Origin: Escherichia phage HEMP5
Length of the DNA: 64,000 bases
Sequence record: OR424388.1
Reading direction: 5' to 3' (one strand)
Shown here: in pieces, positions 1 to 64,000 of the stretch
How the letters are laid out: every line of letters begins with the position of its first letter
Position numbering within the stretch: position 1 is the stretch's first letter
The notes under the pieces: generated by a model
Databases searched by the model: none
What the model was told of the DNA's origin: nothing
The model's input: only the letters and a program-made list of their open reading frames with translations
Translations under genes and position numbers: made by a program

Positions 1-1007
1 TTTAGTGCATTGTTCAGTTTAGAACGTTGCTTCGTAAGATTTTTGACTTTTTCTTGAGCTTTTTCTAGCATCTTTTCAGCTTCTAACACTTCATTAGTTG
101 CTTTAACGAGTTCATCATCTACTGCCTTGATAGACTTCTCAATCGCATCCGCGTGCCATTTTTCAACAGGTTTAAAACTCGGATTTTCAACAGGAAGAAA
201 ATTCACTTTATTGAATTTCCATGTATCTTTATTACCTGAACTATACATCCAAAATTTAGGATCGTTTGATGAGTAATTGGATAAATTTAAGATATCTTGC
301 ACTTCCTGCTTTTTCTCTTGCGGGACTTCGTCCTTTCTCAAAAAATCGTATTTAAATGAAACGATCATATCAAGTTCATACGTTGTTGTATGTTCCCAAT
401 TTCGCTCAAAATGAGGTAAAATCTTAGACTGAACCGCGGCAACTACATCCATATACTTAAATGCTTCTGTCAACTGTGATTTAAGGCATTCACAAATTGA
501 AAGAGAATTTTTTGTATTAGGTTTAAAGCTAATTCGTGCAGTTCTGTTATTTTCTTTTAATGGTCTTACTTCCATCTGAAGAGTATAACCATCAAATTTC
601 AGATTCTTTAAGTTAATATCAGAACCTTTTAATCGACTAGCCGTCGACAAAATTTGCTTTAATTGTTTACGGAATAGAGCAATAAATCTCCACTCAATAC
701 GATAATGATTTGGATTGAAAAATCCAGATGATAAATCGACCTTACTCTGACCAACACCTTGAACAAATAGAGGATTTTTATAATCAATAGTTTTACAGAA
801 ATCAGTGAGCTGCTCACGAGCAGTCATTTGTGTAATATACCCCGCTTTACTAAAATGACGTAATAATTCACTGCTATTTAGATATTTAAAGTGAATAGCA
901 CGATTAACTTTATCAGGGTCTAAATTATTTTCACACAAAAATGTCATAACATTACGAGTATCGCTGCCAGTACGAACCATATCTTCAATTTGAGAACGAG
1001 TTTTCAT
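1..1007 (-). CDS. hypothetical protein, partial (N-terminal ~335 aa; 3' end lies beyond window start)
   Basis: ATG at 1007 (minus), open frame to position 1 by manual translation (MKTRSQIEDMVRTGSDTRNVMTFLCENN...); coiled-coil-like C-terminal part; no recognisable family. Confidence 0.5.
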   Translation of the reverse strand, partial: MKTRSQIEDMVRTGSDTRNVMTFLCENNLDPDKVNRAIHFKYLNSSELLRHFSKAGYITQMTAREQLTDFCKTIDYKNPLFVQGVGQSKVDLSSGFFNPNHYRIEWRFIALFRKQLKQILSTASRLKGSDINLKNLKFDGYTLQMEVRPLKENNRTARISFKPNTKNSLSICECLKSQLTEAFKYMDVVAAVQSKILPHFERNWEHTTTYELDMIVSFKYDFLRKDEVPQEKKQEVQDILNLSNYSSNDPKFWMYSSGNKDTWKFNKVNFLPVENPSFKPVEKWHADAIEKSIKAVDDELVKATNEVLEAEKMLEKAQEKVKNLTKQRSKLNNAL

Positions 1008-1015
1008 GGTGTTCC

Positions 1016-1924
1016 TTAAGATTTAAGTAAATCAACAATTTTAATTAACTTTTCACGCTCAGATTTAGCTTTACTACTCAGTCCAGATAGTCTGAAAATT
1101 TCATCATCATATTGTTGAATAGAAATATTCAGCTCTTCAATCTGTTTATTAAAATAATCAATTTGTTCAGAATGTTTTTCGTTACTACGAACTGGTACAG
1201 GTTTTGTAGGCAATTTAGTTGAACTGGATTCATCCGGGCGATAAATTAAAACACAACTTGAACCAATAGGGCATTTTGCACCAGATGAATATTCTAATGT
1301 TCCAGCTTCTTTTAAAACTTCAAAAGCTAAACAGAGATGATGCCCCATATTAACATAATCTGTAGAGCGAGCTCTGATGTAATAATCATCGCCGCGAATA
1401 CTAAATTTAAAGCATTTAAGGTCTTCTGTATTATTGGTCTTAAAAATCATTTGTTTATCTAGACCTTTAGCTAATCGAGCGCCTAATGCTAATAATCGTC
1501 TTTGATTTTCCCACAAATCCGCAATCATTTGATCGAATGATAATTTTGGCATTAGTCGACCATAAAGGTCATATCCTTTATTATAATTACGAAGGATTTC
1601 ACTCGCATTAATACGAGACAATGCTCCAATTTTATTAAGGGCTTTCATAATGCGATTAGATAAACTCATTCCAGATCCGTTTGTTCGCTGCAAATGTTTT
1701 TCTAATCCAAATCCAATATCAACTTTAAACTTATCTAAAATTTCTGCATGAACATCTCTGTCAATAACATTCAAATCCAAAGTTGAGTTAAATCTATGAA
1801 AAAATTTATCTGGCTCTGCACTGCGAAATACAGTCCATTCATTTAATTTTTTATTAACTAAAGATTTAATTACTGCATTGACATTATTAATTACTACTGA
1901 CATATTTTCCTCACTCAATTTCAA
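1016..1924 (-). CDS. hypothetical protein (302 aa)
   Basis: ORF track; start overlaps stop of the upstream gene (1911..2318) in a compact operon. Confidence 0.6.
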   Translation of the reverse strand: MKLSEENMSVVINNVNAVIKSLVNKKLNEWTVFRSAEPDKFFHRFNSTLDLNVIDRDVHAEILDKFKVDIGFGLEKHLQRTNGSGMSLSNRIMKALNKIGALSRINASEILRNYNKGYDLYGRLMPKLSFDQMIADLWENQRRLLALGARLAKGLDKQMIFKTNNTEDLKCFKFSIRGDDYYIRARSTDYVNMGHHLCLAFEVLKEAGTLEYSSGAKCPIGSSCVLIYRPDESSSTKLPTKPVPVRSNEKHSEQIDYFNKQIEELNISIQQYDDEIFRLSGLSSKAKSEREKLIKIVDLLKS

Positions 1925-2318
1925 TTTTACTAAATATACAGAATAAGATGGAACAGACTATATAAGCACCACACACAGATTGAACTAATACCATTCCAAA
2001 GAACCAAACAATATTATCAAACAATGTCTGTTTTACGTCGAAAGGACGTAAACTTACAGTAATATTATCACCTTTTTCTATTGAAGAATACATCTCTGGG
2101 GAAATATATTCACTAAATCTATAACCATCTTTGAGTTCATATACGGCAATAAACGATAAACTAGACCCTTTTCCTTGTGTTCCTGTAATGGTATTAACTA
2201 CAGTAACATCATAATCTTTATAATGCATATAATCATTAATTGCGTAATAACCATATGCAATTACTACACATAAACAACATATCAATAAATTCAATCTTTT
2301 AATTATCAACTGTTTCAT
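1911..2318 (-). CDS. predicted membrane protein (135 aa, N- and C-terminal hydrophobic helices)
   Basis: ORF track; hydrophobic stretches LLICCLCVVIAYGYYAI and IVWFFGMVLVQSVCGAYIVCSILFCIF. Confidence 0.55.
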   Translation of the reverse strand: MKQLIIKRLNLLICCLCVVIAYGYYAINDYMHYKDYDVTVVNTITGTQGKGSSLSFIAVYELKDGYRFSEYISPEMYSSIEKGDNITVSLRPFDVKQTLFDNIVWFFGMVLVQSVCGAYIVCSILFCIFSKIEIE

Positions 2319-2373
2319 AATAATCTCAATTAAAAGGGCTTAGAACCATTATACCATCCTTGGTATAAAGCGG

Positions 2374-2901
2374 TTATGCGAGTACCGTCTTTAACCGTTC
2401 TTCAAACTTCCGAAGAGTATTTTGGCGTTCAGCTCTTTGCTTTTTGTAAGTTTCAATACGCTCTGAAATGAGAGTGTATCGTTCATTTACTGATTCTTTC
2501 ATAAAATCAGGAATTTCACGAGAAGCTTTAATCTCGTCAAATTTATCAATAACAGCTTGCTCTTCAGCAATTAAGTTATCATACATTAAAATATCTTTCT
2601 TGATAAACTCAATATCTTCTTGAGTTACACGAGATAATTTAGATGCTTTATCCTTTTTGTACTGTTCGTTAGTATCACGAGACCAGTGTAATGTACGATT
2701 TTTATTCGTATTTTTGTAAATTTCTACAATACCGATCTCATCGATAATAACGATCCAATTCCAACGGGATTTGTAAATTTGTCCTCCATCAACAGTGATT
2801 TCACCTCCGATTGAGATGTCATTAAAGAACTTGCTTTGCGCTTCAGATTTAAATTTACCATCGTTGTAATTTACTAAGTTGAAAATATCTTTAGCGTTCA
2901 T
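2374..2901 (-). CDS. hypothetical protein (175 aa)
   Basis: ORF track; preceded by early-promoter-like element and GGAGGAACAGAAAATG RBS. Confidence 0.6.
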   Translation of the reverse strand: MNAKDIFNLVNYNDGKFKSEAQSKFFNDISIGGEITVDGGQIYKSRWNWIVIIDEIGIVEIYKNTNKNRTLHWSRDTNEQYKKDKASKLSRVTQEDIEFIKKDILMYDNLIAEEQAVIDKFDEIKASREIPDFMKESVNERYTLISERIETYKKQRAERQNTLRKFEERLKTVLA

Positions 2902-2924
2902 TTTCTGTTCCTCCGTAGTTGATA

Positions 2925-2960
2925 GTTGTATAGTACCACAGAGGAACAGTCTTGTAAACC
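2925..2960 (-). promoter_or_regulatory. T4 early-type promoter (GTTTAC -35, ~17 nt spacer, TACTATAC -10-like element)
   Basis: minus-strand reading GTTTACAAGACTGTTCCTCTGTGGTACTATACAACT directly upstream of CDS 2374..2901. Confidence 0.4.
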
Positions 2961-2961
2961 A

Positions 2962-3276
2962 CTAAAAGAAACTTCTTTCACAATTTTTTCCACTGAACCA
3001 TGCGCTTACCGCTTTCTTAGTCTCAGGAGCAGTGTTATCCATAAACCATTCAAAGGCAGCCTTTTTATGATTCTGGAGGGCTTCTCGGGCTTTAATCTGC
3101 TCACGGTCTATTAACACTAACATATGAGCCTTTCTTGTCACCATGGGCTTCTTATGATTTTTTGAATACTCCCAGTCATTTGTCCATCGCATTGTCGTTG
3201 CGAACTTAAATACTGCTTCTTTAATTTTAGTTTCGTAAATTTCACGAGCCTTTGAGTATAACATCATTACCTCCAT
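2962..3276 (-). CDS. hypothetical protein (104 aa)
   Basis: ORF track. Confidence 0.5.
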   Translation of the reverse strand: MEVMMLYSKAREIYETKIKEAVFKFATTMRWTNDWEYSKNHKKPMVTRKAHMLVLIDREQIKAREALQNHKKAAFEWFMDNTAPETKKAVSAWFSGKNCERSFF

Positions 3277-3365
3277 TCACCAGTTTAATTCTAGTCATCT
3301 TTTTAATGGCAGTCCATATAATCTATTTCTGAACTGCCTTTTTGTCATAGAAGTCCTCTTATGAA

Positions 3366-4334
3366 TTATTTCAGAAGAGTAACCTCAGCAATTTCTTCCC
3401 AACCGTTTTTGTCGGTCATAATAAAGTCAGCAAGATAAAGAGCAGTACGCAGTGAAACATTGCGTAAACGATTAACATTAACTTTCATCCATGATAATGC
3501 TTTATAAGTTTCTTCATCAGAAAGACCGCGCTTTTGCATCATGTCAGTTGAAAGAATAACATCTTCAACCCTGACCATAATTTCTTCATTAGTGTGAACA
3601 CCCAAATCCAAATAAACCGAGCGGGACACTAATGCTTGTAAATGTGGAGCAAGTTTAGTACCACGGTCTAATTCGCGGTCAATGTCAACGTTTGTGATAA
3701 AAACAATCGTTCCTTTAAATTCAAACTCACGCTCAATGCCTTTTTCTTCTAAGTAAGAAGACGCAGTGCTCCAGCAGACTTTACGGGTCTCTCCGGTGTC
3801 CAGAGCAGCTTTCAGAAGATTAAGAATGTCCATATCAGAGAAAACATCCACATCATCAATCAAAAGGACAGAATTCTCTTCACGATTATTCCAAAGCTGT
3901 TCATAAAGACCAATACCAGAGATTTTACCATTAATGCTTTTATATTCAATGTATCCAATATCATTTGCTTTATTTAAAGCTTTATCTAAAGAATACGTTT
4001 TACCAATGCCTGCCGCACCAGAGATAATTAATGAACGAATGTTTCCGTTAATAATACCATTCGTCATCATTCCCATAACATTAAATCTTTTATTAATGCG
4101 GGTTTTCATATCTTCATACGATTCTTTAACTTCTTCAACTTTTACACCATCATATGAAATGTCTGATTTGTAAACCCAAACACCGCGACGTTTACCGTCA
4201 ATTTCAACAAAAACTTTACCATCTCCTTGTGCATCTACTGGAGCATTATCTGGGAACCATTCGCCTAAGAGCTCAAAAGTTCCAGAGATTTCTTTACCGA
4301 AGTAGATACCCTTATTGATAGTTACAGTTTTCAT
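3366..4334 (-). CDS. AAA+/P-loop ATPase (Walker A GAAGIGKT, Walker B VLLIDDVD), ~322 aa
   Basis: ORF track ORF 3366..4478 trimmed to internal ATG at 4334 (MKTVTINKG...) which has a GGAG RBS and sits downstream of an early promoter; the longer form would read through the promoter and terminator hairpin. Confidence 0.65.
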   Translation of the reverse strand: MKTVTINKGIYFGKEISGTFELLGEWFPDNAPVDAQGDGKVFVEIDGKRRGVWVYKSDISYDGVKVEEVKESYEDMKTRINKRFNVMGMMTNGIINGNIRSLIISGAAGIGKTYSLDKALNKANDIGYIEYKSINGKISGIGLYEQLWNNREENSVLLIDDVDVFSDMDILNLLKAALDTGETRKVCWSTASSYLEEKGIEREFEFKGTIVFITNVDIDRELDRGTKLAPHLQALVSRSVYLDLGVHTNEEIMVRVEDVILSTDMMQKRGLSDEETYKALSWMKVNVNRLRNVSLRTALYLADFIMTDKNGWEEIAEVTLLK

Positions 4335-4363
4335 TTTATTCTCCAAATCCGTATCAGTTGATA

Positions 4364-4398
4364 GTTGTATAGTACCATAAAGCTTTATGCTTGTAAAC
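4364..4398 (-). promoter_or_regulatory. T4 early-type promoter
   Basis: minus-strand GTTTACAAGCATAAAGCTTTATGGTACTATACAACTATCAACTG upstream of ATG 4334. Confidence 0.4.
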
Positions 4399-4419
4399 AA
4401 TTTTGTGAAAAAATTTTTG

Positions 4420-4447
4420 AAATAAAAAAGGGAGCCCGAAGGCTCCC
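4420..4447 (-). terminator. rho-independent terminator hairpin (GGGAGCC-TTCG-GGCTCCC followed by T-run on minus strand)
   Basis: perfect inverted repeat 4430..4447 plus A-run on plus strand, immediately 3' of CDS 4450..5463. Confidence 0.6.
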
Positions 4448-4449
4448 TA

Positions 4450-5463
4450 TCATTTATAATAACTTCGGTGGTTTTCAAGATAAACCTGTTCGAGGAAATT
4501 ATTCCAAAAGCTCATATCTACTGTTTTAGGCATACCATTCTTAGAAGCTTCAGTAGATGCTGCTTCTACTTGATCGACCACATCTTCCAAAAACTCTTGA
4601 ACTGTTTTAAATGGATGTTTACCCAACTTCACGTCGAGAATAAATGGAGCATCTTGGAGTGGATAAACCAAGTCACCAGTTTTGTAAATTTCCAATAGTT
4701 GAAGTCCACCACGACAAGCATGACTCAGAGCTTTCCAGTCAATACCTTCATTGGCTTCGGCCTTACGAGCACGTTCACCATATTCAGCATCTAATTTGTT
4801 CAGTGACTGCTTAAGCTCAATAAGAGAAAGCGTTGTCTGATATTTACGACCCAACACTGTGTAGAACGTTTGTGGACCTGTTTTCTCATGATTATGGAAC
4901 ACCCATTCACAGAATTCGTTTTCTGGAAGACGATGCTTAATATCTTCAACTTTAGTGCGACGCTGCTTAATAGAACCATCTTCTTGGTAATCAACCCATT
5001 GCTCAGGGATTTGATTAACTACTTTCAATACATCACGTAATGCAGCCAAACGAGAACCCTTGACACCGTATTTAGAAGCTTGCTTGCGGACATATCCTAA
5101 ATATGATTTCATGTTAGTCGTATAAAAACGAGAACGGTTGTCTTGAATAAACTTCCACACATCAGGCAAATCAGATTTAACCACTAGTTCAGGTGGAGTG
5201 TGAAGCATATCCAACGCTACAGTTTCACCATCTGCCGCTAATTTAAAGAAATACTTAAGACTGTATAGTTCATGGTCAATATCATCTTTAGTGTTTTTAG
5301 ATGATGTGTTGTTAGTGTTTTTACTCATGTGCTCTTTGACATTTCCGATAAGAATATCGCGAGCAGGAGGAACAAAGATTTCTTTAAAATCTACATCAGA
5401 TTCTGGGGTAGAAGTTCCATAAAGATGACTACCAAAATAGCTTTTCATTACTGTTTTCATCAT
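4450..5463 (-). CDS. Pol-beta-superfamily nucleotidyltransferase-fold protein (337 aa)
   Basis: N-terminus YFGSHLYGTSTPESDVDF matches the [GS]-x(9-13)-D-x-[DE] NTase signature, with a candidate third acidic residue in TVALDMLH; rest unrecognised. Confidence 0.6.
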   Translation of the reverse strand: MMKTVMKSYFGSHLYGTSTPESDVDFKEIFVPPARDILIGNVKEHMSKNTNNTSSKNTKDDIDHELYSLKYFFKLAADGETVALDMLHTPPELVVKSDLPDVWKFIQDNRSRFYTTNMKSYLGYVRKQASKYGVKGSRLAALRDVLKVVNQIPEQWVDYQEDGSIKQRRTKVEDIKHRLPENEFCEWVFHNHEKTGPQTFYTVLGRKYQTTLSLIELKQSLNKLDAEYGERARKAEANEGIDWKALSHACRGGLQLLEIYKTGDLVYPLQDAPFILDVKLGKHPFKTVQEFLEDVVDQVEAASTEASKNGMPKTVDMSFWNNFLEQVYLENHRSYYK

Positions 5464-5921
5464 TCAGCCTTATATTCAATAACAGGACATACTTTAGCTT
5501 TACGCGCTTTTAAAAATTCGACGATAATAGATTTCTTGGGTTGAATAGGAGGTAAACCTTTATACGCCCTATCAATATTTTCTACATGTAAAGCATAATC
5601 CTTTTTCCATTTATAATCTTTATATTTTTCATGCAGTTGTGCAGGAATAACAAATGAACCAATAATAAGTAAAATAAGCAAAATGGCAAGTATAAATGCT
5701 GATGGAATAAGAGTCCATAAACTACCAAAAATAAGCCATTTCTGTATGATTTCTGCACAGATAATAGTTAGACCTGCGAGTATAGTACATCCGAAAAAAG
5801 AAACGAAAAATGTAGGGATAACAATAGACCAAAAGTATGCACACAGTGTCTTAGGTCGTTTCCATTCGTCGTTAAACAGTTTGAATAATTTATAGTGCCA
5901 AGAGTTTTCATTAATAATCAT
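5460..5921 (-). CDS. predicted inner-membrane protein (153 aa, multiple TM helices)
   Basis: ORF track; long hydrophobic segments; start/stop overlaps with neighbours. Confidence 0.6.
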   Translation of the reverse strand: MIINENSWHYKLFKLFNDEWKRPKTLCAYFWSIVIPTFFVSFFGCTILAGLTIICAEIIQKWLIFGSLWTLIPSAFILAILLILLIIGSFVIPAQLHEKYKDYKWKKDYALHVENIDRAYKGLPPIQPKKSIIVEFLKARKAKVCPVIEYKAE

Positions 5922-5923
5922 AA

Positions 5924-6445
5924 TTATCCTTTCATTGAAGGTGTAACAGTTGTTAAATACTTAATCATAGCTTCAGCTTCTGATTTTGATAATGAAATTT
6001 CTCCATTGTTTTGACGAATAGAAATAAAATCCGGATGACGGTCACCACCAGCTTTTAAAACACACATATAAGTATCAGTTTCATCTTCAATATCTGAAAT
6101 GATTGAAGCAGTTCCACATGAATGTGGTTTTTGATAAATCAATACAGCTTTTCTTCCACCGTTTGACTGTTCATAAACTTTTAACACATCAAACAAATCG
6201 CTTCTTTTATCAATAGCTAAGATGTTGTTTTCATCTTCAATATTAAATCCTTCGGATACTTCATAAAGTGTCACCCATAAATCACCAATATCAATAACAG
6301 CGTTCACTTTTCCATGACTTTCAAGAGCATTACAAATTTTCTTAATTTCATCATAACTCATTTTAATAATATCATCTCCTTGAATAAGGAAGATGTCATT
6401 TTTAAATTCAACGCGAATTAAACCACTTCCACTTGAAATAAACAT
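5924..6445 (-). CDS. hypothetical protein (173 aa), paralog of next gene
   Basis: ORF track; C-terminal motif SKSEAEAMIKYLTTVTPSM shared with 6452..7009 product (TKDEAIALKTYLDSVIPTM). Confidence 0.6.
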   Translation of the reverse strand: MFISSGSGLIRVEFKNDIFLIQGDDIIKMSYDEIKKICNALESHGKVNAVIDIGDLWVTLYEVSEGFNIEDENNILAIDKRSDLFDVLKVYEQSNGGRKAVLIYQKPHSCGTASIISDIEDETDTYMCVLKAGGDRHPDFISIRQNNGEISLSKSEAEAMIKYLTTVTPSMKG

Positions 6446-6451
6446 ATTTCC

Positions 6452-7009
6452 TCACTTTGAAATCATAGTTGGAATGACAGAATCAAGATAAGTCTTTAGC
6501 GCAATAGCTTCGTCTTTGGTAAATGTGACAATATGCGATCGAAAATCATCAATTTGACGAATAGTTAAGACATCTCCATCTTCATAACATTTTGATACGT
6601 TTAAAACAGTTTCATCATTATGATTGCAAGCGTTAGTAATAATAGCATTGCAATTTTTAAACCATTTTAAACTATGTTTTCTTTCATTAGAATAATAAAA
6701 ATATTTAATCTTATCTATAAAACTGTCCCAATGAATAACTGATAGGCATATTGACTCGCTTTCAATATTAAATCCTGGGCATGAAGAATAAAAATGAATT
6801 TTGTGCTCATCATTGATGCTTACTATTTTATCAGTATAAGGATATTCAATTTGGGTTAAATGAATGATTTCACTAGGCGTAAAATATAGCATATCGTCTT
6901 CTTGTGTCAAACGATACATATTATTTACTTTTTCTATAGCTAATTCACCAAAAAGCGGACTAACTTCTAATACTAATCGTTTCATATTGATTCTCTTCGA
7001 CTCACCCAC
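6452..7009 (-). CDS. hypothetical protein (up to 185 aa; GTG start in track, ATG alternative at 6985)
   Basis: ORF track; paralogous C-terminus to 5924..6445. Confidence 0.55.
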   Translation of the reverse strand: MGESKRINMKRLVLEVSPLFGELAIEKVNNMYRLTQEDDMLYFTPSEIIHLTQIEYPYTDKIVSINDEHKIHFYSSCPGFNIESESICLSVIHWDSFIDKIKYFYYSNERKHSLKWFKNCNAIITNACNHNDETVLNVSKCYEDGDVLTIRQIDDFRSHIVTFTKDEAIALKTYLDSVIPTMISK

Positions 7010-7139
7010 AATTACATACTCCTTTGAATAATATCAATAATGTTGTTCACCAGATTATAAGTAAACATTGGATAATTATATTGAATCATCACATACACAA
7101 CAAACAAAACTTTCATTCTCTTCTCCTTGGCAGTTGACA

Positions 7140-7174
7140 AGATTACTATATCATAACCTTGCCAACTTGTAAAC
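7140..7174 (-). promoter_or_regulatory. T4 early-type promoter-like element
   Basis: minus-strand GTTTACAAGTTGGCAAGGTTATGATATAGTAATC. Confidence 0.3.
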
Positions 7175-7176
7175 CA

Positions 7177-7350
7177 TTAAATGACGTTTTCAATAAAATT
7201 CTGAAGCTTTGTGTGAGCATCAACCATGATTTTCATTTCTTCCTTTGCGAAAGCTGTACCTCTTTCCCTAGCAGAATACTCATAGTCAGAAACTGCATTA
7301 GCATATTCTTCAATTAGCTTCATTAAAAACATCTGCTTTTCAGTTTTCAT
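7177..7350 (-). CDS. small hypothetical protein (57 aa; below ORF-track size cutoff)
   Basis: manual translation MKTEKQMFLMKLIEEYANAVSDYEYSARERGTAFAKEEMKIMVDAHTKLQNFIENVI; start overlaps stop of 7340..7534. Confidence 0.35.
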   Translation of the reverse strand: MKTEKQMFLMKLIEEYANAVSDYEYSARERGTAFAKEEMKIMVDAHTKLQNFIENVI

Positions 7351-7534
7351 TATTCCACCTAATCATTTCAAGATATTGAACTAACTTAGCTTTGGATTTA
7401 TCCAAATCCTTTTTAGCTGCTTCTATACCATCGTATGAGTATCCTTCACAATGCTCAACTGCTAATTGATATGAATCTATTTCAACATCACGTGCTAATT
7501 TAATAATTTTTTCAAACTGTTCACGTGTTAGCAT
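7340..7534 (-). CDS. small hypothetical protein (64 aa)
   Basis: ORF track. Confidence 0.5.
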   Translation of the reverse strand: MLTREQFEKIIKLARDVEIDSYQLAVEHCEGYSYDGIEAAKKDLDKSKAKLVQYLEMIRWNNEN

Positions 7535-7536
7535 AC

Positions 7537-7776
7537 TTAAACTCTCGTATTATGATCGATAATTTCATCAAGAAACATATCTAAAGCTTCTACAGCATTA
7601 TCAACTTTAGCTTCAAATTTTTCAATACCTTTATTTGCAATGCCTGCCGAAAACCAAGCAAAGTCACTAAGTTCCTCATCTGCTTTGCGAATTAAAGCTA
7701 CCAATTCTTTAATTTTATCTGCTTGTTCAATTCTAGCCATTATTCCACCACATATGAAAGAGAGAATATTGCACAC
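7537..7776 (-). CDS. small hypothetical protein (79 aa, or 67 aa from internal Met)
   Basis: ORF track. Confidence 0.45.
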
Positions 7777-7928
7777 GCCATATGAGTTGCAGCTTCATCA
7801 CACATATCATAACGTTTCTTAAGAAGTTCTACAAGTTCTTCACTAGTAACTTCATCCATGTCGACGAAAAAATCACCATTAATGATGACGTAGATATTTC
7901 CTTCTTGATTGAGTGCTTCAATTTTCAT
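7740..7928 (-). CDS. small hypothetical protein (62 aa, start MKIEALNQ)
   Basis: track ORF 7740..7973 trimmed to ATG 7928 with AAAGAGGAGAACATC RBS downstream of early promoter. Confidence 0.45.
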
Positions 7929-7952
7929 GATGTTCTCCTCTTTATCCGATGG

Positions 7953-7986
7953 TTGTATAGTATCACAGCTCAAATTGAAAGTAAAC
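7953..7986 (-). promoter_or_regulatory. T4 early-type promoter
   Basis: minus-strand GTTTACTTTCAATTTGAGCTGTGATACTATACAACC upstream of 7928. Confidence 0.4.
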
Positions 7987-8023
7987 TGGTAAAATGAAAA
8001 AAGTCTCCCGAAGGAGACTAATG

Positions 8024-8410
8024 TTATTCGAGGGAAAGAAGATATTTGCTCTGGTAAAACATCCCAGTAATATCATCTATCGTGCTTTGAATAGCTGGAG
8101 GCATTTCTTTATAAATGCTGTTAGATTGGTCTAGTATGTGATCAATCATTCTAATTGTGTCGGTAGGAAGTTTACTGGCATCTGGAATAGAAGGCGTGTA
8201 TTTTCTACCAGAATACCCCAAATATTGCTCACCAAATTTATCAATCAAATCTGGCAACTCAGAGAAAATAAAATCGTATGCTTTGTGTCTAGCATAACTT
8301 TTAGTTTCAAAATGCGCAGAATGAAAATAAGCTTGTGCAGCCATTAATAAACCTAAGTATTCATCTGCCTTTGAAGGTTTTCCACTTTGTGAAAAGTCGC
8401 TGAATTTCAT
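8024..8410 (-). CDS. hypothetical protein (128 aa), positional equivalent of T4 rI.-1
   Basis: ORF track; immediately downstream (in transcription) of rI. Confidence 0.6.
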
Positions 8411-8700
8411 TCAGTCTCCAATTTAATGTTCATAATTCTAGCGTATGATTGTGCCATCTCCGCGCCTCGTTCTATACATTCAAAATCGGAAGAGCACGGG
8501 TCATTTTTATAAGTCGTTCGCATAAAACTATAGAACTGTTCAGATGATTCTACGCTTTTATTTTCAAAAAGCATATAAACGTGTCTAATACCAGATTCCA
8601 TAAATTTATCAAAATGAGGATCGACATTCGCTTCAATTGGTGGAGATAAAGCAAACGCTAATCCTAGCATGGCAAATAGTGCCGTTGCTTTTAAGGCCAT
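8407..8700 (-). CDS. rI: lysis-inhibition regulator rI (97 aa, N-terminal signal/anchor)
   Basis: MALKATALFAMLGLAFALSPPIEANVDPHFDKFMESG... matches remembered T4 RI; size 97 aa identical. Confidence 0.85.
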   Translation of the reverse strand: MALKATALFAMLGLAFALSPPIEANVDPHFDKFMESGIRHVYMLFENKSVESSEQFYSFMRTTYKNDPCSSDFECIERGAEMAQSYARIMNIKLETE

Positions 8701-8712
8701 AAAGGCCTCCTA

Positions 8713-8925
8713 TCATTTTTGTCCTGTATTTACTTTATGCCGATGCACGGCCTTAACTTTATCAAGGTATTTTTCAAAATTTCGCAATCTAGTATAGTCT
8801 GCCGGAGATTGGTTGAGTGATACTTCTCGACGCAAAGCTGAAATGATATTTCCAACTTCCCTACGAATTTCATCTAATTGAAGAACAGTAAGATTGCGAA
8901 GTTGCTTTTCAGTTAATTGTAGCAT
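8713..8925 (-). CDS. small hypothetical protein (70 aa)
   Basis: ORF track. Confidence 0.5.
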
Positions 8926-8967
8926 ATATACCCCTTTAGTTAGATAAACCTATTTATAACTTTTGCA

Positions 8968-9549
8968 CTAACCGAGCTTTTTAGTTAATTCATTCCAATG
9001 TTTTCTACACAAAGAAACATAAATTTCATCACCAATACAGATTTGATTACCTTCTTTAACTGGTGTTCCATCTTCCATTAATCGAGCTGTCATAATAGCT
9101 TTTTTACCACAATGACAAACTGCCTTTAGTTCAATAAGTTTATCTGCAATCGCCAAAAGTTCTTTAGAACCTTCAAATAATTTTCCAGCGAAATCAGTCC
9201 TTAGCCCATAAGCCATAACAGGAACATTATATGTATCAACAATTCGACTTAATTGATGCACCTGTTCAGTTTTTAAAAACTGAGCTTCATCTACAAATAC
9301 ACAATGAATATCTTTTTGTGCTTCAGCCCATTTATAGAACTCAAAAATATCCATATCATCCGTAATAATATTCGCTTCCTGCTTAATTCCAATGCGAGAA
9401 ACGACTTCACAGACAGAATCGCGAGTATCAATAGCAGGCTTAAGAACTAATACACCCATTCCGCGTTCTTTATAATTATGTGCAGCAGTCAAAAGAGAAG
9501 CAGATTTTCCAGCATTCATTGCTGCGTAAGTAAAAATTAAACTCGCCAT
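8968..9549 (-). CDS. tk: thymidine kinase
   Basis: P-loop NAGKSASLL, VDEAQF, zinc-ribbon Cys pairs CHCGKKA/CRKH typical of TK; 193 aa as in T4. Confidence 0.95.
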   Translation of the reverse strand: MASLIFTYAAMNAGKSASLLTAAHNYKERGMGVLVLKPAIDTRDSVCEVVSRIGIKQEANIITDDMDIFEFYKWAEAQKDIHCVFVDEAQFLKTEQVHQLSRIVDTYNVPVMAYGLRTDFAGKLFEGSKELLAIADKLIELKAVCHCGKKAIMTARLMEDGTPVKEGNQICIGDEIYVSLCRKHWNELTKKLG

Positions 9550-9558
9550 ATCACCTTC

Positions 9559-9744
9559 TTAAAGCATATTCACATAAGCTATTAATTCGTTTTCTTTCTT
9601 ATCAAACCGATCAGCAAATTCTTCCTGGTGTTCGGGAGATAGCGGGCCGTATTCATCATAAAAGGTGTTTGCTTCTGTATGCTCATCTAGAAGTTCATGG
9701 ATAAGCTCAAACAATTTATCTTTTTGTTCTTTACTCAGACTCAT
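9559..9744 (-). CDS. small hypothetical protein (61 aa)
   Basis: ORF track; ATGA start/stop overlap with upstream small ORF. Confidence 0.5.
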   Translation of the reverse strand: MSLSKEQKDKLFELIHELLDEHTEANTFYDEYGPLSPEHQEEFADRFDKKENELIAYVNML

Positions 9745-9914
9745 ATATTAATTTCCAGAAGTTTTAAAATAATTCGCTTTTGCTTAAATATTTCCATAGT
9801 TAAATGATCAGTATCTTTTTGACCAATTCCGATGGCAAAACCTTTATTAACAGCGAGTTCAATTAAATTATCAAGCTCACGTAACACTTCATATTGTAAC
9901 TCAGAACTATTCAT
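9741..9914 (-). CDS. small hypothetical protein (57 aa; below ORF-track cutoff)
   Basis: manual translation MNSSELQYEVLRELDNLIELAVNKGFAIGIGQKDTDHLTMEIFKQKRIILKLLEINI; overlapping start/stop codons with both neighbours. Confidence 0.35.
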   Translation of the reverse strand: MNSSELQYEVLRELDNLIELAVNKGFAIGIGQKDTDHLTMEIFKQKRIILKLLEINI

Positions 9915-10138
9915 TTTGGTTTACCTTCTTTAACAAAATCGGGATAAGGATAAAATCCTGAATAAAATCCTTCACCTTTATGATTAATGCATCCTTTATT
10001 AGAGCAATAGCACCAATAATCGAAATCACAAGCCATTTCATCATTGCATAAAGCAAAAACAACTGGCCATTTACACTTTTCACAATGTGCATTTTTAAGA
10101 ATGCTAATTTGGCTCATAACCATGTAACCTTTAAGCAA
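9911..10138 (-). CDS. small Cys-rich (putative zinc-binding) protein, 75 aa
   Basis: ORF track; CEKCKW...CNDEMACDFDYWCYCSNKGCINH. Confidence 0.5.
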   Translation of the reverse strand: MLKGYMVMSQISILKNAHCEKCKWPVVFALCNDEMACDFDYWCYCSNKGCINHKGEGFYSGFYPYPDFVKEGKPK

Positions 10139-10326
10139 TATTCTTCTACATGCTGTTTACGACCTTTCTTATCAATAAAGGTATATTCAACGAATGTTCC
10201 AATATAGTCTTTATCTACATCATGTGGACTATTAATTGGGCATTTAGTACGGCAAATGCGTTCCCATTGACGAATAATTTCCACTTTGTTTTTAGGATCA
10301 AACGGATGCGGGTAATGTGCTTTCAT
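10114..10326 (-). CDS. small hypothetical protein (70 aa)
   Basis: ORF track. Confidence 0.45.
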   Translation of the reverse strand: MKAHYPHPFDPKNKVEIIRQWERICRTKCPINSPHDVDKDYIGTFVEYTFIDKKGRKQHVEEYCLKVTWL

Positions 10327-10777
10327 AATCCACCACTATTAAATCAATATCAGGAGTAAACATGTCGATTAATTTAGAAACCTTATCCCAATCACCGCCA
10401 GCAATACCACAACCTATGCGTGGAATGTAAATTACTGGTTTAAACAAAAGGGTTTCTGCCTGTAGATTTAATTCTATCATGCAGTTTACTAAAGCACCAT
10501 AATCAAGATTAGGACCTGGTTCGTATTGTGTATACAGGTTATAGCATATACCAAATCCTGTAGGATTATGTTTAAAAACAATAGACATATCACCTAATTT
10601 ATCACGAGAACCGTACTCAGTAGTGGTTTTATCTATTTCTAAAATTTTAGGATAGGCCCTTGCTAATTGACCTGCTACACCTGAACCCATAGTATGAAAG
10701 CAGTTGCACCCATGCGCAATAATATTACCTTGAAGAAATAGGGCGACAATATCGCCCTTGATATATTTTACAATCAT
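10298..10777 (-). CDS. macro-domain protein (ADP-ribose binding/processing fold), 159 aa
   Basis: N-terminal GDIV...GNIIAHGCNCFHTMGSGVAGQLAR resembles macro domain nucleotide-binding motif. Confidence 0.6.
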   Translation of the reverse strand: MIVKYIKGDIVALFLQGNIIAHGCNCFHTMGSGVAGQLARAYPKILEIDKTTTEYGSRDKLGDMSIVFKHNPTGFGICYNLYTQYEPGPNLDYGALVNCMIELNLQAETLLFKPVIYIPRIGCGIAGGDWDKVSKLIDMFTPDIDLIVVDYESTLPASV

Positions 10778-11115
10778 CTAGTACTCAATCCTCGATTATA
10801 AGAATCTACCAAACGGTCAACCATTGAATGACAAGCGGCTTTATCTTTCTCCTCCGCAACTGAACATTCTAAGGTATTCCACTTTTTAGCATATCGTTTT
10901 AATAAAGTATCATTTTTGTATCTGCTTGATTTATCTCTTTCTCCGTCTTTATATGCATATATTAATTTCTGCGCAAATTCAGCTTGGCATGCTTTATTTT
11001 TCCCGCAATAATCCGCGGCAGTACGGTTTACATACTCTCTAATTTCAGTATATGATGTATTTGCTAACGCAGAAAATGAAATTAATCCTATACATAAAAC
11101 CAAAATTTTAGTCAT
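10774..11115 (-). CDS. secreted/periplasmic small protein with signal peptide (113 aa)
   Basis: MTKILVLCIGLISFSALA signal peptide; paired cysteines. Confidence 0.55.
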   Translation of the reverse strand: MTKILVLCIGLISFSALANTSYTEIREYVNRTAADYCGKNKACQAEFAQKLIYAYKDGERDKSSRYKNDTLLKRYAKKWNTLECSVAEEKDKAACHSMVDRLVDSYNRGLSTR

Positions 11116-11653
11116 TTACTATTTCCAGTAGTTTATTATTTTTAAGGTAGTTAGCCTTTTCTAGGACTTCAGAAGCATATTTAGAACCTGCTTTAACATT
11201 CCATCCCGAATTATAAGAGGATATTGCCTTTCTTATATCACCCTTATGTATATTTAACCAATAAGAAAGTTCAATGTACGCCCAGGAAGCTGAATTGGAC
11301 CGTTTATTCAACATTCTTTTTATTTCAGCATCGGTCATATTATAACCAAGTTCCTTAACTCTTGCTCGCATTGTCGGCAAATAATTTTGGAACATTCCGT
11401 AGGCATGATGCTTTGGTTTAGATTTTAAATTAACTCCGGCAGAGCTTTCTTGCCATAAAATAGCAGCCATTATATGACCTAATCCGCTCTTGTGGATATT
11501 TTTGTGTGTTTTATATTTTCCATCCTTAGAAAATTGTTCCCCGAATTGATACGCGTAACGCATGTTATCGAGTTGGACATTACTGAAAGTATGCTCGGAG
11601 CTATGCGCCATCATTGAAATGGCCAATAGACCAGCGAGTAGTGCTTTTCTCAT
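11108..11653 (-). CDS. secreted lytic-transglycosylase-like protein (181 aa)
   Basis: signal peptide MRKALLAGLLAISMMAHS; LWQESSAG catalytic-Glu motif and YNSG motif of SLT-type enzymes. Confidence 0.6.
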   Translation of the reverse strand: MRKALLAGLLAISMMAHSSEHTFSNVQLDNMRYAYQFGEQFSKDGKYKTHKNIHKSGLGHIMAAILWQESSAGVNLKSKPKHHAYGMFQNYLPTMRARVKELGYNMTDAEIKRMLNKRSNSASWAYIELSYWLNIHKGDIRKAISSYNSGWNVKAGSKYASEVLEKANYLKNNKLLEIVND

Positions 11654-11660
11654 GCTTACC

Positions 11661-12122
11661 TCATTGAGTTTTAATTACTGCTTTAGAAGCCTTTCCTGGT
11701 AAACGACGACTGTTAATAATTGCCATCCTGCACTGAAGTGACGGGTCTTTGAACTTCGCATTAGGTTTACAAACTGTAAATCCAAGCCAAAGATTTCCAT
11801 CTGTGATTTCTAAACGTCCAGGACGATATTCAACCCCATCAATAAAATCCTCATTAATGTCAGGACGCGGAGGCATACTTAGGAATTCATTAACTTCTAA
11901 AACATGGTCTTTTATTTTATGGAATAATTCAAAAACATATGTCTCATCAATCTCCCGTTGAATTGCACGATCAAGAAGATGTTGAGAATATTTTAGATGA
12001 AACGATGAGACCCCTGCTGCTTTTGATGCCTCACGAATCTCATTGTTAATTTGACGAAACTCCGACTCAAAGTGACGACGGAGCTTATTTCGACGGATAA
12101 AAACTTCTGTGTTGATAGTCAT
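11661..12122 (-). CDS. regB: RegB site-specific endoribonuclease (153 aa)
   Basis: size and N-terminus MTINTEVFIRRNKLRRHFESEF consistent with remembered T4 RegB; own early promoter. Confidence 0.7.
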   Translation of the reverse strand: MTINTEVFIRRNKLRRHFESEFRQINNEIREASKAAGVSSFHLKYSQHLLDRAIQREIDETYVFELFHKIKDHVLEVNEFLSMPPRPDINEDFIDGVEYRPGRLEITDGNLWLGFTVCKPNAKFKDPSLQCRMAIINSRRLPGKASKAVIKTQ

Positions 12123-12148
12123 GTTATTCTCCTCTTAACTGATAGAAA

Positions 12149-12179
12149 AATTATACCACAGTCAAGAGGAAAAGTAAAC
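12149..12179 (-). promoter_or_regulatory. T4 early-type promoter (GTTTAC ... GGTATAAT)
   Basis: minus-strand GTTTACTTTTCCTCTTGACTGTGGTATAATTTTTC upstream of regB. Confidence 0.45.
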
Positions 12180-12181
12180 AG

Positions 12182-12505
12182 TTATTCTTTAAATCTAATC
12201 AATTTATTCATAGACTTTGAAACTTCTGCACGAACCTCATGTAGGTTTTTAAGCTGTTCAAGACGCTGCTCATAGTAAGCAATTTCATCTTCTTCGAGAC
12301 AGTCCTGTGAATCTTCTTTAAGATAACTCGCATAATCCTGGAAAGCTTTACGAACTACTTCCTGGAAGTCATCAAGACTTTGAATTTTCTTAGGAGCAAC
12401 AGATACACGACGAGGGGCAGCAGTATAATACTCATAACCAAACCCTGCGCTTAATTGAGCCATTAATATTTTTCCTCTGGTTGGAACACAGCACGACAAG
12501 CCCAC
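12182..12505 (-). CDS. hypothetical protein (107 aa)
   Basis: ORF track. Confidence 0.55.
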
Positions 12506-12765
12506 ATACTGGCTTCTTTGAGTTTCGTTTTAGCAATAGTTAACTGATCGAGGCTTTCAGCATAATTCTTCGCGAATTCACAGTCTTCACAATTATCTAG
12601 TGCTTCCCAGAATTCATCATATAAAGCGTCAAAGATAAATCCTAAACGAACTTCAGCATCTTTGATAGCATTTACTTTACCGATTTTTTCGTCGGTATGT
12701 GGCTTATAACCTTTAACATCTTCAATCATATTTGACTTCCTCACCAGTACATAAATCGTATTCAA
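12463..12765 (-). CDS. hypothetical protein (100 aa); positional equivalent of T4 vs.4
   Basis: ORF track; position two genes after regB. Confidence 0.55.
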
Positions 12766-12943
12766 CTAAACGAATAGGTTCATGAATGCCATATCCCTGA
12801 ACAGAAATTTCTGTCGTAGGATAAATTCCATTAATATCACCCATGTTCCACGCTTCATTAAATTGCTGTTCGCCTGAATTACTAAACCACTCGGCGAAAG
12901 CATTTAGCACATCTTCAGAACCTTCAATAATTATCTTTGCCAT
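12722..12943 (-). CDS. small hypothetical protein (73 aa)
   Basis: ORF track. Confidence 0.5.
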   Translation of the reverse strand: MAKIIIEGSEDVLNAFAEWFSNSGEQQFNEAWNMGDINGIYPTTEISVQGYGIHEPIRLVEYDLCTGEEVKYD

Positions 12944-13317
12944 TACAGACTCTCAGTAAAGGTACGAGCGATAACGTCGCGCTGCTGTTCCGGAGTCAGA
13001 GAGTTAAAGCGAACTGCATAACCGGATACACGGATGGTCAGCTGCGGATATTTTTCCGGATGCTTAACTGCATCTTCCAGAGTTTCGCGACGCAGAACGT
13101 TAACGTTCAGGTGTTGACCACCTTCAATTTTAACCGTAGGCTGTGGTTCAATTTCAATTTCACGGGCATGCAAACCATAGAAAATTTCTGGGTCTACAAA
13201 AGAGTCCTCTTTAAAAGTTTTAGAGACAATAATTCGTGCTTGAATACCATCTTCAAAATAAATAGTACCTTTATGCGTGCCTTCAAGAATTTGATATGCT
13301 TTCATATAACCTCTCAA
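12943..13317 (-). CDS. autonomous glycyl-radical cofactor (GrcA/YfiD-like; T4 Y06I-type), 124 aa
   Basis: C-terminal half [60 protein letters not shown] is essentially the E. coli GrcA glycyl-radical domain (RVSGY motif). Confidence 0.9.
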
Positions 13318-13643
13318 TTAGAAAATAAATTTATCCAAGATTGTTCTTTAATTAAAAATGGCTCAGAATCATATGCCATTAAACTTTGGGTGATTAGTCC
13401 TTTAAAAGGTCCATCAATAAATTCCATGGTAAAATATGGAATTTTATTCATTAATCTTGCATTAGGAGCAGTACACAAAACTCTGCATCCTTTGAATACA
13501 CCTTTTTGTAATTTGTATTGCTTAGGATAAAATTCGCTCAAGACGTTGTTATTTGCCAAAATTTCAAAATGATTCACCAATTTATTTTTAATAGTTTTTG
13601 GCGAAAAATAAAGATATTCGAAAAGTTGCGTATCTGTCATCAT
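13314..13643 (-). CDS. hypothetical protein (~109 aa)
   Basis: track ORF 13314..13694 trimmed to ATG overlapping stop of upstream gene. Confidence 0.5.
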
Positions 13644-14179
13644 TGCATCCCAATTACGAAAAACTGTGGACGAGTAATACCACCAATGCAACATTTACTA
13701 TTGCAGCAGTAATGTACAGTGTCAATATGGACACTATAAATTTTATCCATATCGGGAGCTTTAACAGGCTCATCAATTATATACAAAATTCGCGAAAGCA
13801 ATAAACCCCTGAACTTGCTTCCTTTATTGCCAATAAAACTGCGCACAGAATCAGTAAATAAGCGGAATCGAATATCATCATTAGAATAACGCGAAAATTC
13901 TTTTTTAATGTGGCCCGCAGAAATTTTAGCGTAAGCTGAAGTATTAGAAAGAACAATAACTGTTCCGCCATCATACAGCCAATTAGCAGCGAAGTTAGTC
14001 ACAGCAGTTGATTTACCGGATTGACGTCCACCATCTAGTCGAAGTGTGCAATACTGTTTGAGTAAGTCTTCAAATGGTGGGATATAATCGTTTTTACAAA
14101 TTTCTTCTACTCTAGCATCAGAATGGTGTGTAAAAGCATTCATCAGGGATAGATAAGGACCAGTTAAAAATGTTTTCAT
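13640..14179 (-). CDS. P-loop NTPase-like protein (Walker A GGRQSGKST, Walker B-like ILYIIDEP), ~179 aa
   Basis: track ORF 13640..14209 trimmed to MKTFLTG start; motifs read from translation. Confidence 0.55.
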   Translation of the reverse strand: MKTFLTGPYLSLMNAFTHHSDARVEEICKNDYIPPFEDLLKQYCTLRLDGGRQSGKSTAVTNFAANWLYDGGTVIVLSNTSAYAKISAGHIKKEFSRYSNDDIRFRLFTDSVRSFIGNKGSKFRGLLLSRILYIIDEPVKAPDMDKIYSVHIDTVHYCCNSKCCIGGITRPQFFVIGMQ

Positions 14180-14336
14180 TTTGTTATCTCTAAATTTGGG
14201 CCATTCCATGGCGCATGAATTGTCCGTTTCTGTATTTACCCATTACCGCACTTGGGCTCGACCTTATTACAGGTTGGCGGGAATCCCTCACAGAATCATG
14301 AGGTCCAGCTTGTTCCCATGTTATTTGAATGTAAAT

Positions 14337-14354
14337 AGGCCTAAGTATAGGCCT
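14337..14354 (-). terminator. hairpin (AGGCCTA-loop-TAGGCCT) 3' of IP gene
   Basis: inverted repeat immediately after stop of 14357..14935, AT-rich tail. Confidence 0.35.
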
Positions 14355-14356
14355 TA

Positions 14357-14935
14357 TTAATTACCACGGGCTGCATTAGCAACGGCATAAGCGTACTGAA
14401 CATTAGCGTCCTTAAACGTACCTTTAGAGGTATCTATTTCTGCCTTAAAGCCGCCTTTAGCCATAACATCGGCAAATTCTTTACGGAAAGCCATTGCATC
14501 AAGACCTTTCCATGATGATTTGTGCTTAGCGAATTCAAGACCAGCGTAGTTGACAGCCTTAGCTAATTTGTTATCAATAACCCATTTACCAGCTTTAGGC
14601 ACAAACACCGGGCCTTTCTGTTTAGAGAACAGTTTTAAATTCCAGCGACGAAGATCACTGTCGGCTTTAACAAAAGCTGCGTCTAAGTTACTAGCAACAA
14701 CATCCTGAATATGGCCAAATTTAAGCCCATCAACTTCAATATTTAGATCGGTACGCCAGCGAAGTCCTTCCCAAGCGAAGGCTTTAAAATCAGAAGCTTT
14801 TGTAGCTAAGTATCGTTCAATAGGGGCTGTTTTAGGGTCAAAGCCGTTTCCACCACGATAAGTCCACTCGTCCTTATTAATGCCTTGAGCTTTTCCTGCA
14901 AAGGCCTCGGCGATAAATTCTTTGTATGTTTTCAT
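14357..14935 (-). CDS. internal (head) protein, IPIII-sized (192 aa) with capsid-targeting sequence MKTYKEFIAE
   Basis: N-terminal CTS motif characteristic of T4 internal proteins; strong early promoter upstream. Confidence 0.75.
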   Translation of the reverse strand: MKTYKEFIAEAFAGKAQGINKDEWTYRGGNGFDPKTAPIERYLATKASDFKAFAWEGLRWRTDLNIEVDGLKFGHIQDVVASNLDAAFVKADSDLRRWNLKLFSKQKGPVFVPKAGKWVIDNKLAKAVNYAGLEFAKHKSSWKGLDAMAFRKEFADVMAKGGFKAEIDTSKGTFKDANVQYAYAVANAARGN

Positions 14936-14964
14936 TTTTGTTTCCTTGTTTGTTTTGATAGAGT

Positions 14965-14995
14965 AATTATACTATATTAATACTTAAGCGTAAAC
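14965..14995 (-). promoter_or_regulatory. T4 early promoter (GTTTAC -35 / GTATAAT -10)
   Basis: minus-strand GTTTACGCTTAAGTATTAATATAGTATAATTACTC, close match to early promoter consensus. Confidence 0.5.
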
Positions 14996-15060
14996 TGTTT
15001 AAGCTTTACCGCCAGAAATAATTCCAAAGTTGTTAAAATCGTATCCAATATCGTCAACAT

Positions 15061-15162
15061 CTACTTTAGGACTGCACCAAATACGCGTGGTAATTCACGA
15101 TACTCAGCCATAAGATGTTGGTCGGTCAGTTCAGAAACAAGTGTTAAATTGATACGAGTCAT
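15061..15162 (-). pseudogene. denV: denV (endonuclease V, pyrimidine-dimer glycosylase) remnant: first ~31 codons only, then stop
   Basis: manual translation [33 protein letters not shown] matches T4 EndoV N-terminus ([31 protein letters not shown]...) then diverges and terminates. Confidence 0.6.
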
Positions 15163-15186
15163 AATTTCCTCCAAGTAGTTGATGAA

Positions 15187-15219
15187 TGTATAGTATCAAA
15201 ACCCTTGGAGGAAGTAAAC
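15187..15219 (-). promoter_or_regulatory. T4 early-type promoter upstream of denV remnant
   Basis: minus-strand GTTTACTTCCTCCAAGGGTTTTGATACTATACATTC. Confidence 0.4.
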
Positions 15220-15221
15220 AA

Positions 15222-16462
<1,241 letters not shown>

Positions 16463-16481
<19 letters not shown>

Positions 16482-16825
16482 TCACTCACAAACTCTTTCA
16501 TTGATTCATTTTCAATATAAGACATGTAGCTATTATATTCCTTTAATTGTATTTTGTAATCCTTTTTTCTTTGCCAATTTATTTTAAAATTATCATAATG
16601 AAAATATAAAATGATACCAAAGAATGAAAACAATGAAATAATTTTAGTATAACAAAGCTCACTCCAAACTTCTGTTATATTTACTGTGCCGTCGATGTTT
16701 AAAATAAGACAGTCAATTAACAATCCAAAAAGACTACCCGCAAGAGCTGCAGCCAACGCCACAGCAAAAATTAAAAATGACTCAGGAAACGAATATTTGA
16801 CTTTATTTAATTTTGGCTTTTGCAT
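16463..16825 (-). CDS. predicted membrane protein (120 aa)
   Basis: ORF track; hydrophobic helices. Confidence 0.55.
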
Positions 16826-17220
16826 CGTGATTCCTTAACAAATTTCATAATTTCATTAAATTCATACATATCAAGTTTAAGCTGATGCTCCTTTTTAATC
16901 TTTTTGCATTGGGCTTTCCAATCGCGTACACGTTTACGATAATGTCTTCCTTGATACCAATATCCTATCCAGTTTACAGGTACTAATAAAAATGGAACTA
17001 TTAATGGAAGAATTAGCATTAACACAAGTATTTCGCCAGAATCAATATCAGTCATAACATCTAAAACACCTCCAATAATCAATAGAATTACAAATGATAT
17101 GAGTATAACAGGACCTATTAATACATCAGTAGAAATTATCTGACGCTTTGGCTCATACTTCAAAGGTTTACTTGGAAGGTATAGTGATGGTTTTGACATA
17201 TTCTCTGCATTCCTTAACAA
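16807..17220 (-). CDS. predicted membrane protein (137 aa)
   Basis: ORF track; two long hydrophobic segments. Confidence 0.55.
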   Translation of the reverse strand: MLRNAENMSKPSLYLPSKPLKYEPKRQIISTDVLIGPVILISFVILLIIGGVLDVMTDIDSGEILVLMLILPLIVPFLLVPVNWIGYWYQGRHYRKRVRDWKAQCKKIKKEHQLKLDMYEFNEIMKFVKESRCKSQN

Positions 17221-17779
17221 ATTTTTCTAGTAATAAATCACTTTCAAAATTAGGATTTTCCACTAATTTATCAAAAAGATCATCAACAATATTCAAGATA
17301 TTTCTTTTACTAAGAATACGTTTATTTTCATGTTTCGTTTCAGAATCAACTATAAGAGTAAAGAAATATTTCTTTCCCTGAAATTTTACTGTAGTATCAA
17401 TATAGAACAAATTTGACTTTTGTAAATTACGTTTAAACCATGCGTCACTTAAACTATAAACACCGAGATAATCAAAATCGTCGTTTAAATAACAAACTGT
17501 CCATTCAGGAGAAATGAAATCAGTAAATTCAACGTCAAAATCGCATGTTAATAAATGAATTGATTCAATACTGTTAATAAGTATTCCAGGACGTATTAAA
17601 GACTTTTTACCTCTAGAAAATCTTCCAGAAAGACTTTCATCAGTTTCATATGAAGAACCCCAATAATAATTACGCCCTTCTGCCATACGTTTAAGAGCAT
17701 TTAGCAATTGGTCTGGAACATCAACTTGTCTTTGGAATTCTTCAAACATTGAATTGAAATCAATTTGCATTCTTCTCAT
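17168..17779 (-). CDS. hypothetical protein (203 aa)
   Basis: ORF track. Confidence 0.6.
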   Translation of the reverse strand: MRRMQIDFNSMFEEFQRQVDVPDQLLNALKRMAEGRNYYWGSSYETDESLSGRFSRGKKSLIRPGILINSIESIHLLTCDFDVEFTDFISPEWTVCYLNDDFDYLGVYSLSDAWFKRNLQKSNLFYIDTTVKFQGKKYFFTLIVDSETKHENKRILSKRNILNIVDDLFDKLVENPNFESDLLLEKFVKECREYVKTITIPSK

Positions 17780-17799
17780 TCCTATTTACTCCAAGTAAT

Positions 17800-17815
17800 A
17801 GGGGCCGAAGCCCCT
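17800..17815. terminator. palindromic hairpin AGGGGCCGAAGCCCCT (identical copy at 58520..58535)
   Basis: perfect inverted repeat in intergenic space after stop of 17821..18414. Confidence 0.4.
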
Positions 17816-17820
17816 TATCA

Positions 17821-18414
17821 TTATTTCAGAGAATTAATATATTCCTGAACATCGGCAGAGGTAGTTTCAACCCCAGAAATATTGCCATTAAAGGTTTCAA
17901 CTCGGGCAAGAGTATCTTCAATATCAACTTTAGTCAGTGCTGCAATTTCAACTACATCATCAGCAGTACTAATTCCAAGGGCATTCGCAGCACGAGTTTC
18001 ACGGATATATTCCAATTTAACTGCAAGTTCTTGGCGAGCATCATCTAACTCAACTACTTTCTTGGCGATTTCAATTCGCATTTCAGCATAACCATCAGCT
18101 TTAGTAGTCAACTGTTCAGCTGTTCGACGATATAGCAAGCCGAGTTTAGCATGCATTGTTACATCTTGACCTTCAGAAAGAAGCTTGCGAATTTCACGCT
18201 CTTTTGATTCGGCTTGCTTATTCTTTTCGACAATAAGTTCACGAATACGCTTTTCTTCATTAATAGATTTAACGGAAGCAGTTTTTAGATCTTTAATCTT
18301 ATCAAGTAGTTTTGCTGCCGCAGCAGTATACTGTTCTTCAACAGATAGATTTTTAGCCATAGCAGAACCAAGTTTAGTGCGAATAAACTCAACAATTTTC
18401 TTCAGTGTGTTCAT
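17821..18414 (-). CDS. coiled-coil protein (197 aa), possible PspA/IM30-like fold
   Basis: ORF track; heptad-rich sequence throughout; family assignment unverified. Confidence 0.55.
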
Positions 18415-18456
18415 AGTATTTCCTTAGGTTAATTAAGATTTAAAATCCATGAGATA

Positions 18457-18633
18457 TTATACTCCGGATAGGTTGTAAACTATTTCAACATCGCCTTTTG
18501 CTGCTTTATAACCTTCAGCCCAAGATACAACCGAGTTTTTATCCGAAGATTCAAATTCTGGCATTGGGCTTTCGCCAATGTTCACGCAGTATGTTTCTTC
18601 ATTTTCGTCGAACCAAATAATTAAAGTAGTCAT
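18457..18633 (-). CDS. small hypothetical protein (58 aa; below ORF-track cutoff)
   Basis: manual translation MTTLIIWFDENEETYCVNIGESPMPEFESSDKNSVVSWAEGYKAAKGDVEIVYNLSGV with GGAGAAATAAATG RBS. Confidence 0.35.
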   Translation of the reverse strand: MTTLIIWFDENEETYCVNIGESPMPEFESSDKNSVVSWAEGYKAAKGDVEIVYNLSGV

Positions 18634-18701
18634 TTATTTCTCCGTTTCTGTATTTGTTTTGATAAGTCTATAATAACACCGTCCTTGGTGTTTGTACACA
18701 A

Positions 18702-18977
18702 TTATTTCATATTATTGAAATATTCTTCTGCGATTTCGTCGTTATCATGGTAAACTTTAGAAGACAGTTTAACATAACTTTCAGCAGTGAACATGTTAAT
18801 CACAACCTTTACAGTATACCACTGACCATCTTCATTACCCATTACTGCGTAAGTTTCAAACATCGGATGGTCAGGACCGATAACTTTAATATCATTCACT
18901 GTACGACCAAAATCTTCTGAAACACATTTCATAAAGAAGTTGAACAGTTCACCGTAATTATCCATTTTATTCTCCAA
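18702..18977 (-). CDS. hypothetical protein (91 aa)
   Basis: ORF track; early promoter and GGAGAATAAAATG RBS upstream. Confidence 0.55.
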   Translation of the reverse strand: MENKMDNYGELFNFFMKCVSEDFGRTVNDIKVIGPDHPMFETYAVMGNEDGQWYTVKVVINMFTAESYVKLSSKVYHDNDEIAEEYFNNMK

Positions 18978-19003
18978 GTTGTTTTCTGTATCAGTAGTTG
19001 ATA

Positions 19004-19038
19004 GTTGTATAGTACCATGGAAGAACGGGGATGTAAAC
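19004..19038 (-). promoter_or_regulatory. T4 early-type promoter
   Basis: minus-strand GTTTACATCCCCGTTCTTCCATGGTACTATACAACTATC. Confidence 0.45.
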
Positions 19039-19170
19039 CGTTTTGTGAAAAATTTTTTAAAAAGTTTTGGGGGAATTCTAGGGCAGGGAGGGGCAATTAA
19101 AGGATAGGATAATATATTATAAAGGATAGAAACTAAATGATGCCTAGAGAGGCCCAGAAAGGTCTAGATG

Positions 19171-19200
19171 CCAAAAAGCCCCAACCTTTCGGAAGGGGCT
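19171..19200 (-). terminator. rho-independent terminator closing the tRNA/stable-RNA transcription unit
   Basis: minus-strand AGCCCCTTCCGAAAGGTTGGGGCTTTTTGG (GC stem, GAAA loop, T-run). Confidence 0.55.
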
Positions 19201-19249
19201 AAGCCTTGCGGCAACCTTGTCGGGGTTCCACCTGCTAAGGCAAGTGTTT

Positions 19250-19500
19250 GTACGAAACGCCGGGATTCGAACCCGATTATTAAGTAGTTGACGCTACTCA
19301 ATATTTTTAAAAGGCCATATCTCGACCATATCCGAACGTTCCGTCAAAAACGCTACTCGGCTTACGGCAAAGATATTTCCTCGAATCGATAATTCGGTGC
19401 GCCGTTTCTGCTGTGATATAAGGGGGCATTAACAAAACATAAAGATTTATTAATGCCAGTCCTTAAACAGGGAACATCAGTCCGACGACTTGCCGGTAGC
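19250..19500 (-). ncRNA. candidate phage stable RNA(s) (T4 species 1/2-like) with tRNA-like T-arm and acceptor-like end
   Basis: no ORF; minus-strand contains GGGTTCGAATCCCG T-arm-like element and several hairpins; boundaries not determined. Confidence 0.3.
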
Positions 19501-19505
19501 GACCC

Positions 19506-19580
19506 GGCTTCTTGTTTGGTATCCCGCCCTGGGATCGAACCAGGACCGCAAACTTAGAAGGATCGTATGCTATCCATTAC
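19506..19580 (-). tRNA. tRNA-Arg (anticodon TCT)
   Basis: minus-strand GTCCCGCTGGTGTAATGGATAGCATACGATCCTTCTAAGTTTGCGGTCCTGGTTCGATCCCAGGGCGGGATACCA; cloverleaf with CCA; matches remembered T4 tRNA-Arg. Confidence 0.9.
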
Positions 19581-20225
19581 ACCAGCGGGACGTAATTTAT
19601 TTAAAAGACAAGACAAATCGGAAATCTCATCTTTTTCTAAAACTACCAAATTTTCTAAAGCTTTCCATTTACAAAGATCTCTATCTCTTTTATATCCTTT
19701 GACTTCTATATAAAAATCATAAGTGGGTAAATAAAAATCAGGAAAATAGAGATGTTCTGAACCTTCCCATTCGTAAGGAATTGGCTTTATTTTATTAGTA
19801 TATTTGATATTGTGTTCTTTTAAAAACTTAGCAACTTTTAATTCCCAGGTCCCTTTAAATTTAAACCCGTCAAACTCATATGTTTTTACTCGACCAGAAA
19901 CATTAGAAGCAGAATATGAATCAGGATTATCAAGAACAGCTTGCCGCATTCTTTTAGAATGTGCTTCTTTGCGTTCATTAGACCATACATATCCAGTATT
20001 GGCTTTTCTAAGTTTTTCTCTAGTTTTATCAGAGACTTTTATTTCTTTACCTAGTTCTTTGGCTTTGGTAAATTGATTACTACCTTTAAGACCATAACGA
20101 GGGTTATTAGGGCCGCTCATATCTAATCTATTTGGGTTAGATTTGCACCGTTTTTCATGCTGCTTTAGTGAATTTAAATTTTTACATTCTTTAGAACAAT
20201 ATTGACAAAGCATAATTTTCTCCAT
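19554..20225 (-). CDS. putative nuclease / homing-endonuclease-like protein (223 aa) between tRNA subclusters
   Basis: ORF track; N-terminal Cys/His cluster CQYCSKECKNLNSLKQHEKRC; C-terminal PDF...YIEVKG resembling a PD-(D/E)xK core; last ~9 codons overlap tRNA-Arg. Confidence 0.5.
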   Translation of the reverse strand: MEKIMLCQYCSKECKNLNSLKQHEKRCKSNPNRLDMSGPNNPRYGLKGSNQFTKAKELGKEIKVSDKTREKLRKANTGYVWSNERKEAHSKRMRQAVLDNPDSYSASNVSGRVKTYEFDGFKFKGTWELKVAKFLKEHNIKYTNKIKPIPYEWEGSEHLYFPDFYLPTYDFYIEVKGYKRDRDLCKWKALENLVVLEKDEISDLSCLLNKLRPAGVMDSIRSF

Positions 20226-20282
20226 GAATTTTATATAGATATTTATTCATGGAGAAGTTGACTGCTCTACCTAATCAAAATA

Positions 20283-20356
20283 TGGCCCAGACCAGATTTG
20301 AACTGGTAACCTTTCCCTTATGAGGGGACTGCTGCTAACCATTGAGCTACAGGGCC
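20283..20356 (-). tRNA. tRNA with CAT anticodon (Ile in T4, presumably lysidine-modified)
   Basis: minus-strand GGCCCTGTAGCTCAATGGTTAGC...CTCATAA...GGTTCAAATCTGGTCTGGGCCA. Confidence 0.8.
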
Positions 20357-20361
20357 TTGAT

Positions 20362-20436
20362 ATGCTGATTGACGGAATCGAACCGCCGACCTTCTCATTA
20401 CAAGTGAGTTGCTCTACCTACTAAGCTAAATCAGCA
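20362..20436 (-). tRNA. tRNA-Thr (anticodon TGT)
   Basis: minus-strand TGCTGATTTAGCTTAGTAGGTAGAGCAACTCACTTGTAATGAG...GGTTCGATTCCGTCAATCAGCA. Confidence 0.85.
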
Positions 20437-20440
20437 AAAC

Positions 20441-20531
20441 TGGCGGAGGCGATAGGATTTGAACCTATGAGTCGCCGGAGCGACTGCCGGTTTTCAAGAC
20501 CGGTGCATTAAACCACTCTGCCACGCCTCCA
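20441..20531 (-). tRNA. tRNA-Ser (anticodon TGA, long variable arm)
   Basis: minus-strand TGGAGGCGTGGCAGAGTGGTTTAATGCACCGGTCTTGAAAACCGG...GGTTCAAATCCTATCGCCTCCGCCA. Confidence 0.85.
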
Positions 20532-20532
20532 G

Positions 20533-20606
20533 TCTCCATACAAGGATTTGAACCTTGGACCTCCTGATCCCAAATCAGGCGCTCTACCAAACTGAGCTAC
20601 ACGGAG
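20533..20606 (-). tRNA. tRNA-Pro (anticodon TGG)
   Basis: minus-strand CTCCGTGTAGCTCAGTTTGGTAGAGCGCCTGATTTGGGATCAGG...GGTTCAAATCC. Confidence 0.8.
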
Positions 20607-20615
20607 TAAATTAAA

Positions 20616-20690
<75 letters not shown>

Positions 20691-20695
20691 AAATT

Positions 20696-20782
20696 TGGTG
20701 CGAGAAGTGGGACTCGAACCCACAAGGAAATCATTCCGCAGCATTTTAAGTGCTGTGCCTTTACCAATTTGACCATTCTCGC
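20696..20782 (-). tRNA. tRNA-Leu (anticodon TAA, long variable arm)
   Basis: minus-strand GCGAGAATGGTCAAATTGGTAAAGGCACAGCACTTAAAATGCTG...GGGTTCGAGTCCCACTTCTCGCACCA. Confidence 0.85.
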
Positions 20783-20788
20783 GCTATA

Positions 20789-21421
20789 TTATTTATTACG
20801 TGAAAAAGACTGTTCTATCAATTCTGGACACTTTCGTTCTATCCATTTTCTAGCTTTTTGTGGGCTTATACCTATTATTTTAGCAGCTTTACTAACCCAT
20901 CCAAATTTAGAATAATCGATTTTAACTAATTCTTCGTAAATTTCATCAGTTAAAATCTTTTCATTAATATTTACCAGTAAATGATATAATTTATTATCAT
21001 TAGCAATTTTAATGAATCTTTTATAGTTTCCGCCTTTACTTAAACCTAATGAAGTAATTGCAGATGATATAGTAGCCGAATTTAATAGTGCGTTTAAAAT
21101 TTCTTCATCACTAACATTATAACGCTTTCTATTATTTTTAATATTTTTACCAGCAAAAGTATCAGTTTGCGAATGGCAATTTGGACATAATAATCTTAAA
21201 TTTGATTTAAGATGATTTTTGTTATTTCCATCAATATGGTCTAATTGTAGAACAATATGCTTATTTTGCCATTTTGAAATTTTACAAATTGCGCACTCAT
21301 ATGGAAAAATATTTTCTTTTATTATTTTGTCTTTCAGCTTTCCTGTACTAAAATTTGGATGTTTTCCTTCAAAAATTTCAGCTAATTTAGTATCCATAAT
21401 ATGATTCCCAATTATTAACAA
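20789..21421 (-). CDS. HNH-family homing-endonuclease-like protein (210 aa)
   Basis: CAICKISKW...LQLDHIDGNNKNHLKSNLRLLCPNCHSQTD is a canonical HNH/zinc-finger motif; stop codon 3 nt from tRNA-Leu 5' end. Confidence 0.8.
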   Translation of the reverse strand: MLIIGNHIMDTKLAEIFEGKHPNFSTGKLKDKIIKENIFPYECAICKISKWQNKHIVLQLDHIDGNNKNHLKSNLRLLCPNCHSQTDTFAGKNIKNNRKRYNVSDEEILNALLNSATISSAITSLGLSKGGNYKRFIKIANDNKLYHLLVNINEKILTDEIYEELVKIDYSKFGWVSKAAKIIGISPQKARKWIERKCPELIEQSFSRNK

Positions 21422-21496
21422 AGGCTCTCAAACAAGAACCCTTGATGATAGAGGGTATTAATCAGTGCGGTATGAGTTAATAATAACAAATAATTC

Positions 21497-22012
21497 TTAA
21501 AGCAAATTAAACATTTTAACGGTAGGCAAAACAATTTCTTCTTCTATATAAGAGTATTTAACACTCTCAACTACACGCAAAAAATCATAATCATAATACT
21601 CAGAAGCATTACCTAAAATATTAATAAGTCCTTCAAGCACTTTATTACCATTCACAAAGAATAAGTCAAATACACGTTCTTCATCTTCTTCAGATTTATT
21701 ACCAAGATCAACTTCTATGCGAAAGACCTTTTTAATGAATTCTGGATAAAGCTGGTCTGAGAACAGTCCTTCAACTAAGTATTCATAAATAAAAAGAGAT
21801 TGCTCGCTGAACAAACCATTACCACAATAGCGCTCAATTTTAGTACTAGAATATCTGCTTTTAAACTTCTTTAAAAGATACTGAAATTGTAAGATTTCAT
21901 GCTCTTCTACGCCAAACAGTGTTTTGGTTTTATAGTTGTCACCATCATTTTCCCAGGTAGTGACATCAATTACGTAGCCCTGCGGAATTGTAGTACCTAA
22001 ACAAATATTCAT
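21497..22012 (-). CDS. hypothetical protein (171 aa), acidic
   Basis: ORF track; tightly packed with the next two genes. Confidence 0.55.
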   Translation of the reverse strand: MNICLGTTIPQGYVIDVTTWENDGDNYKTKTLFGVEEHEILQFQYLLKKFKSRYSSTKIERYCGNGLFSEQSLFIYEYLVEGLFSDQLYPEFIKKVFRIEVDLGNKSEEDEERVFDLFFVNGNKVLEGLINILGNASEYYDYDFLRVVESVKYSYIEEEIVLPTVKMFNLL

Positions 22013-22015
22013 TTT

Positions 22016-22312
22016 TCACCACGCTGCGTTAATGTAAGTATATTTAATACATTCAAGACCCAAAGGATTCTTGAAAATATCATATTCAAGAGGACCTTTT
22101 TCTGTTTCAATAAAGAAATCAAAATTTACTGTATTAAATTTACGGTCTTCCTTCACTAATTTAACTTGTGAAGATGAACGGTCAATGTAAACCTTTTCAA
22201 CTTCAAAACATGTTAAAATGCCATAATCATCAATCAAGGCTTTAGCTGCTTCTTGATCATATTTATATCCATTTTCAATGGATGATACTTTAGCATAAAG
22301 AATCATTATCAA
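22016..22312 (-). CDS. hypothetical protein (98 aa)
   Basis: ORF track. Confidence 0.55.
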   Translation of the reverse strand: MIMILYAKVSSIENGYKYDQEAAKALIDDYGILTCFEVEKVYIDRSSSQVKLVKEDRKFNTVNFDFFIETEKGPLEYDIFKNPLGLECIKYTYINAAW

Positions 22313-22710
22313 CCTTCATCAACAACAGTATGCGTATTGGCATTTACGATTTGCCACCAATCAAAGCGATTAGAACCATACATCGGTTTGTTTTCATTTT
22401 CTTTGATAATGTCACGGAGTTCATCTTCAGAGAATGCTTTAGCGATTAAATCGGTATACCCACCACGTGGATAATAATTATCACCTGCAAACAAAAGGAA
22501 ATTTACCTTCCCGGAAGGAACATACGCTTCCTTAGGATACTTGTTTCCTGCGTGGTCAACCACTTCAATATAACGGTAAGGAATATCGGTTCTTTCAACC
22601 CATTGCCATGCCGCTGCAGGGGAATCGAAAGCATCTACACCTAAACGATTATCTTCATCTTTAGACGGATTATTTTCGTAATCCGCATATACATAATATT
22701 CAACGTTCAT
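22309..22710 (-). CDS. hypothetical protein (133 aa)
   Basis: ORF track; 4-nt overlap with downstream gene. Confidence 0.55.
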   Translation of the reverse strand: MNVEYYVYADYENNPSKDEDNRLGVDAFDSPAAAWQWVERTDIPYRYIEVVDHAGNKYPKEAYVPSGKVNFLLFAGDNYYPRGGYTDLIAKAFSEDELRDIIKENENKPMYGSNRFDWWQIVNANTHTVVDEG

Positions 22711-22895
22711 TATTCACCTTTAGAAATTTTATCCATAACGATAGCAATTAAACCAATTAAAAATGCTACTACAAGTGAAAAAACATTTTCTGCCGTAGTC
22801 AATAATCCGCATATAAATCCAACAAACATTGAAAAACTGAAAGCGGAAGCAGAAATTGCAATAGCAACATTTCGAATTAATTCACAGCGTTTCAT
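22710..22895 (-). CDS. small membrane protein (61 aa, single/double TM)
   Basis: track ORF 22710..23036 trimmed to ATG 22895 (MKRCELIRNVAIAISASAFSFSMFVGFICGLL...) with GAGGAG RBS downstream of early promoter; longer form would overlap the IP gene. Confidence 0.5.
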   Translation of the reverse strand: MKRCELIRNVAIAISASAFSFSMFVGFICGLLTTAENVFSLVVAFLIGLIAIVMDKISKGE

Positions 22896-22919
22896 TTTAT
22901 TCTCCTCAGTAGTTGATAG

Positions 22920-22953
22920 GGTAATAGTATCACTACCCCATCTAAAAGTAAAT
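22920..22953 (-). promoter_or_regulatory. early-type promoter-like element (ATTTAC -35 variant, GTGATACTATTAC -10 region)
   Basis: -10 region identical to that at 23216..23234. Confidence 0.35.
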
Positions 22954-23187
22954 TTATTTTTTACGAAAAATTGATTTATTTTCTGCTGCCCATTTTTCAA
23001 TAACTGCAGCAGGACCAGTAACAACAATTTTATCACCGTAAACTTCTGCGGCGAGTTGACCGAAATTATCTAATGCATCACGAAGAACTCCATGAGGCAT
23101 TTCACCCATTTTATCTTTCTTGCCGGTGTAAATAAACTCAACTTTTGCATCAGAAGATTCAGCGATAAATTCTTTGAAAGTTTTCAT
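22954..23187 (-). CDS. internal-protein-like small protein with CTS MKTFKEFIAE (~77 aa)
   Basis: track ORF 22954..23199 trimmed to CTS Met; own promoter and leader. Confidence 0.6.
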   Translation of the reverse strand: MKTFKEFIAESSDAKVEFIYTGKKDKMGEMPHGVLRDALDNFGQLAAEVYGDKIVVTGPAAVIEKWAAENKSIFRKK

Positions 23188-23221
23188 TTTAGTTTCCATT
23201 CGATTGTTTTGTTTTGATAGG

Positions 23222-23254
23222 GTAATAGTATCACAACTAAAACCCTATGTAAAC
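23222..23254 (-). promoter_or_regulatory. T4 early-type promoter with conserved leader
   Basis: minus-strand GTTTACATAGGGTTTTAGTTGTGATACTATTACC; 32-nt leader ATGTAAACAACTTTGTGAAATTATTTTAAATC repeated at 23576..23607. Confidence 0.4.
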
Positions 23255-23266
23255 AACTTTGTGAAA

Positions 23267-23524
23267 TTATTTTAAATCTTCTAATCGTTTCTTCATCTTA
23301 GAACCATTTTTAGCAATTTCTCCTGCATCGGAGCATAATGCTAAAAGTGCTTTAACTTTAGTTTGGTCTCCTTTAAAAGATGAAGGATCGACTGCAGCAG
23401 CAAGTTCTTTAATACGAGAGAAAAGACGCTCAGCTTCAGCTAAAGCCATTCCAAGCTTTACTTCCATACCGTGAGAAGATTCAGTGATAGTAGTTTTTGT
23501 AGCAAACTCTTTGAAAGTTTTCAT
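23267..23524 (-). CDS. internal protein (ipI-locus position), 85 aa with CTS MKTFKEF
   Basis: CTS motif; body homologous to the IP at 15222..15503 (shared ...KLG.AL.EAE.L..RI.ELA...KALL..C...EIAKNGS.MK.RLE...). Confidence 0.65.
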   Translation of the reverse strand: MKTFKEFATKTTITESSHGMEVKLGMALAEAERLFSRIKELAAAVDPSSFKGDQTKVKALLALCSDAGEIAKNGSKMKKRLEDLK

Positions 23525-23549
23525 TTTATTTTCCTAATTAATTTTGATG

Positions 23550-23583
23550 AGATAATAGTATCACTATCTCATCAGCATGTAAA
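23550..23583 (-). promoter_or_regulatory. T4 early-type promoter with conserved leader
   Basis: minus-strand GTTTACATGCTGATGAGATAGTGATACTATTATC. Confidence 0.4.
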
Positions 23584-23596
23584 CAACTTTGTGAAA

Positions 23597-24293
<697 letters not shown>

Positions 24294-24294
<1 letters not shown>

Positions 24295-25019
24295 TATAGT
24301 ACCTTTAGTGTATTTTTAATTTTAGAAAAAAGTTCTTCAAGAGAACCATCGTTTGTAATTACTAAATCGCCATCACGAATTGGCAATCCAGCTTCTGTAA
24401 TATGTGTATCATTGGATTTTTGACCAGGACGAACTACATGAATTACTGTAGCACCCATCGCCCTAGCCGCATCCATTTCATGATCTTGACGGGTATCAGG
24501 AACGATATAATAATCATAACCTGAGTTAAATTTATCAAGATAATCTAAAGCAAATAATTTTACCCAGTACATGCGGTCGAAGTTATTAACAATCAAATCC
24601 GTACCTAGGGCTTGCATCAGACGACGGACTGACCATTGATCTTCAATATTATTTATAACGTCAGTAATTTTGTTAAATGCTACGAAATTAACTGATTCTT
24701 TTCCTTCGTCGTCAAAAACAAACACGCCTTTAATCGGGCTTTTACTATTAAGATAGCAAAATGCTTGTTCCATAATCATAATTACTTCTAATTTAGTCAA
24801 ATTCAAATTAGTCTCACGATCATAGTCAATTCCTTCAAACTCTTTACGAGTTAAGCAAGGATAATCATTGTTTGCAGCAAATACACCCCATGCATAAGCC
24901 AATGCATCCTTAATAGGACCAGCAAGTTGATATTTAACTGCAGAATAATTATTCATGATAAAATCTGCAGTAGTATCTTTTCCACTACGCTTTACACCAC
25001 TTAAAAAGATTAGTTTCAT
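24294..25019 (-). CDS. 1: deoxynucleoside monophosphate kinase (gene 1), 241 aa
   Basis: P-loop GVKRSGKDT; size and order 57A-1-3-2-4. Confidence 0.92.
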
Positions 25020-25068
25020 GTGTTTCTCCTCAAATTTAGTTAAGATTATAACACATGAAACTGAAGCA

Positions 25069-25599
25069 TTAAACTTCTGCTATAATTTTGCCATCTTTTT
25101 CTACTTGAAAATACGTATAAGGAATCGTTGCTGTGCATACTAAAGCCGGGTCTGAATCTTCCGTGTAGCTAAATTCTACTTCAGACAGGTCAGAAACCCA
25201 GGGCTTATAAAAATTTATTGACATCACGATTTCAGTTTTACTATTATCTAAAATGTAAAGCGTAATGTATTCAGGACCTGTTTTTTGGGCAGTATTTTCG
25301 CCTGTAAGATAGTTACTAGTTCCTAACATCCATTCATACATTCCTATCCACGACTTAAGTTCTTCATCAACTATAAATCTCACAATGAGTGGATCATACT
25401 CAAATGTAACACCTGGACGTTGTGCTCGACCCAGGCCAAATGGCCCAGTCACGGTATCAGTAACAGGTATTCTAATTCCTGGAATAGGAACTGACTGAGC
25501 ATTTAAAGTAAAAGCAGATGTAGTATTACTATGTGGTATTGATACTACAAAGTTAGTTGTATTTGCTTGGTTAAAAATTTGTTGCAGAGCTTGCGACAT
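25069..25599 (-). CDS. 3: gp3 tail completion / sheath terminator (176 aa)
   Basis: track ORF trimmed to MSQALQQ start giving the T4 gp3 length of 176 aa. Confidence 0.85.
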   Translation of the reverse strand: MSQALQQIFNQANTTNFVVSIPHSNTTSAFTLNAQSVPIPGIRIPVTDTVTGPFGLGRAQRPGVTFEYDPLIVRFIVDEELKSWIGMYEWMLGTSNYLTGENTAQKTGPEYITLYILDNSKTEIVMSINFYKPWVSDLSEVEFSYTEDSDPALVCTATIPYTYFQVEKDGKIIAEV

Positions 25600-25705
25600 A
25601 TATTCCTCATAATGCTTTATAACTGTTGGTGGTATAATGGGTCTAAGTCCCTTCCATTCAATTCCATTTAGAACAAACAACAGAAAAGAATGGAAGATAA
25701 TAGAA

Positions 25706-26530
25706 TTAGATATTTGACCAGACTTTGTTTGCAGAGAAACGTTTTCCTTTTGAAACGAACTGCTGAAGTGGCATCAATACAACGTTCGCCCAGTCTTTCG
25801 GGGCGATTTCAACAAGGCTACCCATAATATTACCAGGTATATATGCCTTAATCATTTGGTCTGCGCCCCTAAATCCTTTCACTTGACTCCAATCAATTTT
25901 TAATTTCGTTTTATTAGTAATAGTAGGTGTATTTGCATATTGCTTTAAAAGCTCTTCTAGGAATTGCTGACGAGCTTTAGGTGGAATATAGTGCAAGTTT
26001 AATCCGTACATTAAGTTATGCTTACCTAAACCAAGATAAATTATCAAAGGAAATTTATCCCAGTAAGGAAGAGTTTCCTTGTGTTTAGCGTCATAAGCAA
26101 AAGCATATATTCGTCCCGGCTGCGGGCGAACAACTTTATGTCCTTTTACTTGCTTAATAGTTTCAGCAAACCATTTTCTGGTTTTATTATTAATTGCTGC
26201 ACCTTCATTACGAATTTTATCACGCAATGTTTGTCTGAATGAATTTATCATAAGCAGTTGTCTTTCTTGCTTATTGAGCTTATTCATTGGTTTTGATTCA
26301 AGCTTTTGAATCTTTTCAGCCGTTTTAATTCCTGAAGCATATTTTGACATTGCCGAAGTAAACGTAGAGTATTTGATTCCTCTTTCTTCAGCAAATTGCT
26401 TTCCTGTCATTCCTTTTGCTTTGGCCTTTTTATATTCAAGACCTATTTGAATCCATTTCTTTTCGTTTAATGATTGCTTAACCTTTGGAACTTGGGGAGT
26501 GCTTTCATTAATTATTTGAAAAATAGCCAT
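25706..26530 (-). CDS. 2: gp2 DNA end-protector protein (274 aa)
   Basis: size, basic composition, position between 3 and 4. Confidence 0.9.
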
Positions 26531-26982
26531 TATGCCCCCTTAAAGCCAAGAGCTCGTAATCCATCTTCTGTTAGAATTCTAAATTTTATTCCACGCTTTT
26601 CAGCTAAAGCTTGCGCTGCTTTCCATTTGTCGGTATTAACGGAATATGTATAAATTTCATTCATAAATCTTTTCTTCGCTGCAGTTGTTAGATGTGCTGG
26701 TTTAACTGGTGGTTGTGTTTCTTTTTTAGGTTTTATTTCAATAAAAAATTCTTGTCCAGAAGAATCTTTCATCCAAATATCCATGAAGTATCTACGTTTT
26801 TTCCCTTCTGCATTACAAAAATAAGGAATTACTGCTGTTTCACTACCCCATGCAATAATTTCTGGATTTTTATCTAACCATTCAAAAAAGAATTTTTCCC
26901 AATTTGATCTATACGTAATTTTTTTAGGGTCACCTCTATATTTTGATATATTTTTAGGAACCCATTTTCCAGAATATGCCAT
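26530..26982 (-). CDS. 4: gp4 head completion protein (150 aa)
   Basis: [30 protein letters not shown]...; size and position. Confidence 0.9.
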
Positions 26983-26993
26983 TGGATTCTCCT

Positions 26994-27001
26994 TATAAAT
27001 A
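26994..27001 (+). promoter_or_regulatory. T4 late promoter TATAAATA for gene 53
   Basis: exact TATAAATA 29 nt upstream of ATG 27030. Confidence 0.6.
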
Positions 27002-27008
27002 GATAATA

Positions 27009-27016
27009 TATTTATA
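27009..27016 (-). promoter_or_regulatory. T4 late promoter TATAAATA (minus strand) for gene 4
   Basis: plus-strand TATTTATA = minus-strand TATAAATA in the divergent 4/53 intergenic region. Confidence 0.5.
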
Positions 27017-27029
27017 AACAGGAGGGCCC

Positions 27030-27620
27030 ATGCTCTTTACATTTTTTGATCCGATTGAATATGCGGCCAAAACGGTGAATAAAAACGCGCCGACTATTCC
27101 TATGACAGATATTTTTAGAAACTATAAAGACTATTTTAAACGCGCTCTTGCGGGATACCGCTTACGTACTTATTATATCAAAGGTTCACCACGCCCGGAA
27201 GAATTAGCAAATACTATATATGGAAATCCACAGTTGTATTGGGTTTTATTGATGTGTAATGATAATTATGACCCGTATTATGGATGGATTACTTCACAAG
27301 AAGCAGCTTATCAAGCATCTATACAAAAATACAAAAATGTAGGTGGAGACCAAATAGTATATCATGTGAATGAGAACGGTGAAAAATTTTATAATTTAAT
27401 ATCATACGATGATAATCCATATGTTTGGTATGATAAAGGTGATAAAGCTAGAAAATATCCTCAATATGAAGGAGCACTTGCTGCTGTTAATACGTATGAA
27501 GATGCTGTTCTTGAAAATGAAAAACTTCGTCAAATAAAAATAATAGCAAAATCAGACATTAATTCATTTATGAACGACCTTATACGTATAATGGAGAAAT
27601 CTTATGGAAATGATAAGTAA
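27030..27620 (+). CDS. 53: gp53 baseplate wedge protein (196 aa)
   Basis: size/order; ORF track. Confidence 0.92.
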   Translation: MLFTFFDPIEYAAKTVNKNAPTIPMTDIFRNYKDYFKRALAGYRLRTYYIKGSPRPEELANTIYGNPQLYWVLLMCNDNYDPYYGWITSQEAAYQASIQKYKNVGGDQIVYHVNENGEKFYNLISYDDNPYVWYDKGDKARKYPQYEGALAAVNTYEDAVLENEKLRQIKIIAKSDINSFMNDLIRIMEKSYGNDK

Positions 27621-29331
27621 TAACCTTAATTGGTTTGTTGGTGTTGTTGAAGATAGAATGGACCCATTAAAATTAGGTCGTGTTCGTGTTCGTGTGGTTG
27701 GTCTGCATCCACCTCAAAGAGCACAAGGCGATGTAATGGGTATTCCAACTGAAAAATTACCATGGATGTCAGTTATTCAACCTATAACTTCTGCAGCAAT
27801 GTCTGGAATTGGAGGTTCTGTTACTGGACCGGTAGAAGGAACTAGAGTTTATGGTCATTTTTTAGACAAATGGAAAACTAACGGAATTGTCCTTGGCACG
27901 TATGGTGGAATAGTTCGCGAAAAACCGAATAGACTTGAAGGATTTTCTGACCCAACTGGGCAATATCCTAGACGTTTAGGAAATGATACTAATGTATTAA
28001 ACCAAGGCGGAGAAGTAGGATATGATTCGTCTTCTAACATTATCCAAGATAGTAACTTAGACACTGCAATAAATCCCGATGATAGACCACTATCAGAGAT
28101 TCCAACCGATGATAATCCAAATATGTCAATGGCTGACATGCTTCGCCGTGATGAAGGATTAAGACTAAAAGTTTATTGGGATACTGAAGGATATCCGACA
28201 ATTGGTATTGGTCATCTTATCATGAAGCAGCCAGTTCGTGATATGGCTCAAATTAATAAAGTTTTATCAAAACAAGTTGGTCGTGAAATTACTGGAAACC
28301 CAGGTTCTATTACGATGGAAGAGGCGACGACTTTATTTGAACGTGATTTGGCTGATATGCAACGGGACATTAAATCACATTCTAAAGTAGGACCAGTCTG
28401 GCAAGCTGTCAACCGTTCTCGTCAAATGGCGTTAGAAAATATGGCATTTCAAATGGGTGTTGGCGGTGTAGCTAAATTTAACACAATGTTAACTGCTATG
28501 TTAGCCGGAGATTGGGAAAAAGCATATAAAGCCGGTCGTGATTCATTGTGGTATCAACAAACAAAAGGCCGTGCATCCCGTGTTACCATGATTATTCTTA
28601 CGGGGAATTTGGAATCATATGGTGTTGAAGTGAAAACCCCAGCTAGGTCTCTATCAGCAATGGCTGCTACTGTAGCTAAATCTTCTGACCCGGCTGACCC
28701 TCCTATTCCAAATGACTCGAGAATTTTATTCAAAGAACCAGTTTCTTCATATAAAGGTGAATATCCTTATGTGCATACAATGGAAACTGAAAGCGGACAT
28801 ATTCAGGAATTTGATGATACTCCTGGGCAAGAACGATACAGATTAGTTCATCCGACTGGAACTTATGAAGAAGTATCACCGTCAGGAAGAAGAACAAGAA
28901 AAACTGTCGATAATTTGTATGATATAACCAACGCTGATGGTAATTTTTTGGTAGCCGGTGATAAAAAGACTAACGTCGGTGGATCAGAAATTTATTACAA
29001 CATGGATAATCGTCTTCACCAAATAGATGGAAGCAATACAATATTTGTACGTGGCGATGAAACTAAGACAGTTGAAGGCAATGGAACTATCCTAGTTAAA
29101 GGTAATGTTACTATTGTAGTTGAAGGTAATGCTGACATTACAGTTAAAGGAGATGCTACCACTTTAGTTGAAGGAAATCAAACTAACACAGTAAATGGAA
29201 ATCTTTCTTGGAAAGTTGCTGGGACAGTTGATTGGGACGTTGGTGGTGATTGGACAGAAAAAATGGCATCTATGAGTTCTATTTCATCTGGTCAATACAC
29301 AATTGATGGATCGAGGATTGACATTGGCTAA
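27604..29331 (+). CDS. 5: gp5 baseplate hub / cell-puncturing spike with lysozyme domain (575 aa)
   Basis: MEMISNNLNWFVGVVEDRMDPLKLGRVRVRV...; internal T4-lysozyme-like segment DMLRRDEGLRLKVYWDTEGYPTIGIGHL; C-terminal VxGxxxx beta-helix repeats. Confidence 0.97.
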   Translation: MEMISNNLNWFVGVVEDRMDPLKLGRVRVRVVGLHPPQRAQGDVMGIPTEKLPWMSVIQPITSAAMSGIGGSVTGPVEGTRVYGHFLDKWKTNGIVLGTYGGIVREKPNRLEGFSDPTGQYPRRLGNDTNVLNQGGEVGYDSSSNIIQDSNLDTAINPDDRPLSEIPTDDNPNMSMADMLRRDEGLRLKVYWDTEGYPTIGIGHLIMKQPVRDMAQINKVLSKQVGREITGNPGSITMEEATTLFERDLADMQRDIKSHSKVGPVWQAVNRSRQMALENMAFQMGVGGVAKFNTMLTAMLAGDWEKAYKAGRDSLWYQQTKGRASRVTMIILTGNLESYGVEVKTPARSLSAMAATVAKSSDPADPPIPNDSRILFKEPVSSYKGEYPYVHTMETESGHIQEFDDTPGQERYRLVHPTGTYEEVSPSGRRTRKTVDNLYDITNADGNFLVAGDKKTNVGGSEIYYNMDNRLHQIDGSNTIFVRGDETKTVEGNGTILVKGNVTIVVEGNADITVKGDATTLVEGNQTNTVNGNLSWKVAGTVDWDVGGDWTEKMASMSSISSGQYTIDGSRIDIG

Positions 29332-29860
29332 TATACTTCCAATGAGCGCTGATTTAGGAGAATCCATGGAAGGTTCTTCTATCGACGTCACCTTTACCGC
29401 TCAATTAGAAACAGGTGAAACGTTAGTATCTATAAATATAACTAGTTACGAAGAAACTCCTGGGGTTTTAGTAGAAGAAAATCGCTTATACGGAACATAT
29501 GAATCTGTGTTTGGATTTGGAAATGACGCGTTGAAATATCGTTTAGGCGATGAATTTAAAACTGCTGCTTCATGGGAAGAACTTCCTACTGATTCTGATA
29601 CTCAGTTGTATTTATGGAAAGCTCCTCAAAACCTCCAGAAGACATTCACTTACGAAGTAACATTAATATATGACTACCAAGAACAAAGTGAATCTGGAGG
29701 TTCTGGCAGTAATTCTAGGTCATCTTCTGATACTACTGAACCGACAGATCCTCCTGCTCCAGTAAGAAAAACTCTCGTTAAAAATTATACTAAAACTATA
29801 GTTGGAAATTGGAGTCGTTGGGCTAATAAATTAAGAAGCTATGTGTATGAGAGGTCATAG
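29303..29860 (+). CDS. hypothetical protein in gp5.1 position (185 aa)
   Basis: ORF track. Confidence 0.6.
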
Positions 29861-30154
29861 ATGTCAGGATTAAGTTATGATAAATGTGTTACTGCTGGTC
29901 ATGAAGCATGGCCTCCAACAGTTGTGAATGCTACACAAAGTAAAGTATTCACTGGAGGAATTGCTGTTCTCGTAGCAGGTGATCCAATTACAGAACATAC
30001 AGAAATTAAAAAGCCATATGAAACACATGGCGGAGTGACACAACCCAGAACTTCTAAGGTATATGTCACTGGAAAGAAAGCCGTTCAAATGGCTGATCCA
30101 ATATCATGCGGTGATACTGTGGCTCAGGCATCATCTAAAGTATTCATTAAATAG
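29861..30154 (+). CDS. 5.4: gp5.4 PAAR-repeat spike-tip protein (97 aa)
   Basis: [58 protein letters not shown]...; PAAR-like, matches T4 gp5.4. Confidence 0.9.
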
Positions 30155-30162
30155 GATTTAAA

Positions 30163-32145
30163 ATGGCAAATACCCCTGTAAATTATCAATTAACAAGAAC
30201 AGCAAATGCTATTCCCGAGATATTCGTCGGGGGTACGTTTGCTGAAATAAAACAAAACCTCATTGAATGGCTTAATGGCCAAAATGAATTTTTGGATTAT
30301 GATTTTGAAGGCTCAAGATTAAACGTTCTGTGTGACCTTTTAGCTTATAATACATTGTACATTCAACAGTTTGGTAATGCTGCTGTGTATGAAAGCTTTA
30401 TGCGTACTGCTAACTTACGAAGTTCAGTTGTTCAAGCTGCACAAGATAACGGATATTTACCTACTTCAAAATCCGCTGCGCAGACCGAAATTATGTTAAC
30501 ATGCACCGACGCATTGAATAGGAATTACATTACTATTCCTCGCGGAACTCGCTTTTTAGCATATGCAAAAGATACTTCTGTTAATCCATATAACTTCGTT
30601 TCTACCGAAGACGTTATTGCTATTCGTGATAAAAATAACCAATATTTTCCGCGTTTAAAATTGGCCCAGGGACGTATAGTAAGAACTGAAATCATTTATG
30701 ATAAATTAACACCTATTATCATTTATGATAAAAATATTGATAGAAACCAGGTTAAATTATACGTTGATGGAGCAGAATGGATTAACTGGACAAGAAAGTC
30801 AATGGTTCATGCTGGTTCTACATCGACAATTTACTACATGCGTGAAACTATTGATGGAAATACTGAATTCTATTTTGGTGAAGGTGAAATTTCTGTTAAT
30901 GCTTCTGAAGGAGCTTTGACCGCTAATTATATCGGAGGTCTTAAACCTACTCAGAACTCTACGATTGTTATTGAGTACATCAGTACTAATGGTGCTGACG
31001 CGAACGGAGCAGTCGGATTTTCATACGCAGATACATTAACAAATATAACTGTCATCAATATTAATGAAAATCCAAACGATGACCCAGATTTTGTTGGGGC
31101 AGATGGCGGCGGTGATCCAGAAGATATTGAGCGTATCCGCGAATTGGGTACTATTAAACGCGAAACCCAGCAACGCTGCGTAACTGCGACTGACTATGAT
31201 ACATTCGTTTCAGAGAGATTTGGTTCTATTATTCAAGCAGTTCAGACTTTCACTGATTCTACTAAACCTGGTTATGCATTTATTGCTGCTAAACCTAAAT
31301 CAGGTCTGTATTTAACTACTGTACAGCGTGAAGATATTAAAAATTATCTCAAAGACTATAATTTAGCTCCTATTACGCCATCAATTATTTCTCCTAATTA
31401 TCTTTTTATTAAGACTAATTTAAAAGTCACATATGCTTTAAATAAGCTGCAAGAATCCGAGCAGTGGCTCGAAGGTCAAATAATTGATAAAATTGATCGT
31501 TATTATACCGAAGACGTAGAAATTTTTAATTCATCTTTCGCTAAATCTAAGATGTTGACATATGTAGATGATGCAGATCATTCTATCATTGGTTCATCAG
31601 CGACTATTCAAATTGTTCGTGAAGTACAAAACTTCTATAAAACGCCTGAAGCAGGTATTAAATACAATAATCAAATAAAAGATCGTTCTATGGAATCTAA
31701 TACGTTTTCATTTAATTCTGGACGAAAGGTTGTAAATCCTGATACCGGTTTAGAAGAAGATGTATTATATGACGTTCGCATAGTATCAACAGACCGAGAT
31801 TCTAAAGGAATTGGTAAAGTTATTATTGGTCCATTTGCTTCTGGCGATGTTACAGAAAATGAAAACATTCAGCCATATACAGGCAACGATTTTAACAAAT
31901 TAGCAAATTCTGATGGACGCGACAAATACTATGTTATCGGTGAAATAAATTATCCAGCTGATGTGATTTATTGGAATATCGCTAAAATTAATTTAACATC
32001 TGAAAAATTTGAAGTTCAGACCATCGAATTATATTCTGACCCAACCGATGATGTTATCTTTACTCGCGACGGTTCACTGATTGTATTTGAAAATGACTTA
32101 CGTCCACAATACTTAACTATCGATTTGGAGCCTATATCACAATGA
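30163..32145 (+). CDS. 6: gp6 baseplate wedge (660 aa)
   Basis: size/order identical to T4. Confidence 0.95.
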   Translation: MANTPVNYQLTRTANAIPEIFVGGTFAEIKQNLIEWLNGQNEFLDYDFEGSRLNVLCDLLAYNTLYIQQFGNAAVYESFMRTANLRSSVVQAAQDNGYLPTSKSAAQTEIMLTCTDALNRNYITIPRGTRFLAYAKDTSVNPYNFVSTEDVIAIRDKNNQYFPRLKLAQGRIVRTEIIYDKLTPIIIYDKNIDRNQVKLYVDGAEWINWTRKSMVHAGSTSTIYYMRETIDGNTEFYFGEGEISVNASEGALTANYIGGLKPTQNSTIVIEYISTNGADANGAVGFSYADTLTNITVININENPNDDPDFVGADGGGDPEDIERIRELGTIKRETQQRCVTATDYDTFVSERFGSIIQAVQTFTDSTKPGYAFIAAKPKSGLYLTTVQREDIKNYLKDYNLAPITPSIISPNYLFIKTNLKVTYALNKLQESEQWLEGQIIDKIDRYYTEDVEIFNSSFAKSKMLTYVDDADHSIIGSSATIQIVREVQNFYKTPEAGIKYNNQIKDRSMESNTFSFNSGRKVVNPDTGLEEDVLYDVRIVSTDRDSKGIGKVIIGPFASGDVTENENIQPYTGNDFNKLANSDGRDKYYVIGEINYPADVIYWNIAKINLTSEKFEVQTIELYSDPTDDVIFTRDGSLIVFENDLRPQYLTIDLEPISQ

Positions 32146-35100
32146 CAGTAAAAGCACCTTCAGTCACTAGTCTCAGAATTTCCAAGTTATCCGCAAATCA
32201 GGTGCAAGTACGCTGGGATGACGTTGGTGCTAATTTCTACTATTTTGTAGAAATCGCTGAGACAAAAACGAACTCGGGGGAAAATCTCCCGAGTAATCAA
32301 TACAGATGGATTAACTTAGGATATACTGCAAATAACAGCTTCTTTTTTGATGATGCTGACCCATTGACATCATACATTATCAGAGTAGCTACAGCTGCGC
32401 AAGATTTTGAGCAGTCTGATTGGATTTATACCGAAGAGTTTGAAACTTTTGCTACAAATGCTTATACATTTCAAAACATGATTGAAATGCAATTAGCCAA
32501 TAAATTCATTCAGGAAAAATTTACTCTTAATAATTCTGATTATGTTAATTTTAACAATGACACTATAATGGCTGCATTGATGAATGAATCATTTCAATTC
32601 AGCCCATCGTATGTTGATGTTTCATCAATAAGTAATTTTATTATTGGTGAAAATGAGTATCATGAAATACAAGGTTCTATTCAGCAAGTATGTAAGGATA
32701 TTAACCGAGTTTATTTGATGGAATCAGAAGGAATTCTATATCTTTTTGAGCGCTATCAACCTGTAGTTAAAGTATCCAATGATAAAGGACAAACCTGGAA
32801 AGCCGTAAAGCTCTTCAATGACCGTGTAGGATATCCTTTATCTAAGACAGTATATTACCAATCTGCGAACACAACATACGTTCTAGGATACGACAAGATT
32901 TTCTATGGCCGTAAATCGACTGACGTTAGATGGTCAGCAGATGATGTCAGATTCAGTTCGCAGGATATAACATTTGCTAAACTTGGCGACCAGTTACATT
33001 TAGGATTTGATGTAGAAATCTTTGGTACTTATGCGACTTTACCAGCGAATGTATATCGTATAGCTGAAGCCATTACTTGTACGGATGATTATATCTATGT
33101 TGTTGCCAGAGATAAAGTTAGATATATAAAAACGAGCAATGCACCTATAGATTCTGATCCATTATCTCCAACATATTCGGAAAGGCTATTTGAATCTGAT
33201 ACAATGACTATAACTGGAAATCCTAAAGCAGTATGCTATAAAATGGATTCTATTGGTGATAAAGTTTTTGCTCTTATTATCGGTGAAGTTGAAACATTAA
33301 ATGCTAATCCTAGAACGTCAAAAATAATTGATTCTACTGATAAAGGAATATATGTTTTAAATCATGACACAAAAACGTGGAAAAGAGTTTTTGGCAACAC
33401 TGAAGAAGAAAGAAGACGTATTCAACCTGGGTATGCGAATATGTCAACTGATGGTAAATTAGTTTCTCTATCTTCGAGTAATTTTAAATTTTTAAATGAT
33501 AACGTTGTTAATGACCCTGAAACTGTAGCAAAATATCAGTTAATCGGTGCCGTTAAATATGAATTTCCTCGTGAATGGTTAGCTGATAAGCATTATCATA
33601 TGATGGCATTTATAGCAGATGAAAAGTCTGATTGGGAAACTTTTACGCCTCAGCCAATGAAATACTACGCAGAACCGTTCTTTAATTGGTCTAAAAAATC
33701 TAACACACGCTGTTGGATAAACAACTCTAATAGAGCTGTAGTAGTTTATGCTGATTTAAAATACACTAAAGTTATAGAAAATATTCCGGAAACATCACCA
33801 GATAGATTAGTTCATGAATACTGGGATGATGGTGATTGTACGATAGTAATGCCAAATGTTAAATTCACGGGATTTAAAAAATATGCGTCTGGGATGCTTT
33901 TTTATAAATCTTCTGGTGAAATAATTTCTTATTATGATTTTAACTATCGTGTGAGAGATACAGTAGAAATTATTTGGAAGCCGACTGGAGTATTTTTAAA
34001 AGCATTTTTACAAAACCAAGAGCATGAGACTCCTTGGTCGCCAGAAGAAGAGCATGGATTAGCTGACCCTGATTTAAGACCATTAATTGGCACAATGATG
34101 CCTGATTCTTATTTGTTGCAGGATTCGAATTTTGAGGCATTTTGTGAAGCATATATTCAATATCTTTCTGACGGATACGGAACTCAGTATAATAATTTAC
34201 GAAATTTAATTCGTAATCAGTATCCACGAGAAGAGCATGCGTGGGAATATTTGTGGTCAGAGATATATAAAAGAAACATTTATTTAAATGCTGACAAACG
34301 TGATGCTGTTGCAAGATTTTTTGAATCACGTAGTTATGATTTTTATTCTACTAAAGGAATTGAAGCATCATACAAATTTCTTTTTAAAGTTCTTTATAAT
34401 GAAGAAGTTGAAATTGAAATTGAATCTGGGGCTGGTACTGAATATGACATAATCGTTCAATCTGATTCTTTGACTGAAGATTTAGTAGGACAAACGATTT
34501 ATACAGCCACAGGAAGATGTAATGTTACTTATATAGAAAGAAGTTATTCTAATGGTAAATTGCAATGGACCGTAACTATTCATAATCTTTTGGGAAGATT
34601 AATTGCTGGTCAAGAAGTTAAAGCAGAAAGACTCCCTAGTTTTGAAGGCGAAATTATTCGTGGAGTTAAAGGAAAGGATTTGCTTCAAAACAATATAGAC
34701 TATATTAATAGAAGTAGATCATACTATGTAATGAAAATTAAATCCAATTTACCTTCTTCCCGCTGGAAATCTGACGTTATTCGTTTTGTTCATCCAGTAG
34801 GATTTGGATTTATAGCAATTACCCTTTTAACGATGTTTATTAATGTTGGTTTAACTCTTAAACATACAGAGACTATAATTAATAAATACAAAAACTATAA
34901 ATGGGATTCTGGATTGCCTACTGAATATGCTGATAGAGTAGCTAAATTAACTCCAACCGGTGAAATTGAGTATGATTCAGTAACAGGCGAAGCAATTTAT
35001 GAGCCTGGCCCAATGGCTGGTGTAGAATATCCTCTTCCTGATGACTATAATGCTGAAAATAATAATTCAATATTTCAAGGTCAATTGCCGTCTGAACGAC

Positions 35101-35240
35101 GTAAATTAATGAGTCCCCTATTTGATGCTTCTGGAACAACATTTGCGCAATTTAGGGATTTAGTTAATAAACGTCTAAAAGATAATATAGGAAATCCAAG
35201 AGACCCTGAAAATCCAACACAGGTTAAAATAGATGAATGA
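32142..35240 (+). CDS. 7: gp7 baseplate wedge initiator (1032 aa)
   Basis: size/order identical to T4. Confidence 0.95.
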   Translation: MTVKAPSVTSLRISKLSANQVQVRWDDVGANFYYFVEIAETKTNSGENLPSNQYRWINLGYTANNSFFFDDADPLTSYIIRVATAAQDFEQSDWIYTEEFETFATNAYTFQNMIEMQLANKFIQEKFTLNNSDYVNFNNDTIMAALMNESFQFSPSYVDVSSISNFIIGENEYHEIQGSIQQVCKDINRVYLMESEGILYLFERYQPVVKVSNDKGQTWKAVKLFNDRVGYPLSKTVYYQSANTTYVLGYDKIFYGRKSTDVRWSADDVRFSSQDITFAKLGDQLHLGFDVEIFGTYATLPANVYRIAEAITCTDDYIYVVARDKVRYIKTSNAPIDSDPLSPTYSERLFESDTMTITGNPKAVCYKMDSIGDKVFALIIGEVETLNANPRTSKIIDSTDKGIYVLNHDTKTWKRVFGNTEEERRRIQPGYANMSTDGKLVSLSSSNFKFLNDNVVNDPETVAKYQLIGAVKYEFPREWLADKHYHMMAFIADEKSDWETFTPQPMKYYAEPFFNWSKKSNTRCWINNSNRAVVVYADLKYTKVIENIPETSPDRLVHEYWDDGDCTIVMPNVKFTGFKKYASGMLFYKSSGEIISYYDFNYRVRDTVEIIWKPTGVFLKAFLQNQEHETPWSPEEEHGLADPDLRPLIGTMMPDSYLLQDSNFEAFCEAYIQYLSDGYGTQYNNLRNLIRNQYPREEHAWEYLWSEIYKRNIYLNADKRDAVARFFESRSYDFYSTKGIEASYKFLFKVLYNEEVEIEIESGAGTEYDIIVQSDSLTEDLVGQTIYTATGRCNVTYIERSYSNGKLQWTVTIHNLLGRLIAGQEVKAERLPSFEGEIIRGVKGKDLLQNNIDYINRSRSYYVMKIKSNLPSSRWKSDVIRFVHPVGFGFIAITLLTMFINVGLTLKHTETIINKYKNYKWDSGLPTEYADRVAKLTPTGEIEYDSVTGEAIYEPGPMAGVEYPLPDDYNAENNNSIFQGQLPSERRKLMSPLFDASGTTFAQFRDLVNKRLKDNIGNPRDPENPTQVKIDE

Positions 35241-36237
35241 TTCAAGTGTTATCTATCGTGCGATAGTTACTTCAAAATTTAGAACAGAAAAAATGTTGAA
35301 TTTTTATAATTCAATTGGAAGTGGTCCGGATAAAAACACTATCTTTATCACATTTGGAAGATCAGAACCGTGGTCATCAAATGAAAATGAGGTGGGCTTT
35401 GCCCCACCTTATCCAACCGATTCTGTATTAGGCGTAACTGACATGTGGACGCATATGATGGGAACAGTAAAGGTTCTTCCATCAATGCTTGACGCAGTTA
35501 TTCCTCGTCGAGATTGGGGAGATACTAGATATCCGGATCCATACACATTTAGAATTAACGATATTGTAGTGTGTAACTCAGCTCCTTACAACGCTACTGA
35601 ATCAGGCGCAGGCTGGTTAGTATATCGTTGTTTAGATGTTCCTGATACTGGAATGTGTTCAATCGCATCTTTAACTGATAAGGATGAATGCCTTAAATTA
35701 GGCGGAAAATGGACACCTTCTGTTAGGTCAATGACTCCTCCTGAAGGTCGAGGAGATGCTGAAGGAACAATTGAACCTGGGGACGGGTATGTATGGGAAT
35801 ATCTTTTTGAGATTCCACCCGATGTATCTATAAATAGATGCACGAATGAATATATTGTGGTTCCTTGGCCTGAGGAATTAAAAGAAGACCCGACTAGATG
35901 GGGATATGAAGATAATCTCACTTGGCAGCAAGATGATTTTGGATTAATTTACCGGGTTAAGGCAAATACTATCCGTTTTAAAGCATATTTAGATTCAGTT
36001 TACTTTCCTGATGCTGCATTGCCAGGAAATAAAGGATTTAGACAAATATCAATAATCACAAATCCTCTTGAAGCTAAAGCTCATCCAAATGACCCAAATG
36101 TTAAAGCTGAAAAGGATTATTATGATCCAGAAGATTTAATGAGGCATTCGGGCGAAATGATTTATATGGAAAATAGGCCACCTATTATCATGGCAATGGA
36201 TCAGACAGAAGAAATCAATATTCTGTTTACATTTTAA
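35233..36237 (+). CDS. 8: gp8 baseplate wedge (334 aa)
   Basis: size/order. Confidence 0.95.
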   Translation: MNDSSVIYRAIVTSKFRTEKMLNFYNSIGSGPDKNTIFITFGRSEPWSSNENEVGFAPPYPTDSVLGVTDMWTHMMGTVKVLPSMLDAVIPRRDWGDTRYPDPYTFRINDIVVCNSAPYNATESGAGWLVYRCLDVPDTGMCSIASLTDKDECLKLGGKWTPSVRSMTPPEGRGDAEGTIEPGDGYVWEYLFEIPPDVSINRCTNEYIVVPWPEELKEDPTRWGYEDNLTWQQDDFGLIYRVKANTIRFKAYLDSVYFPDAALPGNKGFRQISIITNPLEAKAHPNDPNVKAEKDYYDPEDLMRHSGEMIYMENRPPIIMAMDQTEEINILFTF

Positions 36238-36242
36238 ATTAA

Positions 36243-36265
36243 GGGAGCCCATGGGCTCCCTTTTT
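36243..36265 (+). terminator. rho-independent terminator after gene 8
   Basis: GGGAGCCCATGGGCTCCC hairpin followed by TTTTT. Confidence 0.7.
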
Positions 36266-36268
36266 CTT

Positions 36269-36276
36269 TATAAATA
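36269..36276 (+). promoter_or_regulatory. T4 late promoter TATAAATA for gene 9
   Basis: exact motif 25 nt upstream of ATG 36301. Confidence 0.6.
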
Positions 36277-36300
36277 CTATAAACTCATAAGGAAACCGCT

Positions 36301-37167
36301 ATGTTCATTCAAGAACCAAAGAAATTGATTGATACCGGCGAAATTGGTAACGCTTCTACTGGTGATATCTTATTCGACGGTGGTAATAAAATTAATAGTG
36401 ATTTTAACGCAATTTATAATGCGTTTGGCGATCAGCGTAAAATGGCAGTAGCAAATGGCACTGGAGCAGATGGTCAAATTATCCATGCTACTGGATATTA
36501 TCAAAAGCACTCTATCGCGGAGTACGCAACTCCAGTGAAAGTTGGCACTAGACATGATATTGATACCTCTACTGTAGGTGTTAAAGTTATTATTGAAAGA
36601 GGAGAACTTGGCGATTGTGTTGAATTCATTAACTCTAATGGATCAATATCAGTTACTAATCCTTTAACGATTCAGGCTATTGATTCAATTAAAGGCGTTT
36701 CAGGTAATTTAGTAGTAACTAGCCCATATAGTAAAGTAACTTTACGCTGTATTTCATCTGATAATTCTACATCGGTTTGGAATTATTCTATTGAAAGTAT
36801 GTTTGGACAAAAGGAATCACCAGCTGAAGGTACATGGAATATTTCTACATCCGGATCAGTTGATATTCCACTATTTCATCGCACTGAATACAATATGGCT
36901 AAATTGCTAGTTACGTGCCAATCAGTAGATGGAAGAAAAATTAAAACAGCAGAAATAAATATTCTTGTGGATACTGTTAATTCAGAAGTTATTTCTTCTG
37001 AGTATGCTGTCATGAGAGTTGGAAATGAAACAGAAGAAGACGAGATTGCTAATATTGCATTTAGTATTAAAACCAACTATGTAACGGCGACTATAAGTTC
37101 TTCTACCGTTGGCATGAGAGCAGCAGTTAAAGTTATCGCTACGCAGAAAATCGGGGTGGCTCAATAA
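36301..37167 (+). CDS. 9: gp9 baseplate wedge / long tail-fibre socket (288 aa)
   Basis: MFIQEPKKLIDTGEIGNASTGDILFDGGNKINSDFNAIYNAFGD; size/order. Confidence 0.95.
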   Translation: MFIQEPKKLIDTGEIGNASTGDILFDGGNKINSDFNAIYNAFGDQRKMAVANGTGADGQIIHATGYYQKHSIAEYATPVKVGTRHDIDTSTVGVKVIIERGELGDCVEFINSNGSISVTNPLTIQAIDSIKGVSGNLVVTSPYSKVTLRCISSDNSTSVWNYSIESMFGQKESPAEGTWNISTSGSVDIPLFHRTEYNMAKLLVTCQSVDGRKIKTAEINILVDTVNSEVISSEYAVMRVGNETEEDEIANIAFSIKTNYVTATISSSTVGMRAAVKVIATQKIGVAQ

Positions 37168-38972
37168 TGAAACAAAATATTAATATCGGTAATGTTGTTG
37201 ATGATGGTACCGGTGACTACCTGCGTAAAGGTGGTATAAAAATAAATGAAAACTTTGATGAGCTTTATTACGAGCTTGGTGATGGAGATGTTCCATATTC
37301 AGCCGGTGCCTGGAAAACTTATAATGCTTCATCTGGTCAAACATTAAAAGCTAAGTGGGGAAAATCATACGCTATTAATACCTCTTCTGGAAGAGTAACT
37401 TTACAACTTCCTAAAGGAACTGTTAATGATTATAATAAAGTAATTAGAGCTAGGGATGTATTTGCAACATGGAACATTAATCCAGTTACTTTAGTAGCTG
37501 CTTCTGGAGATACAATTAAAGGGTCGTCATCATCGGTTGAAATTAATACTCAATTTAGTGATTTAGAGCTCGTTTATTGCGCTCCAGGACGTTGGGAGTA
37601 TGTCAAAAACAAACAAATTGACAAAATTATTAGTTCAGATATTAGTAATGTAGCACGTAAAGAATTTTTAGTCGAAGTTCAAGGACAAACGGACTTTTTA
37701 GATGTTTTCCGCGGAACTAGCTATAATGTTAATAACATCCGAGTAAAACACCGTGGTAATGAATTATATTACGGCGATGTATTTAGTGAAAACAGTGACT
37801 TTGGCTCTCCTGGGGAAAATGAAGGAGAATTGATTCCTCTTGATGGATTTAATATTAGGTTAAGACAGCCTTGTAATATTGGTGACACTGTTCAAATTGA
37901 AACATTTATGGATGGTATATCACAATGGAGAAGTTCATATACAAGACGCCAAATAAAAGTATTAGATTCAAAATTAACGTCAAAAACTTCTTTAGAAGGA
38001 AGTATTTACGTTACTGATTTATCAACAATGAAATCAATTCCATTCTCTGCATTTGGATTAATTCCTGGAGAACCTATTAATCCTAATTCTCTTGAAGTTC
38101 GTTTTAATGGAATTTTACAACAACAAGCTGGAACAGCAGGATATCCTCTGTTTTTGTGTGAAGGTGCTAACTCAGATACGCAAGCAGGATGTATATCTCT
38201 TGGTGGTGAATGGAAAGAATCGAACACAGATTATTCTATAGAATATGAAGATGGAAAACCTGTCAGTCTTTTATTTGATAGAAAATTTGAATCAGGTGAT
38301 ATAATCGTTATAACATGGTTTAATAATGATTTAGGAACTCTTTTAGAAAAAGATGACATTATTGAATTAACTGATGACCGTTATGTTAGTAAAGGATCAT
38401 CTACTGAAGTTACTGGGGATGTAGCCTTAACAGATTTTGATAAAATCGGTTGGCCAAATGTTGAAAAAGTTGATTCTTATACTAGAACGTATAATTCAAT
38501 ATCATCTATTTTCGATAGCATTTATCCCGTAGGTTCAATTTATGAAAATGCTATAAACCCAAATAATCCGGTGACTTATATGGGGTTTGGTTCGTGGAAA
38601 TTATTTGGTAAAGGACAAGTTTTAGTAGGATGGAATGATGATGTTACGGATCCAAACTTTGCTTTAAACAATAATGATTTAGATTCTAGCGGAAATCCTT
38701 CACATACTGCCGGTGGAACAGTTGGAACAACATCGGTGACACTTGAGAACGCAAATCTTCCTGCGACTAAAACTGATGAAAAAGTTTTAATTGAAGATGA
38801 AAACGGATCAGTTATTATTGGAGGTTGTCAATATGACCCAGACGAAACTGGTCCTATATATACAAAATATCGTGAAGACTACGCAACAACAAACTCTTCA
38901 CATACTCCTCCTACTAATATTAGTAATATTCAACCGTCTATTACTGTATACCGTTGGATAAGGATTGCATAA
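37167..38972 (+). CDS. 10: gp10 baseplate wedge / short-fibre attachment (601 aa)
   Basis: [41 protein letters not shown]; size/order. Confidence 0.95.
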
Positions 38973-39631
38973 TGAGTTTACTTAATAATAAAGCGGGAGT
39001 TATTTCCCGCTTAGCAGATTTTCTTGGTTTTAGAACTAAGAAAAATGATATTTCGGTTATGAATAATCAGCCAGTAGGCGCTGTAACAATTTCACAAATA
39101 GCAAAAGGTTTTTATGACCCGAATGTAGAATCTGCTATCAATGATGTTAGAAATATGGCAGAGCAACCGGTTGGAGCTGTATTAGTTAATATAAGCGGCG
39201 TATCTCCTACTGGCGTGCAACAAACCGACTATTGGTCATTTGAAGGAACTGTTACTGATACTTCAGTCAAATCAGGTGACCCAGTTATTGTTAACATGTT
39301 TGGTATTCCAGTTAAAGCTACTAATGGAATGACTTCAATTGAATTTACTAATGCCGTTAGAATAGCTCTACAGGAAATGGTTGTAAAATTTATTGCAATT
39401 GATTCATTTGAAGACCATCCTACCATAGGAAATAAAATACAAGTTAAGTATTTAGATAACCAAGAACATATCTTAGAACAATACTCTGATAAAGGAATTA
39501 CTTTCAAACAGGAAATAATTTCTCCTTCTAAACCTGGGTATGGAACTTGGCAATTATTAGGTGCGCAAACTGTTACGCTAGATAGTCACACACAACCTAC
39601 AGTATTTTATTATTTTGAGAGAGTAGCATGA
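38972..39631 (+). CDS. 11: gp11 baseplate wedge / short-fibre connector (219 aa)
   Basis: track ORF trimmed to ATG overlapping gp10 stop (TAATG), giving T4 length 219 aa. Confidence 0.9.
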
Positions 39632-41178
39632 GTAACAATACATATCAGCACGTATCAAATGAATCAAAATATGTTAAATTCGATCCTACTGGATCGAATT
39701 TTCCTGGCACTGTTACGACAGTACAGTCTGCATTATCAAAAATAAGTAATATCGGCGTAAATGGTATTCCTGATGCAACTATGGAAGTTAAAGGAATAGC
39801 AATGATTGCGTCAGAGCAAGAGGTTTTAGATGGAACTAATAATTCTAAAATCGTTACACCAGCTACATTAGCAACAAGATTATTGTATCCAAATGCTACT
39901 GAAACTAAATATGGTTTAACGCGTTATTCAACAAATGAAGAAACATTAAAAGGCTCAGATAATAATTCATCAATAACACCACAAAAACTGAAATACCACA
40001 CTGACGATGTGTTCAAAAATAGATATTCGTCTGAGTCATCAAACGGGGTTATTAAAATATCATCTACACCTGCAGCTTTGGCTGGAGTTGATGATACTAC
40101 TGCGATGACTCCGCTAAAAACCCAAAAACTTGCAATAAAATTAATTTCGCAAATAGCTCCTTCAGAAGACACTGCAACAGAATCGGTGAGAGGAGTAGTT
40201 CAATTATCTACTGTTGCACAAATTCGTCAAGGAACTCTCCGCGAAGGATATGCAATTTCCCCGTATACCTTTATGAATTCTGTTGCAACACATGAATATA
40301 AGGGTGTTATACGCCTAGGAACGCAGACTGAAATTAATAATAATTTGGGTGGTGTTGCAGTAACAGGTGAAACACTAAATGGTCGAGGAGCTACCGGTTC
40401 TATGCGTGGAGTAGTTAAATTAACGACGCAAGCCGGTATTGCCCCTGAAGGTGATAGCTCTGGAGCATTAGCATGGAACGCAGATGTAATTAATACTCGT
40501 GGTGGACAAACTATTAATGGTTCTTTAAATTTAGACCATCTTACAGCAAATGGAATTTGGTCACGCGGTGGAATGTGGAAAAATGGCGATCAACCTGTTG
40601 CCACTGAAAGATATGCGTCCGAACGAGTTCCGGTTGGAACTATTATGATGTTTGCGGGTGATTCAGCACCTCCAGGTTGGATTATGTGTCATGGTGGAAC
40701 CGTGTCAGGTGACCAATTTCCTGATTATAGAAACGTAGTTGGAACAAGATTTGGTGGCGATTGGAATAATCCTGGCGTTCCTGATATGCGGGGTCTTTTC
40801 GTCAGAGGAGCCGGCACAGGCGGTCATATTTTAAATCAACGTGGACAAGATGGCTATGGAAAGGATAGACTGGGCGTAGGATGTGACGGAATGCATGTTG
40901 GTGGTGTTCAGGCACAACAAATGTCATACCATAAACATGCTGGTGGTTGGGGTGAATATAACAGAAGTGAAGGCCCATTTGGCGCGTCAGTTTATCAAGG
41001 ATATCTTGGAACTAGAAAATATTCCGACTGGGATAATGCTTCATACTTCACTAATGATGGATTTGAATTAGGTGGACCGAGAGATGCTCATGGTACACTT
41101 AATCGTGAAGGATTAATTGGTTATGAAACTAGACCATGGAATATATCATTAAACTATATTATTAAAGTTCATTACTAA
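39628..41178 (+). CDS. 12: gp12 short tail fibre (516 aa)
   Basis: [27 protein letters not shown]...; C-terminal receptor-binding domain with HxH motif region. Confidence 0.95.
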
Positions 41179-41187
41179 GGATTACAA

Positions 41188-42645
41188 ATGATTGAATTAA
41201 AAGAGTTACCTTTTGTTGATAGCGTTCCTGACGAAGGTCAGGAACGTATTTCATGGATTAAAAATGGTGAAGAAATATTAGGAGCTAGTACTAAGTATGG
41301 AAATGATGGATCAATGAATAGACCAATTGTTTCCGTGTTTAAAAACGTCGAAGTTCTTGATGAAAATGTGGGAATTCTTAAAACTGCCATTGAAACATCA
41401 CAGAAAGATATTAAAACAATTCAAGGAGTTTTAGATGTATCAGGAGATATAGAAGCACTATCGCAGATCAGTGTTAATAAAAATGACATATCGAATTTAA
41501 AGACACTTACCAGTGAACACACTGATATATTAACTGGAACTAATAATACAGTTGACAAAATTATTGCTGATATAGGTCCATTTAATGATGAAGAAAACTC
41601 TGTTTATAGAACAATTAGAAATGATTTATTGTGGATTAAACAGGAATTAGGACAATATTCTGGCCAAGACATTAACGGTCTTCCTGTTGTTGGTAATGCT
41701 AGCACAGGAATGAAACACAGAATAATAACAAATAGTACATTATTATCTTCACAGGGCATTCGTTTAAGTGAATTAGAAAATAAATTTACTGAATCTGACG
41801 TAGGATCATTAACTGTTGAAGTTGGTAAATTACGTGATGAACTTGGTAATAAACCAGTAGATTTTGGGCCAAATATTTATAATAGATTAAACACTATAGA
41901 TGATAAACAAACTTTAATAAATTCTGATATAGCAGAAATTAAATCTTCTATTGGATACCCAGAAAATGTTTCTATAATAAAAGAAATTAATAATAACAAA
42001 AGTAGCATTGAAGCTATTAATAATGAATTAAATCAGAGTGAAGGTGTTAAACAGCGCTTAACGGCTATTGAAACTTCTATAGGTTCAGATGATATTCCTT
42101 CTAGTATTAAAGGAAAAATTAAAAATCACACAACTTCTATTGAGTCTTTAAACGGAATTGTTGGTGAAAACACTTCGTCTGGTTTAAGAGCGAATGTTTC
42201 GTGGTTAAATCAAATTGTTGGAACTGACTCCAGCGGAGGACAACCGTCTCCTTCTGGATCTCTATTAAATAAAGTTTCAGTGCTTGAAGGAGAAGTTTCA
42301 GTTTTAAACAATAATGTTCAAAATATACAAGTTGAAATAGGAAATAATAGAACAGGAATTAAAGGTCAAGTTATTGAACTTACTTCACTTATAAATGGAA
42401 ATAATCCTGACGGATCAACTGTTGAAGAACGAGGATTAACTAATTCTGTAAAAACGAATGAAACCAACATTGCGGCAGTCACACATGAAGTAAATACAGC
42501 TAAAGACAATATATCCTCTTTACAGAGCAGCGTTCAAGCTCTACAAGAAGCAGGTTATATTCCTGAAGCTCCAAAAGATGGCCAAGCTTACGTTCGTAAA
42601 GACGGCGAATGGGTACTACTTTCTACCTTTTTATCACCAGCATAA
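41188..42645 (+). CDS. wac: fibritin (whisker antigen control, wac), 485 aa
   Basis: long coiled-coil; C-terminal foldon [27 protein letters not shown]. Confidence 0.97.
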
Positions 42646-42648
42646 CAT

Positions 42649-42664
42649 GGGGCCGCAAGGCCCC
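42649..42664 (+). terminator. hairpin GGGGCCGCAAGGCCCC after wac
   Basis: perfect GC-rich inverted repeat in 31-nt intergenic gap. Confidence 0.5.
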
Positions 42665-42676
42665 AAAGGATTTTAA

Positions 42677-44378
<1,702 letters not shown>

Positions 44379-44419
44379 TAAATATTATAAACTAATTAAA
44401 GCCCAGATTAGGAGAAATC

Positions 44420-47557
<3,138 letters not shown>

Positions 47558-47588
47558 ATATATTAAAGCATATTAAAGAGGATTAAAA

Positions 47589-49568
47589 ATGACTTTATTA
47601 TCTCCGGGCATTGAGCTCAAAGAAACTACGGTTCAAAGCACCGTGGTTAATAACTCTACTGGTACAGCAGCTTTGGCCGGTAAATTCCAGTGGGGTCCTG
47701 CTTTTCAGATTAAACAGGTTACAAACGAAGTAGATTTAGTTAATACTTTTGGTCAACCTACAGCTGAAACTGCTGACTATTTTATGTCTGCAATGAATTT
47801 CTTACAATATGGAAATGATTTGCGAGTTGTGCGCGCTGTCGATAGAGATACCGCTAAAAACTCATCTCCGATTGCTGGTAATATTGAATACACAATTTCT
47901 ACCCCAGGTAGTAACTACGCGGTTGGAGATAAAATCACGGTCAAATATGTTTCAGAAGATGTTGAAACAGAAGGTAAAATTACCGAAGTAGATGCTGATG
48001 GAAAAATTAAGAAAATTAATATTCCTACTGCAAAAATTATTGCTAAAGCTAAAGAAGTTGGCGAATACCCAACATTAGGTTCTAACTGGACTGCAGAAAT
48101 TTCTTCATCTTCTTCCGGTTTAGCTGCAGTAATAACTCTTGGAAAAATTATTACTGATTCTGGTATTTTATTAGCTGAAATTGAAAATGCTGAAGCTGCT
48201 ATGACAGCGGTTGACTTTCAAGCAAATCTCGAAAAATACGGAATTCCAGGAGTAGTAGCTCTTTATCCAGGCGAATTAGGCGATAAAATTGAAATTGAAA
48301 TCGTATCTAAAGCTGACTATGCAAAAGGAGCTTCTGCATTACTCCCAATTTATCCGGGCGGTGGTACTCGCGCATCTACTGCTAAAGCAGTGTTTGGATA
48401 TGGACCACAAACTGATTCACAGTACGCTATTATAGTTCGTCGAAATGATGCTATTGTTCAAAGCGTTGTTCTTTCAACTAAGCGTGGTGAAAAAGATATT
48501 TACGATAGTAACATCTATATCGATGACTTTTTCGCAAAAGGTGGTTCAGAATATATTTTTGCAACTGCACAAAACTGGCCAGAAGGATTCTCTGGAATTT
48601 TAACTCTGTCTGGTGGATTATCATCAAATGCTGAAGTAACAGCAGGAGATTTGATGGAAGCTTGGGACTTCTTTGCTGACCGTGAATCTGTTGATGTTCA
48701 ACTGTTTATTGCGGGTTCTTGTGCCGGTGAATCTCTTGAAACAGCATCTACTGTCCAAAAACACGTCGTTTCAATTGGGGATGCTCGCCAAGATTGCTTA
48801 GTATTGTGCTCTCCTCCGCGTGAAACTGTAGTTGGAATTCCTGTAACTCGTGCAGTAGATAATTTAGTTAACTGGAGAACTGCAGCAGGTTCATACACTG
48901 ATAATAACTTTAATATCAGTTCAACCTACGCAGCAATTGATGGTAACTACAAATATCAGTATGACAAATATAATGATGTGAATCGTTGGGTTCCATTAGC
49001 AGCTGATATTGCTGGTTTATGCGCAAGAACTGATAACGTATCTCAGACTTGGATGTCTCCAGCTGGTTATAATCGTGGCCAGATTCTTAACGTTATTAAA
49101 CTTGCTATTGAAACTCGCCAAGCTCAGCGCGACCGTTTATACCAAGAAGCTATTAATCCAGTAACTGGTACAGGTGGCGATGGTTACGTATTGTATGGTG
49201 ATAAAACAGCTACTTCTGTTCCTTCTCCATTTGATCGTATTAACGTTCGTCGTCTGTTTAATATGTTGAAAACGAATATCGGACGTAGTTCAAAATATCG
49301 TTTGTTCGAATTAAACAACGCGTTTACTCGTTCATCATTCCGCACAGAAACTGCCCAATACTTACAGGGGATTAAAGCTCTCGGTGGAATTTATGAATAT
49401 CGTGTAGTTTGCGATACAACAAATAACACTCCGTCAGTAATTGATAGAAATGAGTTTGTTGCAACATTCTACATTCAACCGGCTAGAAGCATTAACTACA
49501 TTACCTTGAACTTCGTAGCAACTGCTACTGGTGCAGATTTCGATGAGTTAACTGGTCTTGCTGGTTAA
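47589..49568 (+). CDS. 18: gp18 tail sheath protein (659 aa)
   Basis: size/order identical to T4. Confidence 0.97.
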   Translation: MTLLSPGIELKETTVQSTVVNNSTGTAALAGKFQWGPAFQIKQVTNEVDLVNTFGQPTAETADYFMSAMNFLQYGNDLRVVRAVDRDTAKNSSPIAGNIEYTISTPGSNYAVGDKITVKYVSEDVETEGKITEVDADGKIKKINIPTAKIIAKAKEVGEYPTLGSNWTAEISSSSSGLAAVITLGKIITDSGILLAEIENAEAAMTAVDFQANLEKYGIPGVVALYPGELGDKIEIEIVSKADYAKGASALLPIYPGGGTRASTAKAVFGYGPQTDSQYAIIVRRNDAIVQSVVLSTKRGEKDIYDSNIYIDDFFAKGGSEYIFATAQNWPEGFSGILTLSGGLSSNAEVTAGDLMEAWDFFADRESVDVQLFIAGSCAGESLETASTVQKHVVSIGDARQDCLVLCSPPRETVVGIPVTRAVDNLVNWRTAAGSYTDNNFNISSTYAAIDGNYKYQYDKYNDVNRWVPLAADIAGLCARTDNVSQTWMSPAGYNRGQILNVIKLAIETRQAQRDRLYQEAINPVTGTGGDGYVLYGDKTATSVPSPFDRINVRRLFNMLKTNIGRSSKYRLFELNNAFTRSSFRTETAQYLQGIKALGGIYEYRVVCDTTNNTPSVIDRNEFVATFYIQPARSINYITLNFVATATGADFDELTGLAG

Positions 49569-49584
49569 TACGGTGCATTCTAAA

Positions 49585-49602
49585 GGCCTGTTTCGGCAGG
49601 CC
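49585..49602 (+). terminator. hairpin GGCCTGTTTCGGCAGGCC after gene 18
   Basis: inverted repeat 16 nt after stop. Confidence 0.45.
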
Positions 49603-49603
49603 A

Positions 49604-49611
49604 TATAAATA
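49604..49611 (+). promoter_or_regulatory. T4 late promoter TATAAATA (distal, gene 19)
   Basis: exact motif. Confidence 0.5.
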
Positions 49612-49662
49612 CACTATATCCTTAATTCTTTAATTCTATATGCCCTAGGTTAAACATAGGGA

Positions 49663-49670
49663 TATAAATA
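49663..49670 (+). promoter_or_regulatory. T4 late promoter TATAAATA (proximal, gene 19)
   Basis: exact motif 15 nt upstream of ATG 49685. Confidence 0.55.
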
Positions 49671-49684
49671 CTACAGAGGCTAAT

Positions 49685-50176
49685 ATGTTTGTAGATGATG
49701 TAACACGAGCGTTTGAATCTGGTGATTTTGCTCGACCTAACTTATTCCAAGTAGAAATTTCTTATCTTGGACAAAATTTTACATTCCAATGTAAAGCCAC
49801 TGCTTTACCAGCTGGTATTGTAGAAAAAATTCCAGTCGGATTTATGAACCGTAAAATTAACGTAGCAGGCGATCGTACATTCGATGACTGGACTGTTACA
49901 GTAATGAACGATGAAGCTCATGATGCTCGCCAGAAGTTTGTTGATTGGCAAAGCATTGCTGCTGGTCAAGGAAACGAAATTACTGGTGGAAAACCTGCAG
50001 AGTATAAAAAGAGCGCTATTGTTCGTCAATATGCTCGTGATGCTAAAACAGTAACAAAAGAAATTGAAATTAAAGGTCTGTGGCCTACTAACGTGGGTGA
50101 ACTTCAATTAGATTGGGATTCAAACAATGAAATCCAAACCTTTGAAGTAACTCTTGCTCTCGATTATTGGGAATAA
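49685..50176 (+). CDS. 19: gp19 tail tube protein (163 aa)
   Basis: size/order. Confidence 0.95.
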   Translation: MFVDDVTRAFESGDFARPNLFQVEISYLGQNFTFQCKATALPAGIVEKIPVGFMNRKINVAGDRTFDDWTVTVMNDEAHDARQKFVDWQSIAAGQGNEITGGKPAEYKKSAIVRQYARDAKTVTKEIEIKGLWPTNVGELQLDWDSNNEIQTFEVTLALDYWE

Positions 50177-50183
50177 AATGAAT

Positions 50184-50197
50184 GGGGAGAAATCCCC
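50184..50197 (+). terminator. hairpin GGGGAGAAATCCCC after gene 19
   Basis: inverted repeat. Confidence 0.4.
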
Positions 50198-50208
50198 ATC
50201 CTGCTTAA

Positions 50209-51833
<1,625 letters not shown>

Positions 51834-51834
<1 letters not shown>

Positions 51835-52073
51835 TGGAAGGTTTAATTGAAGCTATTAAATCAAACGACCTCGTAGCCGCTCGTAAATTATTTGCTGAAG
51901 CCATGGCTGCAAGAACGACTGATTTAATTAAAGAAGAAAAAATCGCTATCGCTCGTAATTTCTTAATCGAAGGTGAAGAACCTGATGACGAGGATGATGA
52001 CGAAGACGAAGATAGTGATGATAAAGACGACAAAAAAGACAAAGACTCTGACGAAGACGAGGATGATGAATAA
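51834..52073 (+). CDS. 67: gp67 prohead core protein (79 aa, acidic C-terminus)
   Basis: [28 protein letters not shown]...; poly-D/E tail. Confidence 0.9.
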
Positions 52074-52498
52074 TGCTTCTGATCCCTGAAACTCATGAAT
52101 TAGTTCTCGATAATGTCGAAGCACTTATTCCTGAAGCACAGGGTCGCTTTGACGAATTGTCTTCTGCTTTAAATAAAGACGATATAAATACAATTGTCGA
52201 GAATATGCTTGATGATGAAACTGATTTAGCGGTTGCATTAGCTTCTATTAATGAAAATATGCCGTTAAATGAATTTATCGTTAAACATGTTTCTGCCCGT
52301 GGTGAAATTACTCGCACTAAAGATCGCAAAACCCGCGAACGTAATGCATTTCAAACTACCGGGTTGTCTAAAGCAAAACGTAGACAAATTGCTCGTAAAG
52401 CTACCAAAACGAAGATTGCCAATCCAGCAGGTCAATCTCGTGCTCAGCGTAAGCGTAAAAAAGCTCTTAAACGCCGTAAAGCATTAGGATTAAGCTAA
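52073..52498 (+). CDS. 68: gp68 prohead core protein (141 aa, basic C-terminus)
   Basis: size/order. Confidence 0.9.
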
Positions 52499-53136
52499 TG
52501 AATGAACCCCAATTACTAATTGAAACTTGGGGTCAACCTGGCGAAATTATTGATGGCGTACCAATGCTTGAATCTCATGATGGAAAAGACTTAGGTTTAA
52601 AACCGGGTTTATACATCGAAGGAATATTCATGCAAGCGGAAGTTGTCAATAGAAATAAACGTCTTTATCCAAAACGCATATTAGAAAAAGCGGTAAAAGA
52701 CTATATTAATGAGCAAGTTTTAACTAAACAAGCTCTCGGAGAATTAAATCATCCTCCACGCGCTAATGTTGACCCGATGCAAGCCGCTATCATTATAGAA
52801 GATATGTGGTGGAAAGGAAATGACGTATACGGACGAGCTCGTGTTATTGAAGGTGACCATGGTCCTGGAGATAAATTAGCAGCTAATATTCGTGCCGGAT
52901 GGATTCCAGGAGTTTCTTCTCGTGGATTAGGTTCATTGACTGACACAAATAAAGGTTATCGTATCGTAAACGAAGGATTCAAATTAACTGTAGGTGTTGA
53001 TGCAGTATGGGGTCCAAGTGCTCCAGATGCATGGGTAACTCCTAAGGAAATTACAGAATCACAGACGGCGGAAGCCGATACAAGTGCCGATGACGCCTAT
53101 ATGGCTCTCGCAGAGGCCATGAAAAAAGCGTTATAA
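52498..53136 (+). CDS. 21: gp21 prohead core scaffold protease (212 aa)
   Basis: size/order. Confidence 0.95.
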   Translation: MNEPQLLIETWGQPGEIIDGVPMLESHDGKDLGLKPGLYIEGIFMQAEVVNRNKRLYPKRILEKAVKDYINEQVLTKQALGELNHPPRANVDPMQAAIIIEDMWWKGNDVYGRARVIEGDHGPGDKLAANIRAGWIPGVSSRGLGSLTDTNKGYRIVNEGFKLTVGVDAVWGPSAPDAWVTPKEITESQTAEADTSADDAYMALAEAMKKAL

Positions 53137-53166
53137 ATATTATTATCTAAACAACAGGACTACAAA

Positions 53167-53976
53167 ATGCTTAAAGAACAACTGATTGCCGAAGCGCAGA
53201 AAATTGATGCTTCCGTTGCTCTTGATAGTATTTTCGAATCAGTTAATATTTCTCCGGAAGCAAAAGAAACTTTCGGCACTGTATTCGAAGCTACCGTCAA
53301 GCAGCACGCCGTTAAATTAGCTGAATCTCATATCGCTAAAATTGCTGAAAAAGCAGAAGAAGAAGTAGAAAAAAATAAAGAAGAAGCAGAAGAAAAAGCT
53401 GAGAAGAAAATCGCTGAGCAAGCTTCTAAATTCCTTGACCATCTTGCAAAAGAATGGCTCACTGAAAATAAATTAGCAGTAGATAAAGGTATCAAAGCCG
53501 AACTGTTTGAATCCATGCTTGGTGGATTGAAAGAGCTCTTCGTTGAACACAACGTTGTTGTTCCAGAAGAATCAGTTGATGTTGTAGCTGAAATGGAAGA
53601 AGAACTGCAAGAACATAAAGAAGAATCAGCTCGTCTGTTCGAAGAACTCAATAAGCGTGACGCATATATCAATTATGTGCAGCGTGAAGTGGCATTGAGC
53701 GAAAGTACTAAAGATCTGACTGAGTCTCAAAAAGAAAAAGTCTCTGCTCTGGTCGAAGGTATGGATTATTCAGATGCATTCTCAAGTAAATTGAGTGCAA
53801 TCGTAGAAATGGTGAAGAAATCTAATAAAGATGAAAGCACTATTACTGAGAGTATAAATACTCCTGATACTGAAGCAGCCGGACTGAATTTCGTCACTGA
53901 AGCTGTAGAAGATAAATCTGCACAAGGTGCAGAAGATATTGTAAGTGTATATGCGAAAGTCGCATCTCGTTTTTAA
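53167..53976 (+). CDS. 22: gp22 prohead core scaffold protein (269 aa)
   Basis: acidic coiled-coil; size identical to T4. Confidence 0.95.
   Translation: MLKEQLIAEAQKIDASVALDSIFESVNISPEAKETFGTVFEATVKQHAVKLAESHIAKIAEKAEEEVEKNKEEAEEKAEKKIAEQASKFLDHLAKEWLTENKLAVDKGIKAELFESMLGGLKELFVEHNVVVPEESVDVVAEMEEELQEHKEESARLFEELNKRDAYINYVQREVALSESTKDLTESQKEKVSALVEGMDYSDAFSSKLSAIVEMVKKSNKDESTITESINTPDTEAAGLNFVTEAVEDKSAQGAEDIVSVYAKVASRF
53853..53860 (+). promoter_or_regulatory. TATAAATA late-promoter motif inside 3' end of gene 22 (candidate gene 23 promoter)
   Basis: exact motif ~140 nt upstream of gene 23 ATG. Confidence 0.4.
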
Positions 53977-53994
53977 TTTTAAAGGTTAACACAA

Positions 53995-55560
53995 ATGACT
54001 ATCAAAACTAAAGCTGAACTTTTGAACAAATGGAAGCCATTACTGGAAGGTGAAGGTTTACCGGAAATTGCTAATAGCAAACAAGCGATTATCGCTAAAA
54101 TCTTTGAAAACCAGGAAAAAGATTTCCAGACAGCTCCGGAATATAAAGACGAAAAAATTGCTCAGGCATTCGGTTCTTTCTTAACAGAAGCTGAAATCGG
54201 TGGTGACCACGGTTACAATGCTACCAACATCGCTGCAGGTCAGACTTCTGGAGCAGTAACTCAGATTGGCCCAGCTGTTATGGGTATGGTACGTCGTGCT
54301 ATTCCTAACCTGATTGCTTTCGATATTTGTGGTGTTCAGCCAATGAATAGCCCGACTGGCCAGGTATTCGCACTGCGTGCAGTATATGGTAAAGACCCAA
54401 TCGCTGCTGATGCTAAAGAAGCATTCCACCCAATGTATGGTCCAGATGCAATGTTCTCTGGTCAGGGTGCTGCTAAGAAATTCCCAGCTCTGGCTGCTAG
54501 CACACAAACCAAAGTAGGTGATATCTATACTCACTTCTTCCAGGAAACTGGTACTGTATATCTGCAAGCTTCTGCTCAAGTAACAATTAGTTCTACTGCA
54601 GATGATGCAGCTAAATTAGATGCTGAAATTAAGAAACAAATGGAAGCTGGCGCATTGGTAGAAATCGCTGAAGGTATGGCTACTTCTATCGCTGAACTTC
54701 AGGAAGGTTTCAACGGTTCTACCGATAACCCATGGAATGAAATGGGCTTCCGTATCGATAAACAAGTTATCGAAGCTAAATCTCGTCAGCTGAAAGCTGC
54801 TTACTCTATCGAATTAGCACAAGACCTCCGCGCTGTTCACGGTATGGATGCTGATGCTGAACTGTCTGGTATTCTGGCTACCGAAATTATGCTGGAAATC
54901 AACCGCGAAGTTGTTGATTGGATTAACTACTCCGCTCAGGTTGGTAAATCTGGTATGACCCTGACTCCGGGTTCTAAAGCTGGTGTATTTGACTTCCAGG
55001 ACCCAATCGATATTCGTGGTGCTCGCTGGGCAGGTGAATCCTTTAAAGCTCTGTTGTTCCAGATTGACAAAGAAGCAGTTGAAATTGCTCGTCAGACTGG
55101 TCGCGGCGAAGGTAACTTCATTATCGCTTCCCGTAACGTAGTTAACGTTCTGGCTTCAGTTGATACCGGCATTTCTTATGCTGCACAAGGTCTGGCTACT
55201 GGCTTTAACACTGATACTACCAAGTCAGTATTTGCTGGTGTTCTGGGTGGTAAATACCGTGTATATATCGACCAGTATGCTAAACAGGATTATTTCACCG
55301 TAGGTTATAAAGGTCCGAACGAAATGGATGCTGGTATTTACTATGCTCCATATGTAGCTCTGACTCCGCTGCGTGGTTCTGATCCGAAGAACTTCCAACC
55401 GGTAATGGGATTCAAAACTCGTTACGGTATCGGTATCAACCCATTTGCAGAATCCGCTGCTCAGGCTCCGGCTTCTCGCATCCAGAGCGGTATGCCTTCT
55501 ATTCTGAATAGCCTTGGTAAAAACGCTTACTTTAGACGTGTATATGTTAAAGGTATCTAA
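53995..55560 (+). CDS. 23: gp23 major capsid protein (521 aa)
   Basis: MTIKTKAELLNKWKPLLEGEGLPEIANSKQAIIAKIFENQEKDFQTAPEYKDEKIAQAFGSFLTEAEIGGDHGYNATNIAAGQTSGAVTQIGPAVMGMVRRAIPNLIAFDICGVQPM...; high codon bias. Confidence 0.98.
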   Translation: MTIKTKAELLNKWKPLLEGEGLPEIANSKQAIIAKIFENQEKDFQTAPEYKDEKIAQAFGSFLTEAEIGGDHGYNATNIAAGQTSGAVTQIGPAVMGMVRRAIPNLIAFDICGVQPMNSPTGQVFALRAVYGKDPIAADAKEAFHPMYGPDAMFSGQGAAKKFPALAASTQTKVGDIYTHFFQETGTVYLQASAQVTISSTADDAAKLDAEIKKQMEAGALVEIAEGMATSIAELQEGFNGSTDNPWNEMGFRIDKQVIEAKSRQLKAAYSIELAQDLRAVHGMDADAELSGILATEIMLEINREVVDWINYSAQVGKSGMTLTPGSKAGVFDFQDPIDIRGARWAGESFKALLFQIDKEAVEIARQTGRGEGNFIIASRNVVNVLASVDTGISYAAQGLATGFNTDTTKSVFAGVLGGKYRVYIDQYAKQDYFTVGYKGPNEMDAGIYYAPYVALTPLRGSDPKNFQPVMGFKTRYGIGINPFAESAAQAPASRIQSGMPSILNSLGKNAYFRRVYVKGI

Positions 55561-55575
55561 TCTTTGACGATTTAA

Positions 55576-55605
55576 GGGACCTTCGGGTCCCTTTAGTTGT
55601 TTTTA
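55576..55605 (+). terminator. rho-independent terminator after gene 23
   Basis: GGGACCTTCGGGTCCC hairpin then T-rich tract. Confidence 0.7.
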
Positions 55606-55608
55606 TGG

Positions 55609-55616
55609 TATAAATA
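55609..55616 (+). promoter_or_regulatory. T4 late promoter TATAAATA for gene 24
   Basis: exact motif 28 nt upstream of ATG 55644. Confidence 0.6.
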
Positions 55617-55643
55617 AATCATATAAACCAAAAGGAAAGCGCA

Positions 55644-56927
55644 ATGGCTAAAATCAACGAACTTCTGCGCGAATCAACCACAACGAATAGCAACTCAATC
55701 GGTCGCCCAAATCTCGTTGCTTTGACTCGCGCTACCACTAAATTAATATATTCTGACATTGTAGCAACGCAAAGAACTAATCAACCTGTTGCTGCTTTTT
55801 ATGGTATCAAATACCTTAACCCGGATAACGAATTTACATTTAAAACTGGTGCTACTTACGCTGGCGAAGCTGGGTATGTAGACCGAGAACAAATCACAGA
55901 ATTAACAGAAGAGTCTAAATTAACTCTCAATAAAGGCGATTTATTCAAATATAATAATATCGTTTATAAAGTATTAGAAGATACACCATTTGCTGATATT
56001 GAAGAAAGCGATTTAGAATTAGCTCTTCAGATTGCAATCGTTCTTTTAAAGGTTCGTTTATTTTCTGATGCTGCAGTAACAAGCAAATTTGAAAACTCTG
56101 ATAGCGAAATTGCGGATGCTAGATTCCAGATTAATAAATGGCAAACCGCAGTTAAATCTCGTAAACTTAAAACTGGCATCACAGTTGAATTAGCACAAGA
56201 TTTAGAAGCAAACGGATTCGATGCTCCTAATTTCTTGGAAGATTTGCTTGCAACTGAAATGGCGGATGAAATCAATAAAGATATTCTGCAGTCTTTGATT
56301 ACAGTATCAAAACGCTATAAAGTTACAGGAATTACTGATACTGGATTCATTGATTTGAGTTATGCATCTGCACCTGAAGCTGGTCGTTCATTATACCGAA
56401 TGGTGTGTGAAATGGTTTCACATATCCAGAAAGAATCAACTTATACAGCAACGTTCTGTGTTGCTTCAGCTCGTGCCGCTGCGATTCTTGCTGCATCAGG
56501 TTGGTTAAAACATAAACCAGAAGATGACAAATATCTTTCACAAAATGCCTACGGGTTCTTAGCTAATGGTTTACCGCTTTATTGCGATACCAACAGTCCA
56601 TTAGATTATGTAATCGTTGGCGTAGTAGAAAATATTGGTGAAAAAGAAATTGTTGGATCAATTTTCTATGCTCCGTATACAGAAGGTCTTGACTTAGATG
56701 ACCCTGAACATGTAGGTGCATTTAAAGTTGTAGTTGATCCAGAAAGTTTGCAGCCATCTATCGGTTTATTAGTTAGATATGCTTTATCTGCAAATCCTTA
56801 CACTGTAGCAAAAGATGAAAAAGAAGCAAGAGTAATTGATGGTGGAGATATGGATAAAATGGCGGGTCGTTCAGATTTGTCTGTTTTATTAGGTGTTAAG
56901 CTACCAAAAATTATCATTGATGAATAA
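55644..56927 (+). CDS. 24: gp24 capsid vertex protein (427 aa)
   Basis: size/order; paralogous to gp23. Confidence 0.95.
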   Translation: MAKINELLRESTTTNSNSIGRPNLVALTRATTKLIYSDIVATQRTNQPVAAFYGIKYLNPDNEFTFKTGATYAGEAGYVDREQITELTEESKLTLNKGDLFKYNNIVYKVLEDTPFADIEESDLELALQIAIVLLKVRLFSDAAVTSKFENSDSEIADARFQINKWQTAVKSRKLKTGITVELAQDLEANGFDAPNFLEDLLATEMADEINKDILQSLITVSKRYKVTGITDTGFIDLSYASAPEAGRSLYRMVCEMVSHIQKESTYTATFCVASARAAAILAASGWLKHKPEDDKYLSQNAYGFLANGLPLYCDTNSPLDYVIVGVVENIGEKEIVGSIFYAPYTEGLDLDDPEHVGAFKVVVDPESLQPSIGLLVRYALSANPYTVAKDEKEARVIDGGDMDKMAGRSDLSVLLGVKLPKIIIDE

Positions 56928-56933
56928 AACAAA

Positions 56934-56954
56934 GGGACCGAAAGGTCCCTTTTT
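56934..56954. terminator. bidirectional terminator between convergent genes 24 and rnlB
   Basis: GGGACCGAAAGGTCCC hairpin flanked by A-run and T-run. Confidence 0.7.
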
Positions 56955-56956
56955 AT

Positions 56957-57961
56957 TTAACTTACCAATTCAATCCAAGCCGGACGAAGTACATCTTGTA
57001 CCATTTTAACTAATTCCTTTTTAACCAAAGAAGGATTATCTGCTTGAGTTAGAGTAATACCTTCACGAGAAGTTTCTTCCAAAATATCTTGAACAGTTAG
57101 TCCCATCACCTTTCCAAAATCCTTCGGACCAATTTCACCAATTTTAGAAATAACGTTATTTACTCGGTTCAGTGTAACGTAACAAGCTAAAATTCCCACC
57201 AATTTGTTATCAGCTTCTGATAGTTCAACTTTAGCTTTAATAGGCTTATCAGACTTTTTCTTTTCACTAAATTTGGAATTCTTGCATTTGATGGCTACAC
57301 GATTTCCATTATGAAGCCAAGAAGGATAACAAGGTTTCAATACATATCCTTCAGCGGTAAATACTTCGCCTTTGGCTTCAGCTTTCCAAACACATTTGTT
57401 AGCGTCAACTAATCCTGCATGGTCTACTGTAAAATTATAATCTTGGACGACAGAATCTAAATCATTTGGCAATTTAATAAGCTCTTCAAATTTACCGCGA
57501 CCTAAAAGTGGAGCCATTTTAAATTTAAATGTATTACAGAATGATTCCATCATATAATCGTCGACATAAGTCACATCACCACTTTCTGTAGTGACAATAA
57601 TGTCAAATACATAAAAATCTTTATCACCATAATCAACATTCTTCTGAATGCCAGGTCCAGCGAATTCGCCAAAGACTTGATAAGATACAACCGCTGAGGT
57701 TTCCATAATATCTTGTACTGCTTTAATAGAATCTTCGTAATTCTTTAGAATAATTTCATACCCAAAGAAATCTTCAGCAGGAAGAATTGGTCCAGTACGT
57801 TTAGCGCAAGTTACTTTATCACGCTCAATAATCAATGAGAAATTTGTGCCGTGAATCTTTTCACGAGCTACCCACTCCCCACCAGTCAATCCCAAGCTAT
57901 AAAGTTTTTCAATAAATTTAGAGTTGTAATGATTTTCAAGACTGCTATACTTTTTAAACAT
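56957..57961 (-). CDS. rnlB: RNA ligase 2 (Rnl2), 334 aa
   Basis: nucleotidyltransferase motif I KIHGTN; size identical to T4 Rnl2. Confidence 0.93.
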
Positions 57962-57970
57962 AATTAATCC

Positions 57971-58249
57971 TCAAAATGTAATTTCTAACCAATCACCATC
58001 ACGCTGATCACTATTGACTTTAAAGCTGAATCCTTCTTTTCTCAGCCAATCACCAATTTCTTCAGTAATCAATTTATCACGAGCAATACAATAATAACTA
58101 AAATGCGTTTTACCTTGTTCAGCTGCTTTATTAGCAAGTTCCGAAAAATCTTTAATAAAACATTCTAGTTTAAACTGTTTACTTTTAAGTGCTTTTTCTC
58201 GCAATTGATTAGCAAAAGATTCATTTTCATAAAGATCATACTGTTCCAT
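57971..58249 (-). CDS. small hypothetical protein (92 aa), position of T4 24.2
   Basis: ORF track. Confidence 0.6.
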   Translation of the reverse strand: MEQYDLYENESFANQLREKALKSKQFKLECFIKDFSELANKAAEQGKTHFSYYCIARDKLITEEIGDWLRKEGFSFKVNSDQRDGDWLEITF

Positions 58250-58451
58250 TTTTCACCTTTTTATTGATATGTCTTTTTCTATAGACGACTTTTTCTCGAG
58301 TTTCAAATTTATTCTTAGCAGTCATAGCTCGAGCCCATAATACAGCCACTTCTTTTGCCTGTAAGTTTAATTCACGAGCAATTTCAATGAATGACTTTCC
58401 AGACTCATGAAGCGTAAACACCACAACCTCAGTTCTCATAATTAATCTCAT
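58236..58451 (-). CDS. small basic protein (71 aa), position of T4 24.3
   Basis: ORF track. Confidence 0.55.
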   Translation of the reverse strand: MRLIMRTEVVVFTLHESGKSFIEIARELNLQAKEVAVLWARAMTAKNKFETREKVVYRKRHINKKVKNGTV

Positions 58452-58519
58452 GTTATCGAGTTGGTGCCATTATATACATCATTTTCTGATTGTGTTTTGC
58501 GTGCTTTCAAAATGAAGAA

Positions 58520-58535
58520 AGGGGCCGAAGCCCCT
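58520..58535 (-). terminator. terminator hairpin AGGGGCCGAAGCCCCT after hoc
   Basis: perfect inverted repeat followed by T-rich tract on minus strand; identical copy at 17800..17815. Confidence 0.6.
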
Positions 58536-58540
58536 TATGA

Positions 58541-59956
58541 TTATGGATAGGTATAGATGATACCAGTTTCTAAAGCAGTTTTATGAATGATGTATCCATT
58601 ACGCGATTCTTGGACATCAACTTCTGGATAGTCTTTAATCATCTTCTGAAGAGTGTAACGATGCAGGTAGTATTTACTATCTGGGTCGTCAGTTTTCCAA
58701 TCTTTACCTTCTTCGGTCATTTTTTGGATTTCATCCATAACCCACCAACCGCACCAGATATAAGCTGAAGTACGATGTGGAAGAGGATGAACATAAGGTA
58801 GTTCACCTTCTGGTTCAATTGGAGTCCGTTCAGCAATAACAACTTCAGCTGTTGAACTAATTGTCTTTGAAGTGTAATTATCTTTAGTTAATACTGCTTC
58901 AACTTTAATTGTATGAGTACCCGCTGAGGAGGTATCAATACTATAAGTATTAGTAGAATTACTTTCTGCTACGTTGTCTTTCTTCCAAGAGTACACAATA
59001 TTAGTATCACCAGGAGCACCAGTAACAGATGCTGTTAAAGTTGCAGTTCCACCAACAGTAGTATTAACTGATGGCGGAGATAAAGAAATGGTGGCACTAT
59101 TAAATGTCGCATTATTAGTTACTACTGTTGCTTCTGCTGAAATTTCTTTTGTAACATAATTTGTTGCAGAAACAGATGCGGTGCATTTAAGAGTTTTACT
59201 TCCGACTTCGGTCGGAGTGAATTTATACGTAGCAGAAGTTGCATCCGGAATATTACTGTCATCCATTGACCATTGGAATGTTATAGTAGCACCTGAAGGT
59301 GCACTAGAGACATTTGCAGTTAAAGTAATAGGAACACCAAAGACTGTAGTCGGAGACTCGGGTGTAATTTTTAGCGTCGAAGAATTAGCCTTTTTATTTA
59401 CAGTCAAAGAAACCGCTGATGATTCTACTGTTTTATCAACGTAATCAGTTGCAGTCACTGTGACAGAGCAAGTTATAGACTTAGTTCCTTCAGTTGTTGG
59501 TGTATATTCAAAGGTTGATTGCTTTTGACCGTCAACATCGACCCCGTCAACTTTCCATGTATAATCAATAGCAGCACCAATAGGTTGATTGCTTACATTA
59601 GCAGTGAATGTTGTTGCTGTTCCAATTTCTACTGCCGCAGGAGAAGCCGGAGTAACAGTGATAGTGGAATTATTTTCTTTCTTATTAACAGTGATAGTTG
59701 TTGATGCTTCAGCTATTTCCGGATCTCCTGCGGAAAGTGTATTAGTTGCAACCACTTTAATTTTTTTTGTTCCTGCTGGAGAAGCAAGAGTATAATCCAT
59801 TGTAGCAGCCGTAGAGCCCTGTGTTATATCATCTACAGTCCAGACGTATGTAATAGTACCGTCTGGGGTTTCACCTGCAGGTGTAGCAGTGAATGTTTGT
59901 GAACCTCCAATAACCCCTGTAGGAGTTAGAGGAGATAACGTGACAGTGAATGCCAT
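58541..59956 (-). CDS. hoc: Hoc (highly immunogenic outer capsid protein), 471 aa with apparently four Ig-like repeats
   Basis: Thr/Ser-rich ~90-aa tandem repeats (…TITVNKK.NSSTL…TPT.EG.K…) and C-terminal capsid-binding domain; position between 24.3 and inh. Confidence 0.9.
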   Translation of the reverse strand: MAFTVTLSPLTPTGVIGGSQTFTATPAGETPDGTITYVWTVDDITQGSTAATMDYTLASPAGTKKIKVVATNTLSAGDPEIAEASTTITVNKKENNSTITVTPASPAAVEIGTATTFTANVSNQPIGAAIDYTWKVDGVDVDGQKQSTFEYTPTTEGTKSITCSVTVTATDYVDKTVESSAVSLTVNKKANSSTLKITPESPTTVFGVPITLTANVSSAPSGATITFQWSMDDSNIPDATSATYKFTPTEVGSKTLKCTASVSATNYVTKEISAEATVVTNNATFNSATISLSPPSVNTTVGGTATLTASVTGAPGDTNIVYSWKKDNVAESNSTNTYSIDTSSAGTHTIKVEAVLTKDNYTSKTISSTAEVVIAERTPIEPEGELPYVHPLPHRTSAYIWCGWWVMDEIQKMTEEGKDWKTDDPDSKYYLHRYTLQKMIKDYPEVDVQESRNGYIIHKTALETGIIYTYP

Positions 59957-59965
59957 AAGTTATCC

Positions 59966-60646
59966 TTATTTTAATGTTATGAAAGAAGAATTACGAGTTT
60001 CGCGAATTAGAACTGATCCATCGCGATTAATATAATAAATTAAGCTAAATAATGTTTGGTGTGCTGACGCATGTTCAAAACTAGTTGGGTGAGATTTCCA
60101 ATCCGGAGTTTCAGCAATCCATTGATAAATCCACCAAGGAACAGTGCAGAATCCTGGATTTTTTCCAATCAGTTGAAGATTCGGACTAAAGTTTTCCGGA
60201 AGAGTAAATACAGACGGCTTTTCAGATTCAATAATCTCAGCTACAGCTTGTTCAAACTTTTCTTCAACAAACGGAGTGTCTTCAATCAAAACTGAGGTAT
60301 TTTCAGGAATTTTATCCGTTTCTACTACTTCAATTTTAATGTCAGATTTAACCGGAGAATCAATCAAAAGTGCTGCTTCTGGATTGACTTCTTCATCGTC
60401 ATATTTTAATCCCTCTGCGGCATCAGCAGCATCAATTAAGTCTTTAATAGATAACCCATCAGTCTCCGGCATAGGTTCACTAGCGAGCTTCTGGAGGGCT
60501 TCTTCAATATCAACAACGATATTATCAAAAGATTTATTCTTTTTGACCTTTATACCAAACTGTTCAGCATATTCAGCTAATTTAGCTTTAGCTTCTTTGT
60601 TATCATCAAGAGCCTTCAGCTCTGCAATATAATCTTTATCTATCAT
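59966..60646 (-). CDS. inh: Inh, inhibitor of prohead protease gp21 (226 aa)
   Basis: size and position between hoc and uvsW. Confidence 0.8.
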   Translation of the reverse strand: MIDKDYIAELKALDDNKEAKAKLAEYAEQFGIKVKKNKSFDNIVVDIEEALQKLASEPMPETDGLSIKDLIDAADAAEGLKYDDEEVNPEAALLIDSPVKSDIKIEVVETDKIPENTSVLIEDTPFVEEKFEQAVAEIIESEKPSVFTLPENFSPNLQLIGKNPGFCTVPWWIYQWIAETPDWKSHPTSFEHASAHQTLFSLIYYINRDGSVLIRETRNSSFITLK

Positions 60647-60659
60647 AATATTTCCTCAG

Positions 60660-60667
60660 TATAAATA
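60660..60667 (+). promoter_or_regulatory. T4 late promoter TATAAATA for uvsW
   Basis: exact motif 30 nt upstream of ATG 60697. Confidence 0.55.
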
Positions 60668-60696
60668 TAGATATATTTATTACATGGTATTTAGAC

Positions 60697-62208
60697 ATGA
60701 CTGACATTAAAGTACATTTTTATGATTTTAGTCACGTGAGAATTGATTGTGAAGAAAGTACATTTCATGAACTCCGTGATTTCTTTAGCTTTGAAGCTGA
60801 TGGGTATCGTTTTAATCCGAAATACAAATATGGCCACTGGGATGGACGAATCCGTCTTTTAGATTATAATCGTCTTCTTCCATTCGGCTTAGTCGGGCAA
60901 ATTAAAAAGTTCTGTGATAACTTTGGCTATAAAGCCTGGATTGACCCACAAATTAACGAAAAAGAAGAATTATCAAGAAAAGATTTTGATGAATGGCTTT
61001 CTAAATTAGAAATCTATTCAGGAAATAAAAGAATTGAACCGCACTGGTATCAAAAAGATGCAGTGTTCGAAGGATTAGTTAATCGTCGTAGAATTCTTAA
61101 TCTTCCAACATCCGCTGGTAAATCGTTAATTCAAGCTTTGCTTGCGCGATATTATTTGGAAAATTATGAAGGTAAAATTCTTATCATTGTTCCAACAACT
61201 GCTCTAACAACTCAGATGGCTGATGACTTCGTTGACTATCGTTTATTCAGTCATGCAATGATAAAGAAAATTGGTGGCGGAGCATCAAAAGATGATAAAT
61301 ATAAAAATGATGCACCAGTCGTTGTTGGTACATGGCAAACTGTAGTAAAACAACCGAAAGAATGGTTCTCACAGTTTGGAATGATGATGAATGATGAATG
61401 CCATCTTGCTACAGGAAAAAGTATTTCATCCATCATATCAGGTTTAAATAACTGCATGTTCAAATTCGGTTTGTCTGGTTCATTACGTGATGGCAAAGCT
61501 AATATCATGCAGTATGTTGGAATGTTCGGTGAAATATTTAAGCCAGTAACGACCTCTAAATTAATGGAAGATGGACAAGTAACTGAGTTAAAAATTAATA
61601 GTATTTTTCTTCGCTATCCCGATGAGTTCACTACTAAATTAAAGGGAAAAACTTACCAAGAAGAAATAAAAATTATTACTGGGCTTAGTAAAAGAAATAA
61701 ATGGATCGCTAAATTAGCTATTAAGCTTGCACAAAAAGATGAAAACGCTTTTGTCATGTTTAAACACGTATCGCACGGTAAAGCTATTTTCGATTTAATT
61801 AAAAATGAATACGATAAAGTTTATTACGTATCAGGGGAAGTTGATACCGAAACCCGCAATATAATGAAAACCTTAGCTGAAAACGGTAAAGGAATAATTA
61901 TAGTAGCTAGTTATGGTGTATTTTCTACTGGTATTTCAGTTAAAAATCTGCATCACGTTGTTTTAGCACACGGTGTTAAATCTAAAATTATTGTATTGCA
62001 AACAATAGGTCGCGTATTACGTAAACATGGTTCTAAAACAATCGCAACAGTCTGGGACCTCATAGATGACTGTGGTGTCAAGCCAAAATCTGCTAATACT
62101 AAAAAGAAATATGTTCACTTGAACTATCTTTTAAAACACGGCATTGATCGTATTCAGCGCTACGCAGATGAAAAATTTAATTACGTAATGAAAACAGTTA
62201 ATTTATAA
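60697..62208 (+). CDS. uvsW: UvsW DNA helicase (SF2, 503 aa)
   Basis: helicase motifs LNLPTSAGKS (Walker A), MMNDECH (DExH); size as T4 UvsW. Confidence 0.95.
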   Translation: MTDIKVHFYDFSHVRIDCEESTFHELRDFFSFEADGYRFNPKYKYGHWDGRIRLLDYNRLLPFGLVGQIKKFCDNFGYKAWIDPQINEKEELSRKDFDEWLSKLEIYSGNKRIEPHWYQKDAVFEGLVNRRRILNLPTSAGKSLIQALLARYYLENYEGKILIIVPTTALTTQMADDFVDYRLFSHAMIKKIGGGASKDDKYKNDAPVVVGTWQTVVKQPKEWFSQFGMMMNDECHLATGKSISSIISGLNNCMFKFGLSGSLRDGKANIMQYVGMFGEIFKPVTTSKLMEDGQVTELKINSIFLRYPDEFTTKLKGKTYQEEIKIITGLSKRNKWIAKLAIKLAQKDENAFVMFKHVSHGKAIFDLIKNEYDKVYYVSGEVDTETRNIMKTLAENGKGIIIVASYGVFSTGISVKNLHHVVLAHGVKSKIIVLQTIGRVLRKHGSKTIATVWDLIDDCGVKPKSANTKKKYVHLNYLLKHGIDRIQRYADEKFNYVMKTVNL

Positions 62209-62220
62209 GGGCTTCGGCCC
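62209..62220 (+). terminator. hairpin GGGCTTCGGCCC after uvsW
   Basis: inverted repeat with TTCG loop directly after stop. Confidence 0.4.
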
Positions 62221-62221
62221 T

Positions 62222-62464
62222 TTGGAGAAAAAGATGTTACTAGAATTTAAACAATTTCTTTATGAAGCTTCTATTGATGAATTTATGGGTAAAATTGCCT
62301 CTTGTCAAACATTAGAAGGTTTAGAAGAACTTGAAGCTTATTATAAGAAAAGAGTTAAAGAAACTGAATTAAAAGATACTGATGACATCTCAGTCAGAGA
62401 TGCTTTGGCAGGAAAAAGAGCTGAATTAGAAGATTCAGACGATGAAGTAGAAGAAAGCTTTTAA
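62222..62464 (+). CDS. small acidic protein (80 aa), position of T4 uvsW.1
   Basis: ORF track. Confidence 0.65.
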   Translation: MEKKMLLEFKQFLYEASIDEFMGKIASCQTLEGLEELEAYYKKRVKETELKDTDDISVRDALAGKRAELEDSDDEVEESF

Positions 62465-62520
62465 ATTAAAAAAAGGCCCAACCAAAAAGGAAGGGCCAAA
62501 ACTATAGACTAAAGGTCACA

Positions 62521-62688
62521 CTATAGCAAAAGTTGCGTTTCATTTAATTGTTCTTCCGAACTTTCTGAAACTGGTAGTTCTTTAATGTAATTATAGCAAG
62601 GCCCAGGATGTACAGGACCTTTGTCTGTTTCAACAACCAATGCAGAATCGATTGGAGTTTTACAGACAACACAAATCTTATCTGACAT
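62521..62688 (-). CDS. small Cys-containing protein (55 aa; below ORF-track cutoff), position of T4 uvsY.-2
   Basis: manual translation MSDKICVVCKTPIDSALVVETDKGPVHPGPCYNYIKELPVSESSEEQLNETQLLL. Confidence 0.4.
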   Translation of the reverse strand: MSDKICVVCKTPIDSALVVETDKGPVHPGPCYNYIKELPVSESSEEQLNETQLLL

Positions 62689-62716
62689 GATTGTCTCCTC
62701 TGAATTATATATCTAT

Positions 62717-62941
62717 TTATACAACTCTCATATGCATATCAATGCCCATATCTTTAGAATAAAAATATTCATCAAGATATCCGGCAAATTTTCCTTTAAT
62801 ATAAAGAACATCTTCACCGCACGGGTGGTCGGCCAGGATACGAATATCCTGACGCTTAAGATTATGCTTTTTCATTAAGAATTGAATTTCCGTTTCAAAT
62901 TCTTCTTCATAATTAAAAGCATCATCAATGCTATATCTCAT
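62717..62941 (-). CDS. small protein (74 aa), position of T4 uvsY.-1
   Basis: ORF track; start overlaps uvsY stop. Confidence 0.6.
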   Translation of the reverse strand: MRYSIDDAFNYEEEFETEIQFLMKKHNLKRQDIRILADHPCGEDVLYIKGKFAGYLDEYFYSKDMGIDMHMRVV

Positions 62942-63354
62942 TATTTTCCAGCCTCAAATGCTCGCATGTCTTGAATATGCTTAATAGCAAATCCGCGTGA
63001 TTTGATAGCATCAAGAGCTCCGCTACAGAAATCTAATAAAATTCCCCAATATTGTAATGAAGTATCAACCTTTAAAACATCCTTATCAGCTGATAGAACT
63101 GTTTTCATTTCTGATTTCTCGTAACGATCCATACTAAATTCATCACCATCTCCTCGTCCCGAGTAGTAGTCTAATTTAGCTTTAAGAGCAACTTTTTTCT
63201 GTGCATCAATTCTAAGCATTTCCTTTTTAATACTTGAATGCTTATTAAGCCATTTACTATATAACATCACATTATTAGCTGCTTCATACTGTAATTTAGT
63301 CGAATCTATAAATACATCTTTCTTCAATTCTTCTTGAAGATCTTCTAATCTCAT
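62941..63354 (-). CDS. uvsY: UvsY recombination mediator protein (137 aa)
   Basis: MRLEDLQEELKKDVFIDSTKLQYEAANNVMLYSKWLNKH...; size identical to T4. Confidence 0.95.
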   Translation of the reverse strand: MRLEDLQEELKKDVFIDSTKLQYEAANNVMLYSKWLNKHSSIKKEMLRIDAQKKVALKAKLDYYSGRGDGDEFSMDRYEKSEMKTVLSADKDVLKVDTSLQYWGILLDFCSGALDAIKSRGFAIKHIQDMRAFEAGK

Positions 63355-63420
63355 ATTGTTCTCTATTCAATTGTTATTGGATGGACTTAGATTCATTATA
63401 CCACGTTTTAACGTGAAGCA

Positions 63421-63819
63421 TTATACTCTATTACTGGAAGCCAATTGCAGTTTTATCTGCTCAATATCATCAGGGTTATCGATGACCGAAAAGCGTATTT
63501 CTACTATCAGAGTATAATCATCATAAACTGGTATCACATTAACTGCTAATTTATCAATACGTGGCTCATAGTTTCTTACTGCGCTTTCGATATTGCGCTC
63601 AACTGTGTCAGCAGTAAGAGGAGTCATATTTTCAAAAAGCTGGTCTGATAAATCACATCCAAATTCAGGGTCAAACGGTCTTGAACCTTTTCTTGTTGTA
63701 ATAATTCCCAAAAGACTGTTTTTAATTGACCTTAATCCAAGCGATCTGGAAACATCTTTGTTCCAATCCATTTTCATTTCTGGGTCAATGTCAGAATAAA
63801 GCTTATTAATATTTGCCAT
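63421..63819 (-). CDS. 25: gp25 baseplate wedge / sheath initiator (132 aa)
   Basis: MANINKLYSDIDPEMKMDWNKDVSRSLGLRSIKNSLLGIITTRKGSRPFDPEFG...; size identical to T4. Confidence 0.95.
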   Translation of the reverse strand: MANINKLYSDIDPEMKMDWNKDVSRSLGLRSIKNSLLGIITTRKGSRPFDPEFGCDLSDQLFENMTPLTADTVERNIESAVRNYEPRIDKLAVNVIPVYDDYTLIVEIRFSVIDNPDDIEQIKLQLASSNRV

Positions 63820-64000
63820 TATAGTAACTCAAAGAACTCTTTGAGGCCTCTTATTACATGAGCATGGGTTTTTCCACACTCTGGACACTTAATTGGAACA
63901 GCCAAATAAACGGTAGGTTTTAAAAGCATATCTTTTATAGCTACAATATCTGACTCTGCGATGATAGAATATAAATCTTCCAGTTCTTTTTCATTTAAGT
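63819..64000 (-). CDS. 26: gp26 baseplate hub protein, C-terminal part only (5' end beyond window)
   Basis: open frame to window end; stop overlaps gp25 ATG (TAATG); CxxC pair CPECGK near C-terminus. Confidence 0.7.
   Translation of the reverse strand, partial: LNEKELEDLYSIIAESDIVAIKDMLLKPTVYLAVPIKCPECGKTHAHVIRGLKEFFELL

Follow-up and report, generated by a model that had tools for sequence, protein, structure and literature searches.

The nrdC.11–nrdC.10 segment

The window—a 64,000-nucleotide stretch of Escherichia phage HEMP5—includes the nrdC.11–nrdC.10 segment of a T4-type phage (Tequatrovirus). Yersinia phage PYps32T is 100% identical across the region, and coverage reaches 80% or more in 493 phage records. 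The T4 counterparts of the two ORFs concerned are nrdC.11 and nrdC.10: ordinary genes, already annotated and long catalogued in phage T4, and not a new signalling module. GenBank labels both 'thioredoxin', and we reject these labels because they were carried over from the name of the nrdC gene. Gene order is as in T4: tk, rI, mobD.x, nrdC.11, nrdC.10, then nrdC.9 onward.

nrdC.11 occupies positions 4450..5463 on the minus strand and encodes a protein of 337 aa, or of 336 aa if the second ATG (5460) is used, as in GenBank. The ORF list, identity to the T4 gene, Pfam and phrog_388 together make it the orthologue of T4 nrdC.11 and an RlaP-family (PF10127) nucleotidyltransferase of the Pol-beta type. 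The protein begins MMKTVMKSYFGSHLYGTSTPESDVDF, and is 97% identical to its T4 namesake (AAD42629, NP_049709). The start codon and the stop of the preceding ORF overlap (ATGA), and the two ORFs are translationally coupled. The upstream ORF (5460..5921, minus strand), for a 153-aa predicted membrane protein, sits where T4 has the mobD homing-endonuclease gene, which it replaces; two tandem MobD.1/y05I-like genes are a further difference from T4.

nrdC.10, also on the minus strand, occupies 3366..4334 and encodes an AAA+ ATPase of 322 aa, the orthologue of AAD42628 and NP_049708 in T4. Its ATG, at 4334, is preceded by GGAG, and the protein begins MKTVTI, a start common to all NrdC.10 homologues and to the GenBank and T4 annotations. 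The first-pass annotation rightly took this gene to encode a P-loop/AAA+ ATPase, whose motifs are invariant, but started it wrongly at a TTG at 4478. The resulting 370-aa ORF (3366..4478) is an over-extension: it spans a terminator and a promoter, and the homologues begin at MKTVTI.

The terminator, located by a terminator scan, is intrinsic (4420..4448, minus strand), with an 8-bp G+C-rich stem, a UUCG loop and a U-run. Its hairpin (4448..4429) folds as RNA with a dG of -17.7 kcal/mol (z = -3.67), and is kept in related phages with compensatory changes in the stem. Rather than flanking the gene pair, as first proposed, this hairpin lies between nrdC.11 and nrdC.10. The early promoter proposed at the same time survives in the form of a candidate for nrdC.10, a T4-early-type match (4369..4397, minus strand; GTTTACA, 17 nt, TGgTACTAT) that scores 9/12 with TG in the promoter scan and lies 3' of the hairpin, again between the genes. 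Its -35 element, GTTTACA, is conserved across phages, and the same intergenic terminator and promoter are present in T4.

NrdC.11, a divergent RlaP-family nucleotidyltransferase

Among Pol-beta nucleotidyltransferases, NrdC.11 (~330 aa) belongs to the RlaP family, as a divergent member. Pfam PF10127 (RlaP) matches it with E=3.1e-11 and 43.9 bits (cut-off 23), and phrog_388, 'nucleotidyltransferase', with E=2.7e-138. The Pfam match is present in all close homologues and behaves in the bacterial NrdC.11-like proteins of the two loci described below, L140 and L134, as it does in the phage protein. It spans only the N-terminal ~130 residues (7-135), corresponding to profile positions 23-142 of 249; a profile–profile alignment with canonical RlaP likewise covers the nucleotidyltransferase core (E=7.7e-5). 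At E<=1e-30, the relatives of NrdC.11 fall into 830 clusters built at 50% identity, every one of them full length. The assignment agrees with the literature: a nucleotidyltransferase domain was reported in NrdC.11 in 2006, and a preprint of December 2025 has since placed the T4 protein in the RlaP family, in cluster 5 of a PF10127 similarity network (bioRxiv 10.64898/2025.12.29.696909). The first-pass remark that no assigned function was known of for such a gene pair in T-even phages holds for experiments in T4 and not for domain assignments, which are published.

The catalytic residues are intact. Among 40 diverse homologues with 33-53% identity to the query, the residues of the core motif that runs from G11-S12 through D23-x-D25, FGSHLYGTSTPESDVD (5389..5433, minus strand), are invariant, and the motif aligns with ESGSRAWGFPSxDSDYD of canonical RlaP. 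The Pol-beta motif recognized at first pass in this product is therefore no coincidence, since RlaP matches above threshold and the motif residues do not vary. D61 and D63, in D61-I-D63 (KDDIDHE; 5275..5283, minus strand), are invariant in the 40 as well. Because D63 aligns with D82, an invariant Asp of canonical RlaP, it is likely to be the third catalytic carboxylate, and has a claim no weaker than that of D85. The latter, in TVALDMLH (5209..5211, minus strand), is the residue put forward originally. It is nearly invariant (at least 90% conserved in the 40), and the canonical RlaP residue aligned with it, E104, is invariant; D63 is fully invariant.

NrdC.11 and canonical RlaP (cluster 1a of the network) share, then, the Pol-beta core—GS, DxD, the third Asp and a further acidic residue (D85/E104)—and both exceed the gathering score of the Pfam model and are linked to RNA-repair operons. 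Beyond the core they differ. NrdC.11 is ~70 residues longer, and has, unlike canonical RlaP, an invariant KNTxDDxD insert and a variable, beta-containing insert of ~70 aa. Over its C-terminal ~200 residues, no significant alignment with canonical RlaP is obtained: for the C-terminal halves, hhalign gives E=0.058 and pairs K244xxxH248xxR251 with K161xxxY165xxR168, and two alternative registers are possible. In the PfRlaP crystal structure, a C-terminal helical domain forms the substrate cleft, and the last helix packs on the nucleotidyltransferase domain. The C-terminus of NrdC.11 is predicted to be helical; an AlphaFold2 model built from 27 sequences at 77-98% identity is unusable, with a pLDDT of 59, and below 50 in the N-terminal nucleotidyltransferase domain. 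Searches by sequence of a copy of the PDB that holds no PF10127 structure found nothing meaningful for NrdC.11, for its profile, or for the canonical RlaP profile.

Other Pol-beta families had been suggested as relatives—cGAS/DncV-like, MenT/AbiEii-like or minimal nucleotidyltransferases—and these comparisons do not hold up. RlaP alone exceeds its threshold in Pfam (NTP_transf_2 reaches E=0.093 and 13.6 bits, cut-off 21), MntA scores 13.2 bits against a cut-off of 60 in NCBIfam, and no PADLOC defence model matches. We reject identity as a CD-NTase (cGAS/DncV-like, SMODS), for which there is no Pfam, NCBIfam or PADLOC match and whose CBASS context is unrelated to the phage and bacterial neighbours of NrdC.11. 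Identity as MenT/AbiEii or MNT/MntA we reject also; no match is found at the family level, and no HEPN or AbiEi gene is found nearby. CD-NTases, MenT/AbiEii toxins and MNT/MntA antitoxins have in common with NrdC.11 only the generic Pol-beta signature, G[GS]...DxD, and their genomic partners are different.

RNA repair and the NrdC.11-like clade

What RlaP enzymes do has been established for two of them, PfRlaP and PaRlaP, which add one or two NMPs to the 3'-OH of RNA without a template (bioRxiv 10.64898/2025.12.29.696909). According to the same study, they do not modify DNA or protein, they prefer mimics of cleaved tRNA, and they partly restore the aminoacylation of a tRNA missing one anticodon-loop nucleotide. 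Addition to 3' ends was shown there for these two proteins only; both belong to cluster 1a, whereas T4 NrdC.11, in cluster 5, is described as of 'unknown function'. The canonical RlaP of Pseudomonas fluorescens and P. aeruginosa is encoded between rtcB and rtcA.

Bacterial relatives of NrdC.11 keep similar company. Of 80 loci in bacteria where an NrdC.11-like gene is present (31-53% identity), 36 have hallmarks of RNA repair within 8 kb: canonical RlaP in 29, RtcB in 10, and Ro60/TROVE and a Pnkp-type kinase-phosphatase(-ligase) in seven each. Locus L140 is arranged Hen1, ankyrin, Pnkp, NrdC.11-like, canonical RlaP, and L134 is arranged Ro60, NrdC.11-like, RlaP, RtcB; the NrdC.11-like gene in these RNA-repair operons is usually directly upstream of that for canonical RlaP. 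In the phage itself there is no RNA ligase close by, and RtcB occurs within 10 kb in only one of 78 viral loci.

Taken together, the chemistry of the family and the bacterial genomic company of the clade make nucleotide addition the most likely activity of NrdC.11. RNA is inferred to be the substrate of the clade, and counter-defence to be its role in infection; the original suggestion that the gene takes part in conflict with host immunity fares well, as probable. Genes for Pnkp, Rnl1 and Rnl2 lie elsewhere on the T4 genome, and it was the Pnkp/Rnl1 pathway of this phage that provided the founding example of counter-defence by RNA repair. Host nucleases of the RloC type are thought to defeat this repair by removing a nucleotide. 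On balance we favor the view that nrdC.11 is an accessory of T4 tRNA repair that restores RNA ends. NrdC.11 would add one or a few nucleotides, untemplated, at the 3'-OH of RNAs that have been broken, chiefly of tRNA halves, and the phage Pnkp (healing) and RNA ligases (sealing) could then restore the tRNA that an RloC-type host anticodon nuclease had robbed of a nucleotide. That phage RlaP replaces nucleotides lost to RloC-type nucleases before ligation has been predicted already (PMC7824862, citing Burroughs and Aravind 2016).

NrdC.11 might instead be an active nucleotidyltransferase whose substrate is something other than broken tRNA—a protein, in the manner of MntA on HEPN toxins, a small molecule, or the intact 3' ends of RNAs such as host tRNAs or mRNA tails—and whose purpose is other than repair. 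The divergence of its C-terminal two thirds from canonical RlaP is consistent with this, as is the presence of canonical RlaP alongside in 29 of the 80 bacterial loci, suggestive of an activity of its own for NrdC.11. Against it, the operon partners Pnkp, Hen1, RtcB and Ro60 all act on RNA ends, and canonical RlaP modifies neither proteins nor DNA; we consider it unlikely.

In bacteria, the NrdC.11-like gene accompanies canonical RlaP rather than replacing it, which points to two activities that differ and are not redundant, and so the canonical addition of one or two nucleotides may not carry over exactly to NrdC.11. A bolder reading, which we rate as a distinctly long shot, is that the ~330-aa clade is a second, functionally distinct RNA-end nucleotidyltransferase, working in bacteria in tandem with canonical RlaP in Pnkp/Hen1 and RtcB/Ro60 operons, and that T4-type phages retained this clade alone, dedicated to countering anticodon nucleases that excise nucleotides. 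Its specificity for nucleotide or end might differ, for example, or it might perform templated or anticodon-specific fill-in. In a weaker form of this reading, the NrdC.10 ATPase would have been added as a phage-specific helper.

NrdC.10 and the setting of the two genes

NrdC.10 belongs to the AAA+ superfamily: it has an alpha/beta P-loop core, Walker A and B motifs, sensor 1, an arginine finger and a C-terminal helical lid. A beta-rich domain (residues 1-62) and a linker helix precede the AAA+ core, which carries an insertion before sensor 1. On the minus strand, Walker A (GAAGIGKT, residues 106-113) maps to 3996..4019, with G106, G109, G111 and K112 invariant, and Walker B (VLLIDD, residues 156-161) to 3852..3869, with D160 and D161 invariant. 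The segment from N215 of sensor 1 to R238, the arginine of ALVSRS, maps to 3621..3692 on the same strand; both residues are invariant, their roles are presumptive, and in an alignment with a MoxR-type AAA_5 protein R238 falls on the ALINR motif. Identity to the MCM, MoxR/CbbQ/NorQ, NtrC-type, dynein (pre-sensor-1-insert) and clamp-loader/initiator types is only 9-18%, and no AAA+ clade is clearly favored (MCM 12.6, MoxR 11.4, RFC1 10.6, Cdc6 10.5). Unlike those groups, NrdC.10 has a unique N-terminal beta domain and a Walker B that ends in DD, not DE. A sequence search of the PDB with NrdC.10 matched only the P-loops of Cdc6 and mS29, at E>0.1, and the family (phrog_1250) is restricted to phages and has no assigned function.

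The proposal that the two genes form a module fails: nrdC.11 and nrdC.10 are not a co-transcribed pair, for a terminator and a promoter separate them and their phyletic patterns are independent. Of 75 related phage loci, only 38 have nrdC.10 in the vicinity of nrdC.11 and the other 37 lack it, insertions of up to 2.3 kb part the two in some loci, and each is found without the other. Counts of the two by host genus run in opposite directions, with 286 versus 149 in Klebsiella phages and 59 versus 121 in Vibrio phages. Lone NrdC.10 homologues in other phages adjoin either genes for DNA polymerase, exonuclease and helicase or genes for ribonucleotide reductase and topoisomerase. NrdC.10 is, rather, an AAA+ ATPase specific to phages, with a promoter candidate of its own; its synteny is kept in T4-like phages, but it has no obligate tie to the nucleotidyltransferase.

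The two proteins might cooperate all the same, the ATPase remodelling an RNA or ribonucleoprotein substrate, such as a ribosome-bound cleaved tRNA, or delivering it to the nucleotidyltransferase. nrdC.10 is downstream and on the same strand in all 38 loci that have both genes within 10 kb, and a MoxR-type AAA_5 ATPase gene occurs in three of the 80 bacterial NrdC.11-like loci. The intervening terminator, promoter and insertions, the loci that do without nrdC.10, the discordant host ranges, the association of lone homologues with replication genes or with those for ribonucleotide reductase and topoisomerase, and the presence of an NrdC.10 relative in none of the 80 bacterial loci all speak against this, and we find it quite improbable. 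A MoxR-type link between NrdC.10 and the bacterial RNA-repair operons, considered separately, we reject: AAA_5 is found in only those three loci, and a NrdC.10 relative in none.

nrdC.11 and nrdC.10 are both dispensable on laboratory hosts. The nrdC.11–mobD.3 segment can be deleted from T4 (PMC9825161), and fitness on a laboratory host was unimpaired when either gene was knocked down by CRISPRi-ART (PMC11879866 supplement). The accessory early region around nrdC.11 holds anti-defence genes, among them nrdC.1, which inhibits Septu. This dispensability, this location, and a Pol-beta fold with its catalytic residues intact would also suit the first-pass annotation's suggestion that NrdC.11 makes, modifies or sequesters signalling nucleotides (cGAS/DncV-like, anti-CBASS/Thoeris/Pycsar) as a two-gene module with the ATPase, but we dismiss it as very improbable indeed, given that NrdC.11 has no CD-NTase/SMODS, MenT/AbiEii or PADLOC match, that RlaP, the sole family above threshold, extends RNA 3' ends by one or two NMPs and does not synthesize or destroy signalling nucleotides, that the bacterial neighbours are RNA-repair enzymes and not effectors or sensors of nucleotide signalling, and that the pair is not kept as a unit.

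The idea that NrdC.11 restores nucleotides is already in print (Burroughs and Aravind 2016, by way of PMC7824862; Carruthers et al. 2025), and the genes entered the catalogue with the sequencing of the T4 genome, so the present finding adds no new object. What our analysis does is to confirm the assignment, to show that the signalling-module reading fails, and to document the clade in bacterial RNA-repair operons beside canonical RlaP. Should NrdC.11 indeed restore the excised nucleotide, the phage Pnkp/Rnl1 pathway would gain in it the third step that it has lacked.

The family and active site of NrdC.11

The N-terminal nucleotidyltransferase motif that the first-pass annotation reported in NrdC.11, the 337-aa product of 4450..5463 (minus strand), is genuine and not a chance resemblance. 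The protein matches the Pfam family PF10127 (RlaP, 'RNA repair pathway DNA polymerase beta family') (E=3.1e-11; 43.9 bits, gathering score 23), it matches PHROG 388 ('nucleotidyltransferase') over its full length, and the motif residues do not vary. Among 40 aligned cluster representatives, just 33–53% identical to the query, every sequence keeps G11, S12, S22, D23, D25, N57, D61 and D63, and nearly all keep D85. D85, the proposed third acidic residue, is conserved, but in profile–profile alignment it pairs with an invariant Glu of canonical RlaP (proteins of the Pseudomonas RlaP type), whose invariant third Asp is matched instead by D63. Alignment of the two groups is confined to the nucleotidyltransferase core, Pfam profile positions 23–142 (hhalign of the core: ~90 columns, E=7.7e-5); the C-terminal halves align below significance (E=0.058). 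No structure was found for PF10127 members in the PDB sequence copy searched. The Pfam family matched is RlaP, and comparison with the cGAS/DncV or MenT/AbiEii families is unsupported.

Among the GenBank records of T4-like genomes that match 3300..5600, the 'thioredoxin' label is common on nrdC.1 to nrdC.11, the nucleotidyltransferase and the AAA+ ATPase included (e.g. MT515753, OZ035849, MW749000), and one GenBank record names the nucleotidyltransferase 'HNH homing endonuclease'. These labels are carried over from gene names; the sequences lend them no support.

Gene order and transcription

Every ORF of 1..9600 lies on the minus strand. From tk (8968..9549) the order runs through rI.1, rI and mobD.x genes to two tandem ORFs (6452..7009 and 5924..6445), a 153-aa predicted multi-pass membrane protein (5460..5921), nrdC.11, nrdC.10 and an nrdC.9-like ORF (2962..3276; Pfam DUF7203, E=2.6e-15), with more genes beyond. 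The tandem ORFs are paralogues of the MobD.1 type, each matching both T4_y05I_N and T4_y05I_C in Pfam ('y05I-like putative transcription factor'); the corresponding place in T4 holds just one gene, mobD.1. The membrane protein, which has no significant Pfam match, occupies the slot directly upstream of nrdC.11 that is held in T4 by the mobD homing-endonuclease gene. By megablast (query 3300..5600), Yersinia phages PYps32T and PYps47T are 100% identical, and a further 493 phage records, nearly all Tequatrovirus, have at least 80% query coverage. T4 counterparts, found also in annotated relatives, lie at T4 55435..56445 (nrdC.11) and 54343..55320 (nrdC.10).

The start of nrdC.11 overlaps the stop codon of the membrane-protein ORF (ATGA). 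Just past its own stop lies a hairpin, AGGGAGCC-UUCG-GGCUCCCU and then a U-run (4448..4420; dG -17.7 kcal/mol, z = -3.67 against shuffles), the stem of which shows compensatory changes in related phages (AAGGAACC with GGTTCCTT; GGCC with GGCC). Thirty bases further along, GTTTACA, 17 nt and TGgTACTAT (4397..4369) match the T4 early-promoter pattern, with a -35 element conserved in related phages. The hairpin does not flank the gene pair, as had been thought, but separates its members. From the sequence, we infer that nrdC.10 has a promoter of its own and that most nrdC.11 transcripts would stop before reaching it. Another promoter-like site, at 2958..2930 (TTTACA, 17 nt, TACTAT with TG), suggests that the accessory block is made up of many short early units, each separately promoted.

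The AAA+ ATPase and the gene pair

That nrdC.10 encodes an AAA+ ATPase is borne out by a confident AlphaFold2 model (pLDDT 89.5) and by motifs invariant among homologues: Walker A, Walker B, sensor-1 Asn215, Arg238 and Arg296. The 370-aa ORF starting at TTG is an over-extension; all homologues and annotations begin MKTVTI, that is, at ATG 4334, preceded by GGAG, giving a 322-aa product that ends at 3366. With the ATPase start and the hairpin position corrected, the first-pass observation is sound.

A two-gene module is not supported. We examined 78 IMG/VR loci with a NrdC.11 relative and flanks of up to 10 kb; 75 of them include 5 kb or more of downstream sequence, and these were counted. A NrdC.10 relative is present in 38 and absent from 37; in all 38 it follows the NrdC.11 relative on the same strand, ~0 to 2.3 kb away. 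Across the phage collection 1564 records contain NrdC.11 and 1312 contain NrdC.10, with opposite imbalances by host genus (Klebsiella, 286 versus 149; Vibrio, 59 versus 121). NrdC.10 relatives also occur alone, between exonuclease and DNA polymerase genes in Roseobacter phage RDJL6 and between ribonucleotide reductase and topoisomerase genes in Vibrio phage V05, neither with a nucleotidyltransferase gene within 6 kb. None accompanies the NrdC.11-like gene in 80 bacterial loci. The adjacency is therefore T4-backbone synteny, and not a conserved module.

RNA repair and the likely role of NrdC.11

The likely function of NrdC.11 is drawn chiefly from its family and genomic context, which provide the decisive evidence. 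Bacterial chromosomes encode NrdC.11-type proteins of ~330 aa, 31–53% identical, and 36 of the 80 loci have an RNA-repair hallmark within 8 kb: canonical full-length RlaP in 29, RtcB in 10, Ro60/TROVE in 7 and Pnkp-type kinase-phosphatase(-ligase) in 7. RlaP is mostly the next gene, ~0–60 nt downstream on the same strand (loci L121, L127, L130, L134-L136, L140, L143, L146, L157 and others have both), and the two-nucleotidyltransferase tandem sits inside Pnkp/Hen1 or RtcB/Ro60 operons: Hen1, ankyrin, Pnkp, NrdC.11-like, RlaP in Asticcacaulis, for example, and Ro60, NrdC.11-like, RlaP, RtcB in Rhodospirillales. These neighbours support RNA ends as the probable substrate of the NrdC.11-like clade and, because canonical RlaP so often adjoins, suggest that the two are not redundant.

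Some bacteria-labelled assemblies contain T4-like phage sequence (L084, a 178-kb contig of Flagellimonas marina, NZ_JBHSCL010000010; L083; proteins P0126 and P0205), among them a fragment of NrdC.10 that is 100% identical and is attributed to Enterococcus faecalis. Such sequences probably represent phage contigs or contamination, and not genes of bacteria.

The two genes, their folds and the RNA-repair hypothesis are already in the literature. In 2006, nrdC.11 was assigned to COG3541 (nucleotidyltransferase) and nrdC.10 an AAA motif (PMC1524935). A passage in PMC7824862, citing Burroughs and Aravind 2016, derives the name RlaP from linkage to RNA ligases, and relates the prediction that phage RlaP replaces nucleotides removed by RloC-type nucleases ahead of ligation. 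According to a preprint of December 2025, two Pseudomonas RlaPs use Mn2+ to extend RNA from its 3'-OH end by one or two NMPs, preferring cleaved-tRNA mimics and accepting neither DNA nor protein, and partially rescue aminoacylation of a tRNA lacking one loop nucleotide; the same preprint places T4 NrdC.11 in PF10127, similarity-network cluster 5 (bioRxiv 10.64898/2025.12.29.696909).

The nucleotide-signalling module first proposed falls away, but an accessory enzyme directed against host immunity remains plausible, by way of RNA repair. Both nrdC.11 and nrdC.10 of T4 are dispensable in laboratory hosts, which fits a conditional counter-defence role without proving it. In the same accessory block of T4, nrdC.1 is reported to inhibit the Septu defence system (HIDEN-SEQ, 2025 preprint, 10.1101/2025.11.20.689424), and so at least one neighbour of nrdC.11 and nrdC.10 is a proven anti-defence factor.

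Follow-up and report, generated by a model that had tools for sequence, protein, structure and literature searches.

Organization of the locus

The window analyzed in this work (the whole stretch of 64,000 nt from Escherichia phage HEMP5, sequence record OR424388.1) harbors, on the minus strand at positions 19554..20225, the ORF of 223 aa that had originally been predicted there from its first ATG. A second ATG at 20213, with a GGAG Shine-Dalgarno sequence (20220..20223) 6 nt 5' of it, is likely to be the true start, and the resulting product of 219 aa is the one annotated in GenBank records (residues are numbered below according to the 223-aa form). The ORF is intact and under purifying selection, the pN/pS versus the Dhakavirus copies being 0.11-0.13 (about 0.12). 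On the same strand, it is preceded by an intact tRNA(CAT) gene at 20283..20356, the "tRNA-Ile" of T4, and followed by a tRNA-Arg(TCT) gene, which was located at 19517..19591 by ARAGORN and at 19520..19591 by Rfam (48.8 bits, threshold 29) and which, aligned with T4 and other phages, turned out to be identical to the T4 tRNA-Arg. The position between tRNA-Ile(CAU) and tRNA-Arg is indeed, as previously proposed, the one occupied by segB in T4.

The 5' UTR of the ORF can be folded into a hairpin with a 12-bp stem (20218..20256, minus strand), which buries both the first ATG and the Shine-Dalgarno sequence; its minimum free energy is -21.7 kcal/mol (z=-5.8), none of 200 shuffled sequences folded equally well, and many family members have equivalent 5'-UTR hairpins. 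The 5' arm and the loop of this structure embed a late-promoter-like box, AATAAATA (20240..20247, minus strand), matching the T4 late-promoter box at seven positions out of eight. No exact T4 late promoter (TATAAATA) occurs in the 5' UTR/hairpin of the window, and a scan for sigma-70 promoters and terminators near the ORF returned nothing beyond the shuffled expectation.

The stretch at 20255..20276 (minus strand; …GATTAGGTAGAGCAGTCAACTT|CTCC…) is probably a scar, that is, the decayed 5' half of a tRNA gene, ending where the anticodon would start. The window scar taken alone is a weak one, with an exact match of 11 nt to a D-arm (22 bits); it shares its position and its end point ("ACTC|") with clear scars in relatives, and it is conserved in the 84%-identical relative L059. 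The isotype signals differ, pointing to tRNA-Met by sequence and family analogy and to tRNA-Asn by synteny with IME08. The window copy of the ORF lies outside any recognizable tRNA and no tRNA 3' half is present.

The product of the ORF

The ORF matches PHROG 15137, "endonuclease" (E=1.2e-40), and 475 homologues of its product were retrieved at E<=1e-5. The family, at least 475 proteins, includes members from Straboviridae, Ackermannviridae, and many uncultivated phages, and its genes are widely labeled in GenBank as "endonuclease I", "Holliday junction resolvase", or "hypothetical".

The N-terminal Cys/His cluster recognized in the original prediction corresponds to a CCHC zinc finger (20145..20207, minus strand; C7, C10, H23, and C27) with the pattern C-x2-C-x12-H-x3-C, whose first two Cys and His are invariant in 47 homologues and whose fourth Cys is conserved in at least 90% of them. 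This region was modelled at a pLDDT of 96-97 and gives weak C2H2-type Pfam matches. It is followed by two helical NUMOD3-like repeats (19926..20036, minus strand; SDKTREKLRKA and SNERKEAHSKRM), at the positions of which the AF2 model has helices (residues 62-72 and 79-95); the NUMOD3 profile (PF07460) matches eight of the 47 family members (best E=1.4e-5), the HEMP5 protein being without a match at E<=1. The C-terminal part is a PD-(D/E)xK nuclease domain (19614..19892, minus strand) with the catalytic residues E128 (19842..19844), D163 (19737..19739), E174 (19704..19706), and K176 (19698..19700). The PDF...IEVKG segment that had suggested such a core is present in the ORF and invariant in the 47 homologues, as are E128, P162-D163, and E174-V-K176.

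Both profile searches and structure prediction argue for a nuclease fold. The family profile matches T7 endonuclease I (E=2.4e-6), which is the only significant sequence-profile match to any solved structure and whose four catalytic residues, E20/D55/E65/K67, line up with the E/PD/ExK of the family; Pfam Phage_endo_I (PF05367) is matched by the HEMP5 protein with 21.7 bits (E=1.6e-4), that is, below the curated gathering threshold of 29.1 bits, and by 36 of the 47 relatives at E<=0.01. The predicted structure is confident (pLDDT 88) and exhibits a restriction-endonuclease-like alpha/beta fold. Foldseek of the model against the PDB gave no match below E=0.01, and the nuclease domain is nearest to that of the homing endonuclease I-Bth0305I, a likeness at the fold level only. 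Indeed, I-Bth0305I and the other (Vsr-like) EDxHD enzymes have an EDxHD active site, whereas the invariant residues of the ORF family are E…PD…ExK, with no conserved HD among the 47 homologues; moreover, the genes of those enzymes reside in introns of protein-coding genes or in "fractured genes", and not in tRNA genes. On the basis of the profiles and of the model, the ORF product is thus predicted to be a PD-(D/E)xK DNA endonuclease homologous to T7 endonuclease I.

Replacement of segB and lateral transfer of the block

The homology with T4 ends 8 nt after tRNA-Ile and restarts 8 nt before tRNA-Arg, so that window positions 19600..20274 take the place of the segB segment. Across this replaced segment no similarity to T4 segB was detected at either the DNA or the protein level, and the Pfam matches of the ORF protein up to E=1 include no GIY-YIG family; on these grounds, the idea that the ORF might be a diverged SegB can be ruled out. 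The precise swap with respect to T4 and the profile match to T7 endonuclease I support, instead, the interpretation put forward at the outset, in which a free-standing endonuclease with a PD-(D/E)xK core and without GIY-YIG has displaced segB.

The ORF and SegB (T4/T6) share the slot between tRNA-Ile(CAU) and tRNA-Arg, the location within the precursor transcript of the tRNAs, a hairpin over the ribosome-binding site, and the membership in a tRNA-associated family with tRNA-gene targets (inferred for the ORF family); in addition, segB extends at its 3' end up to the site of tRNA-Arg processing. The hairpin design has been demonstrated for I-TevI-III and proposed for segB, whose expression has also been proposed to be controlled through the processing of tRNA-Arg at the segB stop codon, and SegB homes in the same array (PMC2330249). 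However, the two proteins have unrelated folds and a reversed domain order, the nuclease being N-terminal in SegB (GIY-YIG) and C-terminal in the ORF protein (PD-(D/E)xK). Moreover, SegB, which recognizes the T-arm, cuts tRNA genes near their 3' end, whereas the junctions of the ORF family fall in the anticodon, and the segB stop precedes tRNA-Arg by 5 nt, whereas that of the ORF lies 38 nt inside it.

The block tRNA(CAT)-ORF-tRNA-Arg (window 20361..19515) is 97.06% identical over 849 nt to that of Dhakavirus IME341, the tRNA(CAT) gene representing the left edge of the shared block, while the flanking genes of Tequatrovirus and Dhakavirus are only 71-83% identical. This comparison indicates a recent lateral transfer of the block between the two genera. 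The ORF was found in only four records (three phages) of about 900 matching this tRNA region, and Dhakavirus fDHCT2 exhibits an empty site (tRNA-Met, ACTAT, tRNA-Arg). Patchy presence, empty-site alleles, and a near-identical copy in divergent genomes are among the marks of a homing endonuclease gene and, judging from the sequences compared, these three can be recognized here.

Insertion of family members into tRNA anticodons

At 40 of the 45 non-redundant family loci, tRNAs lie within 3 kb, nearly always on the same strand; the distant relatives (24-25% identity) are located outside tRNA arrays. For some relatives, the empty-site allele is available (AB-Navy1, KaAlpha, and GG32). The comparison of AM101 with AB-Navy1 revealed a clean 664-nt insertion within tRNA-Met, made up of a 38-nt UTR plus the ORF, with flanks 99.5-99.9% identical, and that of CkP1 with KaAlpha a homology break exactly at C34|A35. 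In PhaxI, compared with GG32, the resident tRNA-Met is truncated, and its place has been taken by the endonuclease gene together with another tRNA-Met, which is complete and different from it. Relatives with the ORF inside the tRNA anticodon loop, at C34|A35, are AM101, CkP1, L060, L061, and PX29, and this single insertion point fits all five split tRNA(CAT) genes. As the intron mode of ARAGORN gives many chimeric calls in dense arrays, we retained only the split tRNAs whose span brackets a family ORF and whose halves form one cloverleaf by eye (loci L006, L004, L060, L061, and L055); two of these five cases are also supported by the empty-site comparison. Moreover, 19 of 38 loci have the scar of a tRNA 5' half upstream of the ORF (>=24 bits), compared with 9 of 190 shuffled controls, and nine loci have a tRNA 3' half downstream of it (>=26 bits), compared with 1 of 200 shuffles.

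An Rfam search of the window and of the AM101 insert yielded no intron family or ribozyme at E<=10, and on this result the idea that the ORF is surrounded by a group I or group II intron was rejected. In this respect the ORF differs from I-Ssp6803I, the PD-(D/E)xK homing endonuclease of the self-splicing group I intron in the Synechocystis tRNA-fMet; the latter is, in addition, cyanobacterial rather than from a phage, and is a small tetramer without zinc-finger or NUMOD modules, with a structure only remotely similar to that of the ORF protein. The free-standing endonuclease genes of the T5 tRNA region (F-TflI/II/IV) resemble the ORF in lying within a phage tRNA array; however, their products have the HNH fold, several of them nick, and anticodon insertion has not been reported for them. 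A relative of these F-Tfl HNH enzymes is located within the HEMP5 window at 20789..21421. A literature search, which covered only a minority of the subscription journals, retrieved no description of either the family or an anticodon insertion in phage tRNA genes. On the whole, the family is large and apparently new to the literature, and it appears to be dedicated to phage tRNA genes, with a conserved insertion point inside the anticodon.

These data also bear on the possibility that the ORF codes for an ordinary enzyme of DNA metabolism, i.e., a Holliday-junction resolvase of the T7 endonuclease I type. The homology of the nuclease core to T7 endonuclease I, the PHROG matches to a resolvase family, and the name given in several GenBank records speak in its favor; nevertheless, we consider it extremely unlikely. 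Indeed, T7 endonuclease I resolves junctions in a structure-specific manner and lacks sequence-reading domains, whereas the ORF protein has extra sequence-reading modules (the zinc finger and the NUMOD3-like repeats) and its gene behaves as a mobile one, being carried by just a few among phages that are otherwise nearly identical and located in tRNA arrays for which clean empty and filled alleles exist. Besides, T4-like phages already possess endonuclease VII. The labels carried by the family genes in GenBank are annotation errors needing correction, and the split tRNA halves around these genes go unannotated.

A different interpretation is that the gene has been domesticated as a helper of the phage, the breaks in the tRNA array driving recombination or segmental amplification of phage tRNA genes, as SegB does in T6, and aiding the phage against tRNA-cutting defences of the host. 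This would be compatible with homing, the selective benefit alone being different. SegB is enriched beside tRNAs, and its amplification of tRNA-Tyr allows an escape from Septu (PMC13096335); the occupation of the segB slot, the proximity of most family loci to tRNAs, and the complete replacement tRNA-Met carried by the PhaxI cassette fit this idea. On the other side, amplified arrays were seen at none of the loci examined, the AM101 and CkP1 insertions interrupt a tRNA gene and add none, and the patchy distribution suits a selfish element, so that this role appears rather unlikely.

It might also be imagined that the anticodon-loop insertion is a protein-dependent tRNA intron and that the nuclease serves splicing besides or instead of homing, the tRNA being restored via endonucleolytic excision and ligation, with the ORF protein or host RNases acting in concert with a phage or host RNA ligase. 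A more specific form of this proposal would see in the insertion of AM101 and CkP1 (at C34|A35 of an otherwise perfect tRNA(CAT)) such an intron in a bacterial virus, with RNA-level repair by T4-type Pnk/Rnl or RtcB and the window copy as a degenerate descendant; we regard this as quite improbable, and the more general proposal as slightly more improbable still. Indeed, no ribozyme was detected, the catalytic motif is of the DNA-cutting E/PD/ExK type, the scars decay in other lineages, window included, and the window copy has no 3' half with which splicing could occur. Recent homing into tRNA alleles that had diverged beforehand would account equally well for the intact halves; the AM101 and AB-Navy1 flanks are nearly identical.

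Overlap of the ORF with tRNA-Arg

The 3' end of the ORF lies, as expected, within the tRNA-Arg gene, but the overlap is longer than the roughly nine codons at 19554..19580 first proposed: it measures 38 nt (19554..19591, minus strand), corresponding to nt 1-38 of tRNA-Arg and to the 12 last codons plus the stop. The codons read PAGVMDSIRSF plus one base of an Arg codon, and the stop, TAA, is T36-A37-A38 of tRNA-Arg, that is, the last anticodon base and nt 37-38. A sequencing error at the stop codon can be ruled out, because three other phages (vB_Eco_F25, IME341, and EcWhh-1) carry the identical junction.

The alignment with L059 and with the segB 3' end of T4 disclosed a conserved leader 5' of tRNA-Arg, ATAAATTAC (19592..19600, minus strand), and, directly upstream of it, a deletion of 26 nt relative to L059; the L059 ORF still ends with a stop of its own, 18 nt ahead of this tRNA-Arg. 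The nearest relative retains, ahead of tRNA-Arg, a 17-nt stretch homologous to the segB 3' end. According to this comparison, the deletion took away the last codons of the ORF and its native stop, and therefore translation would run 38 nt into tRNA-Arg; the overlap is thus a secondary accident. The tail added by this run-on is incidental; it is unconserved in the family and predicted to be disordered (pLDDT about 50).

The overlap of an ORF with the downstream tRNA is common for genes in phage tRNA arrays and is not specific to this family. The ends of the family ORFs commonly extend into the next tRNA, but so do 13 of 79 other ORFs located in these arrays, several of them being T5orf172, DUF559, or HNH nucleases, which weakens the idea of a special trait of this family or locus. 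The tRNA genes offer stops in all frames (nt 13-15, 20-22, and 36-38 in tRNA-Arg), and many of them have one at U8-A9-G10. In the literature search, within the minority of subscription journals and the other sources that it covered, the ORF-tRNA overlap was not found described as a pattern.

The lost stop and the read-through into the tRNA might, on the other hand, be taken as the signs of a dying gene, i.e., of an inactive remnant in decay. The 26-nt deletion of the native C-terminus and stop, the reduction of the target tRNA to a scar, and the clearly broken copy of Aeromonas phage PX29 would agree with this; however, all the catalytic and zinc-binding residues are intact, the low pN/pS holds across copies in two phage genera, both with the deletion, and the C-terminal tail is variable and dispensable-looking throughout the family, which makes such a decay highly improbable.

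A possible homing mechanism and history of the locus

On the basis of the sequence comparisons reported above, it is likely that the ORF product is a site-specific endonuclease and that its gene acts as a selfish, free-standing homing endonuclease gene targeting tRNA genes; for all family members, we infer the target and the cut position only from the insertion junctions. The zinc finger and the NUMOD3-like helices would read the target DNA, and the C-terminal PD-(D/E)xK domain (E128/D163/E174/K176) would cut it; the targets would be phage tRNA genes, typically tRNA(CAT), cut at or near the anticodon. The repair of the break from a carrier genome would copy the endonuclease gene between C34 and A35; this insertion would split the recognition site and therefore protect the carrier genome. 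The conserved tRNA sequences on either side may work as homology arms, moving the cassette between quite different phages. In the window, the original target tRNA would now be represented only by the scar at about 20255..20276, the cassette being located in the T4 segB slot, and the 26-nt deletion would have come later.

As to expression, the ORF would lie in the tRNA precursor transcript, with the hairpin hiding the ribosome-binding site in read-through transcripts, and the late-promoter-like box in the hairpin may permit late expression. The RNase P cut at the tRNA-Arg 5' end would sever the last 12 codons and the stop; the removal of the stop would therefore leave a non-stop mRNA, possibly a further limit on enzyme production.

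Significance

The window shows that the segB slot can be taken by an unrelated endonuclease, and this slot is gaining importance, as the amplification of tRNAs driven by SegB overcomes a host defence that cuts tRNAs. A question raised by these findings is whether the interrupted phage tRNA genes are dead or are repaired at the RNA level. The family represents a source of candidate rare-cutting enzymes with tRNA-gene targets, and it could explain concretely why phage tRNA arrays are so mosaic.

Replacement of segB by an ORF overlapping tRNA-Arg

The ORF under study is mobile and has replaced segB. The source genome is that of a T4-like phage (Tequatrovirus), and 892 phage records match its tRNA region, where ARAGORN recognized seven tRNAs on the strand of the ORF. 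The 223-aa endonuclease ORF of the original prediction is present on the minus strand (19554..20225); a second ATG (20213), with GGAG 6 nt upstream, is the start chosen in the GenBank records and gives 219 aa. The tRNA-Arg(TCT) gene lies on the same strand, at 19517..19591 according to ARAGORN and at 19520..19591 according to Rfam (48.8 bits). The proposed overlap between the two is real, its size having been underestimated at 27 nt: it covers 38 nt (19554..19591), that is, 12 codons plus the stop TAA, whose first base closes the anticodon and whose other two are nt 37-38 of the tRNA. The suspicion that a sequencing error had misplaced this stop can be ruled out, since the same junction is found in vB_Eco_F25 (whose ORF is 100% identical), IME341, and EcWhh-1.

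At the same place T4 carries tRNA-Ile, segB, and tRNA-Arg, with the segB stop 5 nt ahead of tRNA-Arg. The homology between the window and T4 ends 8 nt beyond tRNA-Ile (20275) and restarts 8 nt ahead of tRNA-Arg (19599); therefore, the stretch 19600..20274 stands in for the segB segment, as had been suggested. DNA at least 95% identical to the ORF occurs in only four records, representing three phages: F25 (Tequatrovirus) and IME341 and EcWhh-1 (Dhakavirus). The block formed by tRNA(CAT), the ORF, and tRNA-Arg (20361..19515) is 97.06% identical to that of IME341, versus 71-83% for the flanking protein genes, and the alignment is lost at both tRNA edges of the block. An empty site exists in the Dhakavirus fDHCT2, where five bases (ACTAT) separate tRNA-Met from tRNA-Arg, and in IME08 the order is Met-Asn-Arg. 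The Tequatrovirus and Dhakavirus copies of the ORF differ by 13 synonymous and 6-7 non-synonymous changes, and the resulting pN/pS (0.11-0.13) implies that the ORF is maintained.

The closest relative beyond these phages, P0002 (84% identical), is encoded by a metagenomic contig (L059) sharing with the window the upstream hairpin, the scar (probably a decayed tRNA 5′ half), and tRNA-Arg. P0002 ends at its own TAA, 18 nt ahead of tRNA-Arg. The window lineage is missing 26 nt of this contig, made up of the stop, the five codons before it, and some of the spacer, so that the reading frame continues into tRNA-Arg. The tRNA-Arg of the window is the same as that of T4, without any change, and it is the coding sequence that adapted to the tRNA and not vice versa. 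Moreover, the 17 nt preceding tRNA-Arg in the contig (TGAAATTCTAAATTAA) correspond by homology to the segB 3′ end and adjoining spacer of T4 (TGAAATTTTAAATTAC), which is consistent with segB having been the first occupant of the site.

Other features of the tRNA region

A second free-standing endonuclease gene, of the HNH type (20789..21421, minus strand, 210 aa; PHROG 14736, E=6e-124), is annotated in its relatives as similar to T5 F-TflIV and ends 6 nt ahead of tRNA-Leu. It occupies the position of T4 tRNA-Gln, which is absent from the seven-tRNA array of the window, an arrangement shared with phage ACG-C40. The comparison of 18700..22950 with F25, T4, and ACG-C40 revealed a mosaic: on the left, from HNH to tRNA-Met, the sequence matches ACG-C40 at 98% identity, and the right side, beginning with tRNA-Arg, is of T4/F25 type. 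In the phage collection, no single record covers at least 80% of 19000..21500. Past tRNA-Arg, the stretch ~19165..19515 (minus strand) is 94.7% identical to the T4 region that encodes two stable RNAs, species 2 (rnaD) and species 1 (rnaC). Nothing was reported there by Rfam, which has no family for either. Lastly, in the F25 record (OP870144.1) the GenBank tRNA features are ~380 nt off and on the opposite strand with respect to ARAGORN, and tRNA-Arg is not annotated; these tRNA coordinates appear to be wrong.

Anatomy of the protein

The protein consists of a putatively sequence-reading N-terminal half and a C-terminal PD-(D/E)xK nuclease. As anticipated, Pfam gave no GIY-YIG match; all matches were sub-threshold, including Phage_endo_I (21.7 bits, cut-off 29.1) and weak C2H2-type zinc fingers, and the protein also falls outside the EDxHD family. 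It belongs to PHROGs family 15137 ("endonuclease", E=1.2e-40), and a database search retrieved 475 homologues at E<=1e-5, mostly of 200-230 aa. In an alignment of 47 homologues (219-aa numbering), C3, C6, H19, W123-E124, P158-D159-F160, E170, K172, and G173 are invariant and C23 is conserved at >=90%, while the C-terminal 15-25 residues differ among homologues in both length and sequence. The profile built from this alignment matches T7 endonuclease I (1M0D; E=2.4e-6), the family E/PD/ExK being aligned with its catalytic E20/D55/E65/K67, which bears out the predicted nuclease core. In fold, T7 endonuclease I and I-Bth0305I are the nearest proteins. The AlphaFold model (mean pLDDT 88) is confident for the zinc finger (96-97) and the nuclease domain (94-97), much less for the tRNA-encoded tail (~50), and shows two helices (residues 62-72 and 79-95). 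NUMOD3 was detected in 8 of the 47 relatives and not in the protein itself.

Insertion of the family into tRNA genes

All the GenBank homologues examined above ~40% identity are located within tRNA arrays and have the same orientation as the tRNAs (CkP1, Acinetobacter AM101, IME13, PhaxI, Kuja); that of Bhz51 (34% identical) is also within an array, and in PX29 the ORF is at the array edge. The relatives at 24-25% identity (Staphylococcus SA1, Klebsiella phi1_146055) are outside arrays. A scan of IMG/VR yielded 41 loci, and 40 of 45 non-redundant loci have tRNAs within 3 kb.

The comparison of filled with empty sites locates the insertion point. Relative to AB-Navy1 (flanks 99.5-99.9% identical), AM101 carries a clean 664-nt insertion within tRNA-Met(CAT), with both tRNA halves kept and the ORF stop formed by T36-A37-A38. 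Similarly, homology between CkP1 and Klebsiella phage KaAlpha is lost exactly past C34 and regained at A35, and all five split tRNA(CAT) genes (AM101, CkP1, L060, L061, and PX29) fit an insertion between these two anticodon bases. Neither the window nor the AM101 insert gave an intron match in Rfam. About half of the loci harbor unannotated tRNA 5′ halves 20-60 nt upstream of the ORF (>=24 bits in 19/38 loci versus 9/190 shuffles), most of them ending in "…ACTC|", as does the window (AACTT|CTCC); in nine loci, a tRNA 3′ half is found after the stop (>=26 bits; 1/200 shuffles). In the Kuttervirus PhaxI, only nt 1-27 are left of a tRNA-Met intact in GG32, the 808-nt replacement carrying the endonuclease gene and, after it, another, complete tRNA-Met of different sequence. 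Based on query coverage of at least 80%, the gene is carried by 5 of 327 records matching the Kuttervirus region and by 9 of 146 matching the Acinetobacter one.

In AM101 (L006), a tRNA with anticodon CTA (2345..2419; amber-suppressor type, labelled tRNA-Pyl) adjoins the interrupted tRNA-Met, and the array also contains a small RF-1-domain (peptidyl-tRNA hydrolase-like) gene (3774..4010). In PX29 (L055 2001..2629) the ORF is broken, matching in two pieces with 309 nt annotated, and both tRNA(CAT) halves are still recognizable around it.

The ORF product would functionally resemble SegB, and its relatives I-Ssp6803I, a PD-(D/E)xK enzyme in the tRNA-fMet anticodon loop. Nothing was found in the literature searched on phage tRNA genes interrupted at the anticodon without an intron, or on the tRNA specialization of the family. 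The interrupted tRNAs might be dead or, less probably, restored at the RNA level. Restoration would agree with halves that are compatible with a cloverleaf and whose anticodon stem covaries, and with an endonuclease divergence comparable to that of a flanking gene; recent homing into diverged alleles accounts for these facts as well.

Overlap and expression

Although enriched in the family, the overlap is characteristic of genes packed into tRNA arrays in general. The family ORF runs into the next same-strand tRNA in 16 of 45 loci and ends within 15 nt of it in seven more. Among the other ORFs of the same arrays, 13 of 79 overlap a tRNA (Fisher p=0.002), several of these 13 being T5orf172, DUF559, or HNH nucleases. 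Five members, only 38-46% mutually identical and with tRNA-Met genes 57-75% identical, all stop at nt 8-10 (U8-A9-G10); further stops fall at nt 13-15 or 36-38. The most extreme overlap observed is that of the Karamvirus-like L060 (1737..2414), whose ORF reads through the whole tRNA(CAT) 3′ half and stops past the CCA end. T5orf172, DUF559/Vsr-like, and HNH ORFs of CkP1 (L004 74..601 and 4651..5145), L016 (1397..2122), and L048 (445..864) also end inside the next tRNA (offsets -10 to -18 nt).

A 12-bp hairpin (20256..20218; -21.7 kcal/mol, z=-5.8) hides the Shine-Dalgarno sequence together with the first ATG, and relatives preserve its structure with other sequences, the loop commonly containing (T/G/C)ATAAATA. 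The exact late box is not in the window hairpin, which has AATAAATA instead; over the whole window, 22 copies of the T4 late-promoter box TATAAATA were counted, versus 9.7 expected from shuffles, as is usual for a T4-like genome. Hairpin control of the same design has been proposed for segB, together with the cutting of its mRNA, between last codon and stop, by tRNA-Arg processing (PMC2330249). In the ORF mRNA, an RNase P cut at the tRNA-Arg 5′ end would deprive the reading frame of its last 12 codons and its stop, so that a given transcript could serve for a mature tRNA or for a complete protein but not for both.

What the first reader, a model, noticed from the sequence alone, without database searches (positions are those of the whole stretch)
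20696..21421. tRNA cluster lacks tRNA-Gln; an HNH endonuclease gene abuts tRNA-Leu
I could fold seven tRNAs (Leu, Gly, Pro, Ser, Thr, Ile and Arg), which matches the T4 set except for Gln. In T4, tRNA-Gln is the promoter-proximal member of subcluster I. Here the HNH ORF stop codon (20789..20791) lies 6 nt from the 5' end of tRNA-Leu, and no tRNA-like structure is present in the adjacent spacers. This looks like a homing-endonuclease-associated replacement of one tRNA gene, which would alter the codon-supplementation repertoire of the phage.
Basis: partly seen in the sequence, partly recalled or inferred. Interest (0 to 1): 0.55.

Follow-up and report, generated by a model that had tools for sequence, protein, structure and literature searches.

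The report
HNH endonuclease gene replaces phage tRNA-Gln
In this T4-like phage the first gene of the tRNA operon, tRNA-Gln, has been swapped almost base-for-base for a selfish HNH endonuclease gene; about one in eight sequenced T4-type phages share this allele, so it is a tidy but fairly ordinary case of homing-endonuclease turnover.

Summary
On the minus strand the window carries seven T4-type tRNAs (Leu, Gly, Pro, Ser, Thr, Ile-CAU, Arg) and no tRNA-Gln. A 202-codon HNH ORF (20789-21397) ends 6 nt before tRNA-Leu. Alignment to T4 and to the nearest Gln-bearing relative (F25) gives sharp breakpoints. Homology runs through the T4 tRNA promoter and leader and 7 nt into tRNA-Gln. It stops there and resumes 2 nt before the tRNA-Gln 3' end. 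A 618-bp, low-GC cassette that is almost pure ORF therefore replaces 64 nt of tRNA-Gln.

In GenBank phages the locus is dimorphic: about 63 records have HNH and about 448 have Gln. The 60 HNH records listed have no T4-type Gln anywhere, and one complete genome scanned has none.

The protein resembles T5 F-TflIV, which also lies in a tRNA cluster, and is under purifying selection. Homologues 57-68% identical occupy the same position in other T4-like lineages, one directly after an intact tRNA-Gln.

The best reading is a free-standing homing endonuclease expressed from the tRNA promoter. Cleavage activity, target and homing are untested. This is a new member of a known kind, of modest interest.

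The parts
21480..21504 (-). MotA-box-type middle promoter (TGCTTTA, 12-nt spacer, TATTAT), shared with the T4 tRNA leader
   Evidence: The pattern TGCTTYA-N11-13-TANNNT matches here. The window has 11 such sites against 2.3 expected by chance. The site lies inside the 113-nt block that is 96.5% identical to T4 upstream of tRNA-Gln. Promoter function is inferred from the published MotA-box consensus (own knowledge).
21404..21516 (-). tRNA-operon promoter and leader, conserved with T4 (T4 72636..72524), ending with the first 7 nt of tRNA-Gln
   Evidence: blastn gives 96.5% identity over 113 nt to T4 and 95.6% to F25.
21404..21410 (-). TGGGAAT: the 5' acceptor-stem strand of tRNA-Gln, left as a remnant or used as a microhomology. 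Its GGGA lies 8 nt before the ATG and is a possible Shine-Dalgarno sequence for the HNH gene
   Evidence: Alignment of the window, T4 and a51. Sequence. The Shine-Dalgarno role is inference.
20786..21403 (-). 618-bp HNH cassette that replaces nt 8-71 of tRNA-Gln. It holds 6 nt before the ATG and 3 nt after the stop. GC is 25.9% against 35.6% for the window
   Evidence: Breakpoints. Composition.
20789..21397 (-). HNH endonuclease ORF (202 aa plus stop), F-TflIV-like, with a C-terminal helix-turn-helix-like region
   Evidence: phrog_14736 and phrog_10822, both HNH endonuclease families. Weak Pfam HNH hit. 35% identity to T5 hegA/F-TflIV, E=2e-22. Invariant Cys, His and Asn residues. pN/pS about 0.05.
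20696..20782 (-). tRNA-Leu(UAA), now the first tRNA of the operon, 6 nt after the HNH stop codon
   Evidence: 97.8% identity to T4 across Leu to Ile.
20617..20690 (-). tRNA-Gly(UCC)
20532..20606 (-). tRNA-Pro(UGG)
20441..20530 (-). tRNA-Ser(UGA)
20362..20436 (-). tRNA-Thr(UGU)
20283..20356 (-). tRNA with CAU anticodon. ARAGORN calls it Met. It is the homologue of the gene annotated tRNA-Ile in T4
19554..20225 (-). Second, unrelated endonuclease ORF (223 aa) in the slot that T4 gives to segB. Its reading frame runs 38 nt into tRNA-Arg
   Evidence: phrog_15137 endonuclease, E=1e-40. Weak Pfam Phage_endo_I hit. Junction sequence. The same gene is present in F25.
19517..19591 (-). tRNA-Arg(UCU), T4 subcluster II

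Best explanation
The window comes from a T4-like phage (Tequatrovirus). The promoter-proximal gene of its tRNA operon, tRNA-Gln(UUG), has been replaced by a free-standing HNH homing-endonuclease gene.

SHOWN:
- A 618-bp AT-rich cassette that is almost nothing but a 202-codon ORF occupies the place of nt 8-71 of tRNA-Gln.
- The T4 promoter/leader lies upstream, and tRNA-Leu through tRNA-Ile downstream is T4-like at 96-98% identity.
- The locus is dimorphic among sequenced relatives, about 12% HNH and about 86% Gln, and the two states exclude each other.
- The cassette is 97-100% identical across phages whose neighbouring genes differ by up to 17%.
- The ORF is intact everywhere and under purifying selection.
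- Its closest characterised homologue is T5 F-TflIV, another HNH gene inside a phage tRNA cluster.

INFERRED:
- The gene is transcribed from the MotA-type middle promoter that drives tRNA-Gln in T4, as the first cistron of an mRNA-tRNA co-transcript.
- It is translated from a weak Shine-Dalgarno sequence (GGGA) supplied by the tRNA-Gln remnant.
- Its mRNA is cut 6 nt after the stop codon when RNase P matures tRNA-Leu. This would keep expression low, as has been proposed for segB and the T5 F-Tfl genes.
- In a mixed infection the enzyme nicks or cuts the HNH-less allele. The flanks are the same in both alleles, so the only sequence unique to the HNH-less allele is the tRNA-Gln body. The target should therefore overlap tRNA-Gln or its junction with tRNA-Leu.
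- Repair from the HNH-bearing genome converts Gln to HNH. The converted allele is immune because the target is gone.

The cost to the phage is loss of the tRNA that reads its preferred Gln codon, CAA.
For: Anatomy: 7 tRNAs and no Gln; the ORF and the 6-nt gap.

Breakpoints: window 21516..21404 matches T4 72636..72524, and window 20785..20275 matches T4 72459..71952. The junctions are identical against F25 and are shown base by base.

Dimorphism: 63 records cover at least 80% of the HNH junction query, and 448 cover at least 80% of the T4 Gln-Leu junction.

Mutual exclusion: with a chimeric Gln+HNH query, no record covers both parts. All 60 listed HNH records have a single place, and there are 497 places in 496 records.

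Gln absent genome-wide: T4_ev151. The annotations of teqhad and a51 show 10 tRNAs and no Gln.

Mixed backbones:
- The HNH allele occurs with or without the 171-aa ORF upstream.
- Downstream it occurs with segB, with another endonuclease, or with Tyr-Asn-His tRNAs.
- The window's nearest 24-kb relatives include both alleles.

Foreign composition: 25.9% GC against 35.6%.

HNH identity. T5 hegA lies next to tRNA-Ile2.

Selection: 8 synonymous against 2 nonsynonymous differences at most within Tequatrovirus; dN/dS about 0.1-0.25 between lineages.

Promoter pattern.

Precedent: endonuclease genes in tRNA clusters and their down-regulation by tRNA processing (PMC2330249).
Against: - No cleavage, homing or transcript data exist for this protein, and no paper on it was found.
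- The Pfam HNH score is below the gathering cut-off (17.3 against 21.4 bits).
- The 7-nt 'remnant' could be a microhomology rather than a relic.
- In contig L011 a 68%-identical homologue lies 14 nt after an intact tRNA-Gln and has its own Shine-Dalgarno sequence. Insertion and tRNA loss need not have been one event, and the target may be the Gln/downstream junction rather than the tRNA body.
- Homologues at the syntenic site in other T4-like lineages are as conserved as, or more conserved than, most neighbouring genes. That is unusual for a purely selfish element and hints at a retained function.
- The leader fold is not significantly stable (z = -1.2).
- This phage's own genome outside the 64-kb window could not be scanned.
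Confidence: 0.7

Rival explanations
1. Two-step origin. The HNH gene first inserted between tRNA-Gln and tRNA-Leu, which is the arrangement seen in contig L011. Later a single deletion of about 75 nt removed the tRNA-Gln body and the gene's own ribosome-binding site, fusing the 7-nt stub to the ORF. The endonuclease did not itself displace the tRNA.
For: L011 has tRNA-Gln(ttg) at 3911-3986, then 14 nt containing AAAGGGGAG, then the HNH ORF. Its tRNA-Gln is clearly homologous to T4's (local alignment score 60 against a shuffle mean of 15.5). One deletion needs only one illegitimate junction.
Against: No Tequatrovirus record has Gln and HNH together. No record covers both parts of the chimeric query, and the 60 listed HNH records each have a single place. 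The intermediate is therefore unobserved in this genus. The right-hand junction shares only 2 nt with the tRNA-Gln 3' end, which neither supports nor excludes this reading.
Confidence: 0.25
2. Reverse polarity. The HNH-first arrangement is ancestral for this operon, and the T4-type allele arose when tRNA-Gln replaced the HNH gene.
For: HNH homologues at 57-68% identity sit at the syntenic position in three other T4-like lineages. They are at least as conserved as most of the neighbours compared: gp3, gp1 and trna.2 score lower and only 57B scores higher. The two largest tRNA clusters seen (L014, L015) lack Gln.
Against: - tRNA-Gln is also old. It is present in L011 and in the distant phage S16 (H159).
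- The HNH allele retains 7 nt of the tRNA-Gln acceptor stem.
- The cassette's GC content is 10 points below the genome's.
- HNH alleles within Tequatrovirus differ by 3% or less, while flanking genes differ by up to 17%. That pattern fits recent spread.
- The Gln allele is seven times commoner.
Confidence: 0.1
3. The HNH protein is kept because it benefits the phage. It might exclude competitors' tRNA regions, or promote recombination and amplification of the tRNA locus as reported for SegB. On this reading it is not, or not only, a selfish homing element.
For: Long-term conservation at one locus across genera, with dN/dS well below 1. SegB drives preferential inheritance of the T4 tRNA region (PMC2330249). 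SegB is also reported to amplify the tRNA-SegB locus to evade Septu (PMC13096335).
Against: - Only about 12% of Tequatroviruses carry the gene.
- It removes a tRNA rather than protecting one.
- Purifying selection is also expected for an actively homing element.
- There are no functional data.
Confidence: 0.2

Closest known systems
[quoted passage not shown] 2008, PMC2330249)
   Same: Both are free-standing endonuclease genes inside the T-even tRNA cluster. Each is present in some close relatives and absent in others, and gain of each is associated with loss of the competitor's tRNA genes. Each ORF ends a few nt before a tRNA, so tRNA processing should cut the mRNA.
   Different: The nuclease fold differs (HNH against GIY-YIG), and so does the slot (head of the operon against the Ile/Arg gap). 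Here the gene sits exactly in place of one tRNA gene. SegB's activity, 27-bp target (the T-psi-C stem-loop) and homing have been shown experimentally, whereas nothing has been tested for this protein.
Phage T5 F-TflIV (hegA), an HNH endonuclease in the T5 tRNA region (Akulenko et al. 2004, cited in PMC2330249 and PMC5714182; original paper not readable here)
   Same: It is the closest characterised homologue. Identity is 35% over 170 aligned positions (about 84% of the window protein) with E=2e-22, covering both the HNH core and the C-terminal HTH-like segment. It also lies immediately next to a tRNA gene inside a phage tRNA cluster. Some GenBank records of the window's allele are already labelled 'H-N-H endonuclease F-TflIV'.
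   Different: The phage family differs (Demerecviridae). T5 hegA has a 55-aa N-terminal extension and lacks the middle segment of about 25 aa. It follows a tRNA rather than replacing one.
SegH/Hef replacing mobC/mobE in T4-related phages (Sandegren et al. 2005, cited in PMC2988022)
   Same: The pattern is the same: alternative, mutually exclusive occupants of one slot among T4-like genomes, one of them a free-standing homing endonuclease gene.
   Different: In those cases one endonuclease gene replaces another. Here an endonuclease gene replaces a functional tRNA gene.

Membership tests
HNH / His-Me finger endonucleases (Pfam PF01844 type) | Beta-beta-alpha-metal core with the catalytic His of a D-H pair, conserved Asn residues and a terminal His, framed by two CxxC zinc pairs | tested here: met
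   C35, C38, H54, N58, N66, C71, C74 and H75 are invariant in the alignment of the window protein, three 57-68% homologues and T5 F-TflIV.
HNH / His-Me finger endonucleases (Pfam PF01844 type) | Score above the curated family threshold | tested here: inconclusive
   The Pfam HNH score is 17.3 bits against a cut-off of 21.4. PHROG HNH families match strongly: phrog_10822 at E=2.5e-29 and phrog_14736 at E=5e-124. Homologues P0003 and P0004 carry precomputed PF01844 hits. No PDB sequence match below E=0.38.
F-TflIV-like HNH endonucleases of phage tRNA clusters | Sequence homology to T5 hegA over both the nuclease core and the C-terminal DNA-binding segment | tested here: met
   BLASTP gives 35% identity with E=2e-22, aligning residues 16-184 of 202.
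F-TflIV-like HNH endonucleases of phage tRNA clusters | Gene located within or next to a phage tRNA gene cluster | tested here: met
   In the window the gene is 6 nt upstream of tRNA-Leu. T5 hegA is 24 nt after tRNA-Ile2. The homologues in L011-L015 lie at the head of tRNA clusters.
F-TflIV-like HNH endonucleases of phage tRNA clusters | Site-specific endonuclease activity | not testable with these tools
   This needs purified protein and cleavage mapping.
Free-standing homing endonuclease genes of T-even phages | Presence/absence polymorphism at one locus among closely related genomes with conserved flanks | tested here: met
   63 HNH records and 448 Gln records have flanks 96-100% identical. 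The two states exclude each other.
Free-standing homing endonuclease genes of T-even phages | Intact ORF maintained by selection, with a composition distinct from the host genome | tested here: met
   All 8 alleles examined are full length. pN/pS is about 0.05. GC is 25.9% against 35.6%.
Free-standing homing endonuclease genes of T-even phages | The enzyme cleaves the allele lacking the gene, and the allele carrying it is resistant | not testable with these tools
   This rests on inference only: the tRNA-Gln body is the one local sequence unique to the HNH-less allele.
Free-standing homing endonuclease genes of T-even phages | Super-Mendelian inheritance in mixed infection that depends on the nuclease | not testable with these tools
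   This needs phage crosses.
T4-type tRNA gene cluster | Gene order Leu-Gly-Pro-Ser-Thr-Ile ... Arg with high identity to T4, behind the T4 leader | tested here: met
   Identity to T4 is 97.8% over Leu to Ile, 93% over Arg to rnaC, and 96.5% over the leader.
T4-type tRNA gene cluster | tRNA-Gln as the promoter-proximal member | tested here: not met
   There is no tRNA-Gln in the window. Only its first 7 nt and last 2 nt remain.
Intron-encoded homing endonuclease (group I intron in a tRNA gene) | ORF embedded in a self-splicing intron that interrupts, but does not destroy, the host gene | tested here: not met
   Rfam finds no intron family at E<=1 in 18500-22500. The cassette holds only 9 non-coding nt, and 64 nt of the tRNA are missing.

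The most novel reading that the evidence does not exclude
This is one branch of an old lineage of HNH endonucleases that lives specifically at the head of tRNA operons in T4-like phages. It is found in at least four lineages at 57-68% identity, and it is as conserved as, or more conserved than, most of its neighbours. On this reading the lineage targets tRNA-gene DNA. It has persisted either by continual homing or because, like SegB, it has been co-opted to drive inheritance or amplification of the tRNA (anti-defence) locus. Its expression would be tied to tRNA maturation through RNase P cleavage of an mRNA-tRNA co-transcript.
Probability: 0.15. Interest if true: 0.6.

Novelty: new member of a known kind. 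Interest (0 to 1): 0.3.

Why it matters
The finding adds a second, mechanistically distinct endonuclease to the T-even tRNA region, which is the textbook example of marker exclusion driven by homing endonucleases. It also gives a clean natural case in which a selfish gene has deleted a functional tRNA from about one in eight T4-type phages.

Phage tRNAs are now viewed as counter-defence factors as well as codon supplements. An element that removes or reshuffles them therefore affects host range and phage-cocktail design. The sharply defined alleles make the homing and target-site predictions directly testable with existing phages such as T4, a51, teqhad and ACG-C40.

Still, the allele already sits in dozens of public genomes annotated as 'HNH endonuclease', and the principle is well established. 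The advance is incremental.

Tried and rejected
1. IMG/VR scans with the conserved leader 23-mer and with the HNH protein found nothing. The survey therefore rests on GenBank phages and Logan contigs.

2. BYEP02's HNH locus is 76 nt longer, which suggested a retained tRNA. It is a tandem duplication of the promoter/leader, with no Gln.

3. I considered whether the extra 171-aa ORF (21497-22012) is part of the HNH cassette. It is not. It occurs in 234 records, including the Gln-allele phages T2, Sf22 and RB33, and it is separated from the HNH gene by the T4-like leader.

4. I considered whether the contigs L012/L013 share the same 'leader + TGGGAAT + HNH' junction, which would make the replacement ancient. 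The similarity (TAATTGG-AAT) is not beyond chance: 141 and 282 of 500 shuffles reach the observed score. I dropped the idea.

5. A hairpin sequestering the ribosome-binding site in the leader was not supported. The fold has z = -1.2, which is not significant.

6. The sigma-70 and terminator scan gives no convincing site in the leader and no intrinsic terminator between the promoter and tRNA-Leu. The MotA-box pattern search was more informative.

7. The PDB sequence search gave no usable hit. NCBIfam gave only sub-threshold HNH-containing families such as IscB and ZorE.

8. Literature searches for this gene, for T4_ev151 and for F-TflIV found no description of the allele. The original F-TflIV paper is not held.

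9. No GenBank phage carries the L011-type or L012-type homologue.

Full report
OBSERVATION

ARAGORN over the whole 64-kb window finds seven tRNA genes, all on the minus strand:
- Leu(UAA) 20696-20782
- Gly 20617-20690
- Pro 20532-20606
- Ser 20441-20530
- Thr 20362-20436
- a CAU-anticodon tRNA 20283-20356
- Arg(UCU) 19517-19591

An Rfam scan of 18500-22500 at E<=1 returns the same seven and nothing else tRNA-like. ARAGORN labels the CAU tRNA Met, but it is the homologue of the gene that T4's record annotates as tRNA-Ile.

The ORF listed as 20789-21421 starts at a TTG. The ATG at 21397 is the start used in relatives' annotations, and the N-termini of distant homologues align to it. That start gives 202 aa.

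Reading the sequence, the TAA stop is at 20789-20791 and the 5' end of tRNA-Leu is at 20782, with TATAGC between them. In T4 the cluster begins trna.2, then 97 nt, then tRNA-Gln, then 1 nt, then tRNA-Leu. The only additions are the strand and the likely start codon.

BREAKPOINTS

A blastn comparison of the window with T4 shows the following:
- Window 22780..22041 matches T4 trna.3/trna.2 at 83%.
- Window 21516..21404 matches T4 72636..72524 at 96.5%.
- Window 20785..20275 matches T4 72459..71952 at 97.8%.
- Window 19599..19142 matches T4 71255..70799 at 93%.

T4 tRNA-Gln is 72458..72530 on the minus strand. Homology therefore runs through the intergenic leader and the first 7 nt of tRNA-Gln (TGGGAAT). 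It then stops and resumes at the last 2 nt of tRNA-Gln. The base-by-base alignment confirms this.

The inserted segment, window 21403..20786, is 618 bp. It holds 6 nt, then the 609-nt ORF including its stop, then 3 nt. It replaces 64 nt of tRNA-Gln.

The window's nearest overall relative is vB_Eco_F25 (about 96% over 24 kb), which carries tRNA-Gln. The junctions against it are the same. The cassette has 25.9% GC against 35.6% for the window.

The 171-aa ORF just upstream (21497-22012) is absent from T4 but is a separate indel. It occurs in 234 records, including the Gln-bearing T2, Sf22 and RB33. The T4-like leader separates it from the HNH gene.

DISTRIBUTION

Of about 520-530 phage records that hold this locus:
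- 63 cover at least 80% of an HNH-junction query. The rest match only the two flanks, with a record span of 174-177 nt, which is the size of the tRNA-Gln allele.
- 448 cover at least 80% of the T4 leader-Gln-Leu junction.

These counts include GenBank/RefSeq duplicates.

I also ran a chimeric query made of T4 tRNA-Gln joined to the first 162 nt of the HNH gene. No record contains both parts. All 60 listed HNH-bearing records have a single matching place, so they carry no T4-type tRNA-Gln elsewhere at megablast sensitivity. There are 497 places in 496 records, and I did not identify the one record with two places.

I fetched the complete genome of T4_ev151, whose HNH protein is 100% identical to the window's. 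ARAGORN finds only the same seven tRNAs there. The tRNA clusters of teqhad and a51 are annotated with ten tRNAs and no Gln.

MOBILITY AND SELECTION

The cassette is 97-100% identical among Tequatroviruses. It sits on varied backgrounds:
- with the 171-aa ORF (a51, teqhad, the window) or without it (T4_ev151, BYEP02)
- followed by a T4-type segB, by a different endonuclease, or by extra Tyr-Asn-His tRNAs

The window itself is a mosaic. It is a51-like from 23200 to 20337 (97.2%) and F25-like from 20785 to 19173 (97.4%). Its closest 24-kb relatives include both alleles.

Among five Tequatrovirus alleles the differences are at most 8 synonymous against 2 nonsynonymous, which gives pN/pS of about 0.05.

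THE PROTEIN

Pfam gives only a sub-threshold HNH hit. PHROG HNH families match strongly. The two CxxC pairs, the D-H catalytic pair, the Asn residues and the terminal His are invariant in an alignment with homologues.

The nearest characterised relative is T5 hegA/F-TflIV, at 35% identity and E=2e-22, including the C-terminal HTH-like segment. That gene lies 24 nt after tRNA-Ile2 inside the T5 tRNA cluster. Other weak homologues in T5-like and Gordonia phages also overlap tRNA annotations.

HOMOLOGUES ELSEWHERE

A search of 5.8 billion proteins found full-length relatives at 68%, 58% and 57% identity. All lie on uncultured T4-like contigs at the syntenic position: gp2, gp3, gp1, 57A, 57B, trna.x ORFs, HNH, then tRNAs.

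In L011 an intact tRNA-Gln(UUG), homologous to T4's, lies 14 nt upstream of the HNH ORF. That ORF has its own AAAGGGGAG ribosome-binding site. In L014 and L015 the HNH gene heads clusters of 14 and 16 tRNAs, none of them Gln.

HNH identity to the window (57-67%) equals or exceeds that of most flanking genes: gp3 46-51%, gp1 45-54%, trna.2 43%. Only 57B scores higher, at 68-76%. dN/dS between lineages is about 0.1-0.25, with dS saturated.

The family is therefore an old and conserved occupant of this locus, and it can coexist with tRNA-Gln.

I tested whether L012/L013 share the window's junction. The similarity is within chance, so I make no claim about it.

HOW IT MOST LIKELY WORKS

The leader retained from T4 contains a MotA-box pattern, TGCTTTA-N12-TATTAT, at 21480-21504(-). 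Such patterns are five-fold over-represented in the window. No terminator-like site lies between it and tRNA-Leu.

I infer four steps:
1. The HNH gene is the first cistron of the tRNA operon transcript.
2. It is translated from a weak GGGA in the tRNA-Gln stub, 8 nt before the ATG.
3. It is separated from the tRNAs by RNase P cleavage 6 nt after its stop. The same expression-limiting logic was proposed for segB and the T5 F-Tfl genes (PMC2330249).
4. The flanks of HNH and Gln alleles can be identical: some Gln records are 100% identical over the flanks. The only local sequence unique to the HNH-less allele is therefore the tRNA-Gln body. A homing enzyme acting here must recognise something that overlaps it or its junction with the next gene. 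The L011 arrangement points to the 3' end or junction.

Cleavage, homing and transcription are all inferred.

ALTERNATIVES

- A two-step origin: insertion after tRNA-Gln as in L011, then a deletion of about 75 nt. It is plausible, but the intermediate is unobserved in Tequatrovirus.
- Reverse polarity, with HNH ancestral. This is unlikely given the acceptor-stem stub, the low GC, the shallow diversity of the HNH allele and the presence of tRNA-Gln in distant lineages.
- A beneficial or domesticated role, in the manner recently reported for SegB (PMC13096335). This cannot be excluded.

COMPARISON AND NOVELTY

The finding works like the known free-standing homing endonucleases of T-even phages, especially SegB in the same cluster. 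In sequence it belongs with T5 F-TflIV. It is not an intron-encoded endonuclease.

The allele is already present in dozens of public genomes, annotated as 'HNH endonuclease' and sometimes as 'F-TflIV'. I found no paper that describes it or notes that it replaces tRNA-Gln.

It is a new member of a known kind, of modest interest.

Noticed in passing
window 19554-20225 (-), overlapping tRNA-Arg 19517-19591: A 223-aa endonuclease ORF (phrog_15137; weak Pfam Phage_endo_I, so PD-(D/E)XK-like and not GIY-YIG) occupies the slot that T4 gives to segB. T4 homology resumes exactly at segB's stop codon. This ORF has no stop there and reads 38 nt into tRNA-Arg, ending at a TAA in the anticodon loop (..TCC TTC TAA). 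RNase P processing would leave a stop-less mRNA. F25 has the same arrangement.
   Followed up: partly
window 21497-22012 (-): A 171-aa ORF of unknown function (phrog_2290) is inserted between trna.2 and the tRNA promoter. Its stop codon overlaps the MotA box. It is absent from T4 but present in 234 records including T2, and it is independent of the HNH/Gln dimorphism.
   Followed up: partly
window ~19252-19515 (-): The region downstream of tRNA-Arg is 93% identical to the T4 small stable RNAs rnaD and rnaC (species 2 and 1). Rfam has no family for them, so nothing was reported there.
   Followed up: no
L009 (Escherichia phage BYEP02) 1154-1318: There is a tandem duplication of about 82 nt of the tRNA promoter/leader immediately upstream of the HNH gene. 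The Gly-Pro and Ser-Thr spacers are also unusually long (about 85 nt). This could be a real promoter duplication or an assembly artefact.
   Followed up: partly
L010 (vB_Eco_F25) 3480-3549: ARAGORN finds no tRNA-Thr between Ser and Ile(CAU) in F25, only a 70-nt gap where T4 and the window have it. This may be a degraded tRNA-Thr. The record's own tRNA coordinates are also offset from the real genes.
   Followed up: no
L011 4604-5009; L012 and L013 4610-4740: Non-coding stretches follow the HNH genes of the uncultured T4-like contigs. L011 has about 400 nt of comparatively GC-rich sequence. L012 and L013 share about 130 nt that are nearly identical even though their neighbouring ORFs differ. 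There is no Rfam hit at E<=0.01. These may be unannotated small RNAs.
   Followed up: no
phage collection hits H206, H207, H209, H215; L008 (T5): Weak homologues of this HNH protein in T5-like and Gordonia phages repeatedly overlap or abut tRNA annotations (tRNA-Thr, Leu, Glu, Ile2). This hints that the HNH clade is generally associated with phage tRNA clusters. The evidence is anecdotal and was not tested statistically.
   Followed up: no
window, whole: The MotA-box-type middle-promoter pattern TGCTTYA-N11-13-TANNNT occurs 11 times in the window against 2.3 expected by chance. No shuffle reaches that count. This is consistent with a T4-type middle-transcription programme.
   Followed up: no

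Follow-up and report, generated by a model that had tools for sequence, protein, structure and literature searches.

The window analysed here is a 64,000-nt stretch of DNA from Escherichia phage HEMP5 (OR424388.1). Between gene 57B and the tRNA genes it contains seven ORFs, all on the minus strand and near the coordinates proposed by the original prediction, which was made from the letters of the DNA. The cassettes, the flanking genes, the tRNA-Gln remnants and the middle-promoter-like site described below lie on the minus strand as well. Read along that strand, the interval has three predicted early transcription units ahead of an HNH endonuclease gene; the order is a promoter/stem-loop (PeSL)-type cassette followed by ip5, a second cassette followed by ip6, a third cassette followed by trna.4, trna.3, trna.2 and a gene for a 171-aa protein, and finally a putative MotA-type middle promoter followed by the HNH gene and the tRNA cluster.

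The interval is framed by two conserved flanks. The upstream flank, 57B (23597–24052), encodes the anti-CBASS protein Acb1 (Pfam Acb1, 2.6e-60), has 96% DNA identity to T4 and is outside the variable content. The downstream flank is tRNA-Leu (UAA) (20696–20782; ARAGORN, Rfam tRNA), which is 100% identical to that of T4 and precedes the other tRNAs of the T4-type set. The border at tRNA-Leu is thus where it had been placed and, as also proposed, tRNA-Gln is missing, with ARAGORN reporting none anywhere in the window. In Rfam, only tRNAs score above threshold; one sub-threshold sX4 match overlaps tRNA genes.

Promoter/stem-loop cassettes and internal protein genes

Three copies of the PeSL-type cassette, with spacings of 301 and 330 nt and 61–82% identity, precede ip5, ip6 and trna.4. 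Their stems comprise 12–13 bp around the −10 element, and their fold z-scores range from −2.95 to −4.09 relative to shuffles. The copy before ip5 (23525–23596; z-score −3.03) is near-identical to the T4 cassette before ipI. The copy before ip6 (23188–23266; z-score −4.09) consists of GTTTACA, 17 nt and TGaTACTAT, with a stem-loop that spans the −10 element; the core arrangement of TTTACA, 17 nt and TACTAT is found before both ip5 and ip6. The copy before trna.4 (22896–22953; z-score −2.95), assigned to repeat family D1 and aligned with the T4 cassettes, has a degraded −35 element (ATTTAC), a TGaTACTAT −10 element within a 12-bp stem-loop, and a GAGGAG ribosome-binding site. The repeat containing the ip5 cassette reaches into the final four codons of 57B and that containing the ip6 cassette extends likewise into ip5, both genes ending in DLK and a stop codon.

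The cassettes fit the early-promoter consensus of the PST/T4 phage pair, TTTACW-N17-TAYWAT (PMC4122927), and their stem-loops fit the place described for PeSLs, between −35 and −10 or overlapping −10 (PMC2839356). They share with the PeSLs of T4-type phages (Arbiol 2010, Comeau 2014) the promoter consensus, the stem-loop over −10, the ribosome-binding site at the 3′ end, the repetition between variable ORFs and the hyperplastic location, whereas their stems, rich in A/T and containing G-U pairs, differ from the G/C tracts in phage RB49. A scan with a simple terminator consensus found no terminator. The genes between the cassette copies vary among T2, T4 and T6. In such an arrangement, the cassettes would let each unit be expressed early and separately, and the roughly 70 nt of homology that they provide would let co-infecting phages swap cassettes, by the mechanism put forward in the PeSL literature; swapping of this kind would account for the replacement of ipI here by ip5 and ip6.

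The first two cassettes precede two genes whose products start with MKTFKEF, each behind its own T4-type promoter (GTTTACA, 17 nt, TGaTACTAT), in agreement with the early promoters proposed for them. The product of ip5 (23267–23524; phrog_3499, 1.2e-49) is the 85-aa protein Ip5, with the targeting sequence MKTFKEFATKTTITE. Ip5 starts with MKTFKEFATK, has I-T-E at residues 13–15 and has a predicted mature form of 70 aa with a pI of 9.2. It is identical to T6 Ip5 (UniRef 'Ip5', Q38630_BPT6), a sequence common to 43 Tequatrovirus entries, and Ip5 is annotated at this position in both T6 and T2. The product of ip6 (22954–23187; phrog_8111 'internal virion protein', 2.5e-49) is the 77-aa protein Ip6, the start being set at 23187 because this makes the targeting sequence N-terminal. 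Ip6 starts with MKTFKEFIAE, has I-A-E at residues 8–10 and has a predicted mature form of 67 aa with a pI of 8.0; it is 91% identical to T6 Ip6 and is annotated as ipVI/ip6 in phages PST and VR7. Both proteins were already named in the T-even literature of 1994. Elsewhere in the window, MKT(F/Y)(K/Q)EF occurs in a single ORF, which is IPIII-like (14357–14935).

During T4 head assembly, the prohead protease cuts at (I/L)-x-E shortly past the targeting sequence. By this motif and by the biology of the T4 internal proteins, Ip5 and Ip6 would be packaged in proheads, trimmed by the protease after ITE and IAE, respectively, and injected with the DNA. In T4, Ip1, Ip2 and Ip3 are inhibitors of GmrSD type IV restriction enzymes, each acting on a different one (PMC12373910), and IPIII is active in the host cytoplasm (PMC9391042). 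Ip5 and Ip6 share with Ip1–3 the N-terminal MKT(F/Y)(K/Q)EF, a protease-type cut site and small size, although the sequence similarity is confined to the targeting sequence; Ip1 alone has in addition the same locus, which for ip5 and ip6 is directly downstream of 57B, and the same promoter cassette. By analogy, both Ip5 and Ip6 probably serve as injected anti-restriction proteins, their likely task being to block a host nuclease directed at glucosyl-hydroxymethylcytosine DNA, in the manner of Ip1, Ip2 and Ip3. We do not class them as GmrSD inhibitors, because ip4–10 gave no reproducible target among the assayed GmrSD variants, and because T2 and T6, which have Ip5 with Ip7 or Ip6, are restricted by the GmrSD of ECOR17 and ECOR21 (PMC12373910). 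Our literature search, in which the names Ip5, Ip6 and Ip7 were swamped by inositol-phosphate papers, returned no paper pairing Ip5 with GmrSD.

An HNH endonuclease gene in place of tRNA-Gln

At the other end of the interval, the predicted HNH endonuclease is borne out, with a changed start. The gene (20789–21397) encodes a free-standing homing-type endonuclease of 202 aa (phrog_14736, 6e-124; PADLOC homing endonuclease, 2.4e-19). Its start is most likely the ATG at 21397, as in most public records, and the TTG at 21421 is probably not used. The protein has an HNH/zinc-finger core and a C-terminal helix-turn-helix, both with weak Pfam matches, the HNH score of 17.3 bits being under the gathering threshold of 21.4 bits; the HNH motif and the CxxC pairs are visible as CAIC...DHIDGNNKNH...CPNCH.

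Alignments with T4 and phage 107, both of which have tRNA-Gln here, reveal that the HNH gene takes the place of the tRNA-Gln interior, with 64 nt replaced and with clean junctions. Specifically, a 3′ remnant of tRNA-Gln, 'AG', is retained at 20784–20785, where the identity to T4 stops, and a 5′ remnant, TGGGAAT, from the acceptor-stem strand is retained at 21404–21410. Lying a short way ahead of the HNH start codon, the GGGA of the 5′ remnant could serve as the ribosome-binding site of the gene. Further upstream, a pattern search identified a middle-promoter-like site (21480–21506) composed of the MotA box TTTGCTTTA, 12 nt and TATTAT. This site overlaps the end of the ORF for the 171-aa protein, is kept in T4 and phage 107, and is, judged by its sequence, the putative promoter of the HNH gene and the tRNA cluster. 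A late-promoter motif, TATAAATA, has its sole copy in the interval inside trna.2 (22260–22267) and is taken as a chance occurrence; a second match (24650–24657) is outside the interval.

The HNH gene is missing in most phages. It is found at ≥95% identity in 63 phage records and at ≥99% identity in 60, and the identical HNH sequence is present in phages a51 and T4_ev151. Many relatives have tRNA-Gln in its place, so the gene is a presence/absence polymorphism at one site. T4 SegB (GIY-YIG) and HNH enzymes of T5/BF23, e.g. F-TflIV (hegA), are likewise encoded by selfish nuclease genes inside tRNA clusters and show the same polymorphism among close relatives, and the HNH core in the window is 35–48% identical to T5 ORF070 and BF23 hegA. 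The HNH enzyme is not of the SegB family, and its gene takes the place of a tRNA gene instead of lying between tRNA genes. We read the HNH gene as a selfish free-standing homing endonuclease gene, which would spread by cutting HNH-less genomes in mixed infection.

The trna.4–trna.3–trna.2–171-aa gene operon

The third cassette precedes four tightly packed genes. The first, trna.4 (22710–22895), encodes the 61-aa membrane protein that had been predicted, with two hydrophobic helices that hydropathy marks as transmembrane, and has 100% aa identity to T4 Trna.4. The second, trna.3 (22309–22710), encodes a 133-aa protein with 64% aa identity to T4 Trna.3, in which alignment distinguishes a variable N-terminal domain from a conserved C-terminal domain; its homologs have a precomputed Pfam family, PF26894, and its AF2 model has a pLDDT of 85. 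The third, trna.2 (22016–22306, with an ATG start at 22306), encodes a 96-aa protein with 97% aa identity to T4 Trna.2 and occupies the same position in T4, T6 and T2. The fourth (21497–22012) encodes the acidic 171-aa protein of the 'RB32ORF134c' family (phrog_2290, 9.4e-68 over residues 1–170); T2 has an ortholog of 86.5% identity, annotated 'RB32ORF134c', and the gene is missing from T4 and T6. The acidic character and tight packing of the three soluble products had been foreseen: their pI values are 4.55, 4.78 and 4.47, trna.4 and trna.3 overlap by 1 nt, and the next two junctions are gaps of 2 and 3 nt.

The original prediction held these three ORFs to be unassignable and T4 to have only tRNA-Gln and ipI here. 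Instead, T4 also has trna.2, trna.3 and trna.4, located between tRNA-Gln and ipI; two of the three ORFs and the membrane protein are therefore present in T4 at the same position, a finding that the prediction itself had named, as far as position goes, as grounds for its refutation, and the third ORF is a catalogued T2/RB32 gene. T6, like T4, is syntenic for trna.2, trna.3 and trna.4, while T2 is syntenic for trna.2 and trna.4 only, being without trna.3. The 'trna.1' and 'trna.2' of the SegB paper are different T2L ORFs.

The 171-aa protein belongs to a phage-only family that is found in 572 phage records and is conserved down to 27–36% identity. AF2 predicts its fold with confidence, and the fold has no solved relative. 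An invariant E-N-D-G-D hairpin and an invariant Arg look like a metal- or ligand-binding site. Among the hits of an exhaustive search with this protein were also several very long proteins, each matched in multiple stretches, which we treated as compositional noise rather than as clues to a fusion. Two of these (P0227 and P0248) are secreted proteins that combine Kelch/fibronectin repeats with type IX secretion tails, and another (P0208) has no BLASTP similarity with composition-based statistics and Pfam matches with zero qualifying stretches.

As a best guess, the four small early proteins may be early accessory host-interaction proteins. A more specific proposal, that at least one product of the operon inhibits or triggers a host defence system, is tentative, and we consider the odds to be against it. 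The three soluble products are small, acidic (pI 4.5–4.8) and early, as are many anti-restriction proteins; Trna.3 combines swapped N-terminal alleles with a conserved C-terminal domain, a pattern of arms-race proteins; the 171-aa protein has the fold and the invariant residues described above; and a pulldown of the DRT1 defence protein during T4 infection enriched just two phage proteins, T4 Trna.2 among them (PMC13275509). Against this, the authors of that study left the Trna.2 lead aside, fold searches of the operon proteins were uninformative, the literature searched reports no phenotype for any of the four genes, and the six non-HNH proteins, including the four operon products, have no match in Pfam, NCBIfam, PADLOC or PDB. 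That some early protein of the locus is a novel counter-defence or host-takeover factor seems to us unlikely, the candidates being the 171-aa protein and Trna.2. Nevertheless, the wide conservation and confident fold prediction of the 171-aa family make it a reasonable target for a defence-system screen.

The place of the 171-aa gene beside tRNA genes raises a further possibility, that its product acts on tRNA in processing, repair or protection, and homologs in or beside the tRNA cluster of T2, Klebsiella phage Mexia, Aeromonas phage L9-6 and Yersinia phage TG1 are in line with it. However, three distant members of the family, encoded on large phage contigs, lack tRNA genes within 5 kb, so that the linkage has the look of a gene order inherited among T4-like phages, and the protein has no above-noise similarity to RNA-binding or RNA-repair folds. 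We therefore rejected a tRNA-linked function as very improbable.

Relation of the interval to the T2, T4 and T6 alleles

The interval as a whole can be aligned piecewise with the T-even phages. T6 is collinear with the window over 22041–24300 (92.8% DNA identity), T2 is collinear over 21404–22316 (90.7%), and T4 has 85% DNA identity over 22041–22933. About 2.6 kb had been thought to differ from T4, but the part without a T4 counterpart amounts to only about 1.7 kb (20786–21403, 21517–22040 and 22934–23489), and T2 or T6 has all of this except the HNH cassette. The T6 and T2 records are annotated at these positions with Ip5, Ip6, Trna.2, Trna.3, Trna.4 and RB32ORF134c. The region is matched by 734 phage records, with end-to-end matches at 97–98% identity in ES12, ES26, Killian and a51. 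The T6 allele shares the order 57B-ip5-ip6-trna.4-trna.3-trna.2 and the identical Ip5 protein, and differs in that the window has the extra 171-aa gene, as in T2, and the HNH gene at the place of T6's tRNA-Gln.

We conclude with high confidence that the interval represents the hyperplastic region already known from Tequatrovirus, where it separates 57B from the tRNA genes, and that it takes the form here of a mosaic of T2, T4 and T6 alleles. The ipI/57B-tRNA hyperplastic locus of T-even phages goes back to Repoila et al. 1994, as cited in PMC12373910 and PMC4122927. Since the gene versions are already catalogued in T2, T4 and T6 and the one further gene is a common selfish nuclease gene, this is an ordinary T-even variable region rather than a new counter-defence island.

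The original prediction had instead proposed an undescribed, non-T4 island acting as one host-takeover or counter-defence module. Its view of a hyperplastic early locus with plausibly anti-defence internal protein genes is retained: the genes are early, small and unannotated, they lie in a hyperplastic region beside the anti-CBASS gene acb1 (57B), and the T4 internal proteins are anti-restriction factors. Its view of an undescribed island is not, and we give the single module almost no credence. For five of the seven genes, T4 or T6 has an ortholog in the same place, and the 171-aa gene occurs in T2 as well as in the 572 records of its family. Furthermore, T2, T4, T6 and other phages carry the pieces independently of each other (trna.3 and ip6 are missing in T2, the 171-aa gene in T4 and T6), which argues that they do not form one module; both the novelty and the unity of the island are already refuted. 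The idea that the ORFs are in part spurious, which mechanical ORF lists and odd names for these ORFs in some public records might suggest, is refuted by conservation and can be set aside with near certainty, as every ORF has a PHROG match at 1e-35 or better and occurs in hundreds of phage records, the 171-aa family reaching down to the identities given above, and as the AF2 models are confident.

The mosaic reading carries little weight as a discovery, the locus, the gene names and the shuffling mechanism having been in the T-even literature since 1994–2014 and the pieces being present in hundreds of phages. The gain is a corrected annotation, in which Ip5, Ip6, Trna.2, Trna.3, Trna.4 and RB32ORF134c are named, an HNH gene stands in place of tRNA-Gln, and 57B is Acb1.

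Gene content and relation to T2, T4 and T6

Between 20600 and 24300 every gene lies on the minus strand, tRNA-Leu (20696–20782) among them, and the ORFs listed in the original prediction are real, apart from three boundary corrections. Specifically, the most likely start of the HNH gene is ATG 21397 (202 aa), the one used by most public records, the trna.2 ORF starts at ATG 22306, and the second internal-protein gene starts at 23187, which makes MKTFKEF N-terminal. The three proteins that had been called unknown are acidic as described (pI 4.55, 4.78 and 4.47), and the 61-aa membrane protein contains two hydrophobic helices. The reported overlap of start and stop codons is present at trna.4/trna.3 (1 nt), but the next two junctions are gaps of 2 and 3 nt.

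The stretch 20789–23524 had been read as a non-T4 island. This premise fails: the window is a Tequatrovirus, and the T4 reference carries trna.2, trna.3 and trna.4 between tRNA-Gln and ipI. On the minus strand of the window, Trna.2 (22016–22306), Trna.3 (22309–22710) and Trna.4 (22710–22895) match their T4 counterparts at 97%, 64% and 100% at the amino-acid level, Ip5 (85 aa; 23267–23524) is identical to T6 Ip5, Ip6 (77 aa; 22954–23187) matches T6 Ip6 at 91%, and the 171-aa protein (21497–22012) matches T2 'RB32ORF134c' at 86.5%. The gene order is 57B-Ip5-Ip6-Trna.4-Trna.3-Trna.2-tRNA-Gln in T6 and 57B-ip5-ip7-Trna.4-Trna.2-RB32ORF134c-tRNA-Gln in T2. In DNA alignments, the window runs collinear with T6 from 22041 to 24300 (92.8%), with T2 from 21404 to 22316 (90.7%) and with T4 from 22041 to 22933 (85%). 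Only 20786–21403, 21517–22040 and 22934–23489 are without a T4 counterpart, and of these three only the first, which is the HNH cassette, is absent from both T2 and T6. Matches to the 3-kb region occur in 734 phage records; in ES12, ES26, Killian and a51 the match spans its full length (97–98% identity).

The interval combines catalogued T2, T4 and T6 alleles into a mosaic within the classic hyperplastic ipI/tRNA locus; promoter-early stem-loop (PeSL)-type cassettes flank and partition it, and a common HNH homing-type gene has displaced tRNA-Gln. The observation behind the original prediction is real, but the reading of the island as undescribed and non-T4 does not stand; the locus is already known. 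Nor do the pieces make up a single module, because they vary independently among phages. Phage T4_ev151 encodes the exact HNH protein of the window, yet carries the other Trna.3 allele (57% identity).

Endonuclease genes in the tRNA cluster

The window contains seven tRNA genes, and tRNA-Gln is not found among them. Aligned with T4 and phage 107, the HNH cassette has clean junctions: TGGGAAT from the 5′ end and AG from the 3′ end of tRNA-Gln remain, and the intervening 64 nt are replaced by the cassette. The HNH protein has CxxC pairs, H-N-H residues and a C-terminal helix-turn-helix, and matches phrog_14736 (6e-124) and the PADLOC homing-endonuclease model (2.4e-19). The gene is present at ≥99% identity in 60 phage records and at 95–99% in three further records, while many close relatives have tRNA-Gln at this site instead; beyond these records, the closest relatives are the T5 and BF23 HNH enzymes, among them hegA/F-TflIV (35–48% identity). 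Such a pattern is typical of free-standing homing endonucleases like SegB of the same tRNA cluster (PMC2330249), and the HNH gene would be another of this kind.

A MotA-box-like sequence, TTTGCTTTA, is located at 21506, where the 171-aa ORF ends, with TATTAT 12 nt further on. The site, which we infer to act as a promoter, is kept in T4 and phage 107, where it precedes tRNA-Gln; because of this conserved position, the HNH gene would be the first gene of the tRNA transcription unit.

Another nuclease gene lies between tRNA-Arg and tRNA-Ile(CAU) (19554–20225, minus strand), a slot occupied in T4 and T6 by the GIY-YIG homing endonuclease SegB. Its 223-aa product differs from SegB, with no similarity to T4 SegB in BLASTP (E 0.59), and has an N-terminal zinc-finger-like CxxC...HxxxC, a match to phrog_15137 'endonuclease' (1.2e-40) and a weak Pfam match to Phage_endo_I. 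The tRNA cluster thus seems to have undergone a second exchange of endonucleases.

Promoter/stem-loop cassettes and internal proteins

A 71-nt direct repeat, 82% identical between its copies, precedes ip5 and ip6, and a weaker copy precedes trna.4. Each copy contains GTTTACA, 17 nt and TGaTACTAT, a 12–13-bp inverted repeat around the −10 element (fold z-scores of −3 to −4 relative to shuffles) and a ribosome-binding site. [quoted passage not shown] In addition, they align with the T4 cassettes preceding ipI and trna.4. The repeat reaches into the final four codons and stop codon of 57B (..DDLK*) and ip5 (..EDLK*), the stretches covering these gene ends being 23525–23612 and 23200–23282 (minus strand). 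An exchange of cassettes by homologous recombination, as proposed for such elements (PMC4122927, PMC2839356), is consistent with this arrangement. Because the repeat includes the last codons and the stop, unrelated proteins appear to owe their C-terminal residues to cassette exchange.

Ip5 and Ip6 resemble T4 IPI only over the first dozen or so residues. Each has the capsid-targeting sequence and, at the predicted prohead-protease cut, an I-x-E motif, giving predicted mature forms of 70 aa (pI 9.2) for Ip5 and 67 aa (pI 8.0) for Ip6. The Ip5 sequence is common to 43 Tequatrovirus UniRef entries. The annotations of phages PST and VR7 name Ip6 ipVI or ip6; its exact sequence is absent from a 15-billion-protein collection, and its best phage match is Yersinia phage PYps32T (98.7%), with most records at 92%. 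Ip6 therefore varies more than Ip5, whose sequence is the same in many phages.

In T4, each of the proteins Ip1, Ip2 and Ip3 blocks a GmrSD type IV restriction enzyme of its own, without cross-protection (PMC12373910), and IPIII has its site of action in the host cytoplasm (PMC9391042). Analogy with these proteins suggests that Ip5 and Ip6 would most likely be injected as well and would inhibit some nuclease directed against modified T-even DNA. Against the simplest version, in which they counter GmrSD, the ECOR17 and ECOR21 enzymes restrict T2 and T6, and ip4–10 gave no reproducible inhibition of the assayed GmrSD variants.

A third ORF with a capsid-targeting sequence (MKTYKEFIAEA...; 192 aa) lies at 14357–14935 on the minus strand. 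It matches T4 IPIII in size and thereby adds an ipIII-type gene to the window.

The remaining early proteins and their annotation

The 171-aa family is found in phages only, with 214 members in a profile search and 241 representatives in an exhaustive search. Its members appear in 572 phage records, with identity falling to 27–36% in phages of Klebsiella, Aeromonas, Cronobacter, Yersinia and Providencia, and G12, E21, N22, D23, D25 and R146 are invariant. In T4-like phages the homolog lies within or next to the tRNA cluster. No tRNA gene lies within 5 kb of three distant members, and we therefore read the linkage as inherited gene order. The exhaustive search also matched four repetitive proteins of 810–5535 aa (P0195, P0208, P0227 and P0248) over multiple short stretches (E 1e-9 to 1e-25); the three checked, P0208, P0227 and P0248, look like compositional artefacts and were rejected as fusions.

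Trna.3 has two N-terminal allele types (residues 1–65 or so) on one strongly conserved C-terminal domain, NFLLFAGDNYYPRGGY...FDWWQIVNA. Its homologs belong to the precomputed Pfam family PF26894, which is missing from the local Pfam copy searched; sequence and profile searches of Pfam, NCBIfam, PADLOC and PDB returned no matches for any of the six non-HNH proteins. The only literature lead for the proteins of unknown function is a DRT1 pulldown, in which T4 Trna.2 was one of two enriched phage proteins (PMC13275509). We consider it unlikely that one of the early proteins (171-aa protein, Trna.2, Trna.3, Trna.4, Ip5 or Ip6) is a new kind of counter-defence factor.

The flanking gene 57B (23597–24052, minus strand) encodes the anti-CBASS nuclease Acb1 (Pfam 2.6e-60), which is named 'RNA ligase' in RefSeq records and PHROGs and 'distal tail protein' in phage Killian. 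The Killian annotations at 2816–3106 and 4061–4318 are likewise misleading: that record names Trna.2 'central straight tail fiber' and Ip5 'MazF family toxin-antitoxin system protein'.
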